Assembly (NCBI GenBank): GCA_023249675.1
Contig: JAHFCE010000011.1
Location: forward strand, 2,466 to 66,465
Source of the DNA: Elusimicrobiota bacterium
GTDB taxonomy: Bacteria > Elusimicrobiota > Elusimicrobia > UBA1565 > UBA9628
Length of the DNA: 64,000 nt
Direction of reading: 5' to 3'
Shown: piece by piece, positions 1 through 64,000 of the stretch
Layout: each line of letters starts with the position of its first letter
How positions within the stretch are numbered: position 1 is the first letter of the stretch
Made by a program: the position numbers and the translations under genes
Notes under the pieces: generated by a model
Seen by the model: only the letters and a program-made list of their open reading frames with translations
Database searches by the model: none
What the model was told of the DNA's origin: nothing

Positions 1-435
1 GGACGCGAGCCTGCCGAAGGCGAGACCGTGACGGACCTAGGCGCTGCCCCCGGCGGCTGGAGCTACAGCGCGGCCAAGCGCGGGGCTGTGGTCGTGGCCG
101 TGGACAACGGCCCGCTCAAGGGCGGCGCGCTCCATTCGGGTGTCACGCACAAGGCGGAGGATGCCTTTCGGTACGCCCCGGTGGAGCCGGCGACCTGGCT
201 TTTCTGCGACATGGTCGAGGACCCCGACCGCGTCACGGACTTGCTTGGGCGGTGGCTCGACCGCGGCTGGTGCCGGCGCTTCATCGTCAACTTGAAGTTC
301 GGCCGGCACGACCCGCTGCGCGTGCTGGCTCGCGCCGAGGGTCTGCGGCCGCAATGCTCGCTGCTGCGCGCGCGCCACCTGTTCCACGACCGCGAGGAGC
401 TGACCCTCGTGGGTGAACGCGTGCCGGGCGCTTGA
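1..435 (+). CDS. RlmM-like 23S rRNA 2'-O-ribose methyltransferase, C-terminal part (5'-truncated by window)
   Basis: Frame open from base 1; motifs DLGAAPGGWS, VAVDNGPL, CDMVE and IVNLK typical of RlmM/FtsJ-type methyltransferases. Confidence 0.75.
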   Translation, partial: GREPAEGETVTDLGAAPGGWSYSAAKRGAVVVAVDNGPLKGGALHSGVTHKAEDAFRYAPVEPATWLFCDMVEDPDRVTDLLGRWLDRGWCRRFIVNLKFGRHDPLRVLARAEGLRPQCSLLRARHLFHDREELTLVGERVPGA

Positions 436-467
436 AAGTCGGTCTCTCGCGGGGTTATACTACGGCC

Positions 468-860
468 ATGACACCACGACGACTGCTCCTTCTTTTGCTC
501 GTTTTGACCCTGCCGTTCGCCGTCCCCGCGCGGTCGGCGCGCGCCGAGGATAAGCCCGTCAAGGGCGCTGACACAAAGACCGCCCCGAAGCCCGCGAAGA
601 AAAATGAGGCGAAGAAGCGGCCGGCGCAGAAGAAGCCCTACGACTACGACCAGTCCAAGTATAAATCGCTCCGACCCGCGCAGACATCGACCTACAAGTT
701 CAACGCGAAGGGCGAGCCGATCGGCGCGGAAGAAAAGAAGTCGGCGGCGAATAAAAAGAAGCGCTCCGAGCCGCCCGAGGCGGGGTCGAAGGACGCGTCC
801 GCGGCCTGCGGTTCGGCGGAGAGCTGCGCCGAGAAGAAGATCGAGACCGACGCGCTTTAA
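468..860 (+). CDS. hypothetical secreted Lys-rich protein
   Basis: Signal peptide (MTPRRLLLLLLVLTLPFAVPARSARA), then low-complexity K/A/P sequence; TATACT 6 nt upstream of ATG. Confidence 0.6.
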   Translation: MTPRRLLLLLLVLTLPFAVPARSARAEDKPVKGADTKTAPKPAKKNEAKKRPAQKKPYDYDQSKYKSLRPAQTSTYKFNAKGEPIGAEEKKSAANKKKRSEPPEAGSKDASAACGSAESCAEKKIETDAL

Positions 861-886
861 CCGGGAGAATCGTCCATGAGGCGCCG

Positions 887-1087
887 ATGAAGTTCGATCG
901 CCTGCGTTGGGTCCTCCTTCCCGTGGCTGCGGTGACCGCGCTCATCATGCTGTTCAAGGGCGCCACGCCCGGGCGGCTGGCGCTGTCTTCGGTCTGCGCG
1001 CTGGCCTGGTACGGGCTCTCCCGCCGCAAAGCGTATTCGCTCGACCAGGATCGTTTCGCCGGCGGCAAGCTCGGCCGGCGTTCCTAG
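887..1087 (+). CDS. small membrane protein (2 TM)
   Basis: 66 aa with two hydrophobic stretches; GAGG SD-like motif upstream. Confidence 0.5.
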   Translation: MKFDRLRWVLLPVAAVTALIMLFKGATPGRLALSSVCALAWYGLSRRKAYSLDQDRFAGGKLGRRS

Positions 1088-1088
1088 G

Positions 1089-1922
1089 CTACTGGAAGAA
1101 GAGCAGTTCGGCGCCGAACTTATACTCGGCGTCGTCGACCGCGACGAGCTTCTCGCCGATGATCCGCTTGCCTTTGCCGATGAGGTACGCTTTGCTCTTC
1201 TCGAGCCGCCAAGCGAGGTCCTCCGGCGTCTTCGCGGCCAGGCTGGCGTAGCCGAGTTCGGGGCCGATGTAGACAAACAGCCACGGCTCCGGCTTCTGCA
1301 CGACGCTCACGCCGGAGGCCTTGATGAGGTCCGCGTCGATGACGTTGCCGGGCTTGAGGACGCGGAGTTGCTTTTCGTGCTCGCGGACGGCCTCGGGCTT
1401 CGCCAGGTAGAGGATCGAGTAGGTGGGCAGGAGAAAGTCGAGGTTCACCACGCGCGCGGCGATCGGGGTCAGGCCCGCGGCGGATAGGGCCTGCTGAGCC
1501 GCGGCCATGTTGGCTCGCAGGCCCGCGTCGTCTTTCGGCGGGAATTGGCGGGGGTCGGCAAGAAAATCGCGGATCACGCGCCCATCCGCCGTGCGGTAGG
1601 GGAGTATGAAGATCTTGCCCTTGAAGGTTGGAGCTCCGGGCTCGATGCCGGCGTCCTTGAGGACCTCGGTCCAGTGGGCGGCGGCCTCGGCGAACTGCTC
1701 CGGGGTGTCGGCGTAGCCGAACAGGCAGTCCGCGCCGGCCTGGATGAGCATGTGTCCTTTCACGATGACGTCGGCCGGCCGCGGCTCAGGCACGGCGACC
1801 GCGGCTTTAGCGGCTCGCAACTCGGCGGCGCCGGTGAAGCGGAACGCGGGCAGCCCCGGGGTCTCGGCGAAGGCGGCCAGCGGCGATAGGAGCAAGGCGA
1901 CGGCGGAGATCAGGTTCTTCAT
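1089..1922 (-). CDS. hypothetical secreted protein
   Basis: 277-aa ORF with signal peptide MKNLISAVALLLSPLAAFA and coding-like codon usage. Confidence 0.75.
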   Translation of the reverse strand: MKNLISAVALLLSPLAAFAETPGLPAFRFTGAAELRAAKAAVAVPEPRPADVIVKGHMLIQAGADCLFGYADTPEQFAEAAAHWTEVLKDAGIEPGAPTFKGKIFILPYRTADGRVIRDFLADPRQFPPKDDAGLRANMAAAQQALSAAGLTPIAARVVNLDFLLPTYSILYLAKPEAVREHEKQLRVLKPGNVIDADLIKASGVSVVQKPEPWLFVYIGPELGYASLAAKTPEDLAWRLEKSKAYLIGKGKRIIGEKLVAVDDAEYKFGAELLFFQ

Positions 1923-2051
1923 GGCACGATTTTAGCACATGACGGGCTTCTAACCCCTGACGGAGGGCGGGGCTTTTGGTGTGGGACCCGACGAGGCTTG
2001 GGTCGGTCATGATTCCCCGCGAAAACAAAAAAATAGATCAGAAAAAACTGG

Positions 2052-2085
2052 CGCTATTTACATCGCGCGCGAGATGTAAATAGCG
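2052..2085. promoter_or_regulatory. 13-bp inverted repeat in AT-rich divergent intergenic region (candidate operator)
   Basis: CGCTATTTACATC (2052-2064) / GATGTAAATAGCG (2073-2085). Confidence 0.4.
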
Positions 2086-2196
2086 AATAAATTTTAAGCA
2101 TTATTTTTTAAAAAACGAAGGATTTCCTGTCGGTCCCAAAGGACTCTAGGTCCTTCGACCCCTGTCGGCGACGTGATTTCTCGACAAACTCAATCG

Positions 2197-3375
2197 ATGA
2201 GGCGTTTCGCTGGCTTGATCGTAGTTCTGCTCCTCGGATTCGGCGCGGCCGCTTCGGCCGCCGTGGTCGAGCGCCCGTCTCCATCGTTGAATGCCGCTGC
2301 CGCGCCCATGCCGGCTTTGTCGCTTGCGATGTTCGGGCCGGCGCCCGCCCTCCTTCCGGCGACGCCCGTTCCGGGCGCTGATTTTCCTCTGGTCTCGATC
2401 CCAGCCCAGGCGCTCGCGGCGCGGCTTCCGTCCGCGCCCGCCGCCCAGCCTCATGAGCGCGGCCCGCCCGGCGCGCGCGACTCCGATTTCTCATCCGTCG
2501 TTGCGCAAAGCGTCGCCGATACGGTTCATGACTGGAAAGTTCCTTCTGAGGAAATCCTCGCGGACCACGACGTGATCCTTGTGGGCGAGAGCCACCAAAG
2601 CCTCGCGTCCGTGACCGAGCTTGCGCGCGCCTTGCCGGGTCTGGCGAAAGCGGGCGTGAAGGTCCTCGGCATCGAAGGCCTCAAGCGTCCGAATCAGGAG
2701 GCCGTCGACGCTTATATCTCCGGCCGCGCGGACGTCCTGCCCGCCGAAGTGCTCTCTTTCTCGCCGCGCCGCCGCTCCGCGTTCGAGGCCTTGCTCAAGA
2801 CCGCGCGCGAGACAGGCGTGCGGGTCGTCGCGCTCGGCATTCCGCTCGACGCGTGGGCGCGCCAAGTCGCCGAGCTTGCGGCCGCCCGGACCGGCGATCC
2901 ATTCGAGACCTTCCTCCGCTCGCCCGGCGAGCAGCTTTACCGCGCGCAGGTCGGCTATGAGCCCGGCTACAATGAAGCCGTCGCCGAGGTTTATCTCACG
3001 CGTCGGAACCAAAGCATGGCTTCTTTCCTCGCCGATGCGCTGATCGAGGGCGCCAAGGCCGTTGCACTCGCCGGGCAGAATCACGTCGCGGGCGCCGATG
3101 CCGTCACGCTCCAACTCGTCGGCGATCCGGGCCGTTGGGGCAGCGTGGGCACGGAGCTCGCGCGCCTAGGGCTGAGGGCCTTTTCTTTGACTTTGACCGG
3201 CGGCCGCTCTGTCGATGTCGACGGCGCGCAGGACGATCGCGCCGCGCGGCCCGCCTCGCATGCGCTGGCAGCGAAAGCTTCGCCGGACGGCGCGCCTGCG
3301 TTCCAGAGGACCGGCGCCGACACGGGCCTCTACCACGCGGGCGGAATGGTGCCCGCCTCGATGGTTGCCCACTGA
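2197..3375 (+). CDS. secreted ChaN/EreA/TraB(TIKI)-superfamily-like protein
   Basis: Signal peptide, Pro/Ala linker, then VILVGESH...LGIEG...RNQSMA...AGQNH pattern of this superfamily. Confidence 0.55.
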   Translation: MRRFAGLIVVLLLGFGAAASAAVVERPSPSLNAAAAPMPALSLAMFGPAPALLPATPVPGADFPLVSIPAQALAARLPSAPAAQPHERGPPGARDSDFSSVVAQSVADTVHDWKVPSEEILADHDVILVGESHQSLASVTELARALPGLAKAGVKVLGIEGLKRPNQEAVDAYISGRADVLPAEVLSFSPRRRSAFEALLKTARETGVRVVALGIPLDAWARQVAELAAARTGDPFETFLRSPGEQLYRAQVGYEPGYNEAVAEVYLTRRNQSMASFLADALIEGAKAVALAGQNHVAGADAVTLQLVGDPGRWGSVGTELARLGLRAFSLTLTGGRSVDVDGAQDDRAARPASHALAAKASPDGAPAFQRTGADTGLYHAGGMVPASMVAH

Positions 3376-3400
3376 GGGCGCGATTGGCTATTCTCCGGGG

Positions 3401-4423
3401 ATGACTACCGTTTTGAAGCGCGACATCGTCGCCGACATCCGCCGCAAGGCCGCTGCGCTAAAGAAAAAAATCGTTCTGCCCGAAGGCGAGGAAAAACGGA
3501 CGCTCCAGGCGGCCGCGATTCTGAAAAAGAACGGTCTCTGCGTGCCGATCCTCATCGGCAATCCCGAGAAAGCCCGCAAGACGGCCGCCGACAATGGCGC
3601 TGATATTTCCGGCATCGAGATCGTCGAGCCCGCCAGGGACGCCAAGTTCGCCGCGTACGCGTCTCAGTATTTCGAATTGAGAAAGCACAAGGGCATCACC
3701 GCGGAAGAAGCGAAAACCGCCGTGACGCAGCCGCTCGTCTACGGCGTGATGATGCTCCACAACGACCGGGTGGATGGATTTCTCTCCGGCGCGGATCATG
3801 CGACGGCCGACACGGTCAGACCGGCGCTGCATATCATCAAGCCCGCCCCGGGCGTGCGCACGATCTCGAGCTTCTTCATCATGATTTTCCCGAGCCCGAA
3901 GCAGGGCGACGAGGGCGTGCTCATTATGGGTGACTGCGCGATCAATATCGATCCGGTGCCCGTGAAGCTCGCCAGCATCGGCATTTCCTCGGCGCGCATG
4001 GCGCGTGTGCTCACCGGCATCGACCCGCGCATCGCGTTTCTGTCTTTCTCGACGAACGGCTCGACCGACCATGCCCTCGTCACGGCCGTCAAGGAGGCCG
4101 TGCGCATCGCCAAGGAGAAGGCGCCGGACCTCGCCATCGACGGCGAGATGCAGGCCGACGCTGCCCTCGTGCCCGAGATCGGACAGAAGAAGTTCCCCGG
4201 CTCGAAGGTGGCCGGCCGCGCGAACGTCCTCGTGTTTCCCGACCTGCAAAGCGGCAACATCGGCTACAAGCTCGTCCAGCGCCTGACGGGCGCCGAGGCC
4301 CTCGGGCCGATCATGCAGGGCTTCGCCAAGCCCGTCAACGACCTCTCGCGCGGCGCGTCCGTCGACGACATCGTCAACATGGCCTGCGTGACCGCGCTGC
4401 AGTCCGACCCGTCTCTGCGCTGA
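3401..4423 (+). CDS. pta: phosphate acetyltransferase
   Basis: IVLPEGEE, GDCAIN, LSFSTNGS, DGEMQADAA, VFPDLQSGNIGYK and PVNDLSRG motifs. Confidence 0.95.
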   Translation: MTTVLKRDIVADIRRKAAALKKKIVLPEGEEKRTLQAAAILKKNGLCVPILIGNPEKARKTAADNGADISGIEIVEPARDAKFAAYASQYFELRKHKGITAEEAKTAVTQPLVYGVMMLHNDRVDGFLSGADHATADTVRPALHIIKPAPGVRTISSFFIMIFPSPKQGDEGVLIMGDCAINIDPVPVKLASIGISSARMARVLTGIDPRIAFLSFSTNGSTDHALVTAVKEAVRIAKEKAPDLAIDGEMQADAALVPEIGQKKFPGSKVAGRANVLVFPDLQSGNIGYKLVQRLTGAEALGPIMQGFAKPVNDLSRGASVDDIVNMACVTALQSDPSLR

Positions 4424-4452
4424 TCGCGGAGACTTGGTATAATCGGAGTCCG

Positions 4453-6120
4453 ATGTCGCCCTTCTTGACGCCTAAGATCGTCACCACCCTCAAGTCGTAC
4501 GATCGGACCCAGCTCGTCCATGACCTCGTCGCCGGCCTCATTGTCGGCGTGGTCGCCATCCCGTTGGCCCTGGCCTTCGGCATCGCCTCGGGCGTGACCC
4601 CGGCCGAGGGCCTGTACGCCGCGGTCATCGGGGGCTTTCTCATCTCGCTGCTGGGCGGAAGCCGTGTTCAGATCGGCGGCCCGACCGGGGCCTTCGTGGT
4701 CATCATCTACGGCATCGTCTCGCAGTACGGGCGCGAGGCCCTCTCTATCTGCACCATCATGGCCGGCGTGATCCTCATCATCATGGGCGTCGCGCGGATG
4801 GGCAACCTCATCAAATGGATCCCCTATCCCGTCACGACCGGATTTACCAGCGGCATCGCGGTCATCATCTTCTCCTCTCAGGTCAAAGACCTCTTCGGCC
4901 TGCGCATGGGCGCGGTCCCGCCCGAGTTCATCGACAAGTGGGGCGCCTATTTCCGTGCTCTGCCCAGCGCCGACGCCGCGACCATGGCACTCTCCGCCGC
5001 GACTCTCGCGCTTCTCGTCTTCCTTCCGCGCCTGACGAAAAAGATCCCCTCGCCCTTCGCGGCGTTGGTCTTCGCCACGGCGGCGGCCGCGCTCCTCGGA
5101 CTGCCCGTGGAGACCATCGGCTCGCGCTTCGGCGCCCTTCCCCGCGGCTTGCCCATGCCGCACCTGCCGGCGCTGGATTTCAAGACGGCTGCGGGTCTGG
5201 TGCGTCCGGCGACGGTGGTGGCTCTTTTGGCCGCCATCGAGTCCTTGCTCTCGGCTGTGGTGGCCGACGGCATGATCGGCGGGCGCCACCGTCCCAGCAT
5301 GGAGCTGGTCGCTCAGGGCGTGGCCAACATCGTCTCCCCGCTTTTCGGCGGCATCCCGGTGACCGGGGCCATCGCGCGCACCGCGACCAATATCAAGAGC
5401 GGCGGCCGCACGCCGGTGGCGGGCATCACGCACGCCCTGGTCCTGGTCTGCGTGCTCCTCTTCGCGGGGCCGCTCGTGGCGCGCATCCCGCTCTGCTCTC
5501 TGGCCGCGATTTTGGTCATCGTCGCCTACAACATGAGCGAGTGGCACACCTTCGCTTTCCTGCTCAAGTCTCCGCGCTCAGATGTCGCGGTGCTCCTGAC
5601 CACCTTCGGACTCACGGTGCTCGTGGATCTGACCGCGGCCGTGGAGATCGGGATGGTCTTGTCCGCCTTCCTCTTCATGAGACGCATGGCCGAGATGACC
5701 ACCATCGACGCCGCGGTCGATGACCGTGGAGACGAGGAGGCGGGAGGGGGAGCCGATCGCGTCCGTTTGACCGTGCCCAAGGGCGTCGAGGTCTACGACG
5801 TCAGCGGCCCGCTTTTCTTCGGCGCCGCGGACAAGTTGGGCGAGGTTCTTTCCCAGATTCAGGACCCGCCCAAGGTTTTCATCCTGCGTTTGGGCGCGGT
5901 GCCGGTCGTGGACGCCTCGGGCCTGCACGCCCTGCGCGATTTCCAGGCCCGCTGCCGGCGCTTGGGAACGTCCTTGCTCCTCTGCGGGCTCCGGCCTCAG
6001 CCTCTGAAGGTCCTGAGGAGTTCGGGCGTCTTGGAAGAGTTCGACGCCTGGACCGCCGAGGACGACTTGGCCCAGGCGCTCAAGTCGATTGAGAAAAGCA
6101 CCGCCTTGAGCAAGGTCTGA
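4453..6120 (+). CDS. SulP-family anion/dicarboxylate transporter with STAS domain
   Basis: DLVAGLIVGVVAIPLALAFG, QIGGPTGAF, TGAIARTATN; C-terminal GPLFFGAA...DASGL STAS. Confidence 0.93.
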   Translation: MSPFLTPKIVTTLKSYDRTQLVHDLVAGLIVGVVAIPLALAFGIASGVTPAEGLYAAVIGGFLISLLGGSRVQIGGPTGAFVVIIYGIVSQYGREALSICTIMAGVILIIMGVARMGNLIKWIPYPVTTGFTSGIAVIIFSSQVKDLFGLRMGAVPPEFIDKWGAYFRALPSADAATMALSAATLALLVFLPRLTKKIPSPFAALVFATAAAALLGLPVETIGSRFGALPRGLPMPHLPALDFKTAAGLVRPATVVALLAAIESLLSAVVADGMIGGRHRPSMELVAQGVANIVSPLFGGIPVTGAIARTATNIKSGGRTPVAGITHALVLVCVLLFAGPLVARIPLCSLAAILVIVAYNMSEWHTFAFLLKSPRSDVAVLLTTFGLTVLVDLTAAVEIGMVLSAFLFMRRMAEMTTIDAAVDDRGDEEAGGGADRVRLTVPKGVEVYDVSGPLFFGAADKLGEVLSQIQDPPKVFILRLGAVPVVDASGLHALRDFQARCRRLGTSLLLCGLRPQPLKVLRSSGVLEEFDAWTAEDDLAQALKSIEKSTALSKV

Positions 6121-6203
6121 GGCCTCGCCCGGCGCCTCGGACATGCAACTTTTTCGGGGGGTCGATCGTCTGGTAGAGAGGCCCCTGCGGGCGGGAGGAC
6201 GAG

Positions 6204-6587
6204 ATGAAAAAACCAGCGACGGTATTGGCGGCGGCGTTGTTCCTGGCCGGAGCGGCGAGGGCGGGAGCTCCTGCCCCGGTGGAGAAGGCGAAAATCAAGG
6301 AGCTGCGCGCGGACGTCCGCGACGACAAGCATCGGCTCAAGCAGGTGGCGCTCGACCAGCACAAGGAACTCGTTCTGGTTCGCGAACGGGAGAAATCCGA
6401 TGTGGGCCTCGTGAAGGCCTCCGCGGCCCAGCCGGAGACGATCCACCAAGGGCTCCTCGATGTGCGCGAGAAGTCGCGTCGGGACCGTCGGGCTCTGCGC
6501 TCGCGGCGCCGCGAGGATCGCGCGCATCTGCGCCAGGCCATCAAAAATAAGCGCGCCGAGATCACCGGCCTTCGCCAGAAGAAGTAA
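6204..6587 (+). CDS. hypothetical secreted helical protein
   Basis: Signal peptide, charged coiled-coil body, GGAGG SD. Confidence 0.6.
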   Translation: MKKPATVLAAALFLAGAARAGAPAPVEKAKIKELRADVRDDKHRLKQVALDQHKELVLVREREKSDVGLVKASAAQPETIHQGLLDVREKSRRDRRALRSRRREDRAHLRQAIKNKRAEITGLRQKK

Positions 6588-6596
6588 TCTTTGGGA

Positions 6597-7037
6597 ATGA
6601 CCGATCAAGAACTGGTGCGCGAGGCCTATCTCGAGGCGAAGAAGGGCTATGACGCGGGCGGCCTGCCGATCGGTTCCGTGCTCGTCGACGCGAAGGGAAA
6701 GATCATCGCGCGCGGCCGCAACCAGCGCGTGCAGACCGGCGACCCGACCGCGCACGCCGAGGTCGTCTGCCTGCGCAACGCCGGCCGCCGCCGCGACTGG
6801 CCGGAGCTCACCTTGGTCTCCTCTCTGAGTCCCTGCATCATGTGCGCCGGCACGACCCTGCTGTACCGCATTCCGCGCGTGATCGTGGGCGAGAACAAGA
6901 ACTTCCTCGGGGCCGAGGACCTGTTCGCCGCGCGCGGGGTGAAGCTCGCGGTTCTCCAGGACCGGGACTGCATCGCGCTGATGGAAAGATTCGTGCGCGA
7001 GAAGCCCGATCTCTGGAACGAGGATATCGGCCTCTAG
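6597..7037 (+). CDS. nucleoside/cytosine deaminase (CDA family)
   Basis: HAE and PCIMC zinc motifs; GGLPIGSVL and WNEDIG resemble fungal-type cytosine deaminase. Confidence 0.88.
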   Translation: MTDQELVREAYLEAKKGYDAGGLPIGSVLVDAKGKIIARGRNQRVQTGDPTAHAEVVCLRNAGRRRDWPELTLVSSLSPCIMCAGTTLLYRIPRVIVGENKNFLGAEDLFAARGVKLAVLQDRDCIALMERFVREKPDLWNEDIGL

Positions 7038-7114
7038 AAATATTTTTAATTACAGGGCAGGATTCAGTGCGCGGTGACGAGCCGATCGCGGACTAAATGC
7101 TAAAATAGGAGACA

Positions 7115-7198
7115 GGCGGCGTGCTGAAATTGGTATCCAGAGCAGACTTAAAATCTGCCGCCCGCGAGGGCATGTGGGTTCGAGTCCCACCGCCGCCA
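7115..7198 (+). tRNA. tRNA-Leu (anticodon TAA)
   Basis: Acceptor stem GGCGGCG/CGCCGCC, anticodon arm GCAGA-CTTAAAA-TCTGC, long variable arm, T-loop GGTTCGAGTCC; CCA not encoded. Confidence 0.95.
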
Positions 7199-7256
7199 AT
7201 ATCTTTGGTGCTCCCGCTCTGCCCATGGTTTTGTTGTTTGGTCTCATGATTATCGG

Positions 7257-7898
7257 ATGAAAATCGCTTATCAGGCGTGGCAGTTCGTGGTTCCGGCCGT
7301 CGCGGCCGGCGCCGCCGGTCTGTGGTTGATGGGGCGTCCAGCGACCGTATTCCCCGGCGCTTCGCTCTCGTTTCTCGCCTTCGGCTTCGCCGCGTTCGCG
7401 GTCTACTTTTTCCGCGATCCGGAGCGCGCCCTGCCGACCGACGGGCGCATCTATTCGCCCGGCGACGGCGTCGTGCTCGCCGTCGGCCGCGAAGGCCCCG
7501 GCGACGTGGTCACCGCGCGCATCTTCCTCTCCGTGTTCGACGTCCACATCCAGCGCGCTCCGACGGCAGGCCGCGTGACGAAGGTGGCGGTGGTTCCGGG
7601 CTCGTTTGCCGCCGCGATGAAGGACGCGGCGCGCGGGAATTCACGCGTGGTCATGACGATCGAGCCAGAAGGACGCGGCCCGCTCGTTGTCGAGCAGATC
7701 GCCGGCCTCATCGCGCGGCGCATCGAGTGCTGGCGCAAGCCCGGCGATATGGTGGCCGCCGGCGAGCGCTACGGCATCATCTATTTCGGCTCGCAGGCGG
7801 CCGTGCACTTTCCGGCCGGCTCGCGCTGCACGGTCAAGGCCGGCGACCGCGTCGCGGGGGGCCTGACGCCCATCGGGGAATGGACAAGCAAACTCTAA
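7257..7898 (+). CDS. psd: phosphatidylserine decarboxylase proenzyme (short type)
   Basis: FFRDPER, SPGDG, IFLSVFDVH, QIAGLIARRI and FGS cleavage motif. Confidence 0.92.
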   Translation: MKIAYQAWQFVVPAVAAGAAGLWLMGRPATVFPGASLSFLAFGFAAFAVYFFRDPERALPTDGRIYSPGDGVVLAVGREGPGDVVTARIFLSVFDVHIQRAPTAGRVTKVAVVPGSFAAAMKDAARGNSRVVMTIEPEGRGPLVVEQIAGLIARRIECWRKPGDMVAAGERYGIIYFGSQAAVHFPAGSRCTVKAGDRVAGGLTPIGEWTSKL

Positions 7899-8689
7899 AG
7901 CGCGGAGGACAGGTCCTCGCTCCGTCGCTGTTCACGCTCGGCAACATGGCGTGCGGCTTCTACGCCCTGCTGTCCTCCGTGCGCGGGGAATTCGTGTCCT
8001 CGGCCACGGCGATCATCGCGGGGATGGTCTTCGACGCGCTGGACGGCCGCGTCGCCCGCCTCGTGCATGGCGAATCCTCCTTCGGCGTCGAGTTCGACTC
8101 GATGGCGGACTTCTTGACCTTCGGCGTGGCTCCAGCGCATATGATGTATGCGTTTATTTTGAAGGACTACGGCGCGTGGGGCTATCCGATGGCCTTCCTG
8201 TTCGCGCTGTGCGGCGGCCTGCGTCTGGCGCGCTTCAACGCGATGGCGCACGGCGGCACGGGTTCGAGATCCCATTTCATGGGGCTGCCGATTCCGGCGG
8301 GCGCGGGCTTTCTGGCCGGCTTCGTCCTCCTCTATCAGAAGATCGAGGAAGGGCGGCCCGGGGGCACGTGGCGGCTCCTCATGGACCAGATTCCGGCCCT
8401 GTACGGCCTGGCTCCGGTCATGGTCATTGCGCTCGCGCTCCTGATGGTCTCGACGATTCCTTACCCGACGTTCAAGCAGCCCGGCGTGCTGCGGCCGAAG
8501 TCGCTGCCCGCGATCCTGATCCTGCTGGGCCTGGGTTGGCTGCTTTTCTTCTACCCGCTGATGATCCTCTTCGTCGTTTTCTTCTTTTACGCCCTGCTGG
8601 GGCCGGTGTCGTGGCTGGCGCGTTGGGCCGGCCGCCTCGTCGGCTGGCTGCCGCCCGCGCCGGCCCACGACTATGGAGAACACTTGTGA
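7880..8689 (+). CDS. pssA: CDP-diacylglycerol--serine O-phosphatidyltransferase
   Basis: PSLFTLGN, DALDGRVAR, FGVEFDSMAD, LRLARFN; adjacent to psd. Confidence 0.92.
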   Translation: MDKQTLKRGGQVLAPSLFTLGNMACGFYALLSSVRGEFVSSATAIIAGMVFDALDGRVARLVHGESSFGVEFDSMADFLTFGVAPAHMMYAFILKDYGAWGYPMAFLFALCGGLRLARFNAMAHGGTGSRSHFMGLPIPAGAGFLAGFVLLYQKIEEGRPGGTWRLLMDQIPALYGLAPVMVIALALLMVSTIPYPTFKQPGVLRPKSLPAILILLGLGWLLFFYPLMILFVVFFFYALLGPVSWLARWAGRLVGWLPPAPAHDYGEHL

Positions 8690-9123
8690 CCAAGCCCGTC
8701 CACGGAATTCTCGCGATGCGCCGCCTCGATCCGGCTGCGACCTTGCCCACCCGGGCGCATGCCGATGACGCGGGCCTCGATTTGTACTCCCTTGAAGACG
8801 CGGAGTTCTTGCCCGGAGAAGGACGGGTCGTGCGCACGGGCGTGGCGATGGCCATTCCGGCGGGCCACGTCGGCCTCGTCTGCGACCGCTCGTCGATGGC
8901 CAAGCGCGGCCTCAAGACCGCGGGCGGCGTGATCGACGCGGGCTACCGCGGCGAAGTCGGCGTCATGCTCTGGAACATCTCGGGCCAGACCCACGGACTC
9001 AAGAAGGGCGAGCGCATCGCTCAGCTCCTCGTGATTCCGATCGCGACGCCGGCTCCCGTCGACTCCGACGATTTGGGCGAGACGGCGCGCGGCGCCGGGG
9101 GCTTCGGCTCGACCGGCAAATAA
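8686..9123 (+). CDS. dut: dUTP diphosphatase
   Basis: AGLDL, DRSSMA, GVIDAGYRGE, RIAQL, RGAGGFGSTG; GTG start overlaps pssA stop. Confidence 0.95.
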   Translation: MTKPVHGILAMRRLDPAATLPTRAHADDAGLDLYSLEDAEFLPGEGRVVRTGVAMAIPAGHVGLVCDRSSMAKRGLKTAGGVIDAGYRGEVGVMLWNISGQTHGLKKGERIAQLLVIPIATPAPVDSDDLGETARGAGGFGSTGK

Positions 9124-9141
9124 CGTCCCGCTCGTACGGGC

Positions 9142-9258
9142 CGGGGCGGAAACGCGATGTCTGGCGGGGTCGGCGGGATTGACCCGCCTCTAGCGGGACG
9201 CGACCGCAAGAGCTTGTCGCGTCCCTCACGCCCCGCCAGACATCGCGTTTCCGCCCCG
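9142..9258 (+). repeat. three-way-junction palindromic element, copy 1
   Basis: Perfect 28-bp inverted arms (9142-9169 / 9231-9258) enclosing hairpins GGCGGG-attga-CCCGCC and GGGACGCGAC...GTCGCGTCCC. Confidence 0.85.
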
Positions 9259-9313
9259 ACCATCCGAGTTGCAGGCGCTCGCGGTCGAGCCTGCGCCCCC
9301 CGCCTTGCTTAAT

Positions 9314-9432
9314 CGGGCGGAGGAATATGACATCCATCGGGGCGTGAGGGGCGCGACCGGATCTGGAAGGAGCGCCCCGTTAGAGGCGGGTCAATCCCGC
9401 CGACCCCGATGGATGTCATATTCCTCCGTCCG
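9314..9432 (-). repeat. three-way-junction palindromic element, copy 2 (inverted relative to copy 1)
   Basis: 29-bp arms (9314-9342 / 9404-9432, one mismatch); reverse complement carries the same core as copy 1. Confidence 0.85.
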
Positions 9433-9449
9433 GCCAACGCGCGCGAGCC

Positions 9450-10130
9450 TCAGCGCAGGTCGATGACCGCGACGCGGCCGTCGGTGCGGAAGGGATAACC
9501 CTTGTCGTTGAAGCCATCGGCGGGCACGCGCGGCGCGGGAAGAATCAGCAGGGTGCGCAGCCGGGGCGAGCGCGACAGCGTGGAAACGACGAAGTCCCGC
9601 TCGCGGTTCGCGTCCGGATCGGGCACGTGCGAGAGGTCGCGCCAGCGCGCGCGCAGGTCGTAGTTGGCCGAGCCCCACCAAAAGTCCCGCCCTCTGCGGT
9701 CGACGGTTCCGGTGCGCCACAGGCGAAAGTGATGCCGCTCCTGCAGGAAGCGCACGGGCAGGGCCCAGTTCATGTCCTGACGGCGTCCGCGCAGGCGGTA
9801 GTCGTTCATCGGCGGGAAGGCGGCGACGGGGCGCCCGGTCAGGAATTCCCGCAGGCCGGCCCAGATCGAGCCGCGCACCGATGTCGGGATCTCGGTCCAG
9901 CCGGCGGAGCGCAGCGCGTCGCGCAAGGCCTTGGGACGGCCGATGAACACGAGGTTGAGGGGATCTCCGGGCAGGCCGAAGCGGCCCTCGTTGCGGCCGG
10001 GCAAGGTCGGCGCGGCCTCATCCCATGTCGAGACCATCGCTGCGGCCGGGGGGAAGACGCGGTCGGGCGCAATCCGGTCGAGGCTCAGCAGCAGGAACGC
10101 GACCGGCAAAAACAGAACGAACTTCTTCAT
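9450..10130 (-). CDS. LssY C-terminal domain protein
   Basis: GDPLNLVF, AGW, GRRQD, RHHFRLW, W.GSANYD, D...ERD and TDG motifs. Confidence 0.8.
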   Translation of the reverse strand: MKKFVLFLPVAFLLLSLDRIAPDRVFPPAAAMVSTWDEAAPTLPGRNEGRFGLPGDPLNLVFIGRPKALRDALRSAGWTEIPTSVRGSIWAGLREFLTGRPVAAFPPMNDYRLRGRRQDMNWALPVRFLQERHHFRLWRTGTVDRRGRDFWWGSANYDLRARWRDLSHVPDPDANRERDFVVSTLSRSPRLRTLLILPAPRVPADGFNDKGYPFRTDGRVAVIDLR

Positions 10131-11642
10131 CTAGACTTTGCGGGGGAACAGCACGGGGCCCTTCTGGATCAGGCCCGGGCGCTGCGTCTTGCCGGCGAGC
10201 ACGTCTTCGGCCGTCAGCGCGTCCGGGAACAGGCGCACGCCGAGCTGCATATGGATCTTGGCTGCGGTCGAGGGCATGAACGGGTCGAGCCAGCCGCTGA
10301 CCAGGCGCAGCGACCAGACCAGATCGAAGAGGACGAGCTCGCACTGCTTCGCATCTTCCTTGGCAAGTTTCCAAGGCGATTTTTCGTTGACGCGCGCATT
10401 CAGGCTGCGGATCACTTCCCAGATCACGTCGAGCGCGCCGCAGAAGTCGAGCGCCTCCATCTTGGCCGAGATCTCGGAGGTGCGCTTGGCTACCGCGGTC
10501 GTGTAGAAATCCTCGCCGAGCGGCGGTTTTGTCGGAAGCCGGCCGCCGAGGAACTTGTCCACCATTTCGGAGACGCGCGAGACGAGGTTGCCCAGGTCGT
10601 TGGCGAGCTCGGCGTTGTAGCGCTTGACGAGCGATGCCTTCGAGAAGTCGCCGTCGTTGCCGAAGGGCATCTCGCGCAGGAGAAAGTAGCGCAGGGCGTC
10701 GACTCCATACTCGGCCGTGATGTCGTATGGGGAGATAAAATTGCCCAGCGACTTCGACATCTTGTGTCCCTCGACCGTCCACCAGCCGTGAGCGAAGACT
10801 TTCTTCGGCAGGGGCAGTCCGGCGGCTATGAGCATCGCGGGCCAGATCACGCCGTGGAAGCGGAAAATCTCCTTGCCGACGATATGAACATCCGCAGGCC
10901 AAAGATCTTCGGCCCCTGCGGCCGCAGACCAATAGTTGATTAATGCGTCGAACCAGACGTAGATCGTGTGGCCGGGGTCGCCGGGGACGGAAATACCCCA
11001 TTTGACCTTGGTGCGCGAGACCGAGATGTCCTCGAGCCCGCTCTCCACGAAGCGGTGCAGCTCCGCGGCGCGGGACTTGGGCGCTAGAAAGTCGGGGTTG
11101 GCTTTGTAGTGCTCGAGAAGCCGAGGGGCGTACTTCGAGAGTTTGAAGAAGTAGGTTTCCTCGGAGAGCCTTTGCAGGGGCTTGCCCGAGTCGGGGCCGA
11201 GCAGGACCCCGCCGGGGCCCTTCATGGCGTCGGATTCTTTGACAAACGATTCACTGACAACATCATAGAGCCCTTCGTAGCGGCCTTTGTAAATATCGCC
11301 GTTCTTGAGAAGCAGGGCGAACAGTTCCTGAACCTTGTCTTCGTGGCGCTTTTCGGTCGTCCGGATGTAATCATCGACATGAATGTCGAGATGCTTCCAG
11401 AGGTCTCTGAATTTGGCGGAGGTCGTATCGCAGAAATCGATCACGTGCTTGCCTGCGGCCTTGGCCGCGTCCTCGATCTTCTGGCCGTGCTCGTCGGTTC
11501 CGGTGAGCAGGTGCGCCGCGCGCCCGCGGCCTCGGAAGTGGCGGGCGAGGACGTCGGCGGCGATCGTCGTGTACGCGTGGCCGAGATGCGGCGCGGCGTT
11601 GATGTAGTAGATCGGCGTCGTGATGTAGCAGCGCTTGGTCAT
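10131..11642 (-). CDS. metG: methionine--tRNA ligase
   Basis: YITTPIYY, HLGH, GTDEHGQKI, YVWFDAL, KMSKS. Confidence 0.97.
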   Translation of the reverse strand: MTKRCYITTPIYYINAAPHLGHAYTTIAADVLARHFRGRGRAAHLLTGTDEHGQKIEDAAKAAGKHVIDFCDTTSAKFRDLWKHLDIHVDDYIRTTEKRHEDKVQELFALLLKNGDIYKGRYEGLYDVVSESFVKESDAMKGPGGVLLGPDSGKPLQRLSEETYFFKLSKYAPRLLEHYKANPDFLAPKSRAAELHRFVESGLEDISVSRTKVKWGISVPGDPGHTIYVWFDALINYWSAAAGAEDLWPADVHIVGKEIFRFHGVIWPAMLIAAGLPLPKKVFAHGWWTVEGHKMSKSLGNFISPYDITAEYGVDALRYFLLREMPFGNDGDFSKASLVKRYNAELANDLGNLVSRVSEMVDKFLGGRLPTKPPLGEDFYTTAVAKRTSEISAKMEALDFCGALDVIWEVIRSLNARVNEKSPWKLAKEDAKQCELVLFDLVWSLRLVSGWLDPFMPSTAAKIHMQLGVRLFPDALTAEDVLAGKTQRPGLIQKGPVLFPRKV

Positions 11643-11699
11643 GGGGTCACCATTATCATGATATTCGGCAACTATAGTGCTGATTATGGGAAGAGAGGG

Positions 11700-12632
11700 T
11701 CACTGTACGGCTTCGGCCTCTAAGGCAGCCAAGGTAAGAATTAATTTCGGATCGGCGTTGGCGCGCAGGGCCGCGCGCAGGCGCTGAAGTTCGCGCAGCG
11801 GGCGCTCGACCGATAGGAACGTGCGTTCTCCTCCGAGGTGCTGGAGTCTCAGATGCTGGCCCAGCGAATAGAGTGTGCGTTCCACCTTCACGCGCGCTGC
11901 GGCGAGGTCCCTGGGCAGGCCATCGGAGGCGGTGACGGCGGCGAGCGGCCCGTCGCTCTTGGGCAGGCCGTCGTCCTCGGCGAGCTCAAGCGCGCGGCCG
12001 GCGGAGCCGTCGGACAAGGAGGCGAGGCGCTTCGCTTGGGCCGGGGCCATGCCGCGGCCCGTCAAGATTTTCTCCAAGACGGGCTCGGGCATGGGTCCGA
12101 AGGGAATCGTAAAGCAGCGCGAGGAGATCGTGCGCGGCAGAAGCGAACGTTGGGTGGCGCCCAGGATCCACAAGGTCTTCGGCTGCGGTTCCTCCAAGAT
12201 CTTGAGCATCGCGTTGGCTGCGGCTTCATTGAGCCGTTGAGCATCGGGGATCAGCGCGATCTTCCAGCCGTCCATCATGGACTTAAGGCTTAGGTCCTTG
12301 AGCAGACGGCGAATTGTGTCCACCTTCCATATTTTTTGCTTCTCGATGTCTTCCTCTTCAAGGGAGGCCTGATAGGAAGCGTCCACAATCACCGCGTCAG
12401 GGTGGGTGCGAGAGTCCACAGCGCGGCAGTCGGCGCACTCGCCGCATGACGCCTCGCCGGTGAACGGGAGCTCGCGGCATAACAACGATTTCGTGAATTC
12501 GATCGCGGCCAAGCTTTTTCCCACGCCCTTGGGCCCGATGAACAGCATCGCGGCCGGCAGGCGCTCGGAGGTCAGGAGCCCTTCGAGGGTTTTAACGGCG
12601 CGGCGCTGACCGAGGACCTTGTCGAGACGCAT
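11700..12632 (-). CDS. holB: DNA polymerase III delta' subunit
   Basis: GPKGVGK, CGECADC zinc module, [21 protein letters not shown]; follows tmk. Confidence 0.9.
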
Positions 12633-13249
12633 TACAGTTTCTTGCCGACCAAGGCGAGGATCTTGGCGTGCAGGACGTCGGGGGGGAGCTTGCCGTCGAG
12701 CACGACCGCGCGGGGATCGGCCTTGGCGGCCTTGAGATAGCCCTTGCGGACCTTGAGACGGAAGTCTTTATTCTCACGCTCAAGCCGGTCGAGTTCGCGA
12801 TGTGTGTCGCGGTCATCGAACTCGGCGATCGGAATATCGAGCACGATCGTGAGGTCTGCCTGGAGGCCGCTTGTCGCGATTTTGTTCAGGGCCGTAGTTA
12901 TTGTGAGGCCGAGGCCGCGCGCGGCGCCTTGATAGGCGTCGGTGGACATTGTGAAGCGTTCGGAGATGACGACCTGGCCGGCTTTCAGAGCGGGCAGTAT
13001 CTTTTCGTTCGTGTGCTGGGCGCGCGAGGCTTCATAAAGGAACAGCTCGGCGAGAGGATCGATGGTCAGGGCCGGATCGAGAAGAACGCGCCGCACGCTC
13101 TCGGCGACCGAGGTGCCGCCCGGCTCGCGTGTATGAAGCACTTCGCGCCCTTGGGTGCGAAGCGTGTCGGCGAGTCGGCGCGCTTGGGTGGACTTCCCGG
13201 ATTTGTCGGGGCCTTCGAGAACGATGAACAGGCCTTTGGGGCGGTGCAT
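12632..13249 (-). CDS. tmk: thymidylate kinase
   Basis: [31 protein letters not shown]. Confidence 0.95.
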
Positions 13250-13284
13250 GGGGGCATTCTAACACATCCGGCCCGCGGGGCTTG

Positions 13285-13734
13285 TTAGTCATCGAAGTCG
13301 GGGTCGTAGGCCGGAGCGTCGGGCGGGCGCGCGGGTTCGGCTGCGGGCGGAGGCGGCGGCTCGGGGCGCGAAGAGAGGGGGCTGAGATGCACTTCCACGC
13401 TTTCTAGTTTCCCGGTCGCGGGATTGCGCAGCTGCGCGCTGGACGGAGCGTCGTAAGCGCGAGGCTTGCTTTGGCGCGGGATTTTCGCCGCCCGCGCTCG
13501 GTAGTACAGGCTGACCCCGAGCAGCCACGCGGCGACCAGCGCGGCGGCGGCGATGCGCAGGCTCCAGGGGTTGAATGACGGCGAGGTCGCGGGCGTCTCG
13601 GCTTGGGCGAGCGCGGCCGTGGCCTTCTTTTTCTCGCGCTCCTGCCGCTCGCGCAGCTTCGAGAAAATCGCGCCGCACGATGGGCATTCCGCCGCGCCGT
13701 CGTCTGTCGCCGCCGAGCACAAGGGGCAATTCAT
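13285..13734 (-). CDS. zinc-ribbon membrane protein
   Basis: CPLC...CPSCG N-terminus, one TM helix, Pro-rich tail. Confidence 0.7.
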   Translation of the reverse strand: MNCPLCSAATDDGAAECPSCGAIFSKLRERQEREKKKATAALAQAETPATSPSFNPWSLRIAAAALVAAWLLGVSLYYRARAAKIPRQSKPRAYDAPSSAQLRNPATGKLESVEVHLSPLSSRPEPPPPPAAEPARPPDAPAYDPDFDD

Positions 13735-13755
13735 GCGCGCGGGTCGTCTCCCGGC

Positions 13756-15078
13756 CTACCAGGCGCTCACGGACGGGGTGCGCTCCCTCCAGGAGTCGCG
13801 CGTGAGCGTCACGTTGAGTTGGGGCAAAACGAGCGTGTCGTTGTAGAAGATCATGACATTGCCGGACCCCGACCAGCCGCTCTGCACCCACACCGCGCCG
13901 TAGATGTCGGAGTCGCCGGTCATGTTGATCGTGCCGCCGACGTAGACGAAGCCGTAGAAGCCGATGTCGGAGCCGGAGGCCGAGCCCTCGCAGGTGACGC
14001 CGCAGGCGCCGATGTTGTAGCTTGCCGCGCTCGTGCTCAGGCCCAGGTCTCCGGGGTACTGGTTCGTCGAGCTCGTGTCGAACTTTTGGTACTCCTTCCA
14101 AGCAGTGGCGGGGACGTGGACGTTGGGCGGGTTGTAGCTGTCCGTGCCGGCGGTGCTCATATTGCCGCGCACGATCACCGTGCCCTTGATGCCGCTCGAC
14201 CCGGTGAACGAGACGTTGTTGTCCCAGTACCAGACCTCGTCGTTGAGGTAGTGGGAGTCGTTGGTGATGTTCACGACCGAGCAGTTCGTGCAGGTGGAGC
14301 CGCAGGCGACGTGGTTGGTGTGCGTGCCGGTCACGGTCCCGTTGCAGTTGAGCGTATTGGTCGCCGCGGCCGAGGAGCGCAGGGCGGCGAAGTCGAAGGT
14401 CGGCAATTCGGGCACGGCGTAGGACGACCACCATTCCAGGTTGTCGGTGTTCGGCGGGGTGATGCCGTTGGTGTCGCGCGGGTTGCCCACGGTGCCGACG
14501 ACGGCTTGCTTTGACAGCTTGCGCGGAAAGTAGCGGCTCGCCGCCGAGCCGGTCAAGGTGATGTTGTTCATCGCGAGCATCGGCCCCCAATGGACGATCG
14601 AGGTGCCGCCCTCGCTGATCGCCGCGCCGGAGATCAGGCCCCCCGGAATGGACGAGTTCGTGTACTGGACCTGGATGGCGCGCTTTTCTTTACCCAGCAG
14701 GTCGCGCCCTTCGGCGATGACCTGGACCTGGTCCGTGGACGGCCCGGAGGTGATGCTGATGCGGTACACGCCTCCCGCGACATCGGTGTAGTTCGTGTCG
14801 AAGGCGTAGCCGCTCAAGGAGATGCCGGCGCGTGCGTTGGCCCAGGTCGAGGTCGAACTCTTCAGCTTCCAGTAGGCGCGGTCGATGCCGGCTTCGGCGA
14901 GGTTGAACGCGGTCGTCGTTTTGCGGTCCTTGACGGACAGCTTGGTGTCCTGCTGGACCCAGGCAACCATCGCCGGGACGATGATGAGCAGGAGCATGAC
15001 GATCAGCACGACTCCGGCCAGGACCTGGCCGCGGCGGCCGGACGGCGGGGCGAGGCGGCGCATGATGTTCTCCATCAA
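13756..15078 (-). CDS. PilX/PilK-like minor pilin-associated protein
   Basis: RRG|QVLAGVVLIVMLLLII hydrophobic N-terminus, AFNLAEAGI motif, Thr/Ser/Asn-rich body, C-terminal SWRE. Confidence 0.75.
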   Translation of the reverse strand: MMENIMRRLAPPSGRRGQVLAGVVLIVMLLLIIVPAMVAWVQQDTKLSVKDRKTTTAFNLAEAGIDRAYWKLKSSTSTWANARAGISLSGYAFDTNYTDVAGGVYRISITSGPSTDQVQVIAEGRDLLGKEKRAIQVQYTNSSIPGGLISGAAISEGGTSIVHWGPMLAMNNITLTGSAASRYFPRKLSKQAVVGTVGNPRDTNGITPPNTDNLEWWSSYAVPELPTFDFAALRSSAAATNTLNCNGTVTGTHTNHVACGSTCTNCSVVNITNDSHYLNDEVWYWDNNVSFTGSSGIKGTVIVRGNMSTAGTDSYNPPNVHVPATAWKEYQKFDTSSTNQYPGDLGLSTSAASYNIGACGVTCEGSASGSDIGFYGFVYVGGTINMTGDSDIYGAVWVQSGWSGSGNVMIFYNDTLVLPQLNVTLTRDSWRERTPSVSAW

Positions 15079-15582
15079 TCAGTCGTTCATGACCCGGACC
15101 TTCTCCGAGGCCATGTGAAGGGCTTTCACGCGTCCCTGGTATATCGACTTTTCCAGCGTGATGGACACCGAGATCACGCTGAGATCGTCGGAGCGCGGGA
15201 AGGTGAAGGCCAGGTATTTGACGTTCTTGGACAGGGTGCGGGTCTTCGTTCCGACGGTCTGCACGAGATTGGTGCCGCTTTGAGAGAAGATCATGGTGTT
15301 GCCCGTGATCTTCGTGAAGGTCAGGCGCGAGTAGAAGGGCTGGCTTGCGGCGCGGTCGATGGTGATCGAGCCGATCGAACCCTGGCGCAGGTTGCGGTTG
15401 ATCACGTACATCGCCGCGCGCGCCTCGCTCTGGAGATCGGCGCGCGTGTTTGTCAGGATGAAGTAGCGGTTGACCTGGAGCATGACGCGGCTGCCGACGG
15501 ACGCGAGGATGCCGATGATCGCCACGACCATCAGCATCTCGGTCAGCGAGTAGCCGGCGCGGGCGCGGGGAAATTTCACCAT
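15079..15582 (-). CDS. prepilin-type (PilW-like) minor pilin
   Basis: Class III signal AG|YSLTEMLMVVAIIGILA with E5. Confidence 0.85.
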   Translation of the reverse strand: MVKFPRARAGYSLTEMLMVVAIIGILASVGSRVMLQVNRYFILTNTRADLQSEARAAMYVINRNLRQGSIGSITIDRAASQPFYSRLTFTKITGNTMIFSQSGTNLVQTVGTKTRTLSKNVKYLAFTFPRSDDLSVISVSITLEKSIYQGRVKALHMASEKVRVMND

Positions 15583-18161
15583 GCGAAGTCGATTCCCGTG
15601 ACGGTTTGACCGGAGAGGACGCTGACGCCGGTGGTGGTCAGCGAGTTGATGGTGGGCGCGGCTCCGCCATAGGTGATGTAATAGGCATAGACGCGGTAGA
15701 GCGTTGTCGTGCTTTGCCGCACCTCGACGCTGTAAGTGCCGTCCTCCTGGCTTGAGGCGAGGTAGTAGGGCGAGCCTGTCAGGCTCGCCGAGCTCAGCGC
15801 CGGCGGCGCCGGAGGCGTGCCGGCCAAGGTCGCCGTTGTGACGACGATCAAAGCGCCCGTGCGCAGGGCGGCGCCGCCCAAGGTGACGCTGCCTGTGATC
15901 GTGCCGAGCGCGCCCGTCACGGTGAAGGTACTCGAGAACGCGTTGCCGCCGGAGGTCACCGTGACGCCGGCCGAGCTTGGGGAGACGCTCTCGATCTCAT
16001 CGAGCTGGGGTTGGACGATGTAGAATCCGGTTGAGATGTTGAGCGTCGTGAAGCGCCCGTCGCTGCCGGAGACCTGGGTGTCGCGGGCGTAGCCGTTGAT
16101 GTCGAGCGCGGAAACGGCGACGCCGGGAAGGGGGTTGGTGCCGTCGCGCGTGATGAAGCCGGAGAGGCGGCCGCCTTGGGACAGATTGAAGTCCACGCCC
16201 GAGCGGATCTCACCGAGGGCCACCGACACGCCGAGCGACGACACGGAGACATAGTTGGCCGAGGAGCCCGAGCCGGAATTTGCCACGACGTCCACGGTTC
16301 CCGGGGTCACGCTCAGTAGGTAGCGCCCGTTCGTCGTATTCGCGTTGACGATCGATCCGGCGCCGCCGGGGTCCACTGGAATTGCCGGCGAGATCGCGAC
16401 GCCGAGCACGTCGGTGACCGCGCCCTCGATGAAGCCGCTGCTGTTGGCGGTGCTCAGGTAGGTCATCGTCGAGGGCAAGGTGAACACCGAGCCCGATGCG
16501 GTGATCGTCACCGTGTCGTGCTCGAGCATCCAAGAGCCGCTGGAGACCAGCATCGTCCAGGTGCCGGTCGCGATCTGCGTCAAGGTGAACTTTGCATACG
16601 GTGGGGAGCCGACCGCGTACGCCCGCGTCGAAAGCGAGAGGCCGTCATTGGCCGAGGCGATCGCGCCGATGGCCGGGCGGCCGCTGATCAAGGTCTTCGT
16701 CGAATTCGCGGAACTGTACGCATCGTAGAGGACTCCCGCGCTCGTCGTGATGTCCACGCGATTCGCGTCGGAGTCGTACGCGCGTCCATAGGTCGCGAGG
16801 TCGGCTGAGCTCGTGTGGGTGCTGACGACGCGCACGTACTGATCGCCGGCGGTCGCTCCGTCGAGGTTGATGCAACTCGTCTCGCAGTATTGGTTGGTCG
16901 TGACGCTGCCGCCCGTGTGGGCCCAGCCGAGGGCGTCGAGGATCGTGTCCGCGGAGTTCGTGATGAAGAAGCTGGCCGCGTGTCCGGTCGGAGCCATCAG
17001 CTTGCGCGGGGGGACTGCGCTGGTGAGCCAATAGGTCGCAAGCGGGGCGGCGGAGCAATAGGAATCCGCGTCGTCGGCGTACACCGCGTCGGCGGTTTTG
17101 ACGACTCCGTTGACGGTGAAGGTGTTCGTATTCGCGATTAAGTAGTAGCCGTACGGCTGGATCGATGTGTTGACGTAGTTAAGCTTGATTCCGTAGGTCG
17201 TGCCCACGCAGTTCACGTAGTTTGCGCCGCTGCAGCCGCTGTTGATCTTGAGCTTGATCTGGTTCGGCGTGGTGCCGCTGCCGACGGTGATCGCCGAGGT
17301 GGTCGGGTTGTACAACTCGACGAACTGGGCCGCGAAGCTATTTTGGTTGGCCTGGACGGTCGAGACGACGACCTGGCTGATCACCGCGTTGGGCGCGACC
17401 CATAGCGGCGAGCCGGTCGCGCTGCCGGAGCTCATCGGCACGAGGGCGAAGTCCTGGGTCTGCGTCTGATTGGCCGAGATCGAGACCGAGCGGTGCGTCG
17501 GGAAGTAGCCCGGGACGACGACGCCGAGCGTGAAGCTGCCGGGAGAGGCGTTGATCGTGTAGAGGCCGGAGGCGCTCGACGTGTCGCGCCAGCCGAGGTT
17601 CTCGGCCGCGTTGACGACGGCGCCGGAGATCGCGGCACCCGTTGCGCTGTTTGAGACGGTGCCATTGAAGATCGCGTTGGACGTTACGGTGTCGGGGTTG
17701 GCGACGATCGTGCGCAGTTGGAGCAGCTTCCACTCGCCGGCGACGCGCCAGGCGACGCTGACCGTCACGAGTTTCATGCCTGTGTCGGCCGTGCTTGGAG
17801 GTAGGACGACGATCACGCCCGAGTCCTCGCGCACGACCTCGACCATGGTGTAACGCGTGTAGTTGATGCTGCCTTCCATGATCGCGGCTGGGGGGAAGTA
17901 GCCGGAGTCGTATTCGACGCTGGGCGTGAAGTTCGTGTTGTAGGCGGGATTTGTCGTGATCAGGATTTGGTAGTAGACCTTCTGCTTGAGGATCTGCATC
18001 TGCTCCTGGCCGAGGTTCGCGGCCAAGGTGACGGACTTGGAGCTTTGGAGGGCCTTCTGGATGCCGATAAAAGAGCCCATCAGGCCCAGCGTCGCGATCG
18101 ACAGGACGGCCGTCGCGATCATGAGTTCGGTGATGGTGACGCCGCGAGAGTTCTTCAGCAT
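15576..18161 (-). CDS. large prepilin-type (PilV-like) protein with carboxypeptidase-regulatory-like repeats and a lamin-tail-like domain
   Basis: RG|VTITELMIA class III signal; FNGTVSNSATGAAISGAVV and LSGFITRDGTNPLPGVAV beta-sandwich repeats; VISQV...FVELYNPT LTD-like motif. Confidence 0.75.
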   Translation of the reverse strand: MLKNSRGVTITELMIATAVLSIATLGLMGSFIGIQKALQSSKSVTLAANLGQEQMQILKQKVYYQILITTNPAYNTNFTPSVEYDSGYFPPAAIMEGSINYTRYTMVEVVREDSGVIVVLPPSTADTGMKLVTVSVAWRVAGEWKLLQLRTIVANPDTVTSNAIFNGTVSNSATGAAISGAVVNAAENLGWRDTSSASGLYTINASPGSFTLGVVVPGYFPTHRSVSISANQTQTQDFALVPMSSGSATGSPLWVAPNAVISQVVVSTVQANQNSFAAQFVELYNPTTSAITVGSGTTPNQIKLKINSGCSGANYVNCVGTTYGIKLNYVNTSIQPYGYYLIANTNTFTVNGVVKTADAVYADDADSYCSAAPLATYWLTSAVPPRKLMAPTGHAASFFITNSADTILDALGWAHTGGSVTTNQYCETSCINLDGATAGDQYVRVVSTHTSSADLATYGRAYDSDANRVDITTSAGVLYDAYSSANSTKTLISGRPAIGAIASANDGLSLSTRAYAVGSPPYAKFTLTQIATGTWTMLVSSGSWMLEHDTVTITASGSVFTLPSTMTYLSTANSSGFIEGAVTDVLGVAISPAIPVDPGGAGSIVNANTTNGRYLLSVTPGTVDVVANSGSGSSANYVSVSSLGVSVALGEIRSGVDFNLSQGGRLSGFITRDGTNPLPGVAVSALDINGYARDTQVSGSDGRFTTLNISTGFYIVQPQLDEIESVSPSSAGVTVTSGGNAFSSTFTVTGALGTITGSVTLGGAALRTGALIVVTTATLAGTPPAPPALSSASLTGSPYYLASSQEDGTYSVEVRQSTTTLYRVYAYYITYGGAAPTINSLTTTGVSVLSGQTVTGIDFAW

Positions 18162-18290
18162 CCGCGGATTCAGTATAGGGGGTTTTGGACGCCCTTTCAA
18201 TGCCCAGGGAAGTGATTTAAGTCGCCATTTTCGGCGAAGTCCGGGAATATTAAGTGGAAAGTGGAAAGAGGCTCGTCTACTGCCCTGCAG

Positions 18291-21200
18291 TTAGGAGCAC
18301 TCGGAGTTCCCGCAGTCGTGGCAGGTCACGCCGGAGCAGCCCGACTCGTGCGCGACGTTGCGCGAGAAGCACTTTGGGCAATGCTCGGCCGGGGCTGCTT
18401 CCGCAGCGGTCTCCACGGCGGTCCCATCCTCGACCCACCCCGTCTTCTTGAGGTGGGCGCGCAGGGCGATGGCGAGTGCGTGGGGGATGGAGTCCACGCG
18501 GTTGGGGCCCAAGCCGATCGGCCGGTCGCCCTTGACCGAGTTGAGGTGCTTGAGCAGGCGCAGGGGATCGCCGCCCTCGGCCAGGTACTTGGAGAGCAGG
18601 ATGCCGACGAGCGAGGTAAGGCCCGCAATTTCCGTGCCGAGCGGGGGGATATTGGTGAACACTTGGAACGGCCCCTTTTCGTCGTAGTTGATGTGGATGT
18701 GCAGCGGCCCGTAGCCGGTGCGGATTTGGTAGTACTCGGCGTCGAGGCCGAGCGCGGCCTCCGGCTCGCGTCGTTTCCCCCGGGAAGGGGCGGAGGCGAG
18801 GTTGAGGACCTGCTGGGCCTTGGACCCGTCGCGATAGACCGTGATGCCTTTGCAGCCGAGTTCGTAGGACAGCAGGTAGGCCTTGCGCACGTCGTCGGTC
18901 GTCGCCTCCTCGGGCAGATTGATCGTCTTTGACACGCCGTTGTCGGTGTGACGCTGGAAGGCCGCCTGCATACGGACGTGGGTTTCAACGGCAACGTCGT
19001 GGGCCGTCGCAAACAGCTTTTGAACGGCGACGGGAATCTCGGGAATACCGTCCAACGATTTGTGGTTCTCATCGATACGTCTTGTTAATATTTTTTCGTC
19101 GAGCCCGAACCAGTTGTTTTTCTCAGCGTATTCCTGGAACAGCGGGTTTATTTCGAAAAAGACATCCTTATCGTCGGGCTGTTTGCCCTGCTTCAGGGCC
19201 TCGAGGGCTTTGGCGTTGTAGCGCGTGTAGGCGATCGCGAAGAATGGCTCGATGCCGCCGCCCTGCAGGCCCGCCGCGATCGCGATGGTGCCCGTCGGCG
19301 CGATCGTGGTCCGCGCGCAGTGTCGCGGGTGGCCCTTTGTGCCGCGGAAGTTCTTGGAGGCCGGGTCGTAGGTCGAGTCTTTCCAGTTCGGGAAGACGCC
19401 GCGTTCCAGGGCGATCTTCTCGGAGGTGTCGAGCGCGGCTCCGTTGATGAACGACATGACTTTATCTCCGAGTTTGAGCGCCGCAGGGTCGCCGTAGGCC
19501 GTGCCGCTCTTGACCAAAGCCTCGGCCCAGCCCATCACGCCCAGGCCGATGCGGCGATTGCCCTTGGCCAGGCGCTCGATCTCGGGCAGGGGATAATTGT
19601 TGACCTCGATGACGTCCTCAAGGAAGCGGATCGCGAGGCCGACTGTTTCTTTGAGCCGCGGGAAGTCCCAGCGTCCTTCTCCGGTCACGAAGGCGGCCAG
19701 ATTGATCGAGCCCAGGTTGCACGGTTCCCAGGGCAACAGCGGCTGTTCGCCGCACTGTGCGGTGACAAATCCGTTGGCGATGATCGAGTGAGTTTCTTCC
19801 TCCGTCGTGCAGTAAACGTCGGCAGTTCCAGTCGGGTTGATGGAGCGCACGCGGTCGGTAAAGCCTTCCTTGTTGGATTTGCGCTTTTTGGTCGTCAGCC
19901 ATGCTTGAGCTTTTTTTTGCTTGGAAGCCGTTAGAAATCCGATCTCACGCAAAAAAATGTCACGACTCTCGCCGTCCAGCACCAGTTCGTACTGAGCCGC
20001 GCAATGATAGAGTTGCGGTTCGCGCTTGGAGTTCGGCATGAGTTTCGCTCCGGCCTCACGCCGTAGGTAGAGTTTTGAGACGATGCCCTCGTTGAGAAGC
20101 AGCTGTTGGACCTGGCGAAGAAGATTCTTCGAGCTGCCGGCCAACCGCACCGAGCACGAGCCCTTGTGTGCCGAGACAGTGACCGTTCCATCTGCGGTGA
20201 AGAGGGCGGATAGGAAGCCGAGGACCGCTTCACGGGGGGCTTTCCACAGAGATTCAGGCACTTCCTTGGCCAGCCCATTTTTTTCATGGACGCCGAGCGA
20301 CCTCAGGAAGTAGAACAGGGCGGATCTGTAGCACTGCGAGAGCGTCCCATTCCTCTCGGTTCGGCTGCCATCGAGCCCGGTCCAACCTTTGATGAGGGCG
20401 CTGAATTTGGGAGCTAGGAATTTCTTTTCTTCATCTCCGTACATGAGGCCGATCGTGTAGTTGGGTACATTGCGTCCTTCGGGCTTCTCCTCGCTGACCC
20501 ATCCGTCTCCGATGACCCAGCCCACAAGCTCGCCCAAATCACGGGACCATATCTTTGGTAGCTTCGCCTCGCCACGGGCTACCCTGGCTTTTAGTTTGTT
20601 CTCCGTTATAAAAGGGGGCAGGGCGGCATCCTGGCTCCATACCCCGGGACCGGACTGGATGAGTACCTCATCGCCAGGTTTGAGATCCTTGAGCTCCCTG
20701 AGACCCAGTGGCGTGAAGAACTTGTGGTCGGAGGTGGCCGTGACCTCGTAGCCGTGCTCGGTCTGGAGAGTGAAGACCGGCCAGCCCTTCCGCGTCTTGA
20801 AGACCGGGACCGCTTTCCTGAGACTGACTCCCATTGCGGCCTTTGCGGCCACGGCCGTTGCGCCGCCTGTCTGCGCCGCGCGACTATTGACAACCCGGCT
20901 ATCGGTCGCGACGGAGATGTGCATCTGATCGAGAAAAAGTTCCTCGAAAGTCAGCAGGCCTCGGTCGGTGGCCAGTCGGACGTGACCGGCGAAGCAGGGA
21001 TTGGTGCTTTCGATCTGGCCGAGAGCCGGCGTCGTGTTGGAGCTCGAGGTGTTGATGCGGTCGAGGACGACGTAGCCCGGATCTCCCGTTTTCCAGGCGA
21101 GATCGACCATCGCGTCGAAGACTTCCTTGGCGTGCAGCTTGCCGGCCGGCTTTCCCGAGCGCGGATTGATCAGGTCGTACTCGGCGTCGGCTAGGACCGC

Positions 21201-22010
21201 GCGCATGAAAGCGGCGTCCACGCCCACCGAGACGTTGAAGTTTTCCATGACGCCGGGCGAGGTCTTCATGCGGATGAAATCCATGATTTCCGGATGGTCG
21301 TACCTCAAGATGGCCATGTTGGCCCCGCGGCGCGTGCCGCCCTGCTTGACCACGCCGGTCATCGCGTCGAAGAGCGTCATGAAGGACAGCGCGCCCGAGG
21401 CCACGCCCTGCGTCTTCTTGACCAGATCGCCTTTGGGGCGCAGCGAGGAGAACGAGAAGCCCGTGCCGCCGCCCGATTTCTGGATCAGCGACTGCGCGGC
21501 CAGCGACTTGGTGATGCCTTCCATCGAGTCGGGAACGGGCAGGACGTAGCAGGCGGACAACTGCTGGAGTTCGCGCCCCGCGTTCATCAAAGTCGGGGAG
21601 TTCGGCAGGAAATCCCAGTTCGCCATCAAGCCGTAGAACTTCGCGGCCCACTCTTCGCGCAGGGCCTTGGCTTCGGAGTGTTTGGCGCAGGCTTTTTCCA
21701 GGTTGGCCAGCAGACGCGAGAAGTTGGCCTGCCGCGAGTCGTTGTCGGGCAAGCCCTGATGGTAGAGCGTCATGCGCCCGGCGGGGGCGCCATCGGCGGC
21801 CGGCGTCGGCACAACCGTGCGCTCGACGCCGGCGAAGACGCCCCAGGATTCGGCCTTGGGGTGAGCGAGAATCTCGCCCAGGGCGACGTTCCGAGCGACT
21901 CCCAGGAGCCACGCCTCGGCCGTCGGGGCGTCGCGCAGGTACTTGTCCTTGATGACCTTGAGCTGGTTTGCGGTCAACGTTATTTTTCCGGCGGATCGGC
22001 TTTTAGACAT
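18291..22010 (-). CDS. nrdJ: class II (B12-dependent) ribonucleotide reductase with intein and C-terminal TSCPD/zinc-ribbon region
   Basis: FLPNSPTLMNAG, QLSAC, GGGTG, QGGTRRGANM, TNP|...|CGEQPL, CNLGSINL, TIAPTGT, KGITVYRDGS. Confidence 0.93.
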   Translation of the reverse strand: MSKSRSAGKITLTANQLKVIKDKYLRDAPTAEAWLLGVARNVALGEILAHPKAESWGVFAGVERTVVPTPAADGAPAGRMTLYHQGLPDNDSRQANFSRLLANLEKACAKHSEAKALREEWAAKFYGLMANWDFLPNSPTLMNAGRELQQLSACYVLPVPDSMEGITKSLAAQSLIQKSGGGTGFSFSSLRPKGDLVKKTQGVASGALSFMTLFDAMTGVVKQGGTRRGANMAILRYDHPEIMDFIRMKTSPGVMENFNVSVGVDAAFMRAVLADAEYDLINPRSGKPAGKLHAKEVFDAMVDLAWKTGDPGYVVLDRINTSSSNTTPALGQIESTNPCFAGHVRLATDRGLLTFEELFLDQMHISVATDSRVVNSRAAQTGGATAVAAKAAMGVSLRKAVPVFKTRKGWPVFTLQTEHGYEVTATSDHKFFTPLGLRELKDLKPGDEVLIQSGPGVWSQDAALPPFITENKLKARVARGEAKLPKIWSRDLGELVGWVIGDGWVSEEKPEGRNVPNYTIGLMYGDEEKKFLAPKFSALIKGWTGLDGSRTERNGTLSQCYRSALFYFLRSLGVHEKNGLAKEVPESLWKAPREAVLGFLSALFTADGTVTVSAHKGSCSVRLAGSSKNLLRQVQQLLLNEGIVSKLYLRREAGAKLMPNSKREPQLYHCAAQYELVLDGESRDIFLREIGFLTASKQKKAQAWLTTKKRKSNKEGFTDRVRSINPTGTADVYCTTEEETHSIIANGFVTAQCGEQPLLPWEPCNLGSINLAAFVTGEGRWDFPRLKETVGLAIRFLEDVIEVNNYPLPEIERLAKGNRRIGLGVMGWAEALVKSGTAYGDPAALKLGDKVMSFINGAALDTSEKIALERGVFPNWKDSTYDPASKNFRGTKGHPRHCARTTIAPTGTIAIAAGLQGGGIEPFFAIAYTRYNAKALEALKQGKQPDDKDVFFEINPLFQEYAEKNNWFGLDEKILTRRIDENHKSLDGIPEIPVAVQKLFATAHDVAVETHVRMQAAFQRHTDNGVSKTINLPEEATTDDVRKAYLLSYELGCKGITVYRDGSKAQQVLNLASAPSRGKRREPEAALGLDAEYYQIRTGYGPLHIHINYDEKGPFQVFTNIPPLGTEIAGLTSLVGILLSKYLAEGGDPLRLLKHLNSVKGDRPIGLGPNRVDSIPHALAIALRAHLKKTGWVEDGTAVETAAEAAPAEHCPKCFSRNVAHESGCSGVTCHDCGNSECS
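19755..20996 (-). mobile_element. intein with LAGLIDADG homing endonuclease (414 aa)
   Basis: Interrupts NP|CGEQ; begins CFAGHVRLAT; block B VTATSDHKFF; LVGWVIGDG and FLSALFTADG motifs; ends DVYCTTEEETHSIIANGFVTAQ. Confidence 0.93.
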
Positions 22011-22059
22011 GGGGACTTTCCTCTTGGAGTGTAACAGCATCCCGGGCCCGCGTCCAGGG

Positions 22060-22671
22060 TCAAGCCAGGGCCGGACGAGCGAGGAACTCGGCTCCGATTG
22101 TTTGCGCATAATGCTTCAGCGGGCGCAGGTCGACCTCGGGCAGCTCCACGGCCGTGATGCGCGTGCGGATGCCCGCCGCCACACAGAGTTCGGCGAAGAG
22201 GCGCGACGCCGCAAAGCCTTTTTTGCGGTATCTCGGCGCGGGGCGGAGCAGGTCGAGCCATTGCTTCGGGTCGGCGGTGTTGAGGCTGACGGCGACCTCA
22301 TCGAGGTACAGGGCCAGCTCCGGCGCGATGTCGCGGTCCCAGATCAGGTTGCCGAGGCCGACGGTGTTCAAGCGCAGGTTCAGCCCTGGATGATGGACTG
22401 TGAGGTATAGGCCGACCGCGTTCATCTCGCCCAGGCGGTAGACGCACTCGCCGAAGCCGCAGAAGACCGCTTCGCGCCAAGGGCCGGGAGTTTTCAGACG
22501 CTCGTTGAGCGCGTCCAGAAGCTCTTCCGCCGTGGGCTCCGGTCCCTTGATGCGCAGATCGTGGCCCTCGAATTGGTAATCCCAGGGGACCTTGACGCAG
22601 AAGCGGCAGGAAACCGGGCAGCGATTGGTCAAGTTCAGATAGAGTGAATGACCTTTCTCGTAGACGATCAT
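22060..22671 (-). CDS. TatD-associated radical SAM protein
   Basis: LYLNLTNRCPVSCRFC (CxxxCxxC), EAVFCGFGE, LRLNT, VSLN. Confidence 0.85.
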   Translation of the reverse strand: MIVYEKGHSLYLNLTNRCPVSCRFCVKVPWDYQFEGHDLRIKGPEPTAEELLDALNERLKTPGPWREAVFCGFGECVYRLGEMNAVGLYLTVHHPGLNLRLNTVGLGNLIWDRDIAPELALYLDEVAVSLNTADPKQWLDLLRPAPRYRKKGFAASRLFAELCVAAGIRTRITAVELPEVDLRPLKHYAQTIGAEFLARPALA

Positions 22672-22752
22672 GTGAAAACGGTGTAGCAACGATACGGCTT
22701 GTCACCTGGAGACGTTTTTGTTATGATGTACGCCTACCTCAATAGGAGTCCT

Positions 22753-23064
22753 ATGTACGCTATTATCGAGACGGGCGGAAAGCAACTTTGGGTCATTCCC
22801 GGCGAGACCGTCAAGGTCGAGAAGCTGGAAGTCAAAGAGGGCGAGACGCTGACGTTCAACGCGCTCTGGGCCGTCGGCGACGCTCCGGAAGGCCAGGAGC
22901 CAAAGTCCACGCGCGCCGCGAAGGTCACGGCGACCGTGGTGAAGCAGGGCCGGGGACCGAAGATCATCGTCTTCAAGAAGCGCACCAAGAAGGCGTACAA
23001 GAAGACGCAGGGCCACAGGCAGTGGCTCACGTCCATCAAAATCGAGAGCATTTCCCTCAACTAA
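22753..23064 (+). CDS. rplU: 50S ribosomal protein L21
   Basis: [11 protein letters not shown]...GHRQ. Confidence 0.95.
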
Positions 23065-23065
23065 T

Positions 23066-23335
23066 ATGGCTTCAACAAAAGCACAGGGTTCCTCCGCAAA
23101 CGGCCGCGACTCCCACGGCCAGCGCCTCGGCGTCAAGCGCTACGGCGGCGAAGTCGTCAAGGCCGGCATGGTCATCATGCGCCAGCGCGGCACCAAGATC
23201 CTTCCCGGCCAGAACGTGGGCCGCGGCAAGGACGACACGCTGTTCGCGAAGATCAACGGCGTCGTGACGTTCGAGTGGGCCTACAAGGACAAAAAGATGG
23301 CGTCCGTGTATCCCGCCGCCGCGAAAGCACGCTGA
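23066..23335 (+). CDS. rpmA: 50S ribosomal protein L27
   Basis: [17 protein letters not shown]...RQRGTK...GKDDTLFA. Confidence 0.97.
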
Positions 23336-24654
23336 ACTTCATCGATAAAGTCCGCGTTTTCGTCGCCGCCGGCGACGGAGGCGACGGCTGTCTCTCGTTT
23401 AAGCACGAGAAGTACATGGAATGGGGCGGACCCAACGGCGGCGACGGCGGCCGCGGCGGGGACGTCTGGTTTACGGCGGCCTCGCGCCTGACCACCTTGA
23501 TGGACCTGCACTTCCGGCCCCATGTGGACGCGGGTCGGGGCGGACACGGCAAGGGTTCCCACAAACATGGACACCGGGGCGACGACGTCGTGATTCCGGT
23601 GCCTGTCGGCACTCTTATCTATCGAGAGGGCGCGCTCGTCGCGGACCTGCACGAGGACGGCCAGCGCTGGCGCGCCGGCGAGGGCGGCCGCGGCGGCCGC
23701 GGCAACTGGTCTTTCAAAACCCGCCTCAACAACGCGCCCCGTCTCGCTGAGAAGGGCGGTCCGGGCGAGAAGGTCACGCTCGACATGGAGCTCAAGCTTC
23801 TGGCCGACGTCGGTCTCGTGGGCTTTCCGAACGCCGGCAAGTCGAGCTTTCTCGCGCGGGTCTCGAGCGCCCGCCCGAAGATCGCTGACTATCCATTCAC
23901 CACGTTGTCGCCCAATCTTGGCGTCGCCTATCACAAGCATGTCGGCTTTGTCGTGGCCGATATCCCGGGTCTGATTGAGGGCGCCTCCGAGGGCAAGGGG
24001 CTCGGTGTGAAGTTTCTCAAGCATGTCGAGCGCACGCGCCTCTTGATCCACCTGGTGGACCCCGCCGGCTACATGGGTGAGGACCCGCTCGATGGAGTCA
24101 AGACCATTGAGGGCGAGCTCAAGCGTTTCAGCTCCAAGCTCGCGACCAAGCCCAAGCTGCTTGTGCTCAACAAGATGGACCTGCCTGAGGGCGCACAGAC
24201 GCTGAAGACGCTGAAAAAGAAATACCGGGGCATTCTCTCGATCTCGGCCGCGACTGGCGATGGCGTCAACGCTCTTCTTGACAAGGTCATCGCCGAGCTC
24301 GCCAAGCATGACGGCCCCCTTCACTTCGCGGAGAAGACGGTCGACGACTCGGTCCACAAGGTTGAGCAGGGCTTTGTCGTTGAGAACCTCGGCGGCGGCC
24401 ACTACGTCCTGCGCGGCAAGTTCGTCGAGCGCGCCTCGGCGATGCTCGACGTGAGCCTGCCCGAGGCGATCAACCGCTATCAGCACACGCTCAAACGCAT
24501 CGGCGTGGACCGCGCCCTCAAGAAGGCGGGCATCCAGACCGGCGACCGCGTTCGCTGCGGCGAGTTTGAGTTCGAGTGGTCGAATGCTCCTCTCAAGCGT
24601 CTGAATCAGAAGCGCGGCGACGGGCGCACGCGCATCGGCATCGGCAAGAAATAA
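23332..24654 (+). CDS. obgE: GTPase ObgE (probable CTG start)
   Basis: (L)NFIDKV...[36 protein letters not shown], Obg C-terminal domain. Confidence 0.95.
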
Positions 24655-25508
24655 TGGCGGACCCCAACGACGTTGCGGGCGCCTACCGCTTCTGCGCGGA
24701 CTTGGCGGACGGGCACTACGAGAATTTTCCGGTCGCCTCTTTGCTTCTGCCCAAACGCCTGCGCAAGCATGTCGCCGCGCTGTACGCTTTCGCGCGCCTT
24801 GCTGATGATTTCGCCGATGAGCCGGAGTATGAAGGGGTGCGCCGGGAGCGCCTCCTCGAGTGGCGCTCGATGCTGGCCGACATCGGCCGCCGCCCGCCGA
24901 CGCATCCCGTTTTCCTCGCCCTTGGCCAAACGCTGAAGGAGCTCGAACTGCCGAAGGAGCCTTTCGACGACCTGCTCTCCGCGTTCCTCCAGGACACCGA
25001 GAAGAACCGCTACGCGACCTTTGACGAAGTTGTCGACTATTGCCGTCGTTCAGCCAACCCCGTCGGCCGCATCGTCTTGATGATCCACGGCTACAAGGAT
25101 GCGGAGCTGTTTCGGTACTCCGATGCGATCTGTACCGCGCTGCAGCTCGCCAACTTCTGGCAGGACGTATCGGTGGACCTCAAGAAGAATCGTGTTTACA
25201 TCCCCGAGGAGGACTTCAAGGCGCACGGCTACTCCGAGGCCGACCTGCGCATGGGCGTCTACAATGAGCGCTTCAAGAGCCTCATGAAGTTCGAGGTCTC
25301 CCGCGCCCGTGCGCTGTTCGAGCAGGGCCGGCCTCTGCCGGAAAAGCTGCGCTGGCCCCTCTCTCTGGAGATCCGCCTCACGTGGTACGGCGGCATGCAG
25401 ATCCTCAAGCTGATCCACAAGCTCGACTTCGATACCCTCCGGACGCGCCCGACCTTGAAGAAACGGGAATGGATTCCGCTGGTCGCGCGCGCTCTCATCG
25501 GGACATGA
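24654..25508 (+). CDS. hpnC: hydroxysqualene synthase HpnC
   Basis: HYENFPVAS, ADDFADE, YCRRSANPVGR, QLANFWQD. Confidence 0.92.
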   Translation: MADPNDVAGAYRFCADLADGHYENFPVASLLLPKRLRKHVAALYAFARLADDFADEPEYEGVRRERLLEWRSMLADIGRRPPTHPVFLALGQTLKELELPKEPFDDLLSAFLQDTEKNRYATFDEVVDYCRRSANPVGRIVLMIHGYKDAELFRYSDAICTALQLANFWQDVSVDLKKNRVYIPEEDFKAHGYSEADLRMGVYNERFKSLMKFEVSRARALFEQGRPLPEKLRWPLSLEIRLTWYGGMQILKLIHKLDFDTLRTRPTLKKREWIPLVARALIGT

Positions 25509-26347
25509 CGGCGGTGGCTTCCCGGGCGGAGAAGAAGTCGAACTTTCTCGCGGGCTTCCTGCTTCTACCGAGGGCCAAGCGCGAGGCGTTGTCCGCCGTC
25601 TACGCCTACTGCCGGCTGATCGACGACATCGTCGACCAGCCGGAGCAACCTCGGGACGAAGCGCGCCGCCGACTCGACTTTTGGCGCGGGGAAACCCTAC
25701 GCTTGTACCAGGGCACGCCGACGCACGCCGTTTCCCGCGACTTGCTCAAGCCGGTCGCCGCTTACAAGATTCCTCAAGACGCCTTCCTTGAAATGATCCG
25801 CGGCTGCGCGATGGACCTCGATGGCGCGCGCTACGAAACCGTCGCTGATCTCGAGAGCTACATGCGGGGCGTGGCGTCCTCGGTCGGGATTATGTGCATA
25901 CACATTTTTGGCTGGACTCACACGCCCAAGGACCGCATGTATGAGTTCGCCACGACGTTCGGCTACGCCTTCCAGATGACCAACATCATCCGCGACGTCG
26001 GCGCCGATTTGGAGCTCGGCCGCGTGTATTTGCCCTTGTCCGACATTCGCGATGCCGGCTATTGCGTGGATCGTCTGATCCGGCGCGATCACGGCCCCGC
26101 CTTCGATCGCTTGATGGCCATCCAATACCAGCGGGCGAAGGGCTACTACGCGCGCGCGCGCAGTCTGGTGGACGCCCGCGATCGGCCCAACCTTCTGCCC
26201 GCCGAGGTCATGGCTCATATTTATGAGGGCCTGCTCGATGAGGTCAAGAAACGCGAGTTCCGCGTGCTCTTTCATCAGACGAGTCTGCCGGGATATCGGA
26301 AATTGGCCCTCGCTTTCAAGGCGTGGCTGTACTGCCATGGGCTCTAA
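25505..26347 (+). CDS. hpnD: presqualene diphosphate synthase HpnD
   Basis: SNF, VYAYCRLIDDIVD, FQMTNIIRDVGAD..GRVYLP. Confidence 0.9.
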   Translation: MTAVASRAEKKSNFLAGFLLLPRAKREALSAVYAYCRLIDDIVDQPEQPRDEARRRLDFWRGETLRLYQGTPTHAVSRDLLKPVAAYKIPQDAFLEMIRGCAMDLDGARYETVADLESYMRGVASSVGIMCIHIFGWTHTPKDRMYEFATTFGYAFQMTNIIRDVGADLELGRVYLPLSDIRDAGYCVDRLIRRDHGPAFDRLMAIQYQRAKGYYARARSLVDARDRPNLLPAEVMAHIYEGLLDEVKKREFRVLFHQTSLPGYRKLALAFKAWLYCHGL

Positions 26348-27662
26348 TCGTTGCGATGTGTTGGTTCTTGGCGGGGGCTTCGCCGGGCTGACCTGTGCCG
26401 TCGCACTCGCGGGGAAGGGGCGCAAGGTGCTCCTCCTGGATAAAAAACCGCGCCTTGGCGGCCGGGCCTACTCGTTGAGCGAAGGCGGCCTCGATGTGGA
26501 CAACGGCCAACATCTGTTCATGGGATGTTATCGGGCGACCAGGCAGTTCTTGAAAACGATCGGGACCGAAGACAAACTTGATATTTATCACGATGTCGTC
26601 GTCGACTACGTCGAGGCGGGCGGCAAGCGCGACCGCTTGGCCTGCCCTTCTTGGCTTCCCGCGCCGCTTCATTTAGCCGCCGGCTTGCTGGGCCTCAAGG
26701 GCGTGTCTTGGAGAGAAAAGTCGGCGTTGTTGGCCTTCGATCTGTCGCTCAAGTCCATGAAATTCGGCCCGATTCCCACGGCCGTCGAGCGTTTGACGGT
26801 TCGCCAATGGCTCACTTCCCTCGGTCTCTCACCGAATTTTCAGACGCGTTTCTTCGACCCTGCCGCAATCGGCATTCTCAACGAGAAGCCCGAGGTCGCC
26901 TCCGCCGCGGGCTTCATCCAGGCCTTGCGCGCGATGTTCTTCGCCGGTCGCGCGGCCTCGCGCTTCGCGCTGGCGAAGACGGGCTTGTCCGAGCTGTACA
27001 CCGATGCGGCGCGCGCTTATATCGAGGCGCGCGGCGGGCGCGTGATCTCCAATGCGAAGGCCGCCGGCTTCATTGAGGAGGGCGGCCGCGTGCGCGGCAT
27101 CAGGACGGAGATGGACTCGCGTTTCGAAGCCGGTCATGTCGTTTCGACATTGCCTCCGTGGGATTTAAAAAAGCTCGACCTTCCTGCCGCGCTCCGCGGT
27201 TCTTGGGAGTCGTTGTCTCCCGCTCCGATCGTCGGCGCGACGATCAAGGTCGACCGGCCGGTGATGACTGAACGGTTTCTGGGGCTGCTCGGAACGGAAA
27301 CCCATTGGATCTTCAATAAAACTTTGATTCACGGCAAAAAAGAAGAGGGGCAGACTGTGGCCGTCGTTATCTCGGGCGCTCACGAACAGATCGGCTATTC
27401 GCCCGAGAAAATCATGAGCGTCGCGACGCGGGACCTCTCGGCCTGTCTGCCGGAGTTCGCGAAAGCAAGAGTGCTTGCCTCCAAGGTCGTCAAGGAACCC
27501 TTCGCCACGCTCTCCCCAACGCCTGGTTCTGAGGCTAAGCGCCCCGAGCCTGGAAGCGGTATGCCCGGCTTCTCCTTTGCGGGCGACTGGACGCGCACCG
27601 GCTTTCCCGCCACGATCGAGTCCGCCTGCGTCTCCGGCCAGATCGCGGCCAAAAACCTATGA
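26337..27662 (+). CDS. hpnE: hydroxysqualene dehydroxylase HpnE (FAD)
   Basis: GGGFAG, LGGRAYS, DNGQHLFMGCY, AGDWTRTGFPATIESA; follows hpnCD. Confidence 0.9.
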   Translation: MGSNRCDVLVLGGGFAGLTCAVALAGKGRKVLLLDKKPRLGGRAYSLSEGGLDVDNGQHLFMGCYRATRQFLKTIGTEDKLDIYHDVVVDYVEAGGKRDRLACPSWLPAPLHLAAGLLGLKGVSWREKSALLAFDLSLKSMKFGPIPTAVERLTVRQWLTSLGLSPNFQTRFFDPAAIGILNEKPEVASAAGFIQALRAMFFAGRAASRFALAKTGLSELYTDAARAYIEARGGRVISNAKAAGFIEEGGRVRGIRTEMDSRFEAGHVVSTLPPWDLKKLDLPAALRGSWESLSPAPIVGATIKVDRPVMTERFLGLLGTETHWIFNKTLIHGKKEEGQTVAVVISGAHEQIGYSPEKIMSVATRDLSACLPEFAKARVLASKVVKEPFATLSPTPGSEAKRPEPGSGMPGFSFAGDWTRTGFPATIESACVSGQIAAKNL

Positions 27663-27713
27663 GTTTCCGGAAACAGCTATAATCGACCAACGCCCCGACG
27701 GAGGAGCTCGCTG

Positions 27714-28277
27714 ATGATCAAGTCCGATATTTGGATCCGAGAGATGTCCCAGAAGAAGATGATGATCGACCCGTTTGTCGAGCGTCAGGACGGCAAAGGC
27801 AAGATTTCTTATGGGTTGTCGTCTTACGGCTACGACATTCGTGTGGCCGACGAGTATAAAGTTTTCACGAACGTCCATGGCACGATTGTCGATCCCAAGA
27901 AGTTCGACGAGAAGGCTTTCGTTGACATCAAGGCGCCGGAATGTGTCGTGCCGCCGAACTCGTTCGCGCTGGCCCGCTCCGTTGAGAAGTTCTCGATTCC
28001 ACGCGAAGTTCTTGCGGTCTGCCTTGGCAAGTCCACCTACGCGCGCTGCGGCATCATCGTCAATGTGACGCCGCTCGAGCCGGGTTGGGAGGGCTACCTC
28101 ACGATCGAAATCTCCAATACCACGCCATTGCCCGCGAAGATCTACTCGAACGAGGGTATCGCCCAGCTGTTGTTCTTCGGGGGCGATCAGCTCTGCGAGA
28201 CGTCCTATTCCGACCGCAAGGGCAAGTACATGGACCAGGTCGGGGTGGTCCTGCCCCGCGTTCTCGCCGCCAAGTGA
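27714..28277 (+). CDS. dcd: dCTP deaminase
   Basis: [34 protein letters not shown]. Confidence 0.96.
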
Positions 28278-28831
28278 AGCTCCCGCTCCTCCTGCTGCTG
28301 GCTGTCTCGGCCCGAGCGGGGGATCTCGGCGGGCATGCGCCTGCGACGGCGGAGCGGGCTGCCGTGGCGGATCGTGCCGCGATGCTCGATGAGATGTGGG
28401 AGCGGCGGATTCTGTCCCCAGACCAATCGGTCTGGGCGCCGACCGACGCCGAGCTTTTGGGCCGTATCCGGATGTCCGAGGCCGCGGCTCTCGATTATCT
28501 CAAGAAAAAGTTCGGCGGCACGCGTTCCTGGACCGCCGCCCGCCGCGGCAAGGAGCCGGTCCGGCGCTTGCTCACGAAGGAAGGCTACGACAAGTATCTC
28601 TTTCACGTCACGCAGGACGCCATCGAGTATTTCGAGGCCAAGGGCGCTGGCGCCAAGTGGGCGCTCAAGCTCACGGATTGGGACGGCCAGCGCCTCTTCG
28701 ATGGGGACGGCCGGTTGACCCCCGCGGGGATCACAGTGTACACCCGCGCCAGGCTCAAGCTCGAGGTGTACTGGAAATCGCCGAACGGCGAAACTTTCGG
28801 CACGAGACGGCCCCCGGCCGCTCATCAATGA
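28274..28831 (+). CDS. hypothetical secreted protein
   Basis: GTG start overlapping dcd stop, signal peptide [14 protein letters not shown]. Confidence 0.65.
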
Positions 28832-28886
28832 ATATCCCCGTTAAATTTCTTGTTCCCCGTCGGTGAATTTGGTAACATTCCTCACT

Positions 28887-29324
28887 ATGCCTCAGAACAG
28901 CTATCTGCACCCTCCCCGCCAGGCCGGCCTCGACCGTCGCTGGCATCACATCGACGCGAAGGGATTGGTTCTCGGCCGTATCGCGACGAAGGCCGCCGAT
29001 CTCCTCCGCGGGAAAGGCAAGGTCACTTACACCGATTACGTCGATTGCGGGGACTTCGTCGTCGTGACGAACGCCAAGCAGATCAAGCTCACTGGCAACA
29101 AGATCGATCAGAAGTTCTACTTCTCGCACTCCGGCTTTGCCGGCGGCGCTAAGGTCATGCCGATGAGGCGCCAGATGGAGCGCGATCCCCGCCGGGTCGT
29201 CATGCTCGCCGTGCGCCGCATGCTTCCGAAGAACCGTCTCGCCCGCAAGCAGCTGGTTCGCCTCAAGATCTACGTCAACGATAAGCATCCGCATTCGGCG
29301 GTCAACCCGCCGAAGGCTCAATAA
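28887..29324 (+). CDS. rplM: 50S ribosomal protein L13
   Basis: WHHIDAKGLVLGRIAT, LRGK.K, DCGDFVVV, MLPKNRL. Confidence 0.96.
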   Translation: MPQNSYLHPPRQAGLDRRWHHIDAKGLVLGRIATKAADLLRGKGKVTYTDYVDCGDFVVVTNAKQIKLTGNKIDQKFYFSHSGFAGGAKVMPMRRQMERDPRRVVMLAVRRMLPKNRLARKQLVRLKIYVNDKHPHSAVNPPKAQ

Positions 29325-29331
29325 GGACACC

Positions 29332-29733
29332 ATGGGCAAAAACGAAGCGATTTGGGCCACAGGCCGCCGCAAAACCTCCGTCGCGCAGTGTCGCCTGCTG
29401 CCGAAGGGAGACGGTAAGGTCACCGTCAACAAGAAGCCCGTTGAGACGTACTTCCGCGGCCTTCCGCATCAGGTTCGCGATGTCACCGAGCCGATTGCGA
29501 TCATCGAAGCCGCCAAGAACCATGATTTCATCATCAAGGTTGTCGGCGGCGGCGTTTCCGGCCAGGCCGGAGCGGCGCGCCATGCGATTTCCCGCGCCCT
29601 CGTCAAGCTCGACGAGAAGCACAAGAAGGCTCTTCGCGCCGCCGGCTTCCTGACCCGCGATCCCCGCATGGTCGAGCGCAAGAAGCCCGGTCAGCCCAAA
29701 GCCCGCAAGCGTTTCCAGTTCTCGAAGCGTTGA
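29332..29733 (+). CDS. rpsI: 30S ribosomal protein S9
   Basis: TGRRKTSVA, GGGVSGQAGA, LTRDPRMVERKK, QFSKR. Confidence 0.97.
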   Translation: MGKNEAIWATGRRKTSVAQCRLLPKGDGKVTVNKKPVETYFRGLPHQVRDVTEPIAIIEAAKNHDFIIKVVGGGVSGQAGAARHAISRALVKLDEKHKKALRAAGFLTRDPRMVERKKPGQPKARKRFQFSKR

Positions 29734-30035
29734 TCGAGACGATCAAGATCAGGGGTCTGGCCCGTCTCGCCGCGGCGATTTTTGCCGGGTGGGGCGGGCT
29801 GGCCGCTGTCAAGGGGGCCTACGACCTTCTGGGGGGCGAGCCGGAGGCCAATCAATACGCTCCCAAGGCTTGGGCCTTCGTCACGCGCGTCCAGTGGGGC
29901 CGCTTCGCCTTTTTTGAGCTCGTCTACGGCCTTTCCTGCATTGCTTTGGCCTGGTACTGCGTGCGCTGGTCCCGGCGTCTGCCGGAAACCGTCCGGCGCG
30001 TCCGGTCCGAGCCCGAATTCAGCCTGTTCGGATGA
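29730..30035 (+). CDS. hypothetical membrane protein
   Basis: Two TM segments; overlaps both neighbours by 4 nt. Confidence 0.6.
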   Translation: MIETIKIRGLARLAAAIFAGWGGLAAVKGAYDLLGGEPEANQYAPKAWAFVTRVQWGRFAFFELVYGLSCIALAWYCVRWSRRLPETVRRVRSEPEFSLFG

Positions 30036-30745
30036 TCAAGGTCGGCTGTGCCGGCTACCCCGTTGGGCGGGACCGCTACTGGCGGTCGCTGTCCTTCGTG
30101 GAGACCGACACGGGCAAGGGCCTGCCTCAGCTCGAGACCTTGGCCTCCTGGCGCGCGGATATTCCGGCGGGTGGCGAAGCCGCCCTGCAGGCACTACGGA
30201 CGATCACTCACGGTCCTGAGGACCGAGGTTTTCCCGTTGCCGCCCGGAAGCTCCCCAAGAACCGTCAGGCCTTATGCGGGGCCTTCCGCGAGAGCCTAGA
30301 GGTGCATGAGGCCTGGATGGCCACAAAGGCGGCGGCCGAGACCCTGGGCGCTCAGATTGTGGTATTCGAGTCTCCGGCGTCCTTCCAGCCTGGTTCTGAC
30401 CGTCTGCGCGACCTGTATAGGTTCTTTAAGAACGCAGCGCGGGGCAAGCTGACCTTTGTCTGGCAGCCTCGGGGAAGCGAGTGGTTGTCTCTCGGTGATA
30501 AAGTCTGTGTGGAGCTCGGCTTAATCCGTGCTTTTGACCCCCTGCGCCAGCCGCCGCCTCGGAAAGGGAGCTTTCTTTACATGCGCCCTGCCGTCGCGCG
30601 CATGGGAGTGCTGAGTGTGGACAATATGGCCACAATTGCCGCCGCGAGCGGCGACGTTCCGGCCTACGTTGCGCTTGCCCACCGGGCGTCTTTCCGCGAC
30701 GCCGAACGTCTCCGGGAGACCTTGGGCCGTTCGAGGGCACGGTGA
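30032..30745 (+). CDS. DUF72-family protein (divergent)
   Basis: IKVGCAGY, ITH, VFESPASF, WQPRG, DP motifs resemble DUF72. Confidence 0.7.
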   Translation: MIKVGCAGYPVGRDRYWRSLSFVETDTGKGLPQLETLASWRADIPAGGEAALQALRTITHGPEDRGFPVAARKLPKNRQALCGAFRESLEVHEAWMATKAAAETLGAQIVVFESPASFQPGSDRLRDLYRFFKNAARGKLTFVWQPRGSEWLSLGDKVCVELGLIRAFDPLRQPPPRKGSFLYMRPAVARMGVLSVDNMATIAAASGDVPAYVALAHRASFRDAERLRETLGRSRAR

Positions 30746-30833
30746 CTCGCTGTCGACCTGTCGACCTTCGGTAAAATTTAATAGACTGGACCCCGGATGC
30801 GGAAAAGCGCGTGTCGGCCTGAGGACTGATCGA

Positions 30834-32342
30834 ATGGAGCTCCCCCGTTTTGTCTTGATCGCGGCGTTGGCGCTGGGAACGAGCGCCTGGGCCGCCGACC
30901 CGATCAAGATCCGCGTCTACCATACCAACGACGTGCATGGCTGGATCATGGCGCGCCCGGATAAATTTCAGACGAATCGCCTGATCGGAGGCGCCGCCGC
31001 GTTCGCAGCACTCATCGGCAAAGAGACCGGCCCGAAGCTCGTGCTCGACGCAGGCGACTGGTGGCAGGGCACGCCTGAGGGCTCACTGACGAAGGGGGAG
31101 GCCGTCGCCGACGTGTTCAATGCGATCGGCTACGACGCGGTCGTGATCGGCAACCACGAGTACGACGCGGGCGCCGATGCGCTACGCTCTTTGATCGGGA
31201 AGATGAAGATGCCGGTCCTCTCGGCCAACACCTTCGGCGATGACGGCAAACTTGTCCCTTGGGTTCGCCCCTGGATTGTTAAGGAAGTTGCCGGCGTGAA
31301 GCTCGGTGTGTTCGGTCTGACGACCTCGCATATGCGTACGCTCGCCTTCCCAAATCACATTGCCGGTCTCGACTTTCGGCGCGAGGTGGACGTCGCACGC
31401 GATGCGGTGAAGGAGCTCAGGAAGGCGGGGGCCACGGTGATCATCGCGGTCACGCACATGGGCCTTGAGGGGGAGAACCAGACATTCGAGGGTGATCGGA
31501 CGCTTGCGCGCGAGGTGCCCGGCATCGACCTCATCGTTGGGGGCCATTCGCACACGTTTCTTCATCGTCCGATCCGCGGTGAGAACGGGACCTTGATCGT
31601 GCAGGCGGGCTCCTATCTGGTGAAGGCCGGGCGCGCGACGCTCGAGATCGACCCGAAGACGAAGACGGTGACCGCATCCTCTGACGAACTCATCGAGCTC
31701 TGGCCGGATCGCATCGGAGAGGACCCCGAGGTGAAGGCGATCGTCGCCAAGCGCGTGGAGGCCGTCGGCAAGGTTTTCGAGACCGTGATTGCGACCGCGC
31801 CCGCTTTGATGAGTCGCGAGGGAGACCGCGAGAACGCGCTCGGTGACTGGATGACGGACTGCTACCGCGAGAGCCTTGTCGTCGATACGGCGCTGCAGAA
31901 CGGGGGCGGCATCCGCGCCGAGCTCTCCGCGGGTCCCGTGACCTTGCGCTCGATATTCAACGTGATGCCGTTCGACAATGCTTTGGTCAAGCTGAGCATG
32001 AAGGGCGCCGACCTGCGCGCGGTGTTCGACCATGGCGTGGGTCTCGAGCGCGTCGCCCAGGTCTCCGGCGCGAACATCGAGTACGACCGTGCCAAGCCCG
32101 CCGGCGAACGCCTCGTCGCGGTTTCCATCGGCGGCGCTCCGCTCGATGACGCGAGGACCTACTCGATCGCCACCTTGGATTTTCTGACGAACGGCGGCGG
32201 TGACGGCTACACCGTCTTCGACCGCTTTGTTTCTTCGGAGGCGACGGGCGCGTTGGCGCGCGACCTGTTGAACGAATGCGCCCGCAAGCAGGGCGTGGTT
32301 TTGGCGCCCGCGATCGGGCGCCTGAAGCGGAGGGAGAACTGA
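30834..32342 (+). CDS. secreted 5'-nucleotidase (metallophosphoesterase + 5'-NT C-terminal domain)
   Basis: Signal peptide, HTNDVHG, LDAGD, GNHEYD, THMG, GGHSH, NGGGIRA, MPFDN, GGDGY. Confidence 0.93.
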   Translation: MELPRFVLIAALALGTSAWAADPIKIRVYHTNDVHGWIMARPDKFQTNRLIGGAAAFAALIGKETGPKLVLDAGDWWQGTPEGSLTKGEAVADVFNAIGYDAVVIGNHEYDAGADALRSLIGKMKMPVLSANTFGDDGKLVPWVRPWIVKEVAGVKLGVFGLTTSHMRTLAFPNHIAGLDFRREVDVARDAVKELRKAGATVIIAVTHMGLEGENQTFEGDRTLAREVPGIDLIVGGHSHTFLHRPIRGENGTLIVQAGSYLVKAGRATLEIDPKTKTVTASSDELIELWPDRIGEDPEVKAIVAKRVEAVGKVFETVIATAPALMSREGDRENALGDWMTDCYRESLVVDTALQNGGGIRAELSAGPVTLRSIFNVMPFDNALVKLSMKGADLRAVFDHGVGLERVAQVSGANIEYDRAKPAGERLVAVSIGGAPLDDARTYSIATLDFLTNGGGDGYTVFDRFVSSEATGALARDLLNECARKQGVVLAPAIGRLKRREN

Positions 32343-32343
32343 C

Positions 32344-32937
32344 ATGGTGTTCAAGGACGCCCGGGCGAAAGTCGAGAAAGGCTGGACCACAACCAAGAAG
32401 CTTCTCGCCATAATGAGCGTGTGGGGCCTATTCTTCAGCCTCATCACCATCGGCCATCTCTCGGTGGCCTTCGACTATGACGACACGCTGGTGAATTCCA
32501 CCAAGGCCTACGAAAAGGCCTCCCGCGCCGTCGTCCAGCGCGAGAGCCCGACTTTCTGGGCCGTGTTCAACAACGCCTACGATGTCGAAACGGTCAAGTA
32601 CATCCCGTTCACCATCGCCTGCATCCTGCGCGGTCTCGGCTTCCGGGTTCTGATCATGGCGGAGCGACAGGGGACCGACGGCGACGCCCTGAAAAAGGAA
32701 TGGCGAAGGCTGGCGCCCCGTTCCTTCATCTTCACGCCCAATCCGACGGCAAAGCACCTGCACATGCAGGAAGGCCATTTTGTCGCCTTCTTCGGCGACA
32801 GCGATCAGGATATGCTCGAGGCCATGAAGGTCAACGTCCTCGGCGTGCGCATCCGGCGTGGTAAGCGCTCGGTCAAGAACGACCCTTACTTCCCCGGAAG
32901 GATGGGAGAGGTTGTGATTCCCCTGTCGCAGTTTTGA
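32344..32937 (+). CDS. membrane-anchored HAD class B acid phosphatase (AphA-like)
   Basis: TM helix followed by VAFDYDDTL, FW..FN, FFGDSDQDM, GVRIRR. Confidence 0.7.
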   Translation: MVFKDARAKVEKGWTTTKKLLAIMSVWGLFFSLITIGHLSVAFDYDDTLVNSTKAYEKASRAVVQRESPTFWAVFNNAYDVETVKYIPFTIACILRGLGFRVLIMAERQGTDGDALKKEWRRLAPRSFIFTPNPTAKHLHMQEGHFVAFFGDSDQDMLEAMKVNVLGVRIRRGKRSVKNDPYFPGRMGEVVIPLSQF

Positions 32938-32952
32938 CGGTCTTGGCAGCCA

Positions 32953-32981
32953 TTGACATGCCTCGATTCATGGGGTAGAAT
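32953..32981 (+). promoter_or_regulatory. sigma70-type promoter of the tpiA-BMC operon
   Basis: TTGACA (32953-32958), 17-nt spacer, TAGAAT (32976-32981). Confidence 0.75.
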
Positions 32982-33007
32982 GTCGATCGACGCTGGAGAG
33001 AACAATA

Positions 33008-33026
33008 TGTGGCCAATTTGGCCACA
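33008..33026. promoter_or_regulatory. candidate operator palindrome
   Basis: TGTGGCCA-att-TGGCCACA between the promoter and the tpiA RBS. Confidence 0.45.
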
Positions 33027-33038
33027 ATTGGAGATAAA

Positions 33039-33806
33039 ATGACTTCCCCTTTGCGCCGTCCCCTGCTCGTCGGCAACTGGAAGATGAATCTGACCATGGT
33101 CCAGTCGATCGAACTGGGAAAACTGGTCGCTGGTGGGGCCGGAGCGGCTTCGGGCGAGGTTGCTGTGTGCGTCCCCTTCACTGCGATCGCCGTCGTGCGA
33201 GAAGTTCTCAGGGGAACCAATGTCCGCCTTGGCGCCCAGAATTGCCACTGGGAAGTTTCCGGCGCCTACACCGGCGAGATTTCCGTGGACCAGCTTCGCG
33301 ACGCCGGCTGTCAGATGGTCATCATCGGCCACAGTGAGCGCCGCAAGCTTTTTGGAGAGACCGATGAGTCCGTCAACAGGAAGCTGGGCGCAGCGCTCAA
33401 GGGCGGGCTGACTCCGATCGTGTGCGTGGGCGAGACGTTGGAGGAGCGTGAGGCGCAGAAGACTTGGCGCGTGCTCGAAACGCAGATCGAGGGCGGCCTG
33501 AAAGGTTTCGCGCCTGCCGACCTTTCGAAAGTCGTTATCGCGTATGAGCCGGTGTGGGCCATCGGCACCGGCAAGACCGCGTCGCCCGCTCAGGCGCAGG
33601 AAGCGCACCTATTCATCCGCTCCCAGCTGAAGAAGATTCACGGAGAAAGTTTTTCTGCGGGCACAAGGATTCTTTACGGAGGTTCTGTGACCGCGGAAAA
33701 CGTGGACAGTCTGATGGACTCGGCCGATGTGGATGGCGCGCTTGTCGGCGGCGCCAGCCTCAAGAAAGACTTCCTGCGCATCATGGGCTTCCAGACAGCG
33801 CGATGA
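33039..33806 (+). CDS. tpiA: triosephosphate isomerase
   Basis: [45 protein letters not shown]. Confidence 0.97.
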
Positions 33807-34444
33807 GTCCCGCCACTTCTGCTCTCGTCGAGGGCCTGGCAGTCGAGATCAAGAAGCGCATGAAGCGTTCTAGGCTGGCCATCCCCGTGGGCGTTTCGAA
33901 CCGACATTGCCACCTGACTGAAGAGCACTTCAAGATATTATTCGGCCGGGGTGCGACGCCGAAGAAAATTAAGAACATCAAGCAGCCCGGCTTTTACGCC
34001 GCCGAAGAGATGATCGCCGTGAAAGGACCCAAGGGCGAGCTCAAGAATATTCGTCTCGTCGCACCCTACCGCGACCACACCCAGATCGAGCTGGCCGTGA
34101 GCGACGCGTTGGCTGCCGGTCTCAAGCCGCTCGTGCGCGAGTCTGGCGACGTGAAGAACTCGCCCGGCGCCCTTCTTATCGGTCCGCGTGGTCAGGTGGA
34201 GCTTAAAGAAGGCGTGATCGTCGCCCAGCGCCACCTGCACTTTTCCCCGAGCGAGGCCGCGGCCCTTGCCGTCGCTTCCGGCGAGGTCGTTCGCGTGCGC
34301 TGCGGCTCGGGAGGCGGGCGCTCCATCGTTTTCGAAAACGTCGTCGTGCGCGTATCGGACAAGTACAGCCTCGAGTTCCATGTCGACACCGATGAGGCTA
34401 ATGCCGCCGGACTTAAGACCGGCGACGTCGTACATATCGCGTAA
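33803..34444 (+). CDS. pduL: BMC phosphotransacylase PduL
   Basis: IPVGVSNRHCHL, QPG.YA, GVIVAQRHLH, HVDTDEANA; amphipathic N-terminal extension. Confidence 0.93.
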   Translation: MSPATSALVEGLAVEIKKRMKRSRLAIPVGVSNRHCHLTEEHFKILFGRGATPKKIKNIKQPGFYAAEEMIAVKGPKGELKNIRLVAPYRDHTQIELAVSDALAAGLKPLVRESGDVKNSPGALLIGPRGQVELKEGVIVAQRHLHFSPSEAAALAVASGEVVRVRCGSGGGRSIVFENVVVRVSDKYSLEFHVDTDEANAAGLKTGDVVHIA

Positions 34445-34456
34445 GGAGAACACTGA

Positions 34457-34753
34457 ATGAACGCACTTGGAATGATCGAGACCCGCGGCCTGATCGCTTG
34501 CGTCGAAGCTGCTGACGCCGCCGTAAAAGCCGCCGACGTCCGCATCGTCGGCTACGAAAAAGTCGGCACCGGCCTCGTGACCGTGCTGTTCCGCGGCGAG
34601 GTCGCCGCCTGCAAGGCCGCCTGCGACTCGGGCGCGGCCGCCGCTCAGAAGGTCGGCGAGCTGATCGCCGTACACGTCATCCCGCAGCCGCACCCGGATC
34701 TCGAGGGCAAGATGCCGATCTCATCCCCCGAGACCTTGGCGCGCAAGAAGTGA
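34457..34753 (+). CDS. BMC-H shell hexamer (EutM/PduA-like)
   Basis: [21 protein letters not shown]...GEVAACKAA...HVIPQPH. Confidence 0.95.
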
Positions 34754-34760
34754 TCGTCTT

Positions 34761-35069
34761 ATGATTTTCGCCCGCGTGACGGGCACTGTCGTCTGCACGC
34801 TCAAGGACGAGAAGCTGGTCGGTTCCAAGCTGCTGCTGGTGCAGCCTGTGGATCTGGCTGGTTCTCCGAAGGGCAGCCCCCTCGTCGCCGTCGATTCTGT
34901 CGGCGCCGGCGAGGGGGAGCTCGTCCTTCTGGTGCAGGGTTCGAGTGCCAGACAGACAACAAAAACCGAAGGACGGCCCGTCGACGCCGTGATCTTTGCG
35001 ATCGTCGATACGGTCGAACAGTCCGGCAAGACGGCGTTCAAGAAGAGCGAGGACGCGCATGCACAGTGA
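34761..35069 (+). CDS. BMC-P shell pentamer (EutN/CcmL family) 1
   Basis: ARVTGTVVCTLKDEKL.G.KLLLVQ, VAVDSVGAGEGE, VDAVIFAIVD. Confidence 0.95.
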   Translation: MIFARVTGTVVCTLKDEKLVGSKLLLVQPVDLAGSPKGSPLVAVDSVGAGEGELVLLVQGSSARQTTKTEGRPVDAVIFAIVDTVEQSGKTAFKKSEDAHAQ

Positions 35070-36516
35070 GGAGATCGCTCGGATCATCTCCGAAGTTCTC
35101 AAGCGCTTAGGGAAAGACGAGGGGGTCACCGCTGCCGTGGCCGAGCGCCCGGTCGCTGCTGCCTCGGCGCCAGCCTCATCTTGCGGCGGCCCGGTTCAGC
35201 CGACCGTGGACGCGGCCGTGCAGACGGCCCGTCGCGCCCAGGCCGTGTTCCAGGAGCTGGGTCTGGAGGTCCGCCGCGAAGTCATCCGCGCCATGCGCAA
35301 GACCGCCATCGCGAATGCCGAGCGCTTGGCCAGGATGGCCCGTGAGGAGACCGGCATGGGCCGTTGGGAAGACAAGGTCCAGAAAAATCTGGTGTGCGCG
35401 ACGCGCACTCCGGGCGTGGAGGACCTGGTCAGCAAAGCCTACACCGGCGACAAGGGTCTGACCCTCGTCGAATACGCGCCCTACGGCGTTGTCGCCGCGA
35501 TCACGCCCTCGACCAATCCCGCCGCCACAATCATCAACAACGCGATCTCCATCCTCGCGGCCGGCAACTCCGTTGTCTTCGCGCCGCATCCGGCGTCATT
35601 TCAGACCTGCGTGGAGACCATGCGCCTGCTCTGCGAGGCGGCCGTCGCCGCTGGAGCGCCCTCGGGCCTGATGACGACCTACGCCTCACCCTCGCAGGAG
35701 AACACCCGCAGTCTGCTTGCGCATCCCGACACGCGCGTGAACATGGTCACCGGCGGTCCGGCGATCGTGAAAGTCGCGATGACTGTGGGCAAGACCTGCA
35801 AAACGATCGCCGCCGGCCCCGGCAACCCGCCCGTCGTCGTCGATGAGACGGCGAATTTCCCGCAGTGCGCCTCGGATGTGATCTTCGGCGCGTCCTTTGA
35901 CAATAATGTCTTGTGCACGGCCGAAAAAGAGGTGATCGTCACCGCCGCGGCCCGGGAGCGTTTCCTCGACGCGATGCGCCAAGATCCTCGGGCGTATGAG
36001 CTGAACGCCGGACAGACCGACCAACTCGTCAATCTTGTTATTAAGGTTGGGGGTCGTGGATGCAAAGATCCGGTTCTCAACCGTGATTATGTCGGGAAGG
36101 ACGCCGCAGTCCTGGCCAAAGGCATCGGCTTGAGCATCCCTCCGGAAGCACGGCTCCTTTGGGCCGAAGTCCCGAACGATCACGCATTGGTGTGGACGGA
36201 ACAGTTGATGCCGTTTTTACCCGTCACAGTCGCGCCGGACGTCGACAGCGCGATTGACCTTGCCGTGCAAGCGGAAGGAGGGCACCGCCACACCGCCGCG
36301 ATGCACTCGACCCACGTGGGCAACCTGACGAAGATGGCGCGCCGCATGCAGTGCTCCATCTTCGTCAAGAACGCGCCCACTTTGTACGGTCTTGGCCTTG
36401 GCGAAGGCTACGCCACGATGTCGATCGGAACTCCGACCGGCGACGGGCTGACCAAGGCCTCCCATTTCGCGCGCCCGCTGCACTGCGCGCTCGTCGGATA
36501 CTTTAGGATCGCTTAA
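35059..36516 (+). CDS. acylating aldehyde dehydrogenase (EutE/PduP-like) with encapsulation peptide
   Basis: N-terminal EEIARIISEVLKRL helix; ETGMGR, ITPSTNP, TGGPAIV, AGPGNPP, SFDNNVLCTAEKE. Confidence 0.93.
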   Translation: MHSEEIARIISEVLKRLGKDEGVTAAVAERPVAAASAPASSCGGPVQPTVDAAVQTARRAQAVFQELGLEVRREVIRAMRKTAIANAERLARMAREETGMGRWEDKVQKNLVCATRTPGVEDLVSKAYTGDKGLTLVEYAPYGVVAAITPSTNPAATIINNAISILAAGNSVVFAPHPASFQTCVETMRLLCEAAVAAGAPSGLMTTYASPSQENTRSLLAHPDTRVNMVTGGPAIVKVAMTVGKTCKTIAAGPGNPPVVVDETANFPQCASDVIFGASFDNNVLCTAEKEVIVTAAARERFLDAMRQDPRAYELNAGQTDQLVNLVIKVGGRGCKDPVLNRDYVGKDAAVLAKGIGLSIPPEARLLWAEVPNDHALVWTEQLMPFLPVTVAPDVDSAIDLAVQAEGGHRHTAAMHSTHVGNLTKMARRMQCSIFVKNAPTLYGLGLGEGYATMSIGTPTGDGLTKASHFARPLHCALVGYFRIA

Positions 36517-36524
36517 GGAGAACC

Positions 36525-37076
36525 ATGCTCGCCAACCTCGCCGTCGGATTTTTGGAATCATCCTCGATCGCCAAAGGCATCGAAGCGACGGACGCCATGG
36601 TCAAGATGGCGCAGATCAAGCTCGCCAAGACGACGATCGTCGCGCGCGGCAAGTACATCATCTTCGTGTCCGGGGCCCAGGGCGAGATCGAAAGCGCGAT
36701 GCGCGCGGGCCGCGAGGTTTTGGGAAAGACGCTCGTGGATGAAGTGCTCATCCGCAACGTCCACAACCAGGTCGTCGCCGCCCTCGACAAGCGCGTCCCT
36801 GTCGAGGCCCTAGGCGCCGTCGGCGTCATCGAGACCAAGGAAGCGATCGCGGCCGTGCTCGCGGCGGACGCCGCGGCCAAGGCCGCCGACGTCCGCCTCA
36901 TCGAGGTGAAGACCTCCGTCGGCGGCGGCAAGGGCTATGTCTCGCTGTGCGGCGCCGTCGGCGACGTCCGTGCCGCGGTCGCGGCCGGCATCAGCGCGAT
37001 AAAAAAGGAGCTGCTCGTCAGCCACGTGATCATCGCGCAGGCCGATCCCCAGCTGCTCGCGACGGTGGGCAAATAA
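36525..37076 (+). CDS. BMC-T shell protein (PduT-like)
   Basis: Two tandem BMC domains (ESSSIAKGIEATDAMVK; ETKEAIAAVLAADAAAKAADV), GGKGY. Confidence 0.9.
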   Translation: MLANLAVGFLESSSIAKGIEATDAMVKMAQIKLAKTTIVARGKYIIFVSGAQGEIESAMRAGREVLGKTLVDEVLIRNVHNQVVAALDKRVPVEALGAVGVIETKEAIAAVLAADAAAKAADVRLIEVKTSVGGGKGYVSLCGAVGDVRAAVAAGISAIKKELLVSHVIIAQADPQLLATVGK

Positions 37077-37077
37077 G

Positions 37078-37527
37078 ATGAGAGTCGTCGTCGGCTCCGA
37101 TCACGGCGGCTTTGGCGCGAAAGACTTCGTGAAGAAGACCATCCAGAAGATGGGCCACGAGGTCGCGGACTTCGGCTGCCATTCGACCGAGGCCGTGGAC
37201 TATCCCGACGTGGCCCAGCTCGTCGCCGAGGCGGTCGTGCGGCGCGAGTACGACCGGGGCGTGCTCATCGACGGTTTCGGAGGCGCGGTATGCATGGCGG
37301 CCAACAAGGTCTTGGGCGCGCGCGCGGTCGCGGCCTACGACTCGGTCTCGGCGCGCTTCGCGGCCCAGCACGATGACGCCAACGTCTTATGTCTAGGCGG
37401 CAAGACGCACGGCGAGCTGATCCTCGCCGAGATCCTCAAGGTGTTCTTCACGACGCCCTTCGAAGGCGGACGGCACGAGGGGCGACTTTTGAAGGTGGGC
37501 GCGATCGAGCAGGGGCGCGCGCGATGA
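37078..37527 (+). CDS. rpiB: RpiB/LacA/LacB-family sugar-phosphate isomerase
   Basis: GSDHGG, DYPD, MAANKV.GARA, HDDANVLCLG, FEGGRH. Confidence 0.88.
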   Translation: MRVVVGSDHGGFGAKDFVKKTIQKMGHEVADFGCHSTEAVDYPDVAQLVAEAVVRREYDRGVLIDGFGGAVCMAANKVLGARAVAAYDSVSARFAAQHDDANVLCLGGKTHGELILAEILKVFFTTPFEGGRHEGRLLKVGAIEQGRAR

Positions 37528-37811
37528 AGCTCGCGCGCGTCATCGGCCGCGTGTTCTGCTCCCGCCAGGAGCCGGGCCTCAACGGCAAGGCGATGCTCTT
37601 GATCCAGCCCCTGCGCTGGGAGGACGAGGCGCCCGTCGGCGATCCGATCGTGGCCGCCGACGCGGTCGGCGCGGGCTCGTCTGAAAAAGTTTTTTGGGTC
37701 GCCTCGCGCGACGCGGCGGTCGCCTTTAAGGATGCGCCGCCGGTGGATGCGGCCGTCGTCGGCATCATGGACGGGCACCAAGTGAAAGATTTTAGGGGAG
37801 GCTCGAAGTGA
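37524..37811 (+). CDS. BMC-P shell pentamer 2
   Basis: MKLARVIGRVFCS, VAADAVGAG, VDAAVVGIMD. Confidence 0.9.
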   Translation: MKLARVIGRVFCSRQEPGLNGKAMLLIQPLRWEDEAPVGDPIVAADAVGAGSSEKVFWVASRDAAVAFKDAPPVDAAVVGIMDGHQVKDFRGGSK

Positions 37812-37855
37812 AGTTATCCACCAATCCGTCGTGCGACGGATTGGTGGATAACTTC
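37810..37855. repeat. perfect 22-bp inverted repeat between BMC-P genes
   Basis: GAAGTTATCCACCAATCCGTCG-tg-CGACGGATTGGTGGATAACTTC. Confidence 0.85.
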
Positions 37856-37880
37856 TCCGTGGCATGGAGGATGGCGTAAC

Positions 37881-38177
37881 ATGTTTGTGGCCGAAGTCGT
37901 CGGCAACGCGTGGGGGACGCGCAAGCACGGCTCTTTGTGCGACAAGCGCCTGCTTCTCGTGCGGCCGATCGATCCGCTGACGGAGAAGCCGCTTGGCGAC
38001 GCGGTGATGGCCGTCGAGTACGGAACGGGTGCTGGGCCGGGCTCGGTCGTACTCGTGATGGATGAAGGCGCCTCGGCGAGAAGCGTTTTGAAAGACGAGG
38101 CGGCGCCGATACGAACGGTGATCGTCGGGATCGTGGATTCCGTGGTGTCGGGTGGAAAGGTAAAAAAATATGACTGA
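37881..38177 (+). CDS. BMC-P shell pentamer 3
   Basis: [32 protein letters not shown]. Confidence 0.9.
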
Positions 38178-39165
38178 GGCGCAACTCCGAAACGTCGTTG
38201 AAGAAGTGATGAAGGCGCTCGATGCCAAAGGCTTCCTCAAGACCAACAGGTGCGAGTGCGAGAGCGGCCCCAAGGCGCTGAAGGGCGAGGTCAAGACTTC
38301 GGTGGGCAGCGCCGGCAAGGTCTTCGGCAACTCGGCCTCTTGGGGAGCGGCGCCCGCGGTTCCCGGCCAGGGACAGTTTTCCGCACTTCCGCCCAAGGCC
38401 ATCCACGATGAAGACGACGACGACGCGCATGTCGACGCCAAGATCATCCAGGCGGCGGGCGCTTCCCGCGTGTCCGTGTGCAAGCCCACGAAGAAGGGCT
38501 CGGACACCGCCCGCTACGTGGACCACACCTTGCTCAAACCCAACGCGACCCAGGAGGAGATCGGCAAGCTGTGCGACGAGGCCAAAAACTTCTGCTTTGC
38601 CTCGGTGTGCGTGAATCCGTCGTATGTGGCGCTGGCAGCGCAGTTCCTGAAAGGCTCGGGAGTCAAGGTTTGCACCGTCGTCGGCTTTCCGCTCGGCTCC
38701 ACGACTCCGACCGTCAAGGCGATCGAGGCGCGCGATGCGATCGCCAACGGCGCCGATGAGATCGACATGGTCATCAACATCGGTGCTCTCAAGTCCGGCA
38801 ATGATGTGGTGGTCTACGACGACATCAAGGCGGTGCGCGACGCCACGCGCGGCAAGGTTCTCAAGACGATTCTCGAGACCTCGCTGCTGTCGAACGAGGA
38901 GAAGGTGCGCGCCTGTGTCGCGGCGAAGAAGGCGGGTGCCGACTTCGTGAAGACTTCGACTGGTTTCGGCGGCGGCGGCGCCACCGTGGAAGATGTCAAA
39001 CTGATGCGCGAGACCGTGGGCCCGCTGATGGGCGTGAAGGCCTCGGGCGGCATCCGCGACGCGAAGGTCGCGGCGGACATGATCGCGGCGGGCGCAACGC
39101 GCCTGGGCACGTCCGCGAGCATCGCGATCGTCACCGACGCCAAGCCGGAGGGGAAGGGCTACTGA
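38170..39165 (+). CDS. deoC: deoxyribose-phosphate aldolase with N-terminal encapsulation peptide and linker
   Basis: [15 protein letters not shown] helix, about 110-aa extension, then [37 protein letters not shown]. Confidence 0.95.
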
Positions 39166-39173
39166 TTTTAGTG

Positions 39174-39251
39174 GGTGTCAGGCCTATAGTTACTTGAATT
39201 ACTCGTTGATGGATTCCAAGAAACAATTCAAGTAACTATAGGCCTGACACC
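39174..39251. repeat. GTGTCAGGCCTATA-family palindromic element A
   Basis: Perfect 27-bp arms (39174-39200 / 39225-39251) with 24-nt loop. Confidence 0.9.
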
Positions 39252-39274
39252 ACCATCATCAATCGAGGACTAAT

Positions 39275-39595
39275 ATGGCGAAAGAGAAAGACAAGGACGA
39301 GAAGCCGCCGAAACACAAGATCAACATCGACCTGCAGTGCGGCGCCTGCGCGGCGATCATGCACACGTACAGGGACCAGCCCCTGCCGAAGTTCTGCGCG
39401 GGCTGCGGCGCGGGCCTGCAAAAGTTCTGCTTCAAGTGCCACAAGAGGGTTGAGATGTTCTTTGAGGAGTGGTGGCCTGAGGACGACGAGTGTCAGCGGA
39501 CCTACACCACGCCGCGGCGCTGCACGCACTGCAACGCTGTGCTCGAGACGGGCGCCGAGGGCCGTGAAGCCCTCGGCGGAGACGATCCGCAGTAA
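39275..39595 (+). CDS. double zinc-ribbon protein
   Basis: Four CxxC motifs (CGAC, CAGC, CFKC, CTHC); GAGGA SD. Confidence 0.75.
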
Positions 39596-39606
39596 TGGGG
39601 GAACAG

Positions 39607-39906
39607 ATGGCTGAGATTCGCGAAGCGCTGGGTTTGGTGGAGACGAAGGGTTTTACGGGTATGATCGAGGCGTCGGACGCCATGGCGAAGGCCGCCAAGG
39701 TCCGTCTCGTCGGCTACGAGAAGGTCGGCAACGGTCTCGTCACGACTTTGTGCCGGGGCGAGGTCGGCGCCGTACGCGCCGCCGTCGACGCGGCTGCGGC
39801 GGCCGCCTCGAAGGTCGGCGAGCTTGTCGCGGTGCACGTGATTCCGCGCCCGCACGACGACCTCGAGAAATATATCGATCGAATCGCCATTAAGCTTGAG
39901 CGCTAG
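39607..39906 (+). CDS. BMC-H shell hexamer 2
   Basis: [21 protein letters not shown]...[10 protein letters not shown]...HVIPRPH. Confidence 0.95.
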
Positions 39907-39911
39907 ATCCG

Positions 39912-40166
39912 TTGCTCACGCGGGATGATCTGATCGACGTCATCGTCGCCGGTTTGGCCAAGGCCAGACCGACGGCGGCTGCGCGCGCTCGGGGTGTGGC
40001 GGATCGGGAGCCCGCGGGTCGACTATTCCTTTCCGAATACGACATAAAAAAGAGGTTGACGCCGGGCGGGCTTCGCCTTACAATTCCCGGGAATGCGATC
40101 CTCAGCCCGTTGGCCGCGGATTGGCTGACGTTGAGAGGAATAGAAGTCATCAGAGAGCTTCCCTGA
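39912..40166 (+). CDS. small BMC-associated protein with encapsulation-peptide-like N-terminus
   Basis: RDDLIDVIVAGLAK helix; FLSEYDIK...AILSPLAADWL..GIEV resembles the small domain seen in BMC-locus proteins such as the EutQ N-terminus. Confidence 0.65.
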   Translation: MLTRDDLIDVIVAGLAKARPTAAARARGVADREPAGRLFLSEYDIKKRLTPGGLRLTIPGNAILSPLAADWLTLRGIEVIRELP

Positions 40167-40167
40167 C

Positions 40168-41253
40168 ATGGCGATCGACATCAAGAACCTGCTGACGTTG
40201 ATGGTGCAGAAAGACATTTCGGACATTCATTTCAAGGCGGATTCCGCGCCGGCTCTGCGCGTGCGCGGCGCCATGATCCTGGCGAGCAATCTCCAGAAAA
40301 TGACGGCCGACGACATCAAGGCCGTCGCCTGCCAGTTGATGAATAAGGAGCAGGCGGCCGAGTTCGAAAAGACGATGGAGCTCGACCTCGCCTACAGCCT
40401 CGAGGGCCTTGCGCGCTTCCGCGTCAACGTGTACCGCCAGAAGGGGTCGCTCGGCCTGACCCTGCGCGTCGTGCCGATGAAGCTGCGTACTTTCGAGGAG
40501 CTGTGTCTGCCTGTCGAGGCGCTGAGAAAATTAGGGAACGAAAGTCGCGGCTTGATCCTTTTCACCGGCATCACGGGCGCGGGCAAGACCACGACGCTCA
40601 ACAGCTTTCTGCATTACCTCAATAACAACCATCAGTACCGCATCATCACGATTGAAGATCCGATCGAGTTCTATCACGCGGATGTAAAATCCACGATCGT
40701 CCAACGCGAGGTCGGCCTCGATACGCATTCGTTCGGCTCGGCGCTTAAGCACATTCTCCGTCAGGATCCTGATGTCGTCGTCATCGGCGAGATGCGCGAC
40801 CTCGAGACCATGCAGGCCGCGATCGCCGCGGCTGAGACCGGCCACCTTGTGCTTTCGACCGTGCACACGCTCGACGCGATGCAGACCGTGGACCGCATCG
40901 TGGACGCGCATCCGGCGCATCAGCATGCGCAGGTTCGCCAGCAGCTCGCGAACTGTCTCAAGGGCGTCATCGGTCAGCGCCTTGTGCTGTCGAAAGACGG
41001 CAAGAGCCGCTTTCCCGCGACCGAGATCATGATTGCCAACAGCTTGGTGCGCCGGCACCTGCTTGAGGGCAAGACCGCCGAGATTCGCAAGGTGCTCGAG
41101 GGCGGGGAATATTACGGCATGCACACCTTCGACCAGGATCTTCTGCGCTTGTACAGCGAGGGGAAGATCGAGGACACGGTGGTCCTCGAAGAGGCCACCA
41201 ACTCCGAGGACGTGGCCCTGCGCCTGAAGGGTCTTGCGGTCGGCGGCGCCTGA
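40168..41253 (+). CDS. pilT: type IV pilus retraction ATPase PilT/PilU family
   Basis: SDIHF, RFRVNVY, TGITGAGKTTT, TIEDPIE, QREVG, LRQDPD..IGEMRD, AAETGHLV.STVHT. Confidence 0.9.
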   Translation: MAIDIKNLLTLMVQKDISDIHFKADSAPALRVRGAMILASNLQKMTADDIKAVACQLMNKEQAAEFEKTMELDLAYSLEGLARFRVNVYRQKGSLGLTLRVVPMKLRTFEELCLPVEALRKLGNESRGLILFTGITGAGKTTTLNSFLHYLNNNHQYRIITIEDPIEFYHADVKSTIVQREVGLDTHSFGSALKHILRQDPDVVVIGEMRDLETMQAAIAAAETGHLVLSTVHTLDAMQTVDRIVDAHPAHQHAQVRQQLANCLKGVIGQRLVLSKDGKSRFPATEIMIANSLVRRHLLEGKTAEIRKVLEGGEYYGMHTFDQDLLRLYSEGKIEDTVVLEEATNSEDVALRLKGLAVGGA

Positions 41254-41254
41254 G

Positions 41255-42034
41255 ATGGCGGACGAGCCGAAGAAGGAGCATCCCGAGGAGATCGAGGCTA
41301 TTCTCTCGGACTTGGACGCGATTCTCGCCAAGCCGTCCGATGTGCAATCCGCGCCTAAACCTGCGGAGCCTGCGAAGGAGCTGCCGAAGATCGAGGCCCC
41401 CGTGCCCAAGCCCGAACCGCCGAAGGCGGCGCCGGCGCCGCCGGCGACTCCGGCCAAGACGCCGCCGAGTATCGAGCTTGCGCCGCGCGAAGGGATGATC
41501 AAGCCTCCGGAGAAGAAGCCCGAGCCTTCGAAGCCGGCGTCGTCTGCACCCGCGTCTATGGCCGCGCCCACGCCCGCGCCCGCGCCCGCGCCTGCGGCTG
41601 CGTCTGTTCCTGCGCCCCTCGGCGCACCCGCCAAGACTGAAGCGCTTCCGGCGGACGCGCCCAAGGAGCAGATCCGCCGCGTGGCCTACATCTACACGTC
41701 CCCGTGTTCCGAGGCGAAGACGGCTTTTGCCGTGTTCTTGACCCAGGCCGCGCGGACGATCTCGAAGAAGCCGCTGTTCTTGCGTGAGGTTCTATCGCAC
41801 GAGGTTTCCTCCGCGAGCGATCCAAACGCCGTACTGCAGAAAGCGCTGCAGGCGAAGGCGGCCGCCATTCTGGCCGTCGTTGAAGATTGGCCTGCGGCGA
41901 AGGTGGATGAATTGTCCGAGGCGTGCGTGCGCGCGAACGTGTTGTTTCGCACCGTGACGCCGGCAGACGCCCAGAAGAAATCCACGGCGGTCGACATTAT
42001 CGTGGACATGATGCTCCTGCCGGGAGAGGGCTGA
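41255..42034 (+). CDS. hypothetical protein: acidic N-terminal helix, Pro/Ala-rich linker, alpha/beta C-terminal domain
   Basis: About 259-aa ORF abutting pilT and the next gene. Confidence 0.75.
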   Translation: MADEPKKEHPEEIEAILSDLDAILAKPSDVQSAPKPAEPAKELPKIEAPVPKPEPPKAAPAPPATPAKTPPSIELAPREGMIKPPEKKPEPSKPASSAPASMAAPTPAPAPAPAAASVPAPLGAPAKTEALPADAPKEQIRRVAYIYTSPCSEAKTAFAVFLTQAARTISKKPLFLREVLSHEVSSASDPNAVLQKALQAKAAAILAVVEDWPAAKVDELSEACVRANVLFRTVTPADAQKKSTAVDIIVDMMLLPGEG

Positions 42035-43629
42035 TGGAGCGCTGGGAGATTCGGGCCGCTGCGAACGCCGATGACCCGCAGAGGCATCTCCTGCTGCTGC
42101 GCGGCGGCGCCGCGGACGTTGCCGCGATTCTGAAGAAATTCGGTGCGTTGTGCGGCCGCCCCACGCCGCTTGACGGCGACGAGTTCAATTTGAGCTTCGT
42201 GTTGCACAAGGTGACGCCTCAGGTGCGCGAGAAGCTTAACGTCTGGCTTGGCCAGAGGTGTCCGCAGTCTGCGTCGACCTCTATTCCGCCGCCTCCTCCT
42301 CCTCCTCCGGCGAAAGAGCCCTTGATCTCCTTGGGGCCGGAGGCCGTGATGACGCCGCCCGCGCCGATAATTTCCCCACCCGCTGCCGCGTCGCCCGCTG
42401 CCGCGTCGCCCGCTCCCACTCCTGTTCCTGCCGGCGCCGCCGCGACGTCATTGACCGAAGAGCTGCGCGCGGACTGGACGTTCGAGACCTTGCTCGTCGG
42501 CGCGTACAATCGCTTTGCGCACGCGGCGGCCATGTCCGTGGTGAGCTCTCCTGGTTCGATGTACAACCCTCTTTTCCTGTACGGTGTGCCGGGCACCGGA
42601 AAGTCGCACCTCTTGTACGCGATCGCCAACTCCCTGTCGAAGGGCCTTGGCACCGCGTCATTGCTGCTGACCTCGGGCGCTCGCCTGTCGCGCGCGGTGA
42701 GCGCTGCCGCCGCGCGCGGATCCATGGCGGCGATCGACAAAAAGACGGCGGATTCCAAGGCGATTTTTGTCGATGACATCCACCTGCTCGCGGTGACCGA
42801 CCAGAACAAGGATCTGCTTGCGAAGCTCTTCAAGTCCTTCTTCGACCGCGGCCAGCAGGTCGTCCTGACTTCGATGTACCCGCCGAAGGCTCTGGGCGCG
42901 CTTGAGGAGGCACTGAAGTTCACGTTCTCGAAGGGCTGGTCTGTGGACCTGAAGATTCCAAGTCCAAACGTGCAGCGCGATCTCGTCGCGGCCGTGGCCG
43001 ATCGCGTGGGCGCCCAGCTGAGCGGCGACGAGATTGGACAGCTCGCCGACAAGTTGACGGTGTGGGGCTATCAGGATCTGACGCTGTGGGCCAAGCGCCT
43101 TGCTGTTCTGCGCAAGATGCGCGCGGCCGCAGGTCAGCCTGCGCCCCTGATGGACCTGTTGCGCCTCATCTACGAGCCGATCGCCATCGGCTCGGAGTCT
43201 CCGGCCGTGTCGACGGCGGGGGCCCAGTTTACGCCGCCCGCGGCGCCGGCCGGTTCGCAGCCGCTGGCGATCATCGTGCCGCAGGGGCAGGAAGGTCTCG
43301 GGGCCTACGCCGCCAACTTGCTGCGCGAAGCGGGCGCTAAGAACGGCTTCACCCGCGCCTACAACTACGCGCTGATGGGGACGTACGACGCGATGCAGCA
43401 GGTCGGCGTTCCCTTCCAGATCGCCGACATGTGCCACCGGGCCGGCGTTGCGCGCGCGCTCATCGTCGGTCCCGGCCCCGACTCGCCGTTGGCCCCGCGC
43501 GCGAATGAATTCGGCCATGCGGTGCGCCGCATCCTCGACAGCTCCGAAGTGCCGACGGGCCTAATTCCGCACGCTCAGCTGCAGATCGCGGCCCACTACA
43601 TCAACGCGCATCTCGACTTCGAAAAATGA
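42034..43629 (+). CDS. DnaA/Hda-like AAA+ ATPase with novel flanking domains
   Basis: TFETLLVGAYNRFAHAAA, YNPLFLYGVPGTGKSHLL, VDDIH, QVVLTS..PP; no DnaA domain IV. Confidence 0.8.
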   Translation: MERWEIRAAANADDPQRHLLLLRGGAADVAAILKKFGALCGRPTPLDGDEFNLSFVLHKVTPQVREKLNVWLGQRCPQSASTSIPPPPPPPPAKEPLISLGPEAVMTPPAPIISPPAAASPAAASPAPTPVPAGAAATSLTEELRADWTFETLLVGAYNRFAHAAAMSVVSSPGSMYNPLFLYGVPGTGKSHLLYAIANSLSKGLGTASLLLTSGARLSRAVSAAAARGSMAAIDKKTADSKAIFVDDIHLLAVTDQNKDLLAKLFKSFFDRGQQVVLTSMYPPKALGALEEALKFTFSKGWSVDLKIPSPNVQRDLVAAVADRVGAQLSGDEIGQLADKLTVWGYQDLTLWAKRLAVLRKMRAAAGQPAPLMDLLRLIYEPIAIGSESPAVSTAGAQFTPPAAPAGSQPLAIIVPQGQEGLGAYAANLLREAGAKNGFTRAYNYALMGTYDAMQQVGVPFQIADMCHRAGVARALIVGPGPDSPLAPRANEFGHAVRRILDSSEVPTGLIPHAQLQIAAHYINAHLDFEK

Positions 43630-43644
43630 CCGGAGCCGCCGCCG

Positions 43645-44820
43645 GTGACGGAACAATTTGCCACCCTCAATCGTCTAAAGGGTGAGTTCACCGCGCAATC
43701 AATGGAATTGACCGCCATCGCGAAGGCCGCATCGAAAAGGCTGTCGGGGTTTGTCCCCGGCGCGCTCGTCGCCGTCCTGGCGTCCCTTCTTCTCGGTGCG
43801 TGCGCTTTTGGGCATCTGAAGCCCGGTCTCACGAAGGAAGGCTTCGCCGTCGCCGTTGCCGCGCCGACCTTGGATGAGGCGCGACGCCTTGCGGTGAAGG
43901 GCGCTCTCGACCTGTTCCTGGCGCCCGGCTCCACGGCGGCGGTAAAAATATCGGAGACCTTCGGCGGGCGGGCCGCCGACTTCACCGGACGTACGCGCTT
44001 TAAAAAAGGCAGGGGCGTCATCGAAGTGCGTTTTACGCAATTCCTGCTCGCCCTGGACAAGGAAGGCCTTCTGCGGCCGGAGGGCTTCACATCGCAGGCG
44101 CCGCGCGTGCTGCTCCTCGTGTCGGAGCCCTCGGTCGTCCTTGATCTCGGCGTGGGGCCCGCCGCCGACGCCCTGCGTCGCGGCCTGTCCGCTTACGGGC
44201 TGACGGCTGTCGACGGGCGCGACGAGCTGAACGATTTTCTGGCCAAGGGAAAGGATCCCGCGGCGCTTGCCGCAGGCGCCGCGCGTCTTGGCGCCGACTG
44301 GATGCTCATTGCGGCCGCTTCCGCGGGCGCCGAGCTTGATTTGGTGACCGGCACGTGGCGGGGCCGCGCGAGCCTCGTCGCCGACCAGTACGAGGTCAAG
44401 AACGCCGTGCCCGTCGGCCAAATCCAGTCTGACGCGGCGGTGCTGGATGTCTCGTCCGCCGCGGCTCGCGGCAAGGCCCTCGACCAGGCCGGGGAGGAAG
44501 CGGCGTCCAAGGTCGCGGCGATGATCACGCGCAGGCGAAGCGGCCGCTCGGAAGGAGCTGTTTTCGTTGTGGGCGGCTCCGATCTCAGCCGCCTGAAGGC
44601 GCTGCTCGCCGCCGTGCGCGGCGTGGAGGGCGTGGCGGGCGCGTATCTGGGAGTTTGGCGGGGCGAGGAGGAGACCGTGATCCTGCGCGTGTTCATGACC
44701 GGGCTCAAGATCGACGGCCTGGCGGCGCGCCTCCTGCGCCGCGACCCGTCTCTCACCTTGCTGTCGGTCGAGGCCGAGGACGGGCGGCTCGCGGTTGAAC
44801 TGCCCGGGAGGTCCGAATGA
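43645..44820 (+). CDS. hypothetical exported protein / lipoprotein
   Basis: Hydrophobic segment ending LLGAC (lipobox-like); true start uncertain. Confidence 0.6.
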   Translation: MTEQFATLNRLKGEFTAQSMELTAIAKAASKRLSGFVPGALVAVLASLLLGACAFGHLKPGLTKEGFAVAVAAPTLDEARRLAVKGALDLFLAPGSTAAVKISETFGGRAADFTGRTRFKKGRGVIEVRFTQFLLALDKEGLLRPEGFTSQAPRVLLLVSEPSVVLDLGVGPAADALRRGLSAYGLTAVDGRDELNDFLAKGKDPAALAAGAARLGADWMLIAAASAGAELDLVTGTWRGRASLVADQYEVKNAVPVGQIQSDAAVLDVSSAAARGKALDQAGEEAASKVAAMITRRRSGRSEGAVFVVGGSDLSRLKALLAAVRGVEGVAGAYLGVWRGEEETVILRVFMTGLKIDGLAARLLRRDPSLTLLSVEAEDGRLAVELPGRSE

Positions 44821-46370
44821 GCCTCGCGCGCGTGCAGGCCATGGGCCTCAAGGGCGTCGAGGGTTATCCCGTCCTCGTCGAACTCGATCTCGCCAACGGC
44901 CTGCCCAATTTCGCGACCGTGGGCCTTCCCGACCATGCCGTGCGCGAAGCGCGCGAGCGCGTCGTCGCGGCCCTGCGCAATTCCGGCTACGCGGTGCCCA
45001 ACCGCCGCGTCACCGTCAATCTCTCGCCCGCGCGCCCCCGCAAACAGGGCAGTCATTACGAGTTGCCGATCGCGCTCGCGCTGTTGACCGCTTCCGGCCA
45101 GGTCGCCGCAGGCGCCTGGACGAGGCGCTGGTGCGTGGTCGGGGAGCTTTCTCTTGACGGGCGCGTTCAGCCGGTCTCGGGCGTGCTCGCGATGGCCGCT
45201 CGCGCCAAGGCCGTGGGCTTTGCGGCGATCATGGTGCCGGAGGCGAATGCCGAGGAGGCGCGCGCGGCCGGCATCGAGGCGCTGCCCGTCGCCGACCTGC
45301 GCGAGGCGGCCGAGCTTGCGGGCGGCGCGCCGCCGCGGCCGCGGGCTTTGGCGGCCCAAGCCGCGTCTCCAGGCGTCTCCGCTCCCGATCTCTCCGATGT
45401 GCGCGGCCAGTTCGCGGCCAAGCGCGCGCTCGAGCTCGCCGCGGCCGGCGGACACAATCTCCTGTTCGTCGGCGCGCCGGGCACGGGCAAGTCCATGCTT
45501 GCGCGCCGTCTGCCGGGTATCCTCCCGCCGCTGACGGATACGGAGGCCCTTGAGATCACGCTGGTCCAGTCGGCGATTGGGCGCGCGACGCCCGGCCTCG
45601 TGCGGGAGCGCCCTTTTCGCGCCCCGCATCACGGCACTTCCGCGGCCGCCTTGATCGGCGGCGGGCCCGCCGCGCGGGCGGGGGAAGTCTGCCTCGCTCA
45701 CGGCGGCGTTCTGTTTCTCGATGAGCTCGCCGAGTTCCCCCGGCCGGCCCTCGAGGCCTTGCGCCAGCCGCTCGAGGACCGCTGTGTGAGCGTCGCACGC
45801 GCGAGGGAAACCGTCGAGTACCCGTCGCGCTTCACGCTTGTGGCGGCGGCCAACCCGTGCCCGTGCGGCTGGCGCGGCCACCCGCGCAAGACGTGCGTGT
45901 GCTCTCCGGTGGACATCGGGCGCTACCTGGCCCGTCTTTCGGGGCCTTTGATCGACCGCATCGATCTGCAGATCGAGACGCCGGCCGTTGCGTTCGGCGA
46001 TTGGGCGGCCGCGACCTCAACGGGTGAATCGTCCGCGATTGTGCGCGCTCGCGTGAGCGCCGCTCGCGAGCGCCAGCGGGCGCGGTGGACGGAATCCCCC
46101 GCGCCCCTGAATGCTTTCGTCGACGCGGTCGTGTTTCGCCGCGGTGCGCGCGTGTGCCCGGAGGCGCTCGACGCCTTGGCCGCCGCCGAGCGCAAGACGG
46201 CTTTGTCCGCGCGCGCTCTCGACCGCATCCTGCGCGTGGCCCGCACGATCGCGGATGTATCGGAACGCGAGGAAGTGGGGGTCTCCGACGTTTTGGAAGC
46301 TGCCTCGTTGCGCGGCCTCGACCGTTTACGGGCGGGTCTGAAGGATCCTAATTTGGAGGCCGTCGCGTGA
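44817..46370 (+). CDS. comM: ComM/YifB Mg-chelatase-like AAA ATPase
   Basis: VGLPD.AVRE.RERV, GELSLDG, GGHNLL..GAPGTGKSMLA, FRAPHH, LFLDE, ANPCPCG, SGPLIDRID. Confidence 0.93.
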   Translation: MSLARVQAMGLKGVEGYPVLVELDLANGLPNFATVGLPDHAVREARERVVAALRNSGYAVPNRRVTVNLSPARPRKQGSHYELPIALALLTASGQVAAGAWTRRWCVVGELSLDGRVQPVSGVLAMAARAKAVGFAAIMVPEANAEEARAAGIEALPVADLREAAELAGGAPPRPRALAAQAASPGVSAPDLSDVRGQFAAKRALELAAAGGHNLLFVGAPGTGKSMLARRLPGILPPLTDTEALEITLVQSAIGRATPGLVRERPFRAPHHGTSAAALIGGGPAARAGEVCLAHGGVLFLDELAEFPRPALEALRQPLEDRCVSVARARETVEYPSRFTLVAAANPCPCGWRGHPRKTCVCSPVDIGRYLARLSGPLIDRIDLQIETPAVAFGDWAAATSTGESSAIVRARVSAARERQRARWTESPAPLNAFVDAVVFRRGARVCPEALDALAAAERKTALSARALDRILRVARTIADVSEREEVGVSDVLEAASLRGLDRLRAGLKDPNLEAVA

Positions 46371-46750
46371 AGAAACTCATCGTCATCTTTGCCGTGCTGT
46401 ACGGGACGTATTGGTACGCCAGCCGGAGCTTTCATTTCGCGGACACCTTGGCCTACGCGAGGAAGAACCCGCGGGCTTCCTGGGCGCCGGCCGCGGACTA
46501 CTATGTCGGCCTCGTCTACTATCAGCGCGCCGAATACGTGAAGTCCCAGGAGGCTTTCACCCAGCTTCTCGCGGACTACGCGACGGGCCCTTACACCGCG
46601 AAAGGGCTGCTGCGCCTTGCCTCGGCCGCCGAGGAAAATCGAGACTACGGCGTCGCGCGCCAGTCGTTGGAACGCTTCATCGAGGAGTTTCCCGACCACA
46701 AGGACAAACGGATCGCCGAACAGCGGCTGGAGAACATTAAATTCAAATGA
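46367..46750 (+). CDS. TPR (BamD/YfiO-like) membrane-anchored protein
   Basis: N-terminal TM; ADYYVGLVYY...F..LLADY..G and LERFIEEFP TPR patterns. Confidence 0.7.
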   Translation: MKKLIVIFAVLYGTYWYASRSFHFADTLAYARKNPRASWAPAADYYVGLVYYQRAEYVKSQEAFTQLLADYATGPYTAKGLLRLASAAEENRDYGVARQSLERFIEEFPDHKDKRIAEQRLENIKFK

Positions 46751-47103
46751 GCGCGCTCCCTCCGTTTTCCCGCCTTGTCATGGACGCGATGACGCGCCGC
46801 GGTCTGGGCCTGCGCGAGTTGTGCCGCCAAGCGCGTCTTGATCCGTCGTTTCTCTCCAAAGTATTGGCGGGCAAGCGCAATCCCCCGGCGGAAGAGGAAG
46901 TCTTGCGGCGCATCGCCGCGGCGTTGGAAACCGACGCCGTGGAATTGGTCGTGGCCGCTGGACGCATTCCCTCGGAGTGGAAGAATTTGACGACCAATGG
47001 CGAGCTCCTGCGCCGCGTCGACGCCATGGCGAATTCTGGTCATCCTCGAAAAAATATTTCGTTGCCGTTTCCGTCCAAGCCGTTCAACGAGGAGCTGCTT
47101 TAG
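46747..47103 (+). CDS. XRE-family HTH protein
   Basis: GLGLRELCRQARLDPSFLSKVLAGKRNPP...LRRIAAAL. Confidence 0.82.
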   Translation: MSALPPFSRLVMDAMTRRGLGLRELCRQARLDPSFLSKVLAGKRNPPAEEEVLRRIAAALETDAVELVVAAGRIPSEWKNLTTNGELLRRVDAMANSGHPRKNISLPFPSKPFNEELL

Positions 47104-47105
47104 CC

Positions 47106-48215
47106 ATGTCCGTCCCATGGACCCCGCGTCAGCGTTGGGCCGTCCGTTTGAATGTGGACACGCCTCCGCGCCGTGCCTGGGATCTTCTTGAAACTTTGGG
47201 TCCGGAGGGTCTCGATCATGCCGTTGACGTCGATTGGGCCCGCGTCAGCGCGGCGACATTCGAGGACGTCGCCCCGTGGCGCCGCGCCGCCCTTGCCTTC
47301 GACGTCGCTGCCGAGGAGCTTCTTGCCGTTGAGCTCGGGGCTCGTCTGATTCTGCGCGGCGATCCGGAATACCCCGACCTCCTTGCCTCGATCCACGATC
47401 CGCCGCTCGTTCTCTATGTCCAGGGCTGTCTGGGCTCCTGCCCGCCGGTCGCCTTTGTCGGCACGCGCGTTCCCACGCCCTACGGCCGCCGCATGGTCCG
47501 CCGTCTGGCCGGCGACGCCTCCCGCCGCGGCCTGACCATCGTCAGCGGTCTCGCCCGGGGCATCGACGCGGAGGCGCATCTCGCGGCCCTCGACGCGAAA
47601 GGCCCGACGTGGGCCGTCCTCGGCACCGGTTTGGGTCACGTCTACCCCGCTGAGCACGGCGCCATGGCCCGCCGCATCGTCGCGGCGGGCGGTGCAGTGA
47701 TCTCGGAGAGGCCTCTTGAGACCCGGCCTCTGCCGGAACTGTTTCCCCGGCGCAACCGCATCGTGGCCGGCTTGTCCTGGGCCGTGGCGGTCGTCGAGGG
47801 GCGCCATAAGTCCGGGTCACTGATCACAGCCCGCCTAGCCGCTGAATATGGCCGTGAGGTTTTGGCCGTTCCCGGCCCGGCCGATTCCGTCATGTCCGAG
47901 GCTCCTCACCGGCTTCTAGCCGCCGGCGCGCGCCTGACGGCCACGGTGGACGACATACTGGCCGCGCTGCCCGAAGGTCAAATTCTGGAGGCTCGGCTGG
48001 TCCCCATGGCGGCGCCTGCGGCGTTCGCGGCCCCGACGGAGGAAGAGGCCGCAGTGATGGCCTTATTGGGCGCCGATGCCCTCTCCTTAGATGAACTGGT
48101 CCAGCTCTCTGGACTTGACACCACGCGCATTTCCTCTATAATGTTCGGGCTGGAACTGAAAGAAAGAGTATCCTCCGTGCCTGGACAACGCTATGCCCAA
48201 AAAGAAGCCCGCTGA
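47106..48215 (+). CDS. dprA: DNA-processing protein DprA
   Basis: YPDLL.SIHDPP, VGTR, VSGLARGID, FPRRNRIVAGLS, SGSLITA, C-terminal wHTH. Confidence 0.93.
   Translation: MSVPWTPRQRWAVRLNVDTPPRRAWDLLETLGPEGLDHAVDVDWARVSAATFEDVAPWRRAALAFDVAAEELLAVELGARLILRGDPEYPDLLASIHDPPLVLYVQGCLGSCPPVAFVGTRVPTPYGRRMVRRLAGDASRRGLTIVSGLARGIDAEAHLAALDAKGPTWAVLGTGLGHVYPAEHGAMARRIVAAGGAVISERPLETRPLPELFPRRNRIVAGLSWAVAVVEGRHKSGSLITARLAAEYGREVLAVPGPADSVMSEAPHRLLAAGARLTATVDDILAALPEGQILEARLVPMAAPAAFAAPTEEEAAVMALLGADALSLDELVQLSGLDTTRISSIMFGLELKERVSSVPGQRYAQKEAR
48115..48142 (+). promoter_or_regulatory. consensus sigma70 promoter inside dprA, upstream of topA
   Basis: TTGACA (48115-48120), 16-nt spacer, TATAAT (48137-48142). 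Confidence 0.65.
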
Positions 48216-50619
48216 AAAGAAGCTCGCCAAAGTCGCGCCGAAGGCCGCAGCCCCCGAAAAGACGGTCAAATCCGCCAAGGGCGCGCGCACCGGCCCCAGC
48301 CTGCTCGTCGTCGAGTCCCCGGCCAAGGAAAGGACGATCTCCCGCTTCCTCAAAGGTGAATTCGTGGTCAAGTCGTCGTTCGGCCACGTTCGCGATCTCC
48401 CCGTCCGCAAGATCGGCGTCAACGTGGACGACGATTTTTCGCCCCAGTACGTCGTCTTGCCCCGCGCCAAGAAGATCCTGGCCGAGTTCAAGTCCTTGGT
48501 CTCCAAGGCCGCTTTCGTCTACCTCGCGACCGACCATGACCGCGAGGGAGAGTCCATCGCCTGGCATCTGGTCGACCTGCTCAAGCTGAAGGCCGACCGG
48601 GTCAAGCGCATCACCTTCCATGAAATCACCCCGACCGCCATCAAGGCGGCCATCGCCGCGCCGCGCTCGATCGATGAGAACCTCGTGCACGCCCAGCAGG
48701 CCCGGCGCGTCATCGACCGCTTGGTCGGCTACAAGCTCTCGCCGCTGCTTTGGGTCAAGATTCAGAGCGGACTGTCCGCCGGCCGCGTGCAGTCCGTCGC
48801 CGTGCGCCTGCTGGCCGAGCGCGAGCGCGAGATCAAGGAGTTCGCCTCTGAAGGCTACTGGACTTTGACGGCTGCGCTCGAGAAGGACGGCGCGCCGCCC
48901 GTGTTCGACGCCAAGCTCTCTCTGTGGAAGAAGGAGAAGGTCGAGACGACCCGCGCCTACGACCTGTTCTCCGAGCAGTACCGCGTCAAGGCGACGACCT
49001 TGCGCACCGCCTCGGACATGGACGCGGTCTCGCGCCTCGTTCAAGGCGGCGTGTTCAAGGTGGTCAAGGTCGAGAAGAAAGAGGTCCGCCGCCGTCCGCC
49101 GCCCCCGTTTTCGACGTCGACTTTGCAGCAGGCCGCTTCCCAGAAGATGGGATTTGCGGCCGAACGCACGATGCGCATCGCCCAGTCCCTGTATGAAGGC
49201 GTGGACCTTGGCGGCAAGGATCCGGCCGGCCTCATCACCTATATGCGCACCGACTCATTTTCGATCGCCAAGACCGCGGCGGTGGAATGTGCGGCGTTTG
49301 TCAGAGAAACCTATGGAGACGGCTACGCTCCTCAAGAACCCCCGACGTATCAGACGAAGTCGCGCGGTGCCCAGGAGGCCCACGAGGCCATCCGTCCGAC
49401 GAGCGTTCTGCGCACGCCTGAGGAGGTCCGCAAGTTCCTGACCCCCGACCAGATCCGCCTCTACGAGCTCATCTGGAAGCGCTTCGTCGCGTCGCAGATG
49501 ATCGAGGCGACCTACGACACCGCCGCGGCCGATATCGCAAACGGAGAGTCGCTGTTCCACGGCACGGGCCGTACGCTGAAGAGCGAGGGTTTCCTGCGCG
49601 TGTACCGCGACGCGCCGAAAGGCGACGAGGAGCCCGACGAGGAGCCCGAGGAGGAGGAGGGCGGACGCCTGCCCCCGCTGAAGGAGGGCGACGAACTGAA
49701 GCTCGTCGAACTCAAGCCCGAGGAGCACCGCACGAGCCCGCCCCCGTATTACAATGAGGCGAGCCTGATTCGCGCGATGGAAAAGCACGGCATCGGCCGC
49801 CCTTCCACGTACGCGCCGACGATCAAGACGATCGTGGATCGCGGCTACGTGCGTCGGAACATGAAGGACCGCAAGCTCATTCCAACCGAGCTCGGCATTC
49901 TCGTGACCGAGAAGCTCAAAGGCCACTTCCCGGATGTCGTCAGCCTGACTTATACGGCCAACGTTGAGGCCCAGCTTGACAAGATCGCCGAGGGCGCGGC
50001 GGCTTGGACCGACGTGGTCAAGACCTTTTATGCGCCGTTCTCAAAGGCGTTGAGCTCTGCTGCGACCGAGATGGAGGCCTCGCGCATTGAGCCGAAGATG
50101 TCAGACGAGCTGTGCCCGATCTGTACCGCGCCCATGCTCATCCGCGAGAGCCGTTTCGGCAAATATCTGTCCTGTTCGACCTTTCCAAAATGCAAGGGCA
50201 AGATCCAGCTCACGCCCGAGGGCCAGAAGGTCGTCCTCGAGATGACCGGCGAGAACTGCGACTTGTGCGGCAAGGCGATGGTCATCCGCACGGGTCGCAA
50301 GGGCAAGTTCATGGCTTGTTCCGGCTATCCGGAGTGCAAGAACACGTTCTCGCTCGATGCCGACGGCAAGAAGGTCGCGGGCTCGCGCCCGCTGCGGACC
50401 ACGCGTCCCTGTAACAAGTGCCAGAAGCATATGTGGCTGCGCACGGGTAAACGTGGCTTCTTCCTGACCTGTCCCGGCTATCCGAAGTGCCGCAACTTGA
50501 AGCCGGTGTCGAAGGAAGAAGGCGAGAAGCTCCGCGTCGAGGGCGAAGCCCTGCTGGCGGCGCAGATCGCCGCGCGTCTTGCCGCGCCGCCGCCCGCGAT
50601 CCCGCAGGCTCAGGGCTGA
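48193..50619 (+). CDS. topA: DNA topoisomerase I
   Basis: VVESPAK, ATDHDREGE, SAGRVQS, ITYMRTD, GIGRPSTY, three C4 zinc ribbons. Confidence 0.97.
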   Translation: MPKKKPAEKKLAKVAPKAAAPEKTVKSAKGARTGPSLLVVESPAKERTISRFLKGEFVVKSSFGHVRDLPVRKIGVNVDDDFSPQYVVLPRAKKILAEFKSLVSKAAFVYLATDHDREGESIAWHLVDLLKLKADRVKRITFHEITPTAIKAAIAAPRSIDENLVHAQQARRVIDRLVGYKLSPLLWVKIQSGLSAGRVQSVAVRLLAEREREIKEFASEGYWTLTAALEKDGAPPVFDAKLSLWKKEKVETTRAYDLFSEQYRVKATTLRTASDMDAVSRLVQGGVFKVVKVEKKEVRRRPPPPFSTSTLQQAASQKMGFAAERTMRIAQSLYEGVDLGGKDPAGLITYMRTDSFSIAKTAAVECAAFVRETYGDGYAPQEPPTYQTKSRGAQEAHEAIRPTSVLRTPEEVRKFLTPDQIRLYELIWKRFVASQMIEATYDTAAADIANGESLFHGTGRTLKSEGFLRVYRDAPKGDEEPDEEPEEEEGGRLPPLKEGDELKLVELKPEEHRTSPPPYYNEASLIRAMEKHGIGRPSTYAPTIKTIVDRGYVRRNMKDRKLIPTELGILVTEKLKGHFPDVVSLTYTANVEAQLDKIAEGAAAWTDVVKTFYAPFSKALSSAATEMEASRIEPKMSDELCPICTAPMLIRESRFGKYLSCSTFPKCKGKIQLTPEGQKVVLEMTGENCDLCGKAMVIRTGRKGKFMACSGYPECKNTFSLDADGKKVAGSRPLRTTRPCNKCQKHMWLRTGKRGFFLTCPGYPKCRNLKPVSKEEGEKLRVEGEALLAAQIAARLAAPPPAIPQAQG

Positions 50620-50629
50620 CGCGCAGGCC

Positions 50630-51541
50630 ATGACCAAGCTCGCCGCGGACTCGGGAGCGTTGCGCCTTGAGACCGAGCGTTTCCTGACCCATCTGCGCGC
50701 CACGCGCAACTACTCCCCGCACACCCTGCGCGCCTACGGCAAGGACCTCGAGGCGTTCGTCGTCCAATATCCGGGGCTCGAGCCGGGCGCGATTGAGCGC
50801 GTGCATGTGCGCGCTTTCCTGTCCGGCCTCCAGAAAGAGGGGGGCGGGCTCGCGCGGGCGACGATTCTGCGGCGCATGGCGGCCCTGCGTTCGTTTGTCA
50901 AATTCTTGCGCGCCGGCGGCCGCCTGAAGGGCAACCCGATCTTCGGCGTTCCCCTGCCCAAGCGTGGCCGTCCTCTGCCAAAATTCCTCACGGAAAACGA
51001 GATGACGGAGCTGTTTGCCGCGTCCCGCAACGACAATGCGAATCAGCATGTCCGAGATCGCGCTTTGTTGGAGCTGATCTATTCTTCCGGCCTGCGTCGC
51101 TGCGAAGTCGCGGCGCTCAATGTGGGCGATGTGGACTCCCTGAGCGGGACCGTGCGCGTATTCGGAAAAGGCTCGAAGGAGCGAATCGTCCCCGTCGGCA
51201 ACGACGCGCTCAGATGCCTGCATGATTACCTCAAGCGGAGGGGCGGGTCTGAAGACGCCGCGCCTCTGTTTCTCAACTCGCGGGGCGGCCGTCTGTCCGA
51301 TGGAGGCATCGTTTACCTGCTCAGCCGGTGGATCAAGCGCTCGTCCCTTAAGAAAAAAATAACACCCCATGTCCTTCGGCATAGTTTTGCCACGCATTTA
51401 ATGAACAGAGGCTGCGACATTCGAACGGTCCAAGAGATGCTTGGGCATGTCAGCCTGCAGACGACCCAGATCTACACTCACGTCTCCCTCGACCGGATCA
51501 AAGAGGTCTATAAAAAAACTCACCCGCGGAACGCGGGATGA
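50630..51541 (+). CDS. xerC: tyrosine recombinase XerC
   Basis: SPHTLRAY, RDRALLELIYSSGLR, GKGSKER, HVLRHSFATH, LGH, TQIYTH; follows topA. Confidence 0.88.
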   Translation: MTKLAADSGALRLETERFLTHLRATRNYSPHTLRAYGKDLEAFVVQYPGLEPGAIERVHVRAFLSGLQKEGGGLARATILRRMAALRSFVKFLRAGGRLKGNPIFGVPLPKRGRPLPKFLTENEMTELFAASRNDNANQHVRDRALLELIYSSGLRRCEVAALNVGDVDSLSGTVRVFGKGSKERIVPVGNDALRCLHDYLKRRGGSEDAAPLFLNSRGGRLSDGGIVYLLSRWIKRSSLKKKITPHVLRHSFATHLMNRGCDIRTVQEMLGHVSLQTTQIYTHVSLDRIKEVYKKTHPRNAG

Positions 51542-52485
51542 AAGACAAGATCGAGCTTCTCATGGAGGAAACCGGCTGCGACCGCGGCGAGGCGGAGCTC
51601 GCTCTCGAGATGTGCGGCTACGAGGTCGAGGCGGCCGTCCGCCAGATTCCGCGTCTGCTCAATGACATCTGCGCGCTCAAGGGGAAGTTCGTGCGGCTCA
51701 ACGAGAACCAGCATGGGCTGTTCCTTGTCGTGCTGAACCTCAAGAGCCGCAAGGTTCTGCGCTCGCGCGCCGTCATGTCCTACGACCCGGCGGTATGTGC
51801 CGTCGAGCTCGCCGAGGATTGGTTTGCCTTCGAGAAGCACCTGTACGGCTGCCGCCTTTGGGACGGGAGCCTCCCGGCCGAGAGCCTCGAAGTCGAGCAG
51901 CGCTTGGCCGCTCACTTTCGCGCGGCCGGGCCCGAGGTCTTCGACCGTTTGCGCGCGTCGACTTCGGAGGAATCGACCGCCGAGCTCGCCGGACCCTTGC
52001 GCGCGTATTTTCGCGATCAAAGTTTGAGCCTCCGCGCGAAAAAGGATATCCTCGACCTCGGCCAGTTCCAGTCCCTGCGCAAGGTGCCGGCGCCGGCTGC
52101 TCGCCGCGGCAAACCCGAGCCGGGCGTGCCGTCCGCGGATGGTTTGCTCGTCTTGAAGATCATTCTTGAGGAAGATCCGAATGGTTTGCCTGCGAGCGCG
52201 CTGCACGCGGGAGACATGATGTTCGCGCGGATCGTCGATGGACGGGATATCGCGCGGTATCTCGCTCGGCTGTTCGGTGGACTGACGGCGTCGGGACCGG
52301 TGCCCATCGAGGCGCCGGTTGAGGCGATCGAGTCGAGTCAGGCGGGGACGCTTGTGCGCGTGCGCTTCGCCGTCGGAGTCGCAGGCGACGCGCTCGTGCC
52401 CGGTGAGAAGCGGTTGAAGGCCGCGCGCGGCGTCGCTCACGGCCGCGGCGACGGTTCGTGGTGGCGTCGATTTTTTAAAGGATGA
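51538..52485 (+). CDS. hypothetical protein with N-terminal UBA-like domain
   Basis: DKIELLMEETGCDRGEAELALEMCGYEVEAAV resembles NAC/EF-Ts UBA-like helices. Confidence 0.65.
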   Translation: MKDKIELLMEETGCDRGEAELALEMCGYEVEAAVRQIPRLLNDICALKGKFVRLNENQHGLFLVVLNLKSRKVLRSRAVMSYDPAVCAVELAEDWFAFEKHLYGCRLWDGSLPAESLEVEQRLAAHFRAAGPEVFDRLRASTSEESTAELAGPLRAYFRDQSLSLRAKKDILDLGQFQSLRKVPAPAARRGKPEPGVPSADGLLVLKIILEEDPNGLPASALHAGDMMFARIVDGRDIARYLARLFGGLTASGPVPIEAPVEAIESSQAGTLVRVRFAVGVAGDALVPGEKRLKAARGVAHGRGDGSWWRRFFKG

Positions 52486-52500
52486 TGGTTGGCGGTTGGC

Positions 52501-53871
<1,371 letters not shown>

Positions 53872-53893
53872 CTGTCGGGGAGAAGTCTGGGTC

Positions 53894-53921
53894 TTGACAA
53901 TGCAATGGGGCCTGTTATACT
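53894..53921 (+). promoter_or_regulatory. sigma70-type promoter
   Basis: TTGACA (53894-53899), 16-nt spacer, TATACT (53916-53921) with TGn extension. Confidence 0.65.
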
Positions 53922-54064
53922 GCAGGTGGGTTCGCGCTTTCGCTCGGCCTCAGCTTGCCATCAACGGGACAGAGGGGTTCGATGGCCAGTGGGGCCGGGC
54001 CTGTTTTTGGCCCAGGCGTCCGAATAGGCTTGATGGTGGGGGCGGCGACTCGCTAGAATAGCGC

Positions 54065-56140
54065 ATGAATCTGCTCGGCAAGTCCTTCCCCAAGCGCTTC
54101 TGCGCGGTGTTCTGCCTCCTTGCCGCGGTCGCCTACCTCCCGATGCTCGTCGGTATCCCCAGCAACGGGGTGTTCTCCTCCGTCGAAAGCGTTTGGCACG
54201 ACCTCTCGTTCACTGTGCGCGAAGGGAGCATCAGGACCGGCGATCCTCGGCTCGTCCTGGTGGCCGTCGATGACGACACGGTGCACAGGCTCGGTTTCCC
54301 GCTGCCGCGCAAGGCCTACGCGCAGGCGCTCTCGAAGTTGAAGGACTACGGCGTTGCGACCGTGGTATTCGACGTGCTCTTCTTCGAGAACCGCGCGGGC
54401 GATGCTGAACTCGCCGCGCAGACGAAGCGGCACGGCAAGGTCGTCCATCTCTTTATTGCAGAGAGGCCCGAGGGAGTCGAGCAAGTCCGCGTGCAGATGG
54501 CGGTCAAGCCGCTCAAGGACGCCGCGCAATTCCTCGGTTCGCCGAGCATCGCCCGGCATCTCGATGATGACGGGCATATCCGCACCTTCCTGCTGTTCAA
54601 CCGCGATTTTGAGGATCCTGTGCTGAAGAACGGCCAGCCCGCGGCCTCCCTGGCGGCCGCGGCGGTGGCGAGTTTCTCGGGCAAGACGCTCGAGCAGGTG
54701 CTGAAGGAAAATCCCGCGGACCAGACGCCGATCCCGGTTCTCAACTTTCGCAAGCCCGTCGAGTGGGCTCGGCATGAGAACGGCGGCTCGAGGGACAAGT
54801 ATTTCTCGCCCTACCGCACGATCTCCCTGATGGATGTGATCTCGGGCGAGCTCTCGAAGGCGCAGAAAGAGTCGCTGAAGGGCGCGCTCGTCATGGTCGG
54901 CTCCATCAGTACCGGCTACTTCGACCATTACCCCGGTCCGTTCACCGCCCACACGCCCGGCCTCGAATTCCATTTGACGGCCATCGACAACGTCCTGAAC
55001 GGCGACGCGCTTGCGGCCACCAGCCGATTGCTCGTGCTCCTACTCGTGGTGCTTACAGTCTGGCTGCCCTATTTCTTCCTGCGCGCGCTGTCTCCCGCCA
55101 AGAGCGCGCTCGCCGTCGCGGCGTTGCTCGCGGCGATGGTGTGGGGCTCTCTGAGTCTGGCGGGGCGTGGTGTGATGATCTATCCGGTGGCGCCCGGTCT
55201 GGTCATGATCGTGAGCTTCCTTGTGCTCACCGTGCACCGTGTCCTCATCGAGGACGCGGCGAAGCAGTTGATCAAGGCCAAGTTTGGGCAGTTCGTCTCA
55301 CCTGAGATCGTCGAAGAGCTGGCCAATGACCCCGAGAAGGCCAAGCTCGGCGCGCAGAAGCGCGAAATGACGGTCTTTTTTCTCGATATCGCGCACTTTA
55401 CTCAGATCTCGGAGAAGATGGGTCCCGAGGCGCTGATTGCGTTCCTCAACAGGTATCTATCTGCTCTCAGCGAGGTCATCCTCGACCGTCGCGGCACGAT
55501 CGACAAGTTCATCGGCGACTGCATCATGGCGTTCTGGAACGCTCCGCTCGAGAATAAGACCCATGCCCGCGACGCGGTGCTCGCTGCCCTGCATTGCCAG
55601 GCCATGATCGGCGAACTGAATAAGAATCTTGACCCTGGCCTGCCGGAGATCCCGGCGATTCGCATCGGGGTCAACACGGGTTTGATGAACGTCGGCTTCA
55701 CTGGGACTGAGCGCAAGATGCAGTACACCGCGATCGGCGATGAGGTCAACCTCGCCTCGCGCCTGGAAGGGGCCAACAAATTCTTCGGCTCGAGCATCAT
55801 CATCAGCGCGCCGACTTACGACGGCGCGAAGGACGCGGTCGAGGCGCGCTATCTCGGGCGCGCGCGCGTGGTCGGCAAGCAGACGCCGGTGCCGGTCTAT
55901 GAGCCGCTTGCCGAAAAGGGCAAGCTGACGCCGGCGTGGGCGAAGGCCCTGCCCGTCTGGGAAATGGGCATCCAGGCTTTCTACGACAAGAAGTACGAGG
56001 CAGCCCTCGCCGGGTTCACGGAGTTCTTGAGTCTGATGCCTCAGGATGGACCGGGCGAGCTGTACCTCAACATCTCTCGCGACTACGCGGCCCTGCCGCC
56101 CGACGATTGGGACCAGGTCTTCAACCTCACGGCGAAATAG
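54065..56140 (+). CDS. CHASE2-domain class III adenylate cyclase
   Basis: LVAVDDDT, VFDVLF and PGLEFH (CHASE2), 3 TM, FLDIAHFT, DKFIGDCIMAFW, YTAIGDEVNLASRLEG (K/T specificity residues suggest ATP). Confidence 0.92.
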   Translation: MNLLGKSFPKRFCAVFCLLAAVAYLPMLVGIPSNGVFSSVESVWHDLSFTVREGSIRTGDPRLVLVAVDDDTVHRLGFPLPRKAYAQALSKLKDYGVATVVFDVLFFENRAGDAELAAQTKRHGKVVHLFIAERPEGVEQVRVQMAVKPLKDAAQFLGSPSIARHLDDDGHIRTFLLFNRDFEDPVLKNGQPAASLAAAAVASFSGKTLEQVLKENPADQTPIPVLNFRKPVEWARHENGGSRDKYFSPYRTISLMDVISGELSKAQKESLKGALVMVGSISTGYFDHYPGPFTAHTPGLEFHLTAIDNVLNGDALAATSRLLVLLLVVLTVWLPYFFLRALSPAKSALAVAALLAAMVWGSLSLAGRGVMIYPVAPGLVMIVSFLVLTVHRVLIEDAAKQLIKAKFGQFVSPEIVEELANDPEKAKLGAQKREMTVFFLDIAHFTQISEKMGPEALIAFLNRYLSALSEVILDRRGTIDKFIGDCIMAFWNAPLENKTHARDAVLAALHCQAMIGELNKNLDPGLPEIPAIRIGVNTGLMNVGFTGTERKMQYTAIGDEVNLASRLEGANKFFGSSIIISAPTYDGAKDAVEARYLGRARVVGKQTPVPVYEPLAEKGKLTPAWAKALPVWEMGIQAFYDKKYEAALAGFTEFLSLMPQDGPGELYLNISRDYAALPPDDWDQVFNLTAK

Positions 56141-56142
56141 AG

Positions 56143-56859
56143 ATGAATATTTTCTGGCGGTTAATGTTCGGCCACCTGCTCTGTGACTTCACGTTTCAGA
56201 CGAATTTCATCAATCGTTGGAAGCGTACAAGCATGTGGGGCCTGCTCGTGCACAGTGTGATGCACCCGGTTGCCTATCTGATCGTCGCCTGGCCTTTCCT
56301 TGGCGACTATTGGGTCGAGAATGTTTTCTTTCGTCTTGATGGTTGGTCGTGCGTCGGGATCATTTTCATCTTTCACTTCCTTGAAGATTGGTGGCGTGTG
56401 TACACCATCTTCAAGTACGGGATGCCTGACAACACCCTGTTCTTCGCCTGGGATCAGGTCATTCATTATGCGGTGATCTTTTCCGTAGCGCCCCTGGCCG
56501 TCACCACGACGGCGACGGCCGTGTTTTTCCCGGAGAAATGGCCGGTGCTCGGCTGCCTGTTCGTGCTCGTCACGCACGCCTGCACCGTGCTCGTCTACTT
56601 CCTGGAGAAGGATCTCCACGGCGCCGACTACCCCGGCGACGATGAGAAGTACCTTGCGATGGCTGAGCGCCTCGTGTTGGCGCTGTGCTTCCTGTTTCCG
56701 AGCGTGCTTGGCTCGTGCGCGCTCGCGGCGGGCTGGCTTGGGGTGATGTTCTTTCTGCGCCGGCGTCGCTTGTTCGACTTGACCACTTTCAGCTTCTACA
56801 TGGGTGCGGCTATCGCGGTGCTCTGCGGGCTGGGCGCCCGGGCCATCTACTACTTGTAG
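56143..56859 (+). CDS. DUF3307-family membrane protein
   Basis: GHLLCDFTFQT, LLVH...H, HFLED, FFAWDQVIH. Confidence 0.75.
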   Translation: MNIFWRLMFGHLLCDFTFQTNFINRWKRTSMWGLLVHSVMHPVAYLIVAWPFLGDYWVENVFFRLDGWSCVGIIFIFHFLEDWWRVYTIFKYGMPDNTLFFAWDQVIHYAVIFSVAPLAVTTTATAVFFPEKWPVLGCLFVLVTHACTVLVYFLEKDLHGADYPGDDEKYLAMAERLVLALCFLFPSVLGSCALAAGWLGVMFFLRRRRLFDLTTFSFYMGAAIAVLCGLGARAIYYL

Positions 56860-56868
56860 GGGACCTTC

Positions 56869-58014
56869 ATGAACGATATCCTCATCCTCTCCGCCTCGCG
56901 TACTCCCATCGGCGCGCTCAACGGTGCGCTCGCCCAATACACCGCGCCGCAGCTGGCCGCCAAGGCTGTCGCGGATGCGATCGCCAAGGCCGGAGTCAAA
57001 GCCGAGGAGCTGAGCGAGGTCGTGCTCGGCTGCGTGATCAGCGCCGGCATCGGCCAGGCGCCGGCGCGCATGGCCGCGATTGGAGCCGGCATTCCTGTTT
57101 CTGTCGGCGCCACGACGGTCAACAAGGTCTGCGGCTCGGGCATGAAAGCAGTCATGATGGTTTCTCAAGGGATCGCCCTTGGAGAGGGCGACTACGGATT
57201 GGCCGGCGGCATGGAGTCCATGTCGAAGGCGCCGTACCTTCTTGACAGGGCTCGCTCCGGGTACCGCTATGGCGACGCGAAGCTTCTTGACTCCGTGCTG
57301 CGCGACGGTCTGACGGATCCCTACGAGGGCGTGCACATGGGGGACTGCGGCGAGCTGTGCGCCAAGGAGCACGGCTTGACGCGCGAGGCGCAGGACGCGT
57401 GGGCGGTGCGCTCGTATGAGCGCGCGCAGGAAGCCGTCGCCAAGGGTTGGTTCAAAAACGAGATCGTCGCGATCGACGGTATCGAGCTTGATGAGGAGCC
57501 TGGCCGCGCCAAGCTCGATAAGATCGGCAAGCTGCGTCCCGCGTTCCAGAAGGATGGGACCATCACCGCCGCCAACGCCTCCAAACTCAACGATGGCGCC
57601 GCGGCTCTCGTGTTGGCGAGCACGAAGGGCGCGGCAGGCAAAAAGCCGCTCGCTCGGATCGTCGGTTGGGCCACGCACTCGCAGGAGCCGAAGTGGTTCA
57701 CGACCGCGCCGGCCGGGGCCGTGCAGAAGCTGTTGAAAAAAATCGGCTGGACCGTCGATCAAGTGGATCTCTTTGAAGTCAACGAAGCTTTCGCCGTGGT
57801 GACCCTTGCCGTGGCGAAACTCGCGAACCTGCCCCACGAAAAAATAAATGTCCATGGCGGCGCAGTGGCCCTTGGCCACCCGCTCGGCGCCTCGGGCGCG
57901 CGCATCCTCGCGACCTTGATCAACGCGCTCAGAATCCGCGGCGGCAAGCGCGGAATCGCAGGCATCTGCCTCGGCGGCGGGGAGGCCGTGGCCGTTGCCC
58001 TTGAACTCGTTTAA
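56869..58014 (+). CDS. acetyl-CoA acetyltransferase (thiolase)
   Basis: NKVCGSG, GGMESMS, NEAFA, GHPLGASG, CLGGGE. Confidence 0.95.
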   Translation: MNDILILSASRTPIGALNGALAQYTAPQLAAKAVADAIAKAGVKAEELSEVVLGCVISAGIGQAPARMAAIGAGIPVSVGATTVNKVCGSGMKAVMMVSQGIALGEGDYGLAGGMESMSKAPYLLDRARSGYRYGDAKLLDSVLRDGLTDPYEGVHMGDCGELCAKEHGLTREAQDAWAVRSYERAQEAVAKGWFKNEIVAIDGIELDEEPGRAKLDKIGKLRPAFQKDGTITAANASKLNDGAAALVLASTKGAAGKKPLARIVGWATHSQEPKWFTTAPAGAVQKLLKKIGWTVDQVDLFEVNEAFAVVTLAVAKLANLPHEKINVHGGAVALGHPLGASGARILATLINALRIRGGKRGIAGICLGGGEAVAVALELV

Positions 58015-59491
58015 GTTAGGCTCGCGCCTCACGCTTGAGCAGCTGTCTTCCGTCGCCGTCGCCGGCTGCAAGGCGGTCCTCCCGTCTTCGGCGCTGCGCC
58101 GCGTCGCGGCCTCGCGGCGCGTGCTGGAGCGCGCGATGGCGTCGGGACAGACGATTTACGGCGTCAACACGGGCTTTGGTGAGTTGGCCTCGACGCGCAT
58201 TTCTACGGAGCGTTTGGCGCAAGTCCAACGCAACCTCGTTTTATCCCACGCCTGCGGCGTCGGGGAACTGCTGTCTCCGGCCGAAGCGCGGGCGATACTC
58301 TTCCTGCGCGTCAACGAGTTGAGCCGCGGCTTTTCCGGCGTACGCCCGGCATTGGTCAGGCATCTCGCGCGCATGCTCGACGCAAACATTATTCCGTTGA
58401 TTCCAAGCCGTGGTTCCGTCGGGGCCAGCGGCGATTTAGCGCCCCAGGCGCACATGGCCTTGGCCGTGATCGGCGAGGGGGAAGTCCTTTATCGCGGCCG
58501 CCGGCTTCCCGCCGCGGCGGCGCTCAAACGCGCGGGCCTCAAGCCCTTCCCATTAGCCGAGAAAGAGGGCTTGGCGCTCCTCAACGGCACCCAGGCCATG
58601 CAGTCCGTCGGCGGCTTGGCGCTGTTGGCCGCGGAACGGGTGTATCGCGCCTCCAACCTGGCTTGCGCGGCTTCTCTCGACGCGCTCACCGGCACGCCCG
58701 CGCCGTACGACGAGGCGATTGTGCGCTTAAAGCCCCATCCCGGTCAAATATCCGCCGCGCGCTCTTTGCGCCGGCTGCTGGCCGGCTCCGAGATCCGCAA
58801 GTCGCATATCGTCGACGATCCGCGCGTTCAGGACTCCTACTCCCTGCGCTGCGCGCCCCAGGTGCACGGCGCTGTCCAAGACCGCTTGACGCAGGCTCGT
58901 CGGGTCGTCTCGGTGGAACTCGGCTCGGTCACCGACAATCCGCTTGTCGCGGGCGGCCGCGTGATCTCCGGCGGCAACTTCCATGGCCAGGCCTTGTCGT
59001 TCGCTTTCGACTCCGCCGCCGGCGCGCTCGCAGCGCTGGCCAACATCTCCGAGCGCCGCACTTTTCAGGTCACGGCAGGCAGCGCGCCGCGCCTGAAGCC
59101 TTTTCTCGCCCGCGATCCGGGCGTCGAGTCCGGCTACATGATCGCCCAGTACGTGGCGGCCGCACTCGCCTCCGAGAACAAGACGCTCGCGCATCCGGCC
59201 TCTGCCGATTCCGTGCCGACCTCCGCGAACAAGGAAGATTTCGTTTCGATGGGGATGTGGTCCGCCCTCAAGCTCAAGAAAGTCATCTGGAACTCGGCGC
59301 AGGTGGTCGCTATCGAGCTTGTCTGCGCCGCCCAGGCCATCGAGTTCCACCGCCCGCTCAAGTCGGGACGCGGCGTGGAAGCGGGCCTCGCCGTCTTGCG
59401 CTCGAAGGTGAAGGCCTCCCGCGGCGATGAAGTTCTCTCGGGTAAGCTCGAGATCGCGCGCGAGCTCATCTTGTCCGGCGCCTTCGACTGA
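57995..59491 (+). CDS. hutH: histidine ammonia-lyase
   Basis: YGVNTGFG, SHACGVG, GSVGASGDLAP (MIO), KEGLALLNGT, QDSYSLRC, GGNFHG; precedes hutU. Confidence 0.93.
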   Translation: MPLNSFKLGSRLTLEQLSSVAVAGCKAVLPSSALRRVAASRRVLERAMASGQTIYGVNTGFGELASTRISTERLAQVQRNLVLSHACGVGELLSPAEARAILFLRVNELSRGFSGVRPALVRHLARMLDANIIPLIPSRGSVGASGDLAPQAHMALAVIGEGEVLYRGRRLPAAAALKRAGLKPFPLAEKEGLALLNGTQAMQSVGGLALLAAERVYRASNLACAASLDALTGTPAPYDEAIVRLKPHPGQISAARSLRRLLAGSEIRKSHIVDDPRVQDSYSLRCAPQVHGAVQDRLTQARRVVSVELGSVTDNPLVAGGRVISGGNFHGQALSFAFDSAAGALAALANISERRTFQVTAGSAPRLKPFLARDPGVESGYMIAQYVAAALASENKTLAHPASADSVPTSANKEDFVSMGMWSALKLKKVIWNSAQVVAIELVCAAQAIEFHRPLKSGRGVEAGLAVLRSKVKASRGDEVLSGKLEIARELILSGAFD

Positions 59492-59502
59492 GATAAGATA
59501 AG

Positions 59503-59579
59503 AGTGTCAGGCCTATACATTCGTCAAATTCTGTTGAATAATAGGCCACACAATTTGACGAATGTATAGGCCTGACACT
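59503..59579. repeat. GTGTCAGGCCTATA-family palindromic element C
   Basis: Perfect 28-bp arms (59503-59530 / 59552-59579) with 21-nt loop. Confidence 0.9.
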
Positions 59580-59593
59580 TGATTCTTGATCAT

Positions 59594-61246
59594 ATGATGC
59601 GAATCATACAGGCGCCGCGCGGTGGGAAGATGTCCTGCAAGGGTTGGCAGCAGGAGGCGGCCCTGCGCATGCTCATGAACAACCTCGACCCTGAGGTCGC
59701 CGAGCGCCCGCAGGACCTGGTCGTGTACGGCGGGCGGGGCAAGGCCGCGCGTAATTGGGCCTGCTATGACGCGATCGTCGCCGCGCTCAAGGCGCTTGGA
59801 AACGACGAAACCCTTCTCGTGCAGTCCGGCAAACCCGTCGCGGTGTTCCGCACGCACGATCTGGCGCCGCGCGTGCTCATCGCGAACTCGAACCTCGTGG
59901 GCAAGTGGGCAAACTGGGAACATTTCGATGAGCTCGACAAAAAGGGGCTCATGATGTATGGCCAGATGACGGCCGGCTCCTGGATCTACATCGGCACACA
60001 GGGCATCCTGCAGGGCACCTATGAGACGTTTGCTGCCGCCGCAAGACGCCATTTCTCGGGAAGCCTGACCGGTCGGCTTGTCGTCTCCGCCGGCCTTGGC
60101 GGCATGGGCGGGGCGCAGCCGCTCGCGGCGACGATGAACGGCGGCGTTTTCCTCGGCATCGAGGTGGACCCAACGCGCCTGCGGTTACGGCTCAAAACAA
60201 AATATCTAGATGTCGTCGAAGAAAATCTCGACAAGGCGCTCGAGCGGGTGAGTCGGGCCAAGGAAAGGGGGGAGGCTCTCTCGGTCGGCTTGCTCGGCAA
60301 CGCGGCGGACATCATCCCGGAACTGGCCAAACGGCATTTCCCCGTTGATATACTGACCGACCAAACATCCGCTCACGATCCTTTGTACGGATATATACCG
60401 GCGGGCTACGATGTGAGCACGGCCGCCCAACTCAGGAAGAAGAACCCAGTCGCGTATCAAAAGAGATCCATTGCGTCGATGGGTCAACACGTTCAAGCGA
60501 TGATTGCTCTTCAGAAGCAAGGCGCAGTCGTTTTCGATTACGGCAATAATATTCGCGCCCGCGCCGCTGAGGCGGGCGTCAAGAACGCCTTCGATATCCC
60601 GGGTTTCGTGCCCGAGTATATTCGCCCACTGTTTTGCGAGGGCAAAGGGCCGTTCCGCTGGGCGGCGTTGTCCGGCGATCCCGAGGATATCCGCGTCACC
60701 GACCGGGAGGTCTTGGCCGCCTTCCCGAAGAACGCGGCGTTGCGGCGTTGGATCGAATTGGCGGAAAAAAAAGTCGCGTTCCAAGGTCTTCCGGCCCGCA
60801 TTTGTTGGCTGGGTTACGGAGAGCGCGCCGAGATGGGCTCGCGCCTGAACTGGCTCGTCAAAAAGAAGAAGGTCGCAGCGCCCATCGTGATCGGTCGCGA
60901 CCATCTCGACTGCGGCTCGGTCGCAAGCCCAAACCGGGAGACCGAGGCCATGCTTGATGGCTCCGACGCGGTGGCCGACTGGCCGATTTTAAACGCCCTC
61001 CTTAATACCGCCTCCGGCGCTTCCTGGGTCAGTTTCCACCACGGCGGCGGCGTGGGCATGGGCTACTCGCTTCATGCCGGGCAGGTCACCGTCGCGGACG
61101 GCACCAAGGCGATGGGAGCGCGGCTTGAACGCGTGCTGACCAACGATCCAGGTCTGGGCGTCGTGCGGCACTTCGACGCGGGATATCCCCAAGCAAAAGC
61201 GTTTGCCCTCAAAAACCGATCTCTCAAAATTCCGATGGCGAGGTAA
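59594..61246 (+). CDS. hutU: urocanate hydratase
   Basis: [43 protein letters not shown]. Confidence 0.97.
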
Positions 61247-61250
61247 TTCT

Positions 61251-61748
61251 ATGGCCAGCGATTATTCGTTTGATGCCGTGTCCGATGTTGATCTTAATTT
61301 GGTCTCCGAGGTCGTCGCCGTCGCGATGAAGGAGATCGTCAATCGCTTCGACTTGAAAACGGCCAACGCCTCGATCGAGCTCAACGTGAAGGACAAGAAG
61401 CTAATCGTGCGCGCGAGCGACGAGTTCAAGGTGGAGCAGGTTTACGACGTCCTGCTCACCCGCATGGCCAAGCGCGGCCTGCCGCTGAAGAACCTGACGA
61501 AGGGGAAGGTGGAAGCAGCGCTCGGCCAGACCGCCCGTCTTGAGGCGGTGATCCAGTCGGGCATTCCGACCGACAAGGCCAAGAAGATGCAGCAGGCCAT
61601 CAAGGACGCCAAGCTCAAGGTGAACGCGCAGATCCAGGACGGCCAGCTGCGCGTGACGAGTAAATCAAAGGACGAGCTTCAGGCGACGATGAACGCGCTC
61701 AAGTCAGGAAATTTCGAGCTCGATCTGCAGTTCAAGAACTTCCGCTAG
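61251..61748 (+). CDS. yajQ: YajQ-family nucleotide-binding protein
   Basis: SFDAVS, NRFDLK, KVNAQIQDGQLRV..K.KDELQ, LQFKNFR. Confidence 0.92.
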   Translation: MASDYSFDAVSDVDLNLVSEVVAVAMKEIVNRFDLKTANASIELNVKDKKLIVRASDEFKVEQVYDVLLTRMAKRGLPLKNLTKGKVEAALGQTARLEAVIQSGIPTDKAKKMQQAIKDAKLKVNAQIQDGQLRVTSKSKDELQATMNALKSGNFELDLQFKNFR

Positions 61749-63241
61749 GGACGCCAGTGTTTGACGGCGCGATGCGCGTCGGCGGCCTTGTCATTCTGGA
61801 GCATTTTGGCCAGTTCCGTCCAGGAGATCTGGCCGGCGGGGCGCGGCGGAGCGGGGCGCGGCGGCACGAGCGGGGCGTCCATCGTCAGGGCCTTAAGAGC
61901 CTCACCGAGGCGTTCGGCCTCGGCGTTCAGGCGCGCGAAGAACGGGTGCGCGGCGGCCTGGCTGAGATAAAGCTCGATCTTGTGATCGGGCACAGCCGCG
62001 ATCTTCCCCATCAGCTCCGACACGACATGGACGATGGCTTCGGCGTTGACGATTTCGTTCTGGTAGTACGTTTCGAGGTCTTCAAGCTCCTTGCGCAGAA
62101 GCGTGAAGCGTTGCGCGGGAATGCCGTGCTTGCGCGAGAAATGATCCAGCACCGGCAGCCAGGTCTTTTGCGCGTCCAGATTGCGGCGGGCGCTCTCGAC
62201 TTCCTGCTCGGCCGCGGCCAGGCGGGAGCGCAAAGTCCCCATCGGATTTGCCATTTCGTTTTGTCCGAAAGTCGTCGCGTAATAGGGCAGGCGCATCTTG
62301 AGGCCCGACAGGTAATGAGTCGGGTCCGCAAGATAGTTCCAGGCGCCCATGTCTTCGAAGCGTCCATCGAGCTCGTGATCGATCGCCCAGCCGATGAGGC
62401 GGGCCACCGTCTCGTTGAGCTCATGGCGGTTGAACGCGCGGTATAGGTTCTCTTTCGCGGCGCGGCCGTACCAGAGGCCGTGGCCGAGAAGCTCGTGGCC
62501 GAGAATCGCGGGCAATGACTCGCGCAAGAAATCGAGGTCGCCGTCCACGTAGTGGCGGTTGAGGCGGATTTCCGCGTAGCCCTCCTGTCTCCAGGCGGTG
62601 TCGGCCCAGTAGCTGAATTTCTTGCGGCCGTCGACAAGGAGGAGTTTCGAATCGGGGAATTCCGTGAAGTGCACGTGCGCGCTCAGGCCCTCGGCGAGGA
62701 ATTCTTCGGCGTAGCGTCTGCCCGTTGGGGTTCCGAGCATGCGCTTGAAGGAGTCCTCGAGGGCCTTTTTCTCATCGGCGCGGCCGCGGTCGTCGAGGCG
62801 CACGCGTTCGAGCAGGCGTTCCATGAGAGGGCGCGAATGTGTGGCCGGGAGATGCGCGGCGTCGTCGCTCGGGGAGGGCGTGACGACGCCGCCGCCGAGC
62901 GCGGCGGCCGACATGAAATTATTTTCGAGCGCGCCGGCTCCGGCCTCGGCCTTCAGGCCCGCGAGATGTTCGGCTTTGGCGCCGTGCGCGCGCAGGCTGT
63001 CGATGACCTTCGGGTTTTGTTGCGGGAGAAGCGGTTGGGCGGCTGCGAGCGTGGCCGCGATCGGGAGACTCGGGCCCAAGGGGCGCAGGCTGAGAGGGAG
63101 CGTCTGAGCGGGAGGCGTGATCGACGCGGCCGCGGTCAGTCGAGGGAGAGGAGATCGAGGGACTTCGAGCACGACGCGCTGGGCCTCCGCGTTGAGCGCG
63201 CAGGCCGCCAGGAAAACTGACGCCAGGAGCCGTCGTTTCAT
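61745..63241 (-). CDS. secreted protein with HExxxH zinc-metallopeptidase-like motif
   Basis: Signal peptide, Pro/Ala linker, LGTPTGR, GHELLGHG followed by a downstream Glu. Confidence 0.65.
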   Translation of the reverse strand: MKRRLLASVFLAACALNAEAQRVVLEVPRSPLPRLTAAASITPPAQTLPLSLRPLGPSLPIAATLAAAQPLLPQQNPKVIDSLRAHGAKAEHLAGLKAEAGAGALENNFMSAAALGGGVVTPSPSDDAAHLPATHSRPLMERLLERVRLDDRGRADEKKALEDSFKRMLGTPTGRRYAEEFLAEGLSAHVHFTEFPDSKLLLVDGRKKFSYWADTAWRQEGYAEIRLNRHYVDGDLDFLRESLPAILGHELLGHGLWYGRAAKENLYRAFNRHELNETVARLIGWAIDHELDGRFEDMGAWNYLADPTHYLSGLKMRLPYYATTFGQNEMANPMGTLRSRLAAAEQEVESARRNLDAQKTWLPVLDHFSRKHGIPAQRFTLLRKELEDLETYYQNEIVNAEAIVHVVSELMGKIAAVPDHKIELYLSQAAAHPFFARLNAEAERLGEALKALTMDAPLVPPRPAPPRPAGQISWTELAKMLQNDKAADAHRAVKHWRP

Positions 63242-63302
63242 TTCCGTACATCAGTGTACGGAGGATGGGGCGGTTCGCCCAGGGCCCCTCGGGCCCTCCG
63301 GA

Positions 63303-63878
63303 CTAGGTCTTCCGACCGGCCAATTTGACGGTCTTTAGGAACGCCCTCCAGGCCTTTTGACCGCGGCGTTCTAGATCCGGGGCCGGGGACTCGCGGGCGT
63401 AGGAGAGCACGATGAAGCGGCGGCCGGAGGTGGGCAGGATGAGGAAGATTTCCTGGCCGAGCATGGTTGGGCCGGAAAGTGCGTGCGGGTCGCCGAGGTT
63501 GATGGGAAACCCATGCTTGTAAAGCGCGAGTCGGCGGCCCGCCACCGTGATGTTTCCGATGGCCTCGGGTTTGCGGCCCATCGTCGATGCCGCTGGCCCG
63601 GCCAAAAAGGAAGCGGGATTTTTGTAGCCGCTGCCTGGAGCGCCGAAGACGCGCACCGCGATGCGGTCGAGGCCGTCGACGAAGGCCACGACCGGATCGG
63701 CGCCGCCGCCGTTGGCGTACTCTTCGACTTTCCAGCCGCCTTTCGGCGGCTGGAAACTAATCAGGGCGGCAACGGCCTGCGACGGGGTCGTGATGGTCAC
63801 GGTTTTTGATGCCTCCAGGGAAGTCGCGGCCGAGGCGGCGGCCGAGAGCGCGAGGACGGCGGAAAGGACGAGCTTCAT
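63303..63878 (-). CDS. hypothetical secreted protein
   Basis: MKLVLSAVLALSAAASA signal peptide; GGAG SD. Confidence 0.65.
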   Translation of the reverse strand: MKLVLSAVLALSAAASAATSLEASKTVTITTPSQAVAALISFQPPKGGWKVEEYANGGGADPVVAFVDGLDRIAVRVFGAPGSGYKNPASFLAGPAASTMGRKPEAIGNITVAGRRLALYKHGFPINLGDPHALSGPTMLGQEIFLILPTSGRRFIVLSYARESPAPDLERRGQKAWRAFLKTVKLAGRKT

Positions 63879-64000
63879 TCTGTTTTCTCCCAATGATCGG
63901 TCTCGGTGCGATCTTGTTCCATGAGACGATCTAGATCGTCCCAGGTGAGCTTGCCCGGCACGGGCGGAATCGAGGGCTCCCACGCGCGTCCGGCGACGAG
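63875..64000 (-). CDS. C-terminal fragment of a probable paralog of the 61745-63241 protein (truncated by window)
   Basis: Minus-strand frame reads LVAGRAWEPSIPPVPGKLTWDDLDRLMEQDRTETDHWEKTE*, with its stop in an ATGA overlap with the next gene. Confidence 0.55.
   Translation of the reverse strand, partial: LVAGRAWEPSIPPVPGKLTWDDLDRLMEQDRTETDHWEKTE

What the first reader, a model, noticed from the sequence alone, without database searches (positions are those of the whole stretch)
9142..9432. Twin three-way-junction elements: conserved core carried by unrelated long palindromic arms
Seen: two elements of about 118 nt sit in opposite orientation between convergent dut and the LssY-like gene. 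Both have the core CGGGGTCGGCGGGATTGACCCGCCTCTA(G/A)CGGG(A/G)CGC-[variable loop]-GCG(T/C)CCCTCACGCCCCG. The A/G and T/C differences in the second hairpin are compensatory. The core is closed by 28-29 bp stems whose middles differ between copies (GGAAACGCGATGTCTGG vs GGAGGAATATGACATCCAT), yet each stem is perfectly or nearly perfectly self-complementary. A further hairpin (GCAGGC...GCCTGC, about 9271-9294) separates the copies. Inference: structure rather than arm sequence is being preserved. This fits an unknown non-autonomous ssDNA (HUH/REPIN-like) mobile element or an undescribed structured RNA whose arm could act as a variable guide or antisense segment. It is far more elaborate than a bidirectional terminator and has no U-tracts.
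Basis: partly seen in the sequence, partly recalled or inferred. Interest (0 to 1): 0.72.

Follow-up and report, generated by a model that had tools for sequence, protein, structure and literature searches.

The report
Y-shaped DNA repeat riding inside transposons
The two hairpin elements are copies of a dispersed repeat of one order of Elusimicrobiota bacteria, predicted to fold into a Y shape; it is present or absent at the same gene ends in related genomes and also sits inside two kinds of transposon, so it is likely a gene-less jumping element whose long arms stay matched, probably because one arm is recopied from the other.

Summary
The pair is one of three inverted doublets in this genome. 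A structure model finds the family in 36 of 101 genomes of the order and in 0 of 150 other genomes sampled from the phylum. Nothing reaches an Rfam cut-off.

The conserved part is the small TCAAT-loop hairpin and the junction. Arms drift about as fast as synonymous sites (0.275 vs 0.303), yet 88% of differences are compensated, which favours arm-to-arm copying over an RNA or guide function. G.T and tandem G.A pairs mark one strand as the folded one.

The dut junction is filled in 2 of 19 genomes. No dedicated transposase gene flanks free copies. The same element lies 11-13 nt inside the right end of 8 of 16 related IS1380 elements, inside a recent IS-like miniature element, and between TIRYT (Y1 transposase) terminal repeats.

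Verdict: an undescribed REPIN-like non-autonomous element that hitchhikes in transposon ends. The enzyme moving free doublets is inferred (HUH/Y1), not shown. This scan noted similar architecture in other lineages, but no look-alike sequence.

The parts
8686..9123 (+). dut (dUTPase); its stop codon lies 18 nt before the arm of element 1
   Evidence: Pfam PF00692, E 2e-33; start and stop checked
9142..9258 (-). Y element 1 (117 nt); predicted folded strand is minus, antisense to dut
   Evidence: family strand bias; model R2 95.5 bits
9142..9169 (.). element 1 outer arm (28 nt, ends in GGGG), pairs perfectly with 9231-9258
9172..9188 (-). element 1 hairpin HP1 (6 bp, loop TCAAT on the folded strand): the conserved part of the family
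9195..9225 (-). element 1 hairpin HP2 (10-bp stem, variable loop)
9231..9258 (.). element 1 inner arm
9259..9313 (.). 55-nt spacer; its small hairpin is not significant and is not conserved in the family
   Evidence: z -0.77; spacers vary in length and sequence among 51 doublets
9314..9432 (+). Y element 2 (119 nt), inverted relative to element 1; predicted folded strand is plus, antisense to the LssY-like gene
   Evidence: model R2 78.4 bits
9348..9378 (+). element 2 hairpin HP2 (7-bp stem, partly decayed)
9385..9401 (+). element 2 hairpin HP1 (loop TCAAT)
9450..10130 (-). LssY_C-domain gene; its stop codon lies 17 nt from the arm of element 2
   Evidence: Pfam PF14067, E 6.5e-31

Best explanation
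The pair is one doublet of a dispersed, gene-less repeat family that is present or absent at the same gene junctions in related genomes and is likely a non-autonomous mobile element: the strand carrying the TCAAT loop is predicted to fold into a three-way junction, whose small conserved hairpin would be the signal for a single-strand (HUH/Y1-type) transposase encoded elsewhere, while the long arms drift freely and probably stay complementary because one arm is recopied from the other. Shown: the family, its range, covariation, strand asymmetry, doublet polarity, empty sites, near-neutral arm drift, and copies inside IS1380 right ends, an IS-like miniature element and TIRYT repeat pairs. Inferred: folding in the cell, template switching as the cause of arm matching, and that inverted doublets give each strand a substrate, as in BIME/REPIN doublets. 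Also inferred: copies accumulate just after stop codons or inside transposon ends because these sites tolerate insertion, and some spread came from riding in IS1380 and TIRYT elements. Weakest step: which enzyme moves the free doublets.
For: Family: 6 copies in 3 doublets in this genome; 36 of 101 genomes of the order. Presence/absence: the dut-LssY junction is filled in 2 of 19 genomes holding both genes, and is only 10-56 nt long in 7 of the empty ones. 12 of 33 loci filled in relatives map to short empty junctions here. Two G014 loci lack the doublet in 5 of 5 relatives, one keeping a short scar. Strand-specific fold: among 2862 arm pairs of 159 elements, 2759 are Watson-Crick, 52 G.T and 8 A.C on the TCAAT strand; tandem G.A at the junction occurs 65 times, tandem T.C 0 times. 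51 of 51 doublets have the same polarity. Arm copying: in 106 orthologous pairs, arm divergence is 0.275 vs 0.303 at fourfold sites of the adjacent gene, with 456 of 518 differences compensated. In 1 of 10 copies of the G048 miniature element the core is inverted between its arms. Template switching as a homogeniser of inverted repeats: PMC5941160 passages; spacer inversion: PMC8604942 search listing. REP dimers sit near stop codons, are often heterodimers and can nest in larger palindromes: PMC3733652 passages. A sense gene ends just outside 96 of 143 elements, median 22.5 nt. Y1 enzymes are available in trans in 33 of 38 genomes of the genus. Single elements lie between intact TIRYT-type repeats in 8 loci.
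Against: No Y1 gene is flanked by the element: 0 of 61 loci by model, while 49 of 60 are ordinary TIR-flanked genes. There is no GTAG-type guide, and conservation fades about 12 nt outside the arm, so no sharp end or target duplication could be defined. The same junctions stay filled across many species, which also fits a host function. In IS1380 the folded strand is the mRNA strand, which fits an RNA role. Copies are related by descent, so the counts are not independent, and fourfold sites are partly saturated at this GC content. The single inverted core could be an assembly error. G044 and G043 carry elements but had no Y1 hit (72% and 75% complete).
Confidence: 0.5

Rival explanations
1. 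The Y is a module of the right end of one IS1380 subgroup (a cis signal for transposition or a small RNA behind the transposase gene) that the IS1380 transposase can move on its own. Free singles and doublets would be its offspring, as ssr9 is for ISPpu9.
For: Found at a fixed place, 11-13 nt inside the right inverted repeat and always in transposase sense, in 8 copies from 6 genomes of 2 genera. A core-like copy lies behind a transposase only 37% identical (L401, model E 0.52, not significant). Ten near-identical copies lie in a G048 miniature element whose ends resemble IS1380 ends. Precedent: PMC12288879 abstract.
Against: 8 of 16 members of the same transposase subgroup lack it, including one 89% identical to a carrier; 0 of 20 further loci carry it. 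0 of 155 free copies have the IS right-end motif nearby. This transposase was not found in most genomes rich in free doublets (7 of 37 in the genus), although repeats are often unassembled.
Confidence: 0.2
2. It is a structured RNA element of the host, acting at 3' ends as a barrier to exonucleases, a processing site or a factor-dependent terminator. A doublet would give each convergent transcript one correctly folded copy.
For: G.U-type and tandem G.A pairs lie on one strand. It sits next to stop codons, is in mRNA sense inside IS1380, and is kept at orthologous junctions across species.
Against: Arms change at about the synonymous rate with only 1.8% wobble pairs, unlike slowly co-evolving RNA stems (own knowledge). 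The gene-proximal copy is in the antisense orientation. Doublets also lie between divergent genes (L020, L225, L230). It is absent at the same junction in close relatives. There is no U-tract and no Rfam family.
Confidence: 0.17
3. It is an attC-like folded single-strand site used by the chromosomal integron integrase or another tyrosine recombinase.
For: The folded strand is antisense to the upstream gene and starts close to its stop codon, as for attC (own knowledge). An integron integrase is encoded in this genome (TIGR02249, 427 bits).
Against: No conserved paired RYYYAAC/GTTRRRY boxes. Copies are inverted pairs between housekeeping genes, not direct-repeat cassette arrays. None lies in 20 intI loci. 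intI occurs in 15 of 29 model-positive and 3 of 9 model-negative genomes.
Confidence: 0.05
4. The arm is a variable guide or antisense segment presented by a constant scaffold.
For: Constant core, constant arm length and variable arm sequence.
Against: The arms are sealed by their own complement and have a family consensus. They drift gradually at orthologous loci instead of being replaced. They match nothing else in the genome beyond one 4-mismatch hit, in phages or in plasmids below E 0.3. No effector gene is adjacent.
Confidence: 0.03

Closest known systems
REPINs / BIMEs with RAYT (TnpA-REP) transposases (PMC3116915 and PMC3733652 passages read)
   Same: Non-coding inverted doublets between genes, close to stop codons, often heterodimers, with compensatory changes in long stems, patchy and mostly vertical distribution, and an imperfect strand-specific hairpin.
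   Different: The geometry is inside-out: each unit has its conserved hairpins inside a three-way junction and its variable arms outside. There is no GTAG tag and no Y1 gene flanked by the repeat. Copy numbers are 1-30 per genome, not hundreds.
TIRYT / TIRtron repeats, HuH subclass 2.1 (PMC3733652 passages; PMC6006769 section 20)
   Same: The same genomes hold many TIR-flanked Y1 genes and TIR dimers whose arms also vary symmetrically. Single Y elements sit between such TIRs. The core start GGGG(A/T)CG resembles the GGGGWSAS motif.
   Different: Free Y doublets have no TIR at their ends, and TIR-flanked Y1 genes carry no Y. The motif differs at the seventh base and lies inside the element.
ssr9 module of ISPpu9 (IS110 family; PMC12288879 abstract only)
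   Same: A small structured module lies downstream of a transposase gene in some IS copies and also occurs free elsewhere.
   Different: The host here is IS1380 (DDE), not IS110. No RNA or circle is shown, and free copies form inverted doublets without IS ends.
Integron attC sites (own knowledge)
   Same: Predicted single-strand fold with wobble pairs on the strand antisense to the upstream gene; position after the stop codon.
   Different: No R boxes and no cassette arrays; the conserved part is central, not terminal.

Membership tests
REPIN/BIME-RAYT | two units in inverted orientation forming a doublet in intergenic DNA | tested here: met
   51 of 51 doublets inverted with one polarity; 3 of 3 in this genome
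REPIN/BIME-RAYT | conserved short REP palindromes at the outer ends with the variable part between them | tested here: not met
   conservation is central in each unit; arms and outer flanks vary
REPIN/BIME-RAYT | GTAG/GTGG guide tetranucleotide at the 5' foot of the hairpin | tested here: not met
   HP1 is preceded by GAG/AAG/TAG variants on the folded strand
REPIN/BIME-RAYT | a RAYT gene flanked by the repeat | tested here: not met
   0 of 61 Y1 loci, 61 of the 97 Pfam hits being examined
REPIN/BIME-RAYT | compensatory changes along the hairpin | tested here: met
   31 of 37 pairs; covariation 0.553 vs 0.145 shuffled and at most 0.127 slid
REPIN/BIME-RAYT | cleavage or excision by the Y1 enzyme | not testable with these tools
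   needs biochemistry or raw deep reads
TIRYT miniature element | TIRYT-type terminal inverted repeats at both ends | tested here: not met
   met by 6 of 153 elements in the script plus L203 and L282, not by the window's doublet or the other free copies
IS1380-derived MITE | IS1380 inverted repeat at the ends | tested here: not met
   0 of 155 free copies; present only for the IS-borne copies
IS1380-derived MITE | G048 miniature element ends belong to IS1380 | tested here: inconclusive
   ends and internal motifs resemble the IS1380 3' region, but no matching full element was found
attC site | paired RYYYAAC / GTTRRRY boxes and direct-repeat cassette array | tested here: not met
attC site | fold favoured on the strand antisense to the upstream gene | tested here: met
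Known RNA family (Rfam 15) | score at or above the gathering threshold | tested here: not met
   9 hits at E up to 10, best 35.7 bits vs cut-off 168
Intrinsic terminator | short stem followed by a U-tract | tested here: not met
   none after either element
Retron msr-msd | reverse transcriptase gene directly downstream | tested here: inconclusive
   none recognised by eye among adjacent ORFs; no RT family search was run

The most novel reading that the evidence does not exclude
The Y is a self-propagating single-strand module that parasitises the ends of unrelated transposons (DDE IS1380 and HUH TIRYT) and is read by a protein recognising its junction shape, with arm sequence irrelevant. It would be the first defined cis-acting structure or small RNA of an IS1380 right end, and one member of a wider class of 'constant junction on a self-copying stem' elements that this scan has noted, unchecked, in other phyla.
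Probability: 0.2. Interest if true: 0.78.

Novelty: new variant of a known kind. Interest (0 to 1): 0.5.

Why it matters
It gives a well-sampled natural case (159 copies analysed, orthologous loci, empty sites) in which near-perfect covariation probably comes from DNA copying rather than selection on an RNA. That is a caution for covariation-based RNA discovery and a usable system for measuring template switching. It also supplies a short, strand-defined candidate substrate for two enzyme groups: TIRYT-type Y1 proteins, for which no REP-like substrate was found in PMC6006769, and IS1380 transposases. If the IS1380 reading holds, it points to an unknown cis element in the family that includes ISEcp1 (membership recalled; IS1380 annotation of the homologues).

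Tried and rejected
RNA evidence: no RNA holder was listed. This says nothing about expression. Laying DNA contigs confirmed the stretch in one piece only in the run that may be its source; related strains carry variants, but partner positions were not listed, so compensation at strain level could not be scored.

Viral collections: three exact-pattern scans gave 0 hits. Phage blastn gave none; plasmid blastn gave only short hits at E 0.3-0.9.

A strict pattern suggested 13 carrier genomes and one clade; the better model raised this to 29 of 38, so the clade claim was dropped. One pattern hit (G021) was discarded as chance.

Partner enzyme next to free copies: none recognised in the loci read. 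This was by reading ORFs plus tblastn with RAYT and IntI, not a full Pfam scan. Two doublets 3 kb apart in the single-contig genome flank what looks like an M16 peptidase (name recalled), not a transposase. One element near an IS110 gene (L350) was taken as incidental.

Other leads: L016, where the outer flank is a long inverted copy of the spacer, lies at a contig end and was not used as evidence. The distant IS1380-like gene of this genome has no Y behind it. A crude attC scan was too strict to describe the integron and is not relied on.

Literature: ten searches listed no description of this element or of a structure at IS1380 right ends. The library lacks most subscription papers. ISfinder and supplements were not seen; Figure 9 and Additional files 4-5 of PMC3733652 could hold related TIR repeats.

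Full report
Observation. Both elements are present as described. Element 1 spans 9142-9258 with a perfect 28-bp stem; element 2 spans 9314-9432 with 29 bp and one mismatch; each stem closes 61 nt. Both strands of both elements fold far better than shuffles (z -8.3 to -12.2), whereas the spacer hairpin does not (z -0.77). The neighbours are dut and an LssY_C gene, convergent. Rfam gives nothing near a gathering score.

A family of doublets. The genome (2.6 Mb, 64% GC) holds four more copies, as two further doublets with the same polarity, between pilC-like and uvrC genes and upstream of mgtE; model R1 finds no others. Pattern searches found copies in relatives. In the species-wide scan, 30 of 119 stretches had arms; 28 carry Elusimicrobia/Elusimicrobiota titles and 2 a genus name of that phylum. 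Model R2, built from 48 copies with the three-way structure, hits 36 of 101 genomes of the order: 28 of 37 other genomes of the genus and 7 genomes of 5 further genera. It hits none of 150 other genomes drawn from the phylum. These scans score only the top candidates per genome and miss weak copies; G041, for example, is positive only without filters. All 51 doublets examined have one polarity; 28 pair the two arm types that I distinguished and none pairs two A types.

What is conserved. 31 of 37 modelled pairs change on both sides; the covariation score is 0.553 against 0.145 for shuffles and at most 0.127 for slid partners. The constant part is the junction and the small hairpin HP1. HP2 varies and can be split into two hairpins. 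Of 171 detections I dropped 12 (mis-oriented duplicates, false hits, deleted or over-long copies), leaving 159. Their arms have 2759 of 2862 Watson-Crick pairs. On the strand with the TCAAT loop the rest include 52 G.T against 8 A.C, and the three pairs next to the junction form a tandem G.A in 65 copies against 0 tandem T.C; several HP1 variants also carry a tandem G.A on that strand. So that strand is the predicted folded one. In the window it is the minus strand for element 1 and the plus strand for element 2, each antisense to its nearest gene, in line with the DNA energies. The copies are related, so these counts are not independent trials.

Why the arms match. Near-neutral speed with almost no intermediates is hard to obtain by selection on pairing alone. 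It is what arm-to-arm template switching would give (PMC5941160, passages read). One of ten copies in G048 has its core inverted between the arms, the spacer inversion ascribed to this process in the listing of PMC8604942; an assembly error is not excluded. The arms do not behave as guides.

Mobility. The dut-LssY junction is filled in 2 of 19 genomes with both genes, partly visible in a third at a contig end, and empty in 17, including the genome with the closest LssY. Twelve of 33 loci filled elsewhere map to short empty junctions here. Two G014 loci lack the doublet in 5 of 5 relatives, one retaining a short scar. Against rapid movement, many junctions are filled across several species. A sense gene ends within 107 nt outside 96 of 143 elements (median 22.5 nt), but doublets also lie between divergent genes. 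No sharp end or target duplication emerged.

Partner enzymes. No transposase, nuclease or integrase was recognised beside free doublets. Y1 genes occur in 33 of 38 genomes. Of 60 fetched, 49 have TIR pairs and none has a Y; the genome's own copy is such a TIRtron. Single Y elements do sit between intact TIRs of these types in 8 loci at three junctions, and between decayed TIRs at a fourth.

The unexpected result came from distant copies. A Y lies between the stop codon of an IS1380-family transposase (PF13701) and its right inverted repeat, 11-13 nt inside the repeat and in transposase sense, in 8 copies from 6 genomes of 2 genera, with different but paired arms. It is not universal. It is present in 8 of 16 members of that transposase subgroup, absent from a transposase 89% identical to a carrier, and found in 0 of 20 further loci, although one distant element (L401) has a core-like sequence below significance. 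The tree needs three changes of the label. Free copies lack the IS repeat (0 of 155), and this transposase was found in only 7 of 37 genomes of the genus. G048 has ten near-identical Y copies in a miniature element with IS-like ends. Integron integrase shows no clear association.

Mechanism. I commit to a non-autonomous single-strand element. The folded TCAAT strand would present HP1 at the junction to a Y1/HUH enzyme in trans. Inverted doublets would offer a substrate on either strand. Arms act as a spacer stem and are probably homogenised by template switching. Insertions persist at gene ends and inside transposon ends, which then carry them further. HUH enzymes recognise imperfect subterminal hairpins on single strands (PMC6006769, passages and section 20 read). 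REPIN doublets show compensatory stems (PMC3116915, passages), and REP dimers sit by stop codons and nest in palindromes (PMC3733652, passages). The enzyme assignment is inference only. The main rivals are an IS1380 end module that moves alone, as ssr9 does with ISPpu9 (PMC12288879, abstract only), and a host 3'-end RNA structure.

Novelty. It works like a REPIN/BIME but fails three defining tests, so it is not filed as one. Ten searches of the open literature found no description. The scan's own index has no look-alike sequence but holds unchecked notes on similar architecture in other lineages; these are leads, not support. I rate it a new variant of a known kind, interest 0.5, with a 20% chance that the IS1380/TIRYT hitchhiking reflects a new kind of structure-read module.

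Noticed in passing
window 39174-39251, 52501-52566, 59503-59579; L001:1391-2250: A second palindrome family (GGTGTCAG-type TIR dimers, 15 in the genome) matches the terminal repeats of the genome's single Y1 transposase gene, i.e. a TIRtron with its miniature copies.
   Followed up: yes
L390, L392, L396, L397, L399, L412, L417, L418 versus L391, L393, L395, L398: The roughly 200-nt stretch between stop codon and right repeat of one IS1380 subgroup is a slot filled by different hairpin modules; the Y is one of them.
   Followed up: partly
G048: L342, L346, L351, L356, L370-L375: A recently spread miniature element (four complete copies of about 270-540 bp) with IS-like inverted ends carries a Y 37-38 nt from one end; one of ten copies has the core inverted.
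   Followed up: partly
G000:C16:9854-9950: A tRNA-Pro(GGG) gene is enclosed by a perfect 20-bp inverted repeat that extends its acceptor stem.
   Followed up: no
window about 37810-37855; G000:C13:21303; G000:C24:84750: Palindromes whose arms begin with a TTATCCAC motif resembling a DnaA box (label recalled); the same motif recurs in IS1380 3' regions.
   Followed up: no
   Followed up: partly
L162-L181 (dut-LssY junction): The same junction holds other palindromes in other genomes (a shared short hairpin in five, a TIR dimer in one) or inserted genes: a hot spot for repeats.
   Followed up: partly
L267, L270, L331, L332, L335: Diverged family members have an extra hairpin, giving a four-way junction, while HP1 is kept.
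   Followed up: no
L016:1426-1682: The outer flank is a long perfect inverted copy of the inner spacer, near a contig end; template switch or assembly artefact.
   Followed up: no
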